DNA from: a virus
Virus record (IMG/VR): IMGVR_UViG_3300038758_000078
Location: 1 to 5,813 of that record
Strand: one strand, 5' to 3'
DNA: 5,813 nt
In this document: piece by piece, positions 1 through 5,813 of the stretch
How the letters are laid out: every line of letters begins with the position of its first letter
Position numbering within the stretch: position 1 is the first letter of the stretch
The notes under the pieces: model-generated
Seen by the model: the letters and a program-made list of their open reading frames with translations, nothing else
Database searches by the model: none
What the model was told of the DNA's origin: nothing
Made by a program: the position numbers and the translations under genes

Positions 1-99
1 CTGAACATCCTCATTCCAACGACGCAAATACATCGAGCCGTTGATACGAGAAATTTCCCAAGCCTGCGCTAGATCACGATTGGTCACAATAAAACCAAC
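1..99. repeat. Left copy of a 99-bp terminal direct repeat, identical to 5715..5813. This is the assembly overlap of a circular genome with a 5714-nt unit length.
   Basis: Read directly: the string ctgaacatcctcattccaacgacgcaaatacatcgagccgttgatacgagaaatttcccaagcctgcgctagatcacgattggtcacaataaaaccaac occurs at 1..99 and at 5715..5813. An ORF runs through the junction in frame. Confidence 0.9.
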
Positions 100-648
100 A
101 CCCAAAGGTTTACCGTCAACGCCGCCTCCGCTCTGCTCATTCGCCACAGCTAAAACGCCACGACCAACTACCTGATACACATTCAGACCTAAGGTAGCCG
201 AAACAATCTTCGTCGGAGCAATTACAACCTTAGTATTAGGCAACACACCGAACTGCCCATCTACTCCAGTCCGCATATGAAACAAACCGCCACCAGCGGT
301 CAGCGTACCACGCATCCAAATCGGACACACGTCAATAACCTCAGCATGAAGGGCACCAACAGTCTGGGGCACTTCAAAACACACATTCACGTCATACTCA
401 AAGAGCTCTATCTTCTCCTCTTCAACCTGAGTTCCCACATGCACTCCAATACCCTTACAGCTATCCACTGGTATACCTACGGCAGGCGTAAGAGATCGAA
501 ACCGATAATATCGCTCAGAAGTCTGTGCAGCATTATCAAACTCCAAGATAGCACCACCAGATCCCGTTGACACCTGCATTAGGTTGGTATTCAACGCCTC
601 AATAGTATCTACCTTAACCACATCTACTTGTCTTGGTCTATTAGCCAT
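1..648 (-). CDS. G: Major spike protein G-like, first 216 codons. The ORF leaves the window at base 1 and continues on the circle at 5714..5688, giving 224 aa in total.
   Basis: Hand translation from the ATG at 648..646 gives MANRPRQVDVVKVDTIEALNTNLMQVSTGSGGAILEFDNAAQ...GKPLGVGFIVTNRDLAQAWEISRINGSMYLRRWNEDVQ, with no stop down to base 1. A GGAG lies 8 nt upstream of the ATG, which is 2 nt after the F stop. The position after F matches phiX174 gene G. The C-terminal VGFIVTN motif resembles phiX174 G VGFMVWSN (from memory). The ORF is missing from the track because the window edge truncates it. Confidence 0.7.
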   Translation of the reverse strand, partial: MANRPRQVDVVKVDTIEALNTNLMQVSTGSGGAILEFDNAAQTSERYYRFRSLTPAVGIPVDSCKGIGVHVGTQVEEEKIELFEYDVNVCFEVPQTVGALHAEVIDVCPIWMRGTLTAGGGLFHMRTGVDGQFGVLPNTKVVIAPTKIVSATLGLNVYQVVGRGVLAVANEQSGGGVDGKPLGVGFIVTNRDLAQAWEISRINGSMYLRRWNEDVQ

Positions 649-650
649 AA

Positions 651-1928
651 CTACATCTCCGTTCCAGCAAATAACGATTTTCCATAACCACCAATATGCC
701 GTAAGCAACGCACATTATTCCTTACCTGATACTGCCAATGGCCAAACTCTGTAGAAGCAAAACCTGAAGAATACTTCTTCGAAGGATAAAGCACTGCCTC
801 TTGCAAAGTCTCCGGCTCATCTCGAAAAAACGGAAAACCGTTCTTATTATCATACCGCCTATCAACAATGTTCGGCTGATACCGCCACTGCTGCCCAGCC
901 GGAATCTTACCCAAACTCACTGTCGAAGTAGAATCCCGAAAACAATCACGCCTTTCCAAATCATAAGGCTTCCGCTTCTCCAACTCTGTAGGATCGCCAG
1001 TCAAATTAGCATAATCCATCGTAGTTCCGAGCCTGCCTACCTGCGCATGCATCTCGCGTTCATGACTCGGGGGGTAACGCAACACAGCAACAGTCCAAAT
1101 AGTACCATGCTCCGGCATTAACTTTCGCGGCACATGATGGCCTACGATCGTCTCTACGCGCCCAGCGACTTCACCTAAATTACCAGACGCTGTGCCATAA
1201 ACATCAAAACCTGACAACCACTTCGAAGAATGACCTAAAACTTCCGGCCGCTGATCCGCATCAGTAGTCGCATAACCACCGAACTTCTTCATCACATCAC
1301 TGTAATAATTCGCAGTCCACTCACGCTGCAACTGAGTCTCATACTCTGCCGCCGCTTGCGCCAACGCTGTCAACTCGAAACTAGCTGCTGAAGCTACTGT
1401 ATCATTCGTTGGATACGATCCAGAATCATGCCCAACATTCCACAACGCAGGCAGAGACGCAGTAAGCCAGCCCCATCTAGCGTTAGAACCAGAACTAGTT
1501 GTTGTGGCGACCGTTCTCTCAGCCAAGCCTTGCCGCTCGGTCCGAAAATACCGATTCCAGATTCTAACATAGCCTTCAATAAGCCAAAGCGGAACGGGCT
1601 GATTTCCGAGCCAGGGGATAGCGTACCAATGATTCCAACCCGCAACCGTCGGGTCGAGTGTCGATAACGTAACGCCGCTCGAATTTCCATCCTTCAGAAA
1701 ATTAATCCAATCACTACCGTATATATGTCGATGCGGCACAAAAAAGCTCACCACATCCGCCTTCACGTCCGTCTGCAAAGGCCGCCGAAAAGGGTTCATC
1801 TTAAAGATGCCCTGCATATCAATCTCAATCGAATCGCCAGCCATCACGGGCAGAACATTAAGCGTCCTAAGCCGGCCGACCATTCCTGTGCCAAAACTCA
1901 AATTTGACAAATCTACAAGCGTTCTCAT
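651..1928 (-). CDS. F: Major capsid protein F (phiX174 type, 425 aa).
   Basis: ATG start and TAG stop. It aligns by eye along its whole length with phiX174 F (426 aa). Examples: PVMAGDSIEIDMQGIFKMNPFRRPL...FFVPHRHIYGSDWINFLKDG vs PVIAGDSFEMDAVGALRLSPLRRGL...FYVPHRHVYGEQWIKFMKDG, FGGYATTDADQRPEV vs FGGKTSYDADNRPLL, VPEHGT, and GFPFFRDEP vs GFPFIQEPP. It has the compact phiX size, not the roughly 500+ aa gokushovirus VP1 size. Confidence 0.97.
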   Translation of the reverse strand: MRTLVDLSNLSFGTGMVGRLRTLNVLPVMAGDSIEIDMQGIFKMNPFRRPLQTDVKADVVSFFVPHRHIYGSDWINFLKDGNSSGVTLSTLDPTVAGWNHWYAIPWLGNQPVPLWLIEGYVRIWNRYFRTERQGLAERTVATTTSSGSNARWGWLTASLPALWNVGHDSGSYPTNDTVASAASFELTALAQAAAEYETQLQREWTANYYSDVMKKFGGYATTDADQRPEVLGHSSKWLSGFDVYGTASGNLGEVAGRVETIVGHHVPRKLMPEHGTIWTVAVLRYPPSHEREMHAQVGRLGTTMDYANLTGDPTELEKRKPYDLERRDCFRDSTSTVSLGKIPAGQQWRYQPNIVDRRYDNKNGFPFFRDEPETLQEAVLYPSKKYSSGFASTEFGHWQYQVRNNVRCLRHIGGYGKSLFAGTEM

Positions 1929-2066
1929 CTAAAAAATCTTGTTAGGCCGTAAGCTCGGCATACTTCTAGGCGCTCTCACAGTACCGACCCGCCGATTCGA
2001 CGACGACCGGACACCACTACCGGAACGGCGGCCTCCACGCCGCCCTCCCTGTCGCTTACCCTTCAC
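1929..2066 (-). CDS. J: Small basic DNA-binding/packaging protein J-like (45 aa, GTG start).
   Basis: Hand translation gives (GTG)M-KGKRQGGRRGGRRSGSGVRSSSNRRVGTVRAPRSMPSLRPNKIF, with 14 Arg/Lys and no acidic residues. The N-terminus resembles phiX174 J MSKGKKRSGARPG. It sits between D and F as in phiX174. A GAAGGG lies 7 nt upstream of the GTG, and a TGA two codons upstream excludes any earlier start. It is below the size cutoff of the ORF track. Confidence 0.8.
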   Translation of the reverse strand: MKGKRQGGRRGGRRSGSGVRSSSNRRVGTVRAPRSMPSLRPNKIF

Positions 2067-2517
2067 TAGTCAACCCTTCTACCTTATTCCGGAAATTCTC
2101 CACAAAAACCGGATTCTGACCATAAGCTGCTACCGTCAAAGCCAGCAACCTCCGAGGCGTAACCACCTCATGGACCGCTGGAGCCTCATTCGCTTCCGTA
2201 CCGCCGGCCATCTCAGTTTGCAATGATAGCTTCTGGCCGCACCAGCTACACGCGACCATATGGTTAATCGGGTGCACAATCAAAGCGATCGTCGCCGCAA
2301 CAACCTCCGCCGGCAAAGGCACAGCAGGCAAAGAAGCCAACTCGGTTCCCGCAGCCAGCACTTGCTCCAAGGCTCTCGTCATACGCGCCCGATCCGTCCC
2401 CGTCCAAGGCACCTGAGACTTCAACCGATCCAAATCCGCCTCGTTCACATTCGCCGTATAAACAGGCAGTGAATCCGTGCACAACCGCATACAATATTCC
2501 AACGTCGCTTTATTCAT
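2056..2517 (-). CDS. D: External scaffolding protein D (153 aa).
   Basis: ATG start. The size matches phiX174 D (152 aa). Alignable blocks include WTGTDRARMTRALE vs WIATDRSRARRCVE and AATIALIVHPINHMVAC vs AAVIAYYVHPVNIQTAC. Its position immediately upstream of J and F matches phiX174. Confidence 0.88.
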   Translation of the reverse strand: MNKATLEYCMRLCTDSLPVYTANVNEADLDRLKSQVPWTGTDRARMTRALEQVLAAGTELASLPAVPLPAEVVAATIALIVHPINHMVACSWCGQKLSLQTEMAGGTEANEAPAVHEVVTPRRLLALTVAAYGQNPVFVENFRNKVEGLTSEG

Positions 2518-2824
2518 AATTTCTCAATACTTTCTCGGACTGTTCAATTACACTTTCGAATTCTCCAACTCCGGAAATCCACTCTTTCAAGCGCATCTGC
2601 AAATCTTGAAACGCCTTCTGGCACTCCAACCGGCTCACGATCTGCGACATTTTAACAACTTGCCTCATCTGGCATAGCTGCGTCAACGCAAAACTCATGC
2701 GTCCTCTATGCAACAAGCCTAAATCAACCAACGTACTCAATAACTGCCATTCCTCCAATTCAATCTCATCCCAAGATTTGACCGACAGCTCGCGACGGCA
2801 GCGCAAAATATTCCTTGAGCTCAT
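2510..2824 (-). CDS. C-like small protein (104 aa from the ATG at 2824). The ORF is open from a GTG at 2887, which would give 125 aa.
   Basis: It lies between A and D, where phiX174 has K and C. It overlaps the A 3' end by at least 59 nt and the D start by 8 nt. The stretch ELEEWQLLSTLV loosely resembles phiX174 C DEEKWLNMLGTFV (from memory). The start codon is uncertain: AGGCGG lies 7 nt before the ATG. Confidence 0.5.
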   Translation of the reverse strand: MSSRNILRCRRELSVKSWDEIELEEWQLLSTLVDLGLLHRGRMSFALTQLCQMRQVVKMSQIVSRLECQKAFQDLQMRLKEWISGVGEFESVIEQSEKVLRNYE

Positions 2825-4142
2825 ACAGCAACCGCCTAGCTTCAGAAATGCCCTCGGAACTCGGGGCCAAGGTCCATTCGCCAACACTCCGAGGCATGGA
2901 ATCCCTTGTCTTCAAAACCGACCGACTTAGGCGGCTGAACAGGGTCTCCGTCCTTGGGACGGTATTGAGGAACCGTGACGCCATGTCCTGCCCTCCAGTA
3001 TGGCTCAACGCTCTCCTGTACATCCTCCGACCCAGCTCCAACTTCGCCACTCGCCGCACCAGCCTCACCTGTGAGAACTCTCTGCTCTTGCTCCACGCCA
3101 CCAGCGCGACCAACCCCTTTTCGCTCGCCTGCTCCACTACCGCCGACAGCTTCTGCATCCCGAACCGTCTCGACATCTTTACTCGCCATGCTTTCCGTTT
3201 CCATTCTTCACCTTTCTGCTTAATCAGGTATTTTACCAGATAATTAGCCAAGCGCCCACCTGACGACGACACCGGCACAATCTTCTCTTCTCCGTCCACT
3301 ACTTCCTTCCGACTTGGCCAACGCCAACCCAACTCCGAATACGCATCACCAGCCCAACGCACCGCGATCGGGCTACTGGTCCCATACGGCCACCATCTAC
3401 GCAAAGCGTCAATCTCTCTCCGAACTCCACCGGCAAACGGATTCATATCCTGACAACCAGCCGGCAAATGAGACATCACTACAACACAATGAAAATGCAA
3501 TCGACCAGTTTCACCTCCCTCTTCAGGAATGCAAAAATAGGAAAAATACGCTTCTTCACCTGCTTTCTCAGCCGCTGCCTGCACGTCCTTGCGCCACTTC
3601 TCTTTCTGGATTCTCCACAAATTAGAGCCACGCTTAAAAACCTTAGGCAACCACTCATTATCACACGACAACGAATTGAACACCACAAACCGCTTCTCTC
3701 TCACTGCTTCTGAGATTTCACACAATAACCGTCCGCGATACTCGGCCGCACGACTTGATTCACGCTGCATCGCCAACAACTTCTCCAAATCACGCAAAAC
3801 TTCAACCTTACTGCTGGATCCGAGACCACGCGTCCGACTTCTGACAAACTCCAACGCCGGTTTCACTTCCCGCCGAAGACCTAAATACTCCTGGTCTAAT
3901 GCAATAACGGATTTCTTATCAAGTCGGTTTAATCCACGACGCACTGACGACAAAGCCGCACGACCTTCCAAATGCTCTGAAGCACTCATACCTTGACCTG
4001 GCCGCCTAGGAAACCAGGCACTCAACTTAGCCTCCGCTGCTGACAGCTCATTCACGAGGCGACCAATCTTAGTGCCTAGAAAATAAGACCGACCAATCTT
4101 GATAGAAGCATGCATACCTCTGAAAACCAAATAAATACACAC
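2766..4142 (-). CDS. A: Replication initiation protein A (HUH rolling-circle endonuclease). It is 458 aa from the GTG at 4142, and the first ATG is at 4115.
   Basis: The HUH motif RLHFHCVVV (HFH encoded at 3489..3497) matches phiX174 GRLHFHAVHF. The twin catalytic tyrosines YLVKYLIK (Tyr codons at 3240..3242 and 3228..3230) match phiX174 YVAKYVNK. Further blocks are YFCIPEEGGETG vs YFCVPEYGTANG, WPYGTSSPIAVRW vs WPYGYSMPIAVRY, and RVKMSRRFGMQKL vs RIRMSRNFGMKML. The start is ambiguous: the GTG at 4142 has no SD, and the ATG at 4115 is directly abutted by AGAGGT, which is too close. Confidence 0.95.
   Translation of the reverse strand: MCIYLVFRGMHASIKIGRSYFLGTKIGRLVNELSAAEAKLSAWFPRRPGQGMSASEHLEGRAALSSVRRGLNRLDKKSVIALDQEYLGLRREVKPALEFVRSRTRGLGSSSKVEVLRDLEKLLAMQRESSRAAEYRGRLLCEISEAVREKRFVVFNSLSCDNEWLPKVFKRGSNLWRIQKEKWRKDVQAAAEKAGEEAYFSYFCIPEEGGETGRLHFHCVVVMSHLPAGCQDMNPFAGGVRREIDALRRWWPYGTSSPIAVRWAGDAYSELGWRWPSRKEVVDGEEKIVPVSSSGGRLANYLVKYLIKQKGEEWKRKAWRVKMSRRFGMQKLSAVVEQASEKGLVALVAWSKSREFSQVRLVRRVAKLELGRRMYRRALSHTGGQDMASRFLNTVPRTETLFSRLSRSVLKTRDSMPRSVGEWTLAPSSEGISEARRLLYELKEYFALPSRAVGQILG
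2842..3204 (-). CDS. B: Internal scaffolding protein B-like (120 aa), embedded out of frame in the 3' half of gene A.
   Basis: ATG start with AAGGTG 4 nt upstream. It has the same length (120 aa) and the same gene-within-A arrangement as phiX174 B. The N-terminal part is acidic and Gly/Ala-rich. The C-terminus CWRMDLGPEFRGHF resembles phiX174 B DWRIQPAEFYRF...GYF, the aromatic tail that contacts F. Confidence 0.72.
   Translation of the reverse strand: METESMASKDVETVRDAEAVGGSGAGERKGVGRAGGVEQEQRVLTGEAGAASGEVGAGSEDVQESVEPYWRAGHGVTVPQYRPKDGDPVQPPKSVGFEDKGFHASECWRMDLGPEFRGHF
3891..3926 (-). other. Candidate viral-strand replication origin inside gene A, with the predicted A-protein nick between G3920 and A3919 on the minus strand.
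   Basis: The minus strand reads CGACTTGATAAGAAATCCGTTATTGCATTAGACCAG. The phiX174 origin, as I recall it, is CAACTTG^ATATTAATAACACTATAGACCAC. ACTTGATA and TAGACCA are shared, with 6 extra nt (2 codons) between them. Both lie at an equivalent place in A (ours NRLDKKSVIALDQ, phiX PQLDINNTIDH). Confidence 0.6.
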
Positions 4143-4149
4143 ACAGAAA

Positions 4150-4169
4150 CCAAATCAATTATTGATTGG
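4150..4169. promoter_or_regulatory. AT-rich palindrome between the orf101 stop and the A start.
   Basis: aatcaat-t-attgatt forms perfect 7-bp arms at 4153..4159 and 4161..4167. With one bulged A the pairing extends to cc/gg at 4150..4151 and 4168..4169. It is the only obvious structure in the 34-nt orf101-A spacer. Confidence 0.3.
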
Positions 4170-4176
4170 ATTCGTT

Positions 4177-4482
4177 TCACTCCTCAGTAACTCCAGTAGG
4201 ATCGCCAACGCCACTCTCTTCATCGCCGAACACAACTTCGGCTCCTCGATCCGATGCTCCTTCGCTGACGCTAACACGGCTCCTGTCAAACTCGTGATTT
4301 TCTGTAATTCTGACATAATTCGTAACAATCGTATTAGGCCTATCACGGCCACTAGTATTCAAAATAGCCGACTCAAGCATACCAAGCTTGAAATAATCAG
4401 TCTTCACGGAGCAGCCTTGACTTAGCAGCCCGCAGACGACGCCACATAGCACGCGATTCAATTTCCTTACATCGAACATCAT
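4177..4482 (-). CDS. orf101: predicted small secreted lipoprotein (101 aa, about 78 aa mature), with no phiX174 counterpart.
   Basis: The start is ATGATG, preceded by GAGG with a 6-nt spacer (TTAGAGGAATATTATG). The N-terminus is MMFDVRKLNRVLCGVVCGLLSQGC|SVKTD. It has a basic n-region, an uncharged h-region and LSQG-C24, which satisfies the PROSITE-style lipobox rule [LIVMFWSTAG]2-[LIVMFYSTAGCQ]-[AGS]-C. The mature part is hydrophilic with an acidic tail and Ser at +2. Confidence 0.55.
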   Translation of the reverse strand: MMFDVRKLNRVLCGVVCGLLSQGCSVKTDYFKLGMLESAILNTSGRDRPNTIVTNYVRITENHEFDRSRVSVSEGASDRGAEVVFGDEESGVGDPTGVTEE

Positions 4483-4645
4483 AATATTCCTCTAACAACT
4501 TTCTACACTTTCTCAACGATTTAGTTGCAACCAACGCATTCTCGATAGAATCCAAACTATCATTAATTCCATTAAAATCATCAGATAAATTCACCAATGC
4601 TTCGTTACATCCGGCCACACTCGAAAAGTCAATCTCATATTCCAT
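4397..4645 (-). CDS. orf82: small charge-bipolar protein of unknown function. The track ORF extends to a TTG at 4651 (84 aa).
   Basis: It is the first ORF after the noncoding region. From the ATG at 4645 it reads MEYEIDFSSVAGCNEALVNLSDDFNGINDSLDSIENAL, with 9 acidic and 0 basic residues. It continues as VATKSLRKCRKLLEEYYDVRCKEIESRAMWRRLRAAKSRLLRED, which is strongly basic. No SD is present. It appears helical by eye, and I recognise no family. Confidence 0.45.
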   Translation of the reverse strand: MEYEIDFSSVAGCNEALVNLSDDFNGINDSLDSIENALVATKSLRKCRKLLEEYYDVRCKEIESRAMWRRLRAAKSRLLRED

Positions 4646-4651
4646 AAACAA

Positions 4652-4679
4652 ACAATAACACAGAACAAAAACAAGTCAA
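4652..4679 (-). promoter_or_regulatory. Candidate sigma70-type promoter driving orf82-orf101-A.
   Basis: On the minus strand, TTGACT (4679..4674) is followed by a 16-nt spacer and then TGtTATTGT: an extended -10 TG at 4660..4659 and the hexamer at 4657..4652. A T-run, UP-element-like tract (tttttttgttttttttg) lies immediately upstream. Other weak -35/-10 pairs exist in this T-rich region, so the call is tentative. Confidence 0.35.
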
Positions 4680-4700
4680 CAAAAAAAACAAAAAAATAGA

Positions 4701-4816
4701 ACTGAGCAAAACAACCATAAACAGAGTAAAACAAGTAACAAAATGCCTATAACGAAAAAATAAGAATAGGCAAATAAAAAAGAAACAGAACTAAAGTAAA
4801 CACACTGAGCAAAACA
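4701..4816. repeat. Short dispersed direct repeats in the noncoding region.
   Basis: actgagcaaaaca occurs at 4701..4713 and at 4804..4816. The related gagtaaaaca lies at 4724..4733, 20 nt after the gagcaaaaca core at 4704. Confidence 0.5.
4744..4772 (-). terminator. Weak hairpin plus U-tract (terminator-like) in the H-orf82 noncoding region.
   Basis: tgcctat (4744..4750) pairs with ataggca (4766..4772) across a 15-nt loop. On the minus strand it is followed by TTTTGTTACTTGTTTT. The stem is short and AT-rich and the loop is large. Confidence 0.2.
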
Positions 4817-4837
4817 CATTCGTGTCACTAATATGAT

Positions 4838-4874
4838 GAAGCGCGCGATAAAAGCGTCTACGACGCCGCGCTTC
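4838..4874. other. Two-tier GC-rich hairpin in the noncoding region.
   Basis: The outer stem pairs gaagcgcg (4838..4845) with cgcgcttc (4867..4874). The inner stem pairs gcgtc (4854..4858) with gacgc (4862..4866) across a 3-nt loop, leaving an 8-nt bulge at 4846..4853. Confidence 0.6.
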
Positions 4875-4884
4875 TACTAAACTT

Positions 4885-4911
4885 GGGAGACCCCCAGAAA
4901 GGGGGTCTCTC
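4885..4911 (-). terminator. Strong GC hairpin about 20 nt downstream of the H stop. It may be the post-H transcription terminator and/or an ssDNA structural element.
   Basis: gagaccccc (4887..4895) pairs perfectly with gggggtctc (4901..4909) across a 5-nt loop (agaaa). Outer bases can extend the stem. The trailing sequence on the minus strand is only moderately U-rich (AAGUUUAGUAG), as with the leaky phiX174 terminators. Confidence 0.5.
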
Positions 4912-4932
4912 CAGCTAGACACTCTAGACTCC

Positions 4933-5688
4933 TCAACGTCCTGGGGATGGAATCATGCCAGGAATCTTAGAGGTAGCCTTTTCGTAGGACTTAGATAAAC
5001 GATGCATAGAATCCGTGAACTCCAGCAACGCCTTGTAGATCGACAGAGCTCGATCTGAAGAAACATCCGCATGCTTTCGCAACAACGCTCCAATCTGCTC
5101 GGGCGTAACAGACCCGGACCGTTTCATAAAATTCGCGAAACCATTAACCAAATTGCGAGTCTGAGCATACGTCAAATCAGCTTCCGCTAACTCCTTCGCA
5201 AACTTCGCTGACTCTTCGGAACGCGGTAAATTCGTCTCCTGAATAGCCGCTTGCGCATTCTGAAAACGTGCACTTGCTTGATTCGATTGCACCTTCGAAG
5301 CCATCTCGCCTCGAGACGCTTCCGATGTCCTATCCGCTGAATACTTCTGAGCATCTGCACCTATACGAGCAATCTTCTCTGAATTACGAGCCTGCAACCG
5401 AGCAATACGATACTGATCTGAAACACCAGCACTCTGACCGCCGGCAGAGCCGGCAGCACCTCGTAAACGCTCATGTGCCGACGTGCCAGGGTACGCACGA
5501 TCCATATAGTCTTTCTGAGCCCTGCCGGCAAACTTACCTCCAACATAAGCATTAACTCCGGCACCAGGGATCTCGGCAAGAGCATCCTTGATACCTTCAC
5601 TAGTCCTTGTCATTAAATTCTGCGTGGGGGCAGCATCCGTGCCGCCCCCAAACGCACCACTTAACAGCTTACCAAATGCACCAAACAT
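4933..5688 (-). CDS. H: DNA pilot (minor spike) protein H (251 aa).
   Basis: The ATG at 5688 overlaps the G-like stop (TAATG). The Gly-rich N-terminus MFGAFGKLLSGAFGGG resembles phiX174 MFGAIAGGIASALAGG. KDYMDRAYPGTSAHERL resembles RDYLAAAFPELNAWERA. A central Gln/Ala-rich helical region matches the phiX174 H coiled-coil type. It is the last gene before the noncoding region, as in phiX174. Confidence 0.85.
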   Translation of the reverse strand: MFGAFGKLLSGAFGGGTDAAPTQNLMTRTSEGIKDALAEIPGAGVNAYVGGKFAGRAQKDYMDRAYPGTSAHERLRGAAGSAGGQSAGVSDQYRIARLQARNSEKIARIGADAQKYSADRTSEASRGEMASKVQSNQASARFQNAQAAIQETNLPRSEESAKFAKELAEADLTYAQTRNLVNGFANFMKRSGSVTPEQIGALLRKHADVSSDRALSIYKALLEFTDSMHRLSKSYEKATSKIPGMIPSPGR

Positions 5689-5813
5689 TAGCCTGTAGAA
5701 TTAGGGTTCAGGGACTGAACATCCTCATTCCAACGACGCAAATACATCGAGCCGTTGATACGAGAAATTTCCCAAGCCTGCGCTAGATCACGATTGGTCA
5801 CAATAAAACCAAC
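5688..5813 (-). CDS. G: 3' end of the same G-like spike ORF: the last 41 codons plus the TAA stop. Bases 5715..5813 duplicate 1..99.
   Basis: The frame is continuous with 1..648 across the circular junction (648 + 27 nt = 225 codons). The ORF ends ...NEDVQSLNPNSTG then TAA at 5690..5688, and that stop shares its last A with the H start codon (TAATG). Confidence 0.7.
   Translation of the reverse strand, partial: VGFIVTNRDLAQAWEISRINGSMYLRRWNEDVQSLNPNSTG
5715..5813. repeat. Right copy of the 99-bp terminal direct repeat (circularisation overlap).
   Basis: Identical to 1..99 and runs to the last base of the window. Confidence 0.9.

Follow-up and report, generated by a model that had tools for sequence, protein, structure and literature searches.

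The phiX-like Suborder I, or Family 1, of Kirchberger et al. 2022 (PMC9239249) consists of the Bullavirinae, Klebsiella prophages and pequenovirus MAGs, its named hallmarks being external scaffolding and spike proteins. Since 2015, genomes with D, G and the phiX-type gene order have also been reported from outside the enterobacterial phages. The Eel River basin pequenoviruses KP087943 and KP087947 in GenBank, from methane-seep sediment, encode D, a nested B and F, as do the cultured Vibrio phages vB_VpP_WS1 and vB_VpaM_PG19. The Vibrio phages have been described as outside the existing subfamilies, and their authors report that a G homologue is absent (PMC9431446). In our own scan, D was found in about 50 IMG/VR contigs. 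These pequenoviruses, Vibrio phages and contigs, together with the published family (PMC9239249), contradict the original premise that the combination of D, J and B is known only from the enterobacterial phiX, G4 and alpha3 groups.

The stretch of DNA analyzed here (the window; 5,813 nt) is very likely a complete circular genome, of 5714 nt, from an uncultured phiX-like microvirus, with circularity taken from assembly evidence. Positions 1–99 and 5715–5813 form an exact direct terminal repeat (100% over 99 nt), and because the two copies are identical the unique circle is 1–5714, the right copy being redundant with the left. IMG/VR classifies the record as carrying direct terminal repeats (DTR) and as 100% complete. 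The repeat, which represents the assembly overlap, is internal to gene G: residues 1–216 of G are encoded at the left end of the window, and the last 41 residues at the right end, followed by H. An independent metagenome contig (L056, Ga0212021_1003051) carries F-G-H without interruption, and its 221-aa G can be aligned over the full length with the joined G of the window, including the conserved tail YLRRWNEDVQS.NPNS. The exact F protein of the window is on record from at least five contigs of 5.7–6.2 kb, and the genome falls within the 5.1–6.3 kb range of its relatives. The exact repeat, the reading of G through the junction and the contiguous G homologue thus bear out the expectation of a complete circle.

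The whole phiX gene set is on the minus strand, as are all features described below, in the phiX174 order A(B)-C-D-J-F-G-H. Gene junctions are tight or overlapping, each gene of the set is present exactly once, and no foreign DNA is present. As anticipated from the original reading, the phiX-type set and order are there: F, D, H and A are recognized by profile, G by fold, and B, C and J by position, frame, length and composition. A Phage_F-type jelly-roll capsid protein, an HUH initiator and a small circle (4–6.5 kb) identify a member of the Microviridae (order Petitvirales). No blastn match to the window was found among 50,697 phage records.

The 425-aa major capsid protein F (651–1928) matches Pfam Phage_F (PF02305; E = 5.3e-62, 210.7 bits against a cut-off of 25) and phrog_514 (9e-68), and large insertion loops are absent. 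It is 33–38% identical over 96–99% of its length to the F proteins of Bullavirinae, Eel River pequenoviruses and Vibrio phages, and less than 50% identical to that of every named genome. The external scaffolding protein D (2056–2517; 153 aa) matches Pfam gpD (7.6e-11; 42.6 bits, over the curated cut-off of 25) and phrog_1386 (5.2e-21), and phmmer searches with it return D in 50 loci. The DNA pilot or ejection protein H (4933–5688; 251 aa) matches Microvir_H (3.1e-7; 30.5 bits against a curated cut-off of 22.7) and phrog_1471 (4e-9). H has a strong coding signal, its start overlaps the G stop (TAATG), and it is 80% identical over 205 aa to H of L056. A candidate for the basic DNA-packaging protein J (1929–2066; 45 aa) is suggested by its position between D and F and by its composition, with 14 Lys/Arg and zero Asp/Glu. 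Its GTG start overlaps the D stop and its coding score is positive. However, unlike J of the Bullavirinae and of many other relatives, it does not carry the C-terminal YVGG motif.

The major spike gene G crosses the circle junction, running from 648 to 1 and then from 5714 to 5688. Residues 1–216 of 224 are encoded at 1–648 and the last eight codons and the stop (SLNPNSTG*) at 5688–5714. The tail is conserved in P0026–28. G has no Pfam (Phage_G) or PHROG match, and at 224 aa it is unrecognizable by sequence next to the 175–187-aa G of the Bullavirinae. An AlphaFold model of middling confidence (pLDDT 64, pTM 0.66) has as its five best structure matches the G proteins of phiX174, G4, alpha3, PJNS001 and PJNS002 (Z 9.7–10.8, rmsd 3.0–3.2 Å over 143–145 residues), the next match having a Z of 6.8. 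Additionally, a profile of G and four relatives picks up, in loci of the pequenovirus clade, the ORFs at the G position (E 1.7e-5 to 1e-2), which in turn link to the G of phiX and G4. The modeled fold therefore argues for a separate microvirus-type G spike. Between the window and L056, G is only 35% identical, compared with 83% for F and 80% for H.

The rolling-circle replication initiator A (2766–4115; 449 aa from the ATG at 4115) matches phrog_713 (2.4e-51) and Pfam REP_ORF2-G2P (1.7e-6). Its HUH motif (LHFHCVV) and tyrosine (YxxKY) motif (YLVKY) align with those in A of phiX, G4 and alpha3. A GAGG is found 4–5 nt upstream of the start, and the N-terminus is kept from Met1 in three A proteins (P0033–35) that are 86, 63 and 56% identical by BLASTP (85, 64 and 58% in a MAFFT alignment) and that share the origin peptide RLDKKS.

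A putative viral-strand origin within gene A (3892–3926) consists of CGACTTG/ATA (3926–3917), an 18-nt spacer and TAGACCA (3898–3892). The sequence CGACTTGATA has a single exact match in the window. A C[AGT]ACT[TAC]GATA core, most often ACTTGATA, lies on 'xLD' codons at the corresponding position of A in most of 48 loci. The full 30-nt phiX origin, which fetched genomes of the phiX and G4 types (L021, L006, L009, L010) share with UViG L028, is absent from the window, with no match within three mismatches to its first 20 nt. Only the core and the distal TAGACCA are kept, and the two boxes are separated by 18 nt rather than the 12 nt found in Bullavirinae. By analogy, nicking would occur at the ACTTG/ATA core, which in Bullavirinae also lies within gene A.

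A candidate for the internal scaffold B (2842–3204; 120 aa) is overprinted in the +2 frame of A, and a nested ORF of corresponding frame, place and length is found in 47 other loci. Its stop-free run of 121 codons is longer than expected from synonymous shuffling of A (P = 0.0035), which is not the case for control nested ORFs in F and H. The frame plot favors the B frame within the nested stretch, and AAGGTGA is found upstream. An HMM of other B proteins misses the candidate (E 0.67). The C candidate (2510–2824; 104 aa from the ATG at 2824 or 62 aa from the ATG at 2698) is proposed from position: it fills the gap between A and D, its stop overlaps the D start, and most related loci have a 60–115-aa ORF at this place. 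Its coding signal is weak, and neither profiles nor the fetched loci reveal similarity to other C proteins. None of B, C and J has significant sequence similarity to its phiX counterpart.

The interval between H and A spans 817 nt and contains two conserved hairpins and two orphan ORFs. Its size resembles the 730–760 nt of alpha3-like phages. The sole sizeable non-coding region (4646–4932) follows H, is T-rich on the coding strand, and includes a promoter-like site, TTGACT-16-TATTGT, at 4679–4652. No reading frame scores as coding in this region (v882–1168). Its first ~170 nt (through ~4765) are highly conserved in L056, the aligned stretch being 81% identical with indels that are not multiples of three. 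Two GC-rich stem-loops (4884–4913 and 4838–4874) occupy 4838–4913, and the ssDNA fold of 4640–4935 reaches -34.3 kcal/mol, compared with -12.4 on average for shuffled sequences (z = -7.6). In L056 both stems persist, with paired changes (GCGCG/CGCGC to GCACG/CGTGC) and with the loss of paired bases. The hairpins are candidates for a terminator after H, a complementary-strand origin, or both.

Extra genes had also been proposed. Two orphan ORFs are present in the interval and are candidate genes; their relatives were not detected in our searches and their coding signals are weak. The first, orf101 (4177–4482), has a good ribosome site (AGGA, then ATGATG) and an N-terminus that resembles a signal peptide or lipoprotein. 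Its Atlas model is poor (pLDDT 0.35), its coding score is weak, and among 5.8 billion proteins it matches only itself. The second, orf82 (4397–4645), scores weakly positive for coding in its own frame and has no Shine-Dalgarno sequence, a predicted helical hairpin (Atlas model pLDDT 0.82), and no relatives among the fetched loci. A small ORF is also found between H and A in KP087947. In Bullavirinae the lysis gene E is overprinted on D; however, neither an E-like gene nor any other lysis gene was found in the present genome, and D contains no transmembrane ORF. Its two nested ORFs, of 76 and 47 aa, lack a hydrophobic stretch, with maximum Kyte-Doolittle scores over a 19-residue window of 1.09 and 0.03, respectively, and the 76-aa frame is only borderline in its openness (P = 0.045).

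The position of the window among its relatives was taken from a maximum-likelihood tree of a single gene, F, in which three clades appear: Bullavirinae with the Vibrio phages (97/95), the window clade (98/93) and the pequenovirus clade (100/99). A quick F tree agrees on the three clades and leaves their base as an open fork; the sister relationship of the window and pequenovirus clades is weak (85/61). The window falls neither in the Alphatrevirus/Gequatrovirus/Sinsheimervirus clade, to which all isolates, a Vibrio phage and some UViGs belong, nor in the pequenovirus clade holding KP087947. Its F sequence thus points to a third well-supported clade, apart from both. The other members of this clade are a few unannotated metagenome proteins with 48–54% identity across all or nearly all of the length (P0002–P0006, among them AXQ65991.1 at NCBI, 'MAG: major capsid protein, Microviridae sp.'), and L056, whose F is 83% identical over the C-terminal half. 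Among the genomes reachable, no isolate and no annotated genome falls in the clade. L056, P0002–P0006 and P0033–35 are fragments or proteins; according to the sources, none is a named or described virus.

The gene set, gene order, compact F, HUH/YxxKY protein A, scaffold D and predicted G-type spike fold of the window are those of the Bullavirinae. However, identity to Bullavirinae is only 35–36% for F, 27–32% for A, 33–37% for D and 25–31% for H, and the window does not have the intergenic spacers found in that subfamily at J-F or F-G. When phiX174, G4, an alpha3-like phage, Vibrio phage WS1, a pequenovirus and the IMG/VR contigs L004 and L005 are considered together, identities are 35–38% (F), 27–35% (A) and 27–39% (D). 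The deep divergence proposed at the outset is confirmed, every protein being far under the 80% identity to Bullavirinae set beforehand as its limit. Pequenoviruses and the related IMG/VR clade are likewise environmental and uncultured, with genomes of 5.2–6.0 kb, D, a nested B, a G-position protein of ~210–227 aa, and a short H (199–313 aa) as in the window. However, their F is only 36–38% identical, and B, C, J and the small ORFs show no similarity. Related IMG/VR records include L035, in which F, A and D each occur twice, and L034, which derives from a 42.8-kb contig. The non-enterobacterial Vibrio phages likewise have A, nested B, D, F (37% identical) and H, but they group with Bullavirinae in the F tree and reportedly do not encode G, whereas the window has a predicted G-fold spike.

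Family 1 is delimited by VP1 (F) identity of at least 30% over at least 80% of its length. The window exceeds this threshold and has both D and, by fold, G. We therefore hold with high confidence that it belongs to the phiX-like Family 1/Suborder I, outside the ICTV Bullavirinae genera. It could instead be a divergent member of the Bullavirinae, such as a sister or basal genus, with the three clades an artefact of using F alone and a distant outgroup. The shared gene set and order, the poorly resolved base of the three clades, and the fact that the extent of a subfamily is a convention favor this reading. However, the clade of the isolates excludes the window, which sits in a strongly supported clade of its own. 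F identity to Bullavirinae is no higher than to pequenovirus (36%), and the 30-nt phiX origin is missing. We consider such a placement improbable.

Two further explanations concern the molecule itself. An assembly artefact, either a chimera or an incomplete part of a larger or concatemeric molecule, with the 99-nt repeat at its ends arising as an accident of assembly, is suggested by the fact that 99 nt is a common assembler k-mer length and that some related IMG/VR records are multimeric or lie in larger contigs. It is made very improbable by the single-copy gene set, the reading of G through the junction in agreement with L056, the size of the genome, and the recurrence of F on contigs of different sources. 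A temperate or integrated element caught as an excised circle, comparable to Klebsiella or Enterobacteriaceae microvirus prophages, would fit the reported inclusion of prophages in Family 1 (PMC9239249), and the H-A interval is roomy enough for accessory functions. However, the window has no integrase, and neither a dif-like nor an att feature was recognized. Clade-specific F and A patterns were also run twice against 185,579 species-representative genomes, and these scans gave no relative and no prophage or host link. We regard this origin as extremely unlikely.

As a complete genome of a phiX-like virus, the window would be expected to follow a mode of action similar to that of phiX174. The virion presumably packages the coding strand, which is the minus strand of the window. 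Protein A would nick the origin inside its own gene and initiate rolling-circle replication. F and G would assemble as pentamers into procapsids, with B as internal and D as external scaffold; the basic J would enter with the DNA, and H would act as the DNA pilot. In the 0.29-kb non-coding region after H, the hairpins likely serve as terminator and/or complementary-strand origin, next to a possible promoter.

It is conceivable, although we think it rather unlikely, that the window represents, as its first complete genome, a third D-scaffold (phiX-like) lineage of subfamily rank, with no E in D, a lysis or host-interaction gene in the H-A module (e.g. orf101 or orf82), and a G spike evolving much faster than the rest of the virion. 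The original prediction that the window would broaden the phiX lineage does not hold as worded, as a phiX-like group beyond the enterobacterial phages was already known; the narrower contribution is a third clade within that group. The genome is thus a useful new member of a poorly sampled side branch of the known phiX-like group rather than a surprise.

The window is a real, complete and ordinary-looking phiX-type microvirus genome, and it belongs to a family-level group that has already been described. The 99 bases at its start are identical to the 99 bases at its end, leaving a unique circle of 5714 nt, and the IMG/VR record is flagged 100% complete, with direct terminal repeats. The repeat falls within the gene for the protein following F, with residues 1–216 read from the left end and the last 41 residues, together with H, read from the right end. 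An independent 2290-nt metagenome contig (Ga0212021_1003051, here L056) runs without a break from the end of F through a homologue of this protein (221 aa) and H into the beginning of the non-coding region. The alignment of the joined window protein to its L056 homologue extends from NRPRQV through YLRRWNEDVQS.NPNS. JGI, ENA and Logan assemblies also record the identical F sequence, on five or more contigs reaching 5.7–6.2 kb. Given the terminal repeat, the contiguous homologue and the other contigs carrying F, the 5714-nt circle is well supported by assembly evidence, and the complete circular genome of the original prediction is borne out. The minus strand carries every credible gene, and the gene coordinates given here refer to that strand. 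It is rich in G and T (G 31.6%, T 28.6%, A 22.2%, C 17.6%), and the GC skew of the plus strand is negative throughout. No Rfam families or tRNAs were found in the window.

Four genes are identified by profile matches. F (651–1928, 425 aa) matches Phage_F (5e-62), D (2056–2517, 153 aa) matches gpD above the curated cut-off (7.6e-11) as well as phrog_1386 (5e-21), H (4933–5688, 251 aa) matches Microvir_H above the cut-off (3e-7), and A (449 aa, starting at the ATG at 4115) matches phrog_713 (2e-51). The evidence for the identities of B, C and J is weaker. The J candidate (1929–2066) lies between D and F and encodes 45 residues, of which 14 are lysine or arginine and none is acidic; the YVGG tail present in many relatives is absent. 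The C candidate (2510–2824, or a shorter form) is a positional analogue only, and in most related loci an ORF likewise fills the gap between A and D. Gene junctions are tight: D overlaps J and C overlaps D, J and F abut with 0 nt between them, F and G are 2 nt apart, and G and H share a TAATG. Nested ORFs within F and H are not accepted as genes, their openness being no better than that of synonymous shuffles (P 0.37–0.73).

The 5' end of A is marked by a GAGG 4–5 nt upstream of the start codon and by an N-terminus that is common to three relatives from Met1 onward. The protein contains the HUH motif (LHFHCVV) and the tyrosine motif YLVKY, both of which align with phiX174, G4 and alpha3. The window lacks the 30-nt phiX origin in its full form. 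The origin core CGACTTGATA occurs once, at 3926–3917, on R-L-D codons. Most of 48 related A genes contain the core or a one-base variant (C[AGT]ACT[TAC]GATA, most commonly ACTTGATA), and it falls on the homologous 'xLD' codons. The distal box TAGACCA lies 18 nt past the core in the window compared with 12 nt in phiX.

The B candidate (2842–3204, 120 aa) is in the +2 frame of A. Its offset and length match those of the nested ORF in 47 other loci; the pequenovirus KP087947, like the window, has a B of 120 aa at +938 nt. The candidate is preceded by an AAGGTGA ribosome site, and a frame plot scores its frame above that of A. The stop-free run of 121 codons exceeds that of synonymous-codon shuffles of A (P = 0.0035). 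The C-terminus, ...ECWRMDLGPEFRGHF, resembles the xAEF[YW]xFxD......G[YR]F tail of the group, but an HMM of the 47 other B proteins did not detect the window B (E 0.67).

The protein following F (224 aa), whose gene spans the circle junction, has no Pfam or PHROG match, and only three full-length relatives were found among 1.84 billion representatives. A profile of these relatives matches ORFs at the G position in contigs of the pequenovirus clade (E 1.7e-5 to 1e-2); these ORFs are in turn tied by phmmer to G of phiX, G4 and alpha3. An AlphaFold model of the protein (pLDDT 64, pTM 0.66) was searched with Foldseek, and the top five matches are the five solved microvirus G proteins. VIA-align superimposes 143–145 residues of the model on these structures at 3.0–3.2 Å rmsd (Z 9.7–10.8), with the next match at 6.8. 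We accept the protein as a G-type spike.

Between the window and L056, F is 83% and H 80% identical, whereas G (window 1–648, minus strand; L056:699–1364) is just 35% identical, with good conservation confined to the first ~8 and last ~20 residues. From this difference we infer that G is a fast-evolving gene, as expected of a receptor-binding spike, and the pattern suggests that the spike gene is under diversifying selection or has been exchanged. Residues 59–98 of G (471–354, minus strand) also match a 4340-aa eukaryote-type gel-forming mucin (Mucin2_WxxW x11, VWD, C8, TIL) in nine places (E 9e-7). The match was set aside: chance accumulated over the repeats, or a small beta motif common to both proteins, probably accounts for it. 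In Vibrio phage vB_VpP_WS1, a ~165-aa ORF without assigned function (1–495) occupies the G position after F. The paper describing Vibrio phages reported no G homologue (PMC9431446). Because the window G is recognisable by fold alone, the WS1 ORF may be a cryptic G.

The genome is deeply divergent from the coliphages, as originally proposed. Blastn of the entire genome found no match among 50,697 phage records. By tblastn, a relative of F was found in 599 of the phage records, all below 60% identity, the best (36–37%) being Vibrio phages WS1, PG19 and WS0699, the Eel River basin pequenoviruses, and G4 and ID2. Compared pairwise with phiX174, G4, an alpha3-like phage, Vibrio WS1 and KP087947, F is 35–37% identical, A 27–32%, D 30–37% and H 25–33%. 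Scans of IMG/VR with the single F protein or based on A returned nothing. An alignment-based scan recovered 52 loci with F 20–39% identical, among which D was detectable in 50, A in 48 and H in 31. No phmmer match to the window G, B, C, J or the two orphan ORFs between H and A (orf82 and orf101) was found among all ORFs of 55 loci. Closer relatives are limited to unannotated metagenome proteins or fragments: four F proteins are 48–54% identical, including NCBI AXQ65991.1 ('MAG: major capsid protein, Microviridae sp.'), which is encoded on a contig of 5096 nt, F of L056 is 83% identical over the C-terminal half, and metagenome relatives of A are 56–86% identical, one of them (P0034) encoded on a 5520-nt contig.

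Among the related loci, IMGVR_UViG_3300020043_004369 (11.1 kb) carries F, A and D twice each and resembles a head-to-tail dimer. In IMGVR_UViG_3300020050_002980 a microvirus genome lies at the end of a 42.8-kb contig; its F is identical to that of a 5.7-kb circular locus (L048), and concatemerisation, chimerism or integration could account for the arrangement. IMGVR_UViG_3300020045_001527 (6300 nt), whose H is unusually long (496 aa) and whose A is short (349 aa), forms a long branch weakly grouped with the window clade (87/77).

Maximum likelihood trees of F only (LG+C20), one quick (64 rows) and one careful (40 rows), concur in three well-supported clades. The first contains all Bullavirinae isolates, Vibrio WS1 and some UViGs (97/95), the second is the pequenovirus clade (100/99), and the third consists of seven rows including the window (98/93). 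The window clade is weakly placed as sister to the pequenoviruses (85/61), which were reportedly named by Bryson et al. in 2015 and include GenBank records KP087943 and KP087947. Suborder I / Family 1 comprises every Bullavirinae genus together with Klebsiella prophages and MAGs resembling pequenoviruses; its hallmarks are a spike protein and an external scaffold, and families are delimited at ≥30% VP1 identity and genera at ≥50% (Kirchberger et al. 2022, PMC9239249). By these definitions the window belongs to Family 1 and has genus-level identity to no named genome. The original premise that the combination of D, J and B is confined to enterobacterial phages is out of date, given the definition of Family 1 (PMC9239249) and the 73 genomes with A, D and F, mostly IMG/VR contigs, already reported (PMC9431446). 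The window is possibly the first complete genome of the third clade within this recognised group.

The interval between H and A (4116–4932) is 817 nt long. This is not unusual, as alpha3-like coliphages have 730–760 nt there. No frame carries a coding signal in the ~290 nt directly following H, a stretch with two GC-rich hairpins (4884–4913 and 4838–4874). As ssDNA, the region folds far more stably than shuffles (z = -7.6). Both stems are kept in L056 through paired substitutions and paired deletions, and indels between these two sequences are not multiples of three. This two-sequence comparison is more in keeping with a structural element than with a gene. Since this stretch is the sole real spacer in the genome, a terminator downstream of H and an origin for the complementary strand would both be expected here. 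A promoter-like TTGACT-16-TATTGT is found at 4679–4652; such sites are no commoner in the window than in shuffles.

Within the same interval, T-rich non-coding sequence (4591–4828, minus strand) contains the motif TTTTGCTCAGT twice and includes two pseudo-ORFs (50 and 47 aa) whose products would be very hydrophobic (maximum Kyte–Doolittle score over 19 residues 2.8–3.0). These were rejected as genes because they show no coding signal and their frames are broken by indels relative to L056, and they could pass for membrane proteins in gene calling or lysis-gene searches. Coding scores are weakly positive for both orphan ORFs. The candidate orf82 (4397–4645) lacks a ribosome site, and the Atlas models it confidently as a helical hairpin. 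The candidate orf101 (4177–4482) is preceded by a good ribosome site, and its N-terminus resembles that of a lipoprotein or a signal peptide; it matched only itself among 5.8 billion proteins, and its poor Atlas model gave no usable lead.

None of the ORFs inside D has a transmembrane stretch, and thus no E analogue is present among them. A 76-aa ORF in the +2 frame of D (2264–2494, minus strand) exceeds most synonymous shuffles in length (P = 0.045). Its product is rich in glycine, alanine and cysteine and, lacking a transmembrane stretch, is not an E analogue; the openness of the frame may be due to chance. By what means such phages lyse their hosts is a small question that the genome raises. 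No integrase was found in the genome, and scanning 185,579 species-representative genomes of bacteria and archaea twice revealed no prophages of the window clade.

The picture of microvirus diversity is unchanged by this genome, as the broader group was already included. The phiX-like microviruses are the best-understood model of ssDNA virus assembly, and nearly all of this knowledge comes from coliphages. A complete environmental genome from the third clade provides a distant comparison point at ~35% identity. Features not kept are the E lysis gene, the tail motif of J, the distance between the origin boxes and the positions of intergenic hairpins. What is kept at this distance is the D scaffold, the G fold, a B gene overprinted in the same frame of A, and the ACTTG/ATA nick core.

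What the first reader, a model, noticed from the sequence alone, without database searches (positions are those of the whole stretch)
2056..2517. No E-like lysis gene inside D, so the lysis function is unassigned
In phiX174 the lysis protein E, which has an N-terminal transmembrane helix, is overprinted on D. Here one alternative frame of D is broken by frequent stops. The other (2264..2494, TTG start) gives a Gly/Ala/Cys/Asp-rich product with no convincing transmembrane helix. The virus must therefore lyse its host by other means. Weak candidates fall into two groups.
- orf101 (4177..4482).
- Two embedded ORFs with hydrophobic segments. One is 3479..3688 in A (MSGCLRFLSVALICG followed by a very basic stretch, an E-like architecture, but with no SD). 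The other is 5361..5600 in H (the internal ATG is preceded by GAAGGT at 7 nt).
A T/G-rich coding strand produces hydrophobic off-frame ORFs by chance, so the two embedded ORFs are weak.
Basis: inference. Interest (0 to 1): 0.6.

Follow-up and report, generated by a model that had tools for sequence, protein, structure and literature searches.

The report
No phiX-type lysis gene in D
This small phiX174-like phage really does lack the lysis gene that phiX174 hides inside its scaffold gene D, as do most of its distant relatives, so how it bursts its host is still open; a small lipoprotein gene and a few tiny membrane-peptide frames are untested candidates.

Summary
The window is a complete 5714-nt circular microvirus with genes A, B, C, D, J, F, G and H on the minus strand.

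- **D carries no E-like gene.** D (2056..2517) is a true gpD homologue. Its +1 frame has 9 stops. Its +2 frame is open for 81 codons but has no membrane helix, and it is interrupted in the nearest relative.
- **Other tests agree.** Synonymous sites of D codons 46-152 evolve freely. No frame of the genome matches the Pfam E family.
- **E is rare outside the coliphage clade.** In 80 D-bearing genomes, E occurs only in the classical coliphages and one relative whose D is 56% identical to phiX174 D. Published work already lists E as absent from the cultured Vibrio phage PG19, so this is a new member of a known situation.
The one in A is broken in the relative. The one in H is no longer than synonymous shuffles give.
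- **The unassigned coding capacity lies between H and A.** It holds orf82, orf101 and hydrophobic mini-ORFs. orf101 is a real gene: it passes the lipobox rule and has 8 synonymous against 1 non-synonymous change after the Cys. The mini-ORFs are expected by chance in T-rich DNA.

None of these candidates is shown to cause lysis. An earlier follow-up in this scan had already flagged orf101.

The parts
2056..2517 (-). Gene D, the external scaffolding protein (153 aa). It codes in one frame only from about codon 46 onward.
   Evidence: Pfam gpD at 7.6e-11 and PHROG 1386 at 5.2e-21. 409 homologues at E<=1e-3, the best 62% identical. Synonymous third-position identity to L014 is 0.43 in codons 46-152.
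2264..2494 (-). ORF in the +2 frame of D (TTG start, 76 aa), rich in Gly, Ala, Cys and Asp, with no membrane helix. Probably not a gene.
   Evidence: 81 open codons: P=0.06 as the longest stretch anywhere and 0 of 200 shuffles at this position. Best hydropathy is 1.52. The frame has a stop after 46 codons in L014. No Pfam family.
2136..2279 (-). ORF in the +1 frame of D (TTG start, 47 aa), very basic, with no hydrophobic segment. This is the frame that E uses in phiX174.
   Evidence: The frame has 9 stops and its longest stretch has P=0.19. It is truncated in L014. No Pfam family.
4177..4482 (-). orf101, a predicted prolipoprotein (signal peptide residues 1-23, Cys24) with an acidic mature part. 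A real gene of unknown role.
   Evidence: GAGG lies 6 nt before the ATG. It passes the PROSITE-type lipobox rule. Residues 24-43 differ from L014 by 8 synonymous changes and 1 non-synonymous change, and one synonymous change is a Ser codon-family switch at residue 25, upstream of the alternative GTG start. No Pfam, NCBIfam or PHROG family. No Lysis_col match.
4397..4645 (-). orf82, the first gene after the promoter. It is soluble, with an acidic N-terminal half and a basic C-terminal half. Its last 86 nt overlap the orf101 signal peptide.
   Evidence: ORF. A positional counterpart of 78 aa exists in L014, sharing only the C-terminal residues. No family.
4676..4819 (-). Hydrophobic 47-aa ORF in the T-rich spacer after H. 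A weak candidate for a membrane peptide.
   Evidence: The ATG and the first 8 codons are identical in L014, where AGGAG precedes the ATG. The window has no Shine-Dalgarno sequence. Indels of 16 and 5 nt break the frame. A membrane-type ORF arises in 79% of shuffles of the spacer, or 36% with ATG starts only.
4076..4180 (-). Hydrophobic 34-aa ORF (GTG start) across the orf101 stop and the A start. A weak candidate.
   Evidence: A similar 45-aa hydrophobic ORF lies at the same junction in L014. No family.
5361..5600 (-). At chance level.
   Evidence: 82 open codons against a shuffle mean of 111, P=0.75. A membrane-type ORF appears in 28% of shuffles. Synonymous sites here are no more conserved than in the rest of H.
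3479..3688 (-). Rejected.
   Evidence: P=0.66. It fails the membrane-segment criterion. The frame has three stops in L014.
2842..3204 (-). Gene B, the internal scaffolding protein (120 aa, +2 frame of A). It serves as the positive control for detecting overprinted genes.
   Evidence: 121 open codons, P=0.007 in the window and 0 of 300 shuffles in L014. 42% identical over 120 aa in L014. Synonymous identity of A rises to 0.7-0.86 across the overlap.
4652..4679 (-). Promoter-like site (TTGACT, 16 nt, TG-TATTGT) in front of orf82.
   Evidence: Both hexamers are conserved in L014.
4838..4911 (-). Two hairpins after the H stop, without a T tail.
   Evidence: The stems are kept in L014 through compensatory changes. 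No intrinsic terminator was called.
1..648 (-). Gene G, the spike protein. It runs across the end of the record.
   Evidence: The AlphaFold2 model is all beta-strand (pTM 0.67). The best structural matches are the G proteins of phiX174, alpha3 and PJNS001 (E 1.3e-4 to 4.6e-4). It is therefore not a hidden wall-degrading enzyme.

Best explanation
Shown. Gene D of this virus encodes only the external scaffolding protein. There is no E-type overprinted gene in it and no relative of E anywhere in the genome. E is a late invention of the coliphage branch, the lineages whose D is at least about 56% identical to phiX174 D. This virus, at 33%, branched off before E arose. All eight large genes (A, B, C, D, J, F, G, H) are accounted for as replication or virion genes, and none carries a wall-degrading domain.

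Inferred. Lysis should therefore depend on a different, non-homologous small protein, as in the single-gene lysis systems of ssRNA phages, where the lysis gene moves and is reinvented between lineages. The only lineage-specific coding capacity lies between H and A (4076..4932), so the lysis gene is most likely there.

Within that block, orf101 is the one candidate with evidence of being a real, selected, envelope-targeted gene. It is predicted to be exported, lipid-modified at Cys24 and, with Ser at +2, sent to the outer membrane. My odds are as follows.
- No E in D: about 0.9.
- Lysis gene lies in the H-to-A block: about 0.5.
- orf101 itself is the lysis effector: about 0.2.
For: No E in D.
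- Stops and hydropathy of both alternative frames, with phiX174 as a positive control.
- No Microvir_lysis match in the embedded ORFs or in six frames of the genome, whereas phiX174 E scores 1.8e-22.
- Synonymous sites of D codons 46-152 are at baseline (0.43), while the A/B overlap rises to 0.7-0.86.
- The nearest relative L014 (D 62% identical) has no conserved embedded ORF.

Distribution of E.
- 19 of 20 classical genomes carry E, and so does L074 (D 56% identical).
- The E frame stops after 18 codons in L011 and PG19, and after 6 codons in L008.
- 41 of 60 non-classical genomes have no membrane-type ORF in D.
- PMC9431446 lists gpE as absent from the cultured phage PG19.

Large genes are accounted for.

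orf101 is a real gene: synonymous-versus-non-synonymous pattern, lipobox rule and Shine-Dalgarno sequence.

Small envelope-targeted genes recur in relatives that lack E.
- Free-standing textbook lipoprotein ORFs occur in L006, L007, L008, L036 and L037.
- L009 has one in the same slot upstream of A, with a similar cleavage region.
- A family of about 30-aa membrane peptides lies right after H in L068, L079 and L085. L010/L082, L081 and L011 carry other small membrane-peptide ORFs in the same slot, whose homology to that family is not shown.
Against: - Nothing links any candidate to lysis. All experimentally known single-gene lysis proteins are cytoplasmic or integral-membrane proteins, not lipoproteins (my knowledge and the abstracts).
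- orf101 has no Lysis_col match, no amphipathic helix and a low-confidence Atlas model. Its homologue in L014 has no clear start codon, and its hydrophobic leader could be a by-product of the Arg/Leu codons of orf82.
- Lipoprotein ORFs occur in only about 7 of 80 genomes. The lipobox pattern also fires on antisense strands (6-7 hits) and on shuffles (0.26 per genome).
- In ssRNA phages most ORFs with a membrane domain had no lytic effect (178 of 293 candidates, PMC7693330).
- The first 30-45 codons of D do show excess synonymous conservation (12 of 13 sites, P=3e-4; 16 of 22, P=0.005). This coincides with the 5' part of the +2 ORF and is unexplained.
Confidence: 0.6

Rival explanations
1. orf101 is a real lipoprotein but acts in superinfection exclusion or receptor masking, as the Llp lipoprotein of phage T5 or the Cor protein of some lambdoid phages do. 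The lysis gene would then be something else.
For: It is a small exported lipoprotein with Ser at +2, which predicts the outer membrane. It sits in the early operon, behind the promoter at 4652..4679 and ahead of A, which suits an early exclusion function better than late lysis. Its mature part evolves fast beyond residue 43 (13 of 15 codons non-synonymous), as expected for a protein that tracks a host surface molecule. That known phage lipoproteins of this size are mostly exclusion factors or spanins is from my own knowledge.
Against: No sequence or profile similarity to any such family. The receptor of this virus is unknown.
Confidence: 0.3
2. The lysis protein is a small membrane peptide encoded in the T-rich DNA of the H-to-A block. 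It would be either the 47-aa ORF 4676..4819 or the 34-aa ORF 4076..4180. It would be translated at a low level from read-through late transcripts and would work like E or LysM, by blocking a membrane step of wall synthesis.
For: The ATG and first 8 codons of 4676..4819 are identical in L014, where a good AGGAG precedes them. No intrinsic terminator separates it from H. Other relatives lacking E carry small membrane-peptide genes right after H, some coupled to the H stop (L010, L079, L011). L014 has a similar hydrophobic ORF at the orf101/A junction.
Against: Such ORFs arise in 79% of shuffles of the spacer. The window copy has no Shine-Dalgarno sequence. Indels of 16 and 5 nt shift the frame after about 19 codons, and most changes in codons 9-19 are non-synonymous. 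The fully conserved 23 nt fits a DNA or RNA signal as well as it fits a coding sequence. alpha3-type coliphages, which have E, also carry conserved hydrophobic mini-ORFs in their H-A spacer.
Confidence: 0.15
3. Lysis is caused by a soluble protein without a membrane segment. This could be orf82, or a second activity of a virion or replication protein, as with the Qbeta maturation protein that blocks MurA.
For: orf82 is lineage-specific, conserved in position in L014 and has no assigned function. Functional ssRNA-phage lysis genes without a predicted membrane domain exist (PMC7693330).
Against: There is no positive evidence. orf82 is almost unalignable between the window and L014, and it heads the early operon.
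Confidence: 0.12
4. One of the first reader's embedded ORFs is the lysis gene: the +1 frame of H (5361..5600) or the +1 frame of A (3479..3688).
For: The H-embedded frame is open and hydrophobic at the same place in L014 (47 aa from an ATG). Several Shine-Dalgarno-like motifs precede possible starts.
Against: Both lie within the chance distribution (P=0.75 and 0.66; a membrane-type ORF in 28% of H shuffles). The A-embedded frame is broken in L014. The excess synonymous conservation in H is not localised to the ORF.
Confidence: 0.06
5. The +2 ORF inside D (2264..2494) is a real overprinted gene after all, of a kind unlike E.
For: Its 81-codon open stretch was not reached in 200 position-specific shuffles. 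Synonymous sites of D codons 1-30 are 12 of 13 identical to L014 (P=3e-4). The TTG start is conserved in L014.
Against: It has no membrane segment. It is open for only 46 codons in L014 (P=0.23). No Shine-Dalgarno sequence is present. Across 60 non-classical genomes there is no excess of open +2 frames at the 5' end of D (4 with P<=0.05). Constraint at the 5' end of a very highly expressed gene has other common causes.
Confidence: 0.06

Closest known systems
phiX174 protein E (Pfam PF04517, Microvir_lysis), an MraY inhibitor overprinted on D
   Same: The genome architecture is the same around it: C, D, J, F, G and H in order, with B nested in A. D is homologous.
   Different: No open +1 frame, no N-terminal membrane helix and no profile match. 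The region of D that carries E in phiX174 evolves freely at synonymous sites here.
Vibrio phage vB_VpaM_PG19 and the Eel River basin pequenoviruses (D-bearing microviruses outside the coliphage clade; suborder I of PMC9239249)
   Same: They carry D, F, H, A and B but have no annotated E. The PG19 paper lists gpE as absent (PMC9431446). F of the window is about 37% identical to theirs.
   Different: The window and L014 form their own deep branch and carry orf82 and orf101 between H and A. PG19 has a 60-aa unknown ORF in that slot with no lipobox. PG19 still shows an unusually long +1 ORF in D (76 aa, P=0.01).
Single-gene lysis proteins of ssRNA phages (Chamakura et al. 2020, PMC7693330)
   Same: They are small, fast-evolving, often embedded genes that change position between related genomes. 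This is the model I infer for the D-bearing microviruses.
   Different: Those were tested by expression and nothing here was. None of them is described as a lipoprotein (the words lipoprotein and lipobox are absent from that paper).
Colicin lysis / bacteriocin release proteins (Pfam PF02402, Lysis_col)
   Same: They are small lipoproteins with a short mature part that cause quasi-lysis. An earlier follow-up in this scan named them as the closest analogue of orf101.
   Different: No profile match in any frame or for the protein. The mature part is 78 aa rather than about 28-35 aa.
Phage exclusion lipoproteins and o-spanins (T5 Llp, Cor, lambda Rz1)
   Same: They are small outer-membrane lipoproteins encoded by phages. 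The L014 homologue has a proline-rich stretch, as Rz1 does.
   Different: No sequence similarity was found. No partner i-spanin is present, and no endolysin or holin for a spanin to work with.

Membership tests
phiX174 E lysis protein (Pfam PF04517) | Open reading frame of about 75-100 codons in the +1 frame of D | tested here: not met
   The +1 frame has 9 stops and its longest stretch is 47 codons. phiX174 gives 113 codons with the same script.
phiX174 E lysis protein (Pfam PF04517) | N-terminal transmembrane helix | tested here: not met
   No ORF of at least 30 aa in D has an 18-residue segment with hydropathy of at least 1.7 and at most one charge. This was tested by hydropathy only.
phiX174 E lysis protein (Pfam PF04517) | Profile match to Microvir_lysis | tested here: not met
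   No match for the embedded ORFs or in six frames of the genome at E<=10. The phiX174 E control scores 1.8e-22.
phiX174 E lysis protein (Pfam PF04517) | Lysis on expression, dependent on MraY and SlyD | not testable with these tools
   This needs expression in a host.
External scaffolding protein D (Pfam PF02925) | Profile match above the gathering score, at the C-D-J-F position | tested here: met
   42.6 bits against a cut-off of 25. PHROG 1386 at 5.2e-21. Gene order.
Suborder I / Family 1 microviruses (PMC9239249) | Both an external scaffolding protein and a separate spike protein G are present | tested here: met
   D as above. The model of the G-slot protein matches the G proteins of phiX174, alpha3 and PJNS001.
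Bacterial lipoprotein (PROSITE PS51257-type rule), for orf101 | Lys or Arg in the first 7 residues, an uncharged hydrophobic stretch, a lipobox, and Cys at position 15-35 | tested here: met
   Arg6 and Lys7, then the hydrophobic stretch, then LSQG followed by Cys24. The L014 homologue keeps the Cys and the hydrophobic stretch but fails position -3 and has no clear start codon.
Bacterial lipoprotein (PROSITE PS51257-type rule), for orf101 | Lipid modification and cleavage by signal peptidase II | not testable with these tools
   This needs globomycin sensitivity and lipid labelling.
Colicin lysis protein (Pfam PF02402) | Profile match | tested here: not met
   No match for orf101 at E<=10 or in six frames of the genome.

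The most novel reading that the evidence does not exclude
orf101, and the unrelated small lipoprotein genes found in six other D-bearing microvirus genomes without an intact E, are a new class of single-gene lysis effector. It would act from the periplasmic face of the envelope, not from the cytoplasmic membrane. These phages would then have replaced E more than once with lipid-anchored peptides.
Probability: 0.15. Interest if true: 0.8.

Novelty: new member of a known kind. Interest (0 to 1): 0.35.

Why it matters
How microviruses other than the phiX174 group lyse their hosts is a long-standing gap. E is the only microvirus lysis protein with a known target, and it is a model protein antibiotic.

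This window adds no new mechanism. With its relatives it does three useful things.
- It fixes the limits of E: the coliphage clade plus one lineage with D 56% identical to phiX174 D.
- It shows that most D-bearing microviruses have nothing comparable in D.
- It narrows the search in this lineage to an 860-nt block with a handful of clonable candidates.

If one of them lyses cells, it would give a new inhibitor of envelope biogenesis. It would also show that lysis genes turn over in ssDNA phages as they do in ssRNA phages.

Tried and rejected
Searches for relatives.
- Nucleotide and D-protein searches of the INPHARED phage collection found nothing.
- Searches of viral contigs with single D or F proteins found no relatives.
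- The D alignments were too variable for the locus finder.
- A back-translated orf101 motif and an 18-nt stretch of the 23-nt conserved spacer motif gave no viral contigs.
- The metagenome scan with that 18-mer returned only further copies of the L014 virus plus chance hits. Comparative power therefore rests on one lineage about 70% identical in nucleotides.
- The scan of bacterial genomes returned only phiX174 sequencing-control contamination, so it gave no host.

orf101.
- It has no homologue in the 5.8-billion-protein search other than itself, called as a 76-aa product from the GTG start.
- The Atlas look-alikes rest on a model with pLDDT 0.35 and are meaningless.
- No amphipathic helix in the conserved segment, so a membrane-disrupting peptide is rejected.

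Other ideas rejected.
- A general enrichment of lipoprotein ORFs in D-bearing genomes lacking an intact E is not established. A stricter pattern finds 4 free-standing cases in 80 genomes, and it rejects orf101 itself and the L007 ORF. The antisense control gives 6.
- Read-through of the C stop into the +2 frame of D: the stop is TAA followed by A, and it sits at a different codon in L014.
- The G-slot protein as a hidden lysin: it folds like G.
It was redone from the loci.

Full report
**What the window is.** The 5813 bases are a complete IMG/VR virus record with a 99-nt terminal repeat, so the circle is 5714 nt. All genes lie on the minus strand.
- A is 2766..4115 (PHROG 713 at 2.2e-51).
- B is nested in A at 2842..3204.
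- C is 2510..2821.
- D is 2056..2517.
- J is 1929..2066 (45 aa, basic).
- F is 651..1928.
- G runs from 648 across the record end.
- H is 4933..5688.

These assignments rest. The G-slot protein has no sequence family. Its AlphaFold2 model is all beta-strand (pTM 0.67), and its best structural matches are the G proteins of phiX174, alpha3 and PJNS001. The virus is far from every named relative: F is about 37% identical to the Vibrio phages, the pequenoviruses and G4 alike, and D is 33% identical to phiX174 D.

**Relatives used.** An exhaustive profile search with D found 409 homologues, the closest 62% identical. Its contig, L014 (5520 nt), is 67-77% identical to the window in nucleotides and has the same gene order. 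L015, L029 and L033 are copies of the same virus. Ten more genomes came from F homologues, five named records came from GenBank, and 66 came from IMG/VR through an F alignment. Together these give 80 genomes that all encode D.

**The observation.**
- The +1 frame of D has 9 stops. Its longest open stretch is 47 codons (P=0.19 against synonymous-codon shuffles).
Its product has no segment that qualifies as a membrane helix.
- With the same script, phiX174 gives a 113-codon +1 frame (P=0.012) with a strongly hydrophobic segment.
- In L014 the +2 frame has a stop after 46 codons and the +1 ORFs are not conserved.
- Third-position identity between the window and L014, at codons that keep the same amino acid, is 0.43 for D codons 46-152. 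This is the background level. It rises to 0.7-0.86 where B overlaps A.
- Pfam's E family is matched by phiX174 E at 1.8e-22. It is not matched by the embedded ORFs or by any of the six frames of the genome.

**One loose end in D.** At D codons 1-30, 12 of 13 comparable third positions are identical to L014 (P=3e-4). At codons 1-45 the count is 16 of 22 (P=0.005). This coincides with the 5' part of the +2 ORF, whose length at that position was not reached in 200 shuffles. The frame is short in L014, has no Shine-Dalgarno sequence and no membrane segment. Across the 60 non-classical genomes there is no excess of open +2 frames at the 5' end of D. I treat it as unexplained nucleotide-level constraint in a highly expressed gene, and give about 6% to a real gene there.

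**How general is the absence of E?**
- In the 80-genome survey, 19 of the 20 genomes whose D is at least 70% identical to phiX174 D carry E. The exception is a phiX174 copy with a broken E.
- A clear E homologue also occurs in L074 (D 56% identical).
- In L011 and PG19 the homologous frame starts with the same Met but stops after 18 codons. In L008 it stops after 6 codons.
- Among the 60 non-classical genomes, 19 have some membrane-type ORF in the +1 frame of D, against 14.2 expected from shuffles. Seven are individually unusual at P<=0.05.
- The other 41 genomes have none. They include the window, where only 4% of shuffles produce one.

The PG19 paper already lists gpE as absent (PMC9431446). 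Kirchberger et al. note that overprinted genes outside the Bullavirinae cannot be verified by computation (PMC9239249). The window is therefore another member of a known situation.

The test that recovers B does not support either ORF. For B it gives 121 codons with P=0.007 in the window and 0 of 300 shuffles in L014.
- The A-embedded frame is open for 73 codons (P=0.66). It has three stops in L014 and does not meet my membrane criterion.
- The H-embedded frame is open for 82 codons, where shuffles average 111 (P=0.75). A membrane-type ORF appears there in 28% of shuffles.

I would drop the A-embedded one and keep the H-embedded one at a few per cent.

**The H-to-A block.**
- After the H stop come two hairpins, kept in L014 through compensatory changes.
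- Next is a T-rich spacer (49% T).
- Then comes a conserved promoter-like site (TTGACT, 16 nt, TG-TATTGT), followed by orf82, orf101 and A.
Its ATG and first 8 codons (MCFAQCVY) are identical in L014, where AGGAG precedes them.
- However, the window lacks a Shine-Dalgarno sequence, and indels of 16 and 5 nt shift the frame. A membrane-type ORF arises in 79% of shuffles of the spacer.
- A 34-aa hydrophobic ORF spans the orf101/A junction (4076..4180) and has a look-alike in L014.

**orf101.**
- GAGG lies 6 nt before its ATG.
- It meets the PROSITE-type lipoprotein rule, with Cys24.
- Similarity to L014 begins exactly at that Cys. Over residues 24-43 (CSVKTDYFKLGMLESA and four more) there are 8 synonymous differences and 1 non-synonymous difference. 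Two are Ser codon-family switches, and one of these lies upstream of the GTG that gene callers prefer.
- The next 15 codons carry 13 non-synonymous changes.

So the gene is real and the Cys is probably part of the protein.

Its role is open.
- It has no family, no Lysis_col match, no amphipathic helix and an acidic mature part.
- The L014 copy has no convincing start codon.
- The hydrophobic leader could be a by-product of the Arg/Leu codons of orf82 in the other frame.
- An earlier follow-up in this scan (e1-3274333) called the gene strongly conserved. I can confirm conservation only in the L014 lineage.

**Small envelope-targeted genes in relatives that lack an intact E.**
- Textbook small lipoprotein ORFs fill gaps between genes in L006, L007, L008, L036 and L037. 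L009 has one in the same slot upstream of A, with a similar cleavage region.
- A family of about 30-aa membrane peptides lies directly after H in L068, L079 and L085. L010/L082, L081 and L011 have other small membrane-peptide ORFs in the same slot, and I have not shown that these are homologous to that family.
- The pattern fits a lysis function that is reinvented and relocated between lineages, as in ssRNA phages (PMC7693330).
- It is not proof. Lipoprotein ORFs occur in only about 7 of 80 genomes. The pattern also fires on antisense strands and on shuffles. alpha3-type coliphages, which have E, also carry conserved hydrophobic mini-ORFs in their unannotated H-A spacer.

**Verdict.** The negative finding is sound and well controlled. 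The inference that lysis uses another gene is reasonable, and the gene is not identified. My best guess places it in the H-to-A block (about 0.5). There, orf101 is the best-supported gene but only about 0.2 likely to be the lysis effector; an exclusion role is at least as likely. The finding is ordinary for this part of the family. Its value lies in a short, testable candidate list and in the mapped limits of E.

Noticed in passing
window 2383..2517 (D codons 1-45): Excess synonymous conservation against L014: 12 of 13 third positions are identical in codons 1-30 (P=3e-4) and 16 of 22 in codons 1-45 (P=0.005). The rest of D is at 0.43. The cause is unknown.
   Followed up: partly
L035 (Vibrio phage vB_VpaM_PG19, OM055665.1), inside D 1771..2223: This cultured phage is reported to lack E, yet it has a 76-codon ORF in the +1 frame of D with a hydrophobic C-terminal part (P=0.01 against shuffles). 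The stretch homologous to the E start is cut after 18 codons. Six other non-classical genomes also have unusually long +1 membrane-type ORFs in D: L004, L036, L066, L074, L081 and L102.
   Followed up: partly
L046, L052, L056-L058 and L061-L063 (alpha3-type coliphages); L191 = NC_007824.1, bases 1..759: The roughly 760-nt H-to-A spacer has no annotated feature in ID62. Across the alpha3-type genomes it holds a conserved 28-30-aa membrane-peptide ORF preceded by GGAG, and a conserved 41-aa hydrophobic ORF.
   Followed up: no
L008 3687..3863: In a genome whose D is 60% identical to phiX174 D but whose E frame is broken, the slot between D and F that normally holds J carries a 58-aa textbook lipoprotein gene with Cys15.
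   Followed up: no
L079, L085 and L068 (right after H): A family of about 30-aa single-helix peptides shares a short Cys- and Trp-containing hydrophobic core. Some are start-coupled to the H stop.
   Followed up: partly
window 4838..4932 and 4797..4819: The two hairpins after H keep their stems in L014 through compensatory changes. The 23 nt that begin at the ATG of the spacer ORF are 100% identical between genomes that are about 70% identical overall. 'GTTTTGCTCAGT' occurs twice in the window spacer.
   Followed up: partly
window 3890..3980 and 3620..3710 (A codons 46-75 and 136-165): Two windows of raised synonymous identity in A (0.76 and 0.67-0.77). The second is unexplained; no alternative frame is open there in L014.
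   Followed up: partly
L111-L190 (bacterial genome assemblies): All 80 best matches in the bacterial genome collection are contigs of about 5.4 kb with the same match to F (35% identity, residues 6-412), under very diverse organism names. The pattern is that of phiX174 sequencing-control contamination.
   Followed up: no

What the first reader, a model, noticed from the sequence alone, without database searches (positions are those of the whole stretch)
4177..4482. Predicted lipoprotein gene (orf101) in a microvirus, between H and A
orf101 has the best ribosome-binding context in the genome (GAGG, 6 nt, ATGATG). Its N-terminus has a charged n-region, an uncharged h-region and an LSQG-C lipobox at Cys24, followed by a hydrophilic 78-aa mature part. 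phiX174, G4 and alpha3 have no gene here and, to my knowledge, no lipoprotein. In other phages small lipoproteins act as receptor-blocking superinfection-exclusion factors (T5 Llp, Cor), as outer-membrane spanins, or like colicin release proteins. Any of these roles would be new for this virus family. Because no E-like gene is visible, a lysis role is also possible.
Basis: partly seen in the sequence, partly recalled or inferred. Interest (0 to 1): 0.8.

Follow-up and report, generated by a model that had tools for sequence, protein, structure and literature searches.

The report
Conserved small lipoprotein gene in microvirus
A tiny single-stranded DNA phage related to phiX174 carries a real, strongly conserved gene for a small lipid-anchored envelope protein, a kind of gene not described in this virus family and a testable candidate for how such phages, which lack the phiX174 lysis gene, burst or reprogram their host.

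Summary
The ORF is there as described, on the minus strand (4482->4177, 101 aa, GAGG-6 nt-ATGATG). It meets the PROSITE lipoprotein rule, with the lipobox LSQG|C at Cys24.

It is a real gene. Homologues sit in the same H-to-A slot in four divergent microvirus lineages whose A proteins are 41-85% identical. The 22 residues starting at the Cys (CSVKTDYFKxGMLESAxLNTxG) are 19-21/22 identical. Synonymous sites there are saturated (pS 0.66-1.0 versus pN 0.12-0.19), and only in this frame.

The hydrophobic pre-Cys segment overlaps the 3' end of an upstream ORF (orf82). In all four lineages it is more hydrophobic than orf82's protein sequence would produce by chance (p = 0.003 to 0.0001).

Two of the four lineages have non-canonical lipoboxes, and one has no ATG start. 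The protein matches no known family or fold.

The gene forms a two-gene cassette with orf82 behind a conserved promoter-like site. The closest complete relative (MH649026) lacks the cassette.

Other phiX174-like microviruses without gene E carry unrelated small lipoprotein ORFs at other genome positions.

Function is untested. I favour a lysis/egress effector (~0.4) over superinfection exclusion (~0.25). A spanin role is rejected.

The parts
4177..4482 (-). orf101 coding sequence (101 aa plus TGA stop): prolipoprotein
   Evidence: ORF list and sequence. Homologues in the same slot in L013, L008 and L009-L012. Frame-specific purifying selection.
4489..4492 (-). Shine-Dalgarno GAGG, 6 nt upstream of the first ATG (4480-4482); a second ATG follows at 4477-4479
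   Evidence: Sequence. Anti-SD duplex -6.0 kcal/mol.
4414..4482 (-). Signal peptide, residues 1-23: n-region MMFDVRKLNR, h-region VLCGVVCGLL, then SQG. It lies entirely inside the overlap with orf82.
   Evidence: PS51257 rule met. AlphaFold2 predicts a helix at residues 5-22. Hydrophobicity exceeds the synonymous-resampling expectation, p=0.003 in the window and 0.001-0.0001 in the other lineages.
4411..4413 (-). Cys24 codon (TGC): predicted lipid-attachment residue and first residue of the mature protein
   Evidence: TGC is invariant in all four lineages. Ser+2 is kept through TCC/TCG/AGC codon switches while the overlapping orf82 residues change.
4348..4413 (-). Invariant membrane-proximal core C24-G45 (CSVKTDYFKLGMLESAILNTSG)
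   Evidence: 19-21 of 22 residues are identical between lineages whose A proteins are 41-85% identical. pS 0.66-1.0 versus pN 0.12-0.19. Variable sites by codon position are 5/3/14.
4312..4329 (-). Second conserved block I52-V57 ([IV]VTNx[VY]), following a variable linker that is Pro-rich in two of the four lineages
   Evidence: Alignments.
4180..4311 (-). Variable acidic, Ser/Thr/Glu-rich C-terminal tail (residues 58-101), predicted disordered
   Evidence: Not alignable between lineages. Pairwise dN/dS is variable, with four defined estimates (0.45-2.4, two below 1) and two pairs undefined because dS is saturated. pLDDT is mostly below 50.
4397..4645 (-). orf82: upstream partner ORF, acidic and all-helical, with no TMD or signal peptide. 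Its last 28 codons overlap the orf101 leader.
   Evidence: Present upstream of and overlapping the lipoprotein gene in all four lineages. Poorly conserved in sequence. AlphaFold2 predicts three helices, mean pLDDT 65. No family match.
4652..4679 (-). Sigma-70-type promoter-like site TTGACT-16-TATTGT with a TG extension, directly upstream of orf82. It would place orf82-orf101-A on one transcript.
   Evidence: Consensus scan. The site is visibly conserved in L008, L009/L010 and L013 alignments. Function is inferred, not shown.
2766..4115 (-). Gene A (replication initiator), next gene downstream; the ATG at 4115 lies 61 nt after the orf101 stop
   Evidence: PHROG 713 at 2e-51 and Pfam REP_ORF2-G2P. 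N-terminus aligned with L009 and L013.
4933..5688 (-). Gene H (DNA pilot protein): upstream boundary of the slot
   Evidence: Pfam Microvir_H at 3e-7 and PHROG 1471.

Best explanation
What it is. orf101 is a genuine gene of a phiX174-like (Family 1, D-scaffold plus spike) microvirus. It encodes a small prolipoprotein.

Shown:
- The gene is conserved in four lineages.
- A hydrophobic leader precedes an invariant Cys, and that leader is itself under selection.
- A near-invariant 22-residue motif begins exactly at that Cys.
- The gene is always paired with the overlapping, helical, cytoplasmic-looking orf82, behind a conserved promoter-like site and in front of gene A.

Inferred steps:
- The precursor is exported by Sec.
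- Host Lgt adds diacylglycerol to Cys24, and LspA cleaves between Gly23 and Cys24.
- With Ser at +2, the roughly 78-aa mature protein is sent by Lol to the inner leaflet of the outer membrane (the enterobacterial sorting rule).
- Its membrane-proximal conserved motif engages a conserved envelope component, while the acidic disordered tail stays in the periplasm.

Most likely role (about 0.4): the phage's envelope-breaching or egress effector. This would be a single-gene lysis function that replaces the missing gene E. It would resemble colicin-release lipoproteins in outline, which permeabilise the envelope from the periplasmic side.

Sub-confidences: real gene about 0.97; exported protein with lipid-modified Cys about 0.8; lysis role about 0.4. 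The confidence field (0.4) refers to the whole statement including the lysis role.
For: Real gene:
- Homologues lie in the H-to-A slot of L013, L008 and L009-L012.
- The core is 19-21/22 identical, while A is 41-85% and H 32-80% identical.
- pS is 0.66-1.0 versus pN 0.12-0.19 in this frame, and the pattern reverses in the other two frames.

Leader:
- The PS51257 rule is met in the window and in L013. L013 has a textbook leader, MKNIRRLVLLGVIVCVSGAC.
- The 13 residues before the Cys are uncharged in all four lineages.
- Resampling synonymous codons of the overlapping orf82 frame reaches the observed hydrophobicity in only 0.3%, 0.1%, 0.01% and 0.06% of trials.
- Ser+2 is kept by TCC/TCG/AGC codons while the orf82 residues change. 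In L013 orf82 ends one codon earlier, yet CSVKTD is preserved.

Lysis argument:
- There is no E-like TMD ORF inside D, while the same scan finds E in G4.
- No peptidase, endolysin or holin appears among the seven main ORFs searched, the unsearched G-like ORF excepted.
- Sister E-less genomes carry unrelated small lipoprotein ORFs at different positions: KP087947, KP087943 and L017 between A and D, L018 between D and F, and KP087950 between F and G. Others carry small TMD ORFs.
- One of those other lipoprotein families is itself under purifying selection.
- This scatter of position and sequence is the pattern known for de novo single-gene lysis genes (established knowledge from ssRNA phages and phiX174 E).
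- Kirchberger et al. 2022 describe this suborder's spike protein as LPS-binding (PMC9239249). That makes an Llp/Cor-type block of a protein receptor less obvious.
Against: - No lipoprotein predictor or experiment was available, so acylation is inferred.
- The lipobox is non-canonical in 2 of 4 lineages: Asn at -1 in L008, and Cys-Cys-Ser with no nearby ATG in the L010 lineage. That L010 sequence is identical in four independent contigs. Gln at -2 in the window is unusual.
- There is no sequence similarity to colicin lysis proteins or to any Pfam, PHROG, NCBIfam, PADLOC or PDB entry.
- The mature part (53-78 aa) is longer than colicin-release peptides.
- AlphaFold2 gives no fold (pLDDT 50).
- The cassette is absent from MH649026, where the H-to-A gap is 123 nt. 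That phage must lyse without it.
- Several relatives, including the Vibrio phage PG19, show no lipoprotein ORF at all.
- Placement first on the gene-A transcript with a good SD fits an early exclusion function at least as well.
- The role of orf82 is unexplained.
- Other small hydrophobic ORFs exist in the window (4676-4828 and 4076-4180) and could be the lysis gene instead.
Confidence: 0.4

Rival explanations
1. Superinfection-exclusion or progeny-protection lipoprotein. It would work like T5 Llp or the Cor proteins. Made early from the gene-A transcript, it would sit in the envelope and block adsorption, H-tube penetration or DNA entry by a second phage. It could also stop progeny being inactivated on cell debris.
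For: - It is a small lipoprotein with OM-type Ser+2.
- It is promoter-proximal, has a good SD and is co-transcribed with the early-needed gene A.
- It is an accessory cassette that a close relative lacks, as expected for a dispensable function.
- The H-to-A slot holds other, unrelated small ORFs in PG19 and KP087947, so it behaves like an accessory-gene hot spot.
- Most phage lipoproteins of known function other than spanins are exclusion factors (established knowledge).
Against: - No similarity to Llp or Cor families in PHROGs or Pfam.
- Kirchberger et al. 2022 describe this suborder's spike as LPS-binding (PMC9239249). A periplasmic-side lipoprotein cannot mask LPS in the way Llp masks FhuA.
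- 19-21/22 identity across lineages with saturated synonymous sites is stronger constraint than on A or H. That is unusual for an arms-race factor.
- It does not explain why sister genomes repeatedly carry a lipoprotein or TMD ORF elsewhere in the genome.
Confidence: 0.25
2. Exported but not lipidated. The leader would be a Sec signal cleaved by signal peptidase I, or an uncleaved signal anchor. The product would be a soluble periplasmic peptide or an inner-membrane-tethered peptide whose N-terminal Cys has another role.
For: - Small residues at -3 and -1 (S-x-G, S-x-A, C-x-S) also fit signal peptidase I.
- Two of four lineages fail the canonical lipobox rule.
Against: - The Cys is invariant and lies exactly at the boundary between the divergent leader and the near-invariant mature sequence in all four lineages. 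That is the hallmark of SPII substrates.
- Asn at -1 in L008 is also poor for signal peptidase I.
Confidence: 0.1
3. The true product is the shorter cytoplasmic protein called by Prodigal, starting at GTG Val26 in the window (76 aa). The 'signal peptide' would then be a by-product of the orf82 reading frame.
For: - JGI and ENA gene calls start at or just before the Cys (P0001, P0018, P0019, P0023).
- The L010 lineage has no ATG upstream within 50 codons.
Against: - The Val26 codon is GTA in L008 and GTT in L013, so that start is not conserved.
- Cys24 and Ser25 upstream of it are invariant, even through a TCN/AGC codon switch.
- The leader's hydrophobicity is selected beyond orf82's constraints in all four lineages.
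- Three lineages have ATG plus K/R plus an h-region.
Confidence: 0.04
4. Outer-membrane spanin (Rz1-like), working with orf82 as an overlapping inner-membrane partner to fuse the membranes at the last step of lysis.
For: - The gene architecture resembles overlapped Rz/Rz1 pairs: an upstream helical ORF with a small lipoprotein gene overlapping its 3' end in another frame.
- The linker is Pro-rich in L008 and L010.
Against: - orf82 and its homologues have no TMD.
- The apparent in-frame hydrophobic ORF upstream of orf82 is separated from it by a TGA. That ORF is out of frame in L010 and absent in L008.
- The mature orf101 has no further Cys for the disulfide links typical of o-spanins.
- No endolysin or holin is recognisable in the genome.
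Confidence: 0.03

Closest known systems
Colicin lysis / bacteriocin release proteins (small lipoproteins, Pfam Lysis_col)
   Same: Both are short precursors with a lipobox leader. Both have a small hydrophilic mature peptide whose conserved part starts at the acylated Cys. No enzyme domain is present. A single gene would be enough to breach the Gram-negative envelope.
   Different: No sequence similarity (no Pfam match at E<=1). The mature part is 53-78 aa with a long acidic tail rather than about 28-35 aa. It is encoded by a virus rather than a plasmid. Lytic activity is untested.
T5 Llp and Cor (phi80/N15/T1) superinfection-exclusion lipoproteins
   Same: Both are small phage-encoded outer-membrane-type lipoproteins. 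Both are expressed early and are accessory to the core genome.
   Different: No similarity to PHROG or Pfam families. Llp and Cor act on the protein receptor FhuA, whereas this virus group has an LPS-binding-type spike. The core motif here is far more conserved than the phage's own essential proteins.
phiX174 gene E (single-gene lysis, MraY inhibitor)
   Same: Both are small envelope-targeted proteins of Family 1 microviruses, encoded in part by overprinting on another gene. This genome would need a functional replacement for E.
   Different: E is an N-terminal-TMD inner-membrane protein embedded in gene D. orf101 is a cleaved-leader lipoprotein between H and A. No E-like ORF exists in D here.
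Rz1-type o-spanins
   Same: Both are small lipoproteins whose gene overlaps an upstream helical ORF.
   Different: The partner lacks a TMD. There are no periplasmic Cys residues and no endolysin or holin.
Unannotated or 'hypothetical' small lipoprotein ORFs of Eel River basin pequenoviruses and related MAGs (KP087947 1214-1447; KP087943 1558-1845; L017 636-842; L018 3687-3860)
   Same: They occur in the same virus group and share the same design: a textbook lipobox leader, a 40-55 aa mature peptide and an acidic tail. They are single copy per genome.
   Different: The sequences are unrelated (hhalign probability 0.6%). They occupy different genome positions (A-D, D-F). Family 2 has extra Cys residues.

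Membership tests
Bacterial lipoproteins (Lgt/LspA substrates; PROSITE PS51257 rule) | K or R within the first 7 residues | tested here: met
   R6 and K7 in the window. MKNIRR in L013 and MKLR in L008. The start is undetermined in the L010 lineage.
Bacterial lipoproteins (Lgt/LspA substrates; PROSITE PS51257 rule) | Uncharged hydrophobic h-region directly before the lipobox | tested here: met
   No charged residue in the 13 residues before the Cys in any of the four lineages. Mean Kyte-Doolittle is 1.8-2.7. This exceeds the synonymous-resampling expectation (p 0.003-0.0001).
Bacterial lipoproteins (Lgt/LspA substrates; PROSITE PS51257 rule) | Lipobox [LIVMFWSTAG]2-[LIVMFYSTAGCQ]-[AGS]-C with Cys at position 15-35 | tested here: met
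   Met in the window (LSQG-C24) and L013 (VSGA-C20). Not met in the homologues L008 (LSVN-C) and L010 (VCCS-C). None of the four matches the stricter [LVI][ASTVI][GAS]C form.
Bacterial lipoproteins (Lgt/LspA substrates; PROSITE PS51257 rule) | Cys conserved among homologues at the leader/mature boundary | tested here: met
   TGC is invariant. Sequence conservation begins exactly at the Cys.
Bacterial lipoproteins (Lgt/LspA substrates; PROSITE PS51257 rule) | Diacylglyceryl modification and globomycin-sensitive cleavage | not testable with these tools
   Requires expression and labelling.
Colicin lysis proteins (Pfam Lysis_col) | Sequence membership in the family | tested here: not met
   hmmscan against Pfam-A returns no family at E<=1. 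That Lysis_col is part of Pfam-A is from my own knowledge.
Colicin lysis proteins (Pfam Lysis_col) | Expression alone causes quasi-lysis or release (OmpLA-dependent) | not testable with these tools
   Needs an experiment.
Two-component spanins (Rz/Rz1) | Adjacent or overlapping i-spanin with an N-terminal TMD and a periplasmic coiled coil | tested here: not met
   orf82 and its three homologues have no hydrophobic segment.
Two-component spanins (Rz/Rz1) | Accompanying holin and endolysin | tested here: not met
   The main ORFs searched in the window match only F, D, H and A families or nothing.
Llp/Cor exclusion lipoproteins | Sequence membership (PHROG/Pfam families) | tested here: not met
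   No PHROG or Pfam hit at E<=1. tblastn against 50,697 phage records finds nothing.
Llp/Cor exclusion lipoproteins | Blocks the phage's own receptor or entry | not testable with these tools
   Host and receptor are unknown. Needs an experiment.
phiX174 E-type lysis protein | N-terminal TMD protein overprinted in gene D | tested here: not met
   A TMD scan finds E in G4 but no such ORF in D of the window or L010. orf101 lies between H and A.
Family 1 / Suborder I microviruses (phiX174-like plus pequenovirus-like) | F capsid, external scaffold D, spike-position gene, H pilot and A initiator in phiX174 order | tested here: met
   Phage_F 5e-62, gpD 8e-11, Microvir_H 3e-7, PHROG 713 2e-51. A 224-aa ORF sits in the G position and crosses the window ends. 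F is about 37% identical to G4, Vibrio PG19 and pequenoviruses. The definition is from PMC9239249.

The most novel reading that the evidence does not exclude
orf101-type lipoproteins, together with the unrelated small lipoproteins found at other positions in sister genomes, are the long-sought lysis genes of E-less phiX174-like microviruses. They would form a new class of single-gene lysis effector that acts as a lipid-anchored 'protein antibiotic' from the periplasmic side. The near-invariant 22-residue motif next to the anchor would bind a conserved envelope machine. Candidates are lipoprotein trafficking (Lol), outer-membrane assembly (Bam or Lpt), or activation of outer-membrane phospholipase. 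orf82 would be a cytoplasmic timer or antagonist.
Probability: 0.3. Interest if true: 0.85.

Novelty: new variant of a known kind. Interest (0 to 1): 0.65.

Why it matters
How microviruses outside the phiX174 genus group lyse their hosts is largely unknown. Only gene E and a few peptidases have been assigned. Single-gene lysis proteins have repeatedly pointed to druggable steps of envelope synthesis (MraY, MurA, MurJ).

This gene is a small lipoprotein conserved more tightly than the phage's own replication and pilot proteins. That gives a concrete, cheap-to-test candidate. It needs about 300 nt of synthesis, one Cys-to-Ala control and globomycin.

If it lyses cells, it would define a new way for a virus to kill from the periplasm, and its 22-residue motif could point to a conserved envelope target. 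If it excludes superinfecting phage, it would be the first exclusion factor with a known gene in this family.

Either way, lipoprotein ORFs recur in relatives, and gene callers routinely truncate or miss them. This shows that overprinted envelope genes are under-annotated in microvirus genomes.

Tried and rejected
Searches that found nothing:
- Whole-window blastn against the phage collection gave no match.
- IMG/VR scans with F, the lipoprotein alignment, the A alignment, the family-2 alignment and the L018 protein all found nothing.
- GTDB genome scans with the lipoprotein and A alignments found nothing, so there is no host hint.
- A paper search for the sample accessions returned nothing.

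Spurious hit:
- An exhaustive phmmer search gave one spurious repeat protein (P0017), which I discarded.

Structure:
- The orf101 model was too poor (pLDDT 50, pTM 0.18), so I ran no fold search. It would have been meaningless.
- The orf82 model is helical but of low confidence.

Ideas rejected:
- Distant homology between the orf101 family and the pequenovirus lipoprotein family. hhalign probability is 0.6%.
- A fusion of the T-rich hydrophobic ORF (4676-4828) with orf82 into an i-spanin-like protein. In the window the two share a frame and are split by a single TGA. They are out of frame in L010, the region is missing in L008, and TGA is used as a stop by H, orf82 and orf101.
- The GTG Val26 start, because that codon is GTA or GTT in other lineages.

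Uninformative:
- dN/dS in the signal region is saturated in both overlapping frames. I replaced it with the synonymous-resampling test.
- P0020 could not be located on a contig. Its longer cluster mate P0021 could.
Full report
CONTEXT

The window is a complete circular microvirus genome: 5,714 nt plus a 99-nt terminal redundancy. All genes are on the minus strand, in phiX174 order:
- A: 2766-4115
- B-like and C-like ORFs
- D scaffold: 2056-2517 (Pfam gpD)
- J-like basic ORF: 1929-2066
- F capsid: 651-1928 (Phage_F, 5e-62)
- a 224-aa ORF in the G position that crosses the window ends
- H pilot: 4933-5688

F is only about 37% identical to G4, to the Vibrio phages PG19 and WS1, and to the Eel River basin pequenoviruses. 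This places the virus in the phiX174-like group that has an external scaffold and a spike (Suborder I / Family 1 of PMC9239249). It lies outside the Bullavirinae. No DNA-level match exists in the phage collection.

THE OBSERVATION

On the minus strand, 4482->4177 encodes 101 aa. The start context is GAGG (4489-4492), then AATATT, then ATGATG.

The N-terminus, MMFDVRKLNRVLCGVVCGLLSQG|C24, meets the PROSITE PS51257 lipoprotein rule:
- K/R within the first 7 residues
- six or more uncharged residues before the lipobox
- the pattern [LIVMFWSTAG]2-[LIVMFYSTAGCQ]-[AGS]-C
- Cys between positions 15 and 35

Three qualifications apply:
- The first 28 codons overlap the 3' end of orf82 (4397-4645) in another frame.
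- The SD is good but not uniquely the best. The A, B-like, C-like and J-like starts are comparable, while F, H, D and orf82 have essentially none.
- JGI's gene caller began the gene at GTG Val26 (76 aa), whereas the Logan call gives 101 aa.

IS IT A GENE?

The identical genome recurs in four other assemblies, which adds nothing.

An exhaustive phmmer search of 1.84 billion representatives, a metagenome scan and a profile search recovered three further lineages:
- L013 (A 85% identical to the window's)
- L009-L012 (A 63%)
- L008 (A 41%, H 32%)

In each lineage the homologue lies between H and A and overlaps the 3' end of an ORF of about 80 aa.

The 22 residues from the Cys onward, CSVKTDYFK[LIV]GMLESA[IT]LNT[SA]G, are 19-21/22 identical. 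A second block, [IV]VTNx[VY], follows. The C-terminal tails are acidic and cannot be aligned.

In the 16 core codons beyond the orf82 stop:
- pS is 0.66-1.0 (saturated) against pN 0.12-0.19 in the orf101 frame.
- The pattern reverses in both other frames.
- Variable sites fall 5/3/14 by codon position.

This is strong frame-specific purifying selection. The core is better conserved than the phage's replication and pilot proteins.

IS THE LEADER REAL?

The four leaders differ in sequence, but each is uncharged for at least 13 residues before the invariant TGC Cys codon:
- window: MMFDVRKLNRVLCGVVCGLLSQG
- L013: MKNIRRLVLLGVIVCVSGA
- L008: MKLRNGIVLLIVLGLSVN
- L010: ...LLSCTLSVVVSVCCS

The second codon position of orf101 is the wobble position of orf82, so I resampled orf82's synonymous codons using each genome's own codon usage. 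An open frame with no more charged residues and a hydropathy at least as high as observed arose in 0.27%, 0.14%, 0.01% and 0.06% of 20,000 trials. The hydrophobic leader is therefore selected in its own right in every lineage.

Two further points support translation through the Cys:
- Ser+2 is encoded by TCC, TCG, AGC and AGC while the overlapping orf82 residues change.
- In L013 orf82 stops one codon earlier, yet CSVKTD is preserved.

The Val26 GTG start is not conserved: it is GTA in L008 and GTT in L013.

Weak points:
- L008 has Asn at -1.
- The L010 lineage has Cys-Cys-Ser before the Cys and no ATG within 50 codons. It has a CTG seven nt behind AAGGAG. This sequence is identical in four independent contigs.
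- Gln at -2 in the window is unusual.

AlphaFold2 with four sequences predicts only the leader helix (residues 5-22) and an unstructured mature part (mean pLDDT 50).

WHAT IT IS NOT

No match was found in any of the following:
- Pfam, PHROGs, NCBIfam, PADLOC or PDB sequences at permissive thresholds
- 50,697 phage records
- IMG/VR
- 185,579 bacterial and archaeal species genomes

It is therefore not a sequence member of the colicin-lysis, Rz1, Llp or Cor families.

The overlapped two-gene layout recalls Rz/Rz1 spanins. However, orf82 and its homologues are acidic, all-helical proteins without a TMD. The mature lipoprotein has no further Cys. No endolysin or holin is recognisable among the main ORFs searched.

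A hydrophobic ORF in the T-rich region (4676-4828) happens to share orf82's frame across a single TGA. This does not hold in L010, and L008 lacks the region. I reject the spanin reading.

SURROUNDINGS

A promoter-like site, TTGACT-16-TATTGT with a TG extension (4679-4652), lies just upstream of orf82. It is conserved in all four lineages. orf82, orf101 and A would therefore share a transcript, although this is inferred and not shown.

The closest complete relative, MH649026 (F 48% identical), has only 123 nt between H and A and lacks the cassette. In PG19 and KP087947 the same slot holds unrelated small ORFs that are not exported. The slot behaves as an accessory-gene hot spot.

A WIDER PATTERN

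I scanned 18 related genomes with the PS51257 rule. The non-coding strands gave 7 weak hits in 6 genomes. The coding strands gave textbook lipoprotein ORFs elsewhere in the genome:
- KP087947 1214-1447: ...VALAVSLSAC|, between A and D, unannotated
- KP087943 1558-1845 and L017 636-842: ...LTFLSGC|ITTESC..., between A and D
- L018 3687-3860: MKNSLLIVLLVLSGC|, between D and F

The KP087943/L017 family is itself under purifying selection (pS 0.61 against pN 0.17). It is unrelated to the orf101 family (hhalign probability 0.6%).

Other findings from the relatives:
- KP087950 has a 107-aa ORF with ...AASAIVGC|.
- KP087957, L019 and L017 carry small TMD ORFs.
- MH649026, two Ciona-gut genomes, KP087951, PG19 and G4 show no lipoprotein ORF.
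- The TMD scan recovers E inside D in G4 but finds nothing comparable in the window or L010.

MECHANISM

Shown: an exported-protein signature with an invariant boundary Cys, and a near-invariant motif adjacent to the membrane anchor.

Inferred, from the established lipoprotein pathway:
- Sec export
- Lgt modification of Cys24
- LspA cleavage after Gly23
- Lol-dependent delivery to the outer membrane, given Ser+2

Function cannot be computed. I favour a lysis or egress effector (about 0.4), for four reasons:
- The phage has no E and no recognisable lysis enzyme.
- Small lipoproteins can breach the envelope on their own (colicin release proteins).
- Sister genomes carry one unrelated lipoprotein or TMD ORF at shifting positions. 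This is the pattern typical of de novo single-gene lysis genes.
- The group's LPS-type spike makes Llp/Cor-style masking of a protein receptor less apt.

Against this:
- The cassette is dispensable in MH649026.
- Several relatives show nothing comparable.
- The early-transcript placement with a good SD suits exclusion (about 0.25).
- Other small hydrophobic ORFs in the window could be the lysis gene.

NOVELTY

I found no paper describing a microvirus-encoded lipoprotein. The large microvirus survey does not mention lipoproteins and explicitly omits overprinted genes. The kind of protein, a small phage lipoprotein, is known. The sequence family, the virus family and possibly the role are new.

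Noticed in passing
L014 (KP087947) 1214-1447; L016 (KP087943) 1558-1845; L017 636-842; L018 3687-3860; L024 (KP087950) 4048-4371: Related E-less phiX174-like microviruses carry small ORFs with textbook lipoprotein leaders at other genome positions (A-D, D-F, F-G). They are unrelated in sequence to orf101. Some are unannotated or deposited as 'hypothetical protein'. The KP087943/L017 family shows pS 0.61 versus pN 0.17.
   Followed up: partly
window 4676-4828 (-), also 4591-4734 (-): The T-rich (48% T) region between H and orf82 holds very hydrophobic ORFs. One is 50 aa (47 aa from its ATG), MCFAQCVYFSS...FFCFFC. Its start context (RMCFAQCVY) is shared with L010 2170-2295. It ends in the TGA inside the -35 hexamer. 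It is in frame with orf82 across that single TGA. All three frames are open here, so the ORF alone is weak evidence, but it is an alternative lysis or TMD candidate.
   Followed up: partly
window 4835-4932 (-): Stable hairpins lie immediately after the H stop. The main ones are GGAGAGACCCCC/GGGGGTCTCC and GAAGCGCG...CGCGCTTC, with a small third stem-loop upstream (-27.8 kcal/mol, z = -6.4). L010 shows compensatory changes in the two main stems (GCGCG/CGCGC becomes GCACG/CGTGC). They could be a terminator and/or a complementary-strand origin in the ssDNA.
   Followed up: partly
window 4643-4679 (-): orf82 has no Shine-Dalgarno. Its ATG (4643-4645) begins 7 nt after the conserved -10 hexamer (which ends at 4652). 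It may therefore be translated from a leaderless or near-leaderless mRNA.
   Followed up: no
window 4076-4180 (-): A 34-aa hydrophobic ORF (GTG start overlapping the orf101 stop; MKRIQSIIDLVSVCVFIWFSEVCMLLSRLVGLIF) spans the orf101-A gap and overlaps the A start in another frame. L013 628-732 has a near-identical ORF, and L010 2666-2845 a looser one. The conservation may simply reflect A's N-terminus.
   Followed up: no
window 1-99 and 5715-5813: An exact 99-nt terminal repeat marks the window as a circular 5,714-nt genome. A 224-aa ORF in the G (spike) position starts 2 nt after the F stop and runs across the window ends, so the ORF listing does not report it.
   Followed up: yes
window starts of F (1928), H (5688), D (2517): The major structural genes have essentially no Shine-Dalgarno (duplex -1.7 to -3.0 kcal/mol). 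The small or regulatory genes (orf101, A, B-like, C-like, J-like) do have one. This might reflect host translation habits or expression tuning.
   Followed up: no
L006 (MH649026) 2713-2837; L015 (PG19) 5355-5537; L014 (KP087947) 5369-5596: The H-to-A junction is variable across the group. It is 123 nt with no ORF in MH649026. PG19 and KP087947 have unrelated ORFs of 60 aa and 75 aa there with no signal peptide. The slot looks like an accessory-gene hot spot.
   Followed up: partly
L009-L012, e.g. L009 875-930: The L010 lineage has no ATG, GTG or TTG that would give a normal leader. The only well-placed start is a CTG (L009 881) seven nt behind AAGGAG. The sequence is identical in four independent assemblies.
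   Followed up: partly
L017 1-60: The first bases of this ENA contig translate as ...LHSFPTRRSSDL, the signature of an Illumina adapter. The contig end is probably an assembly artefact.
   Followed up: no
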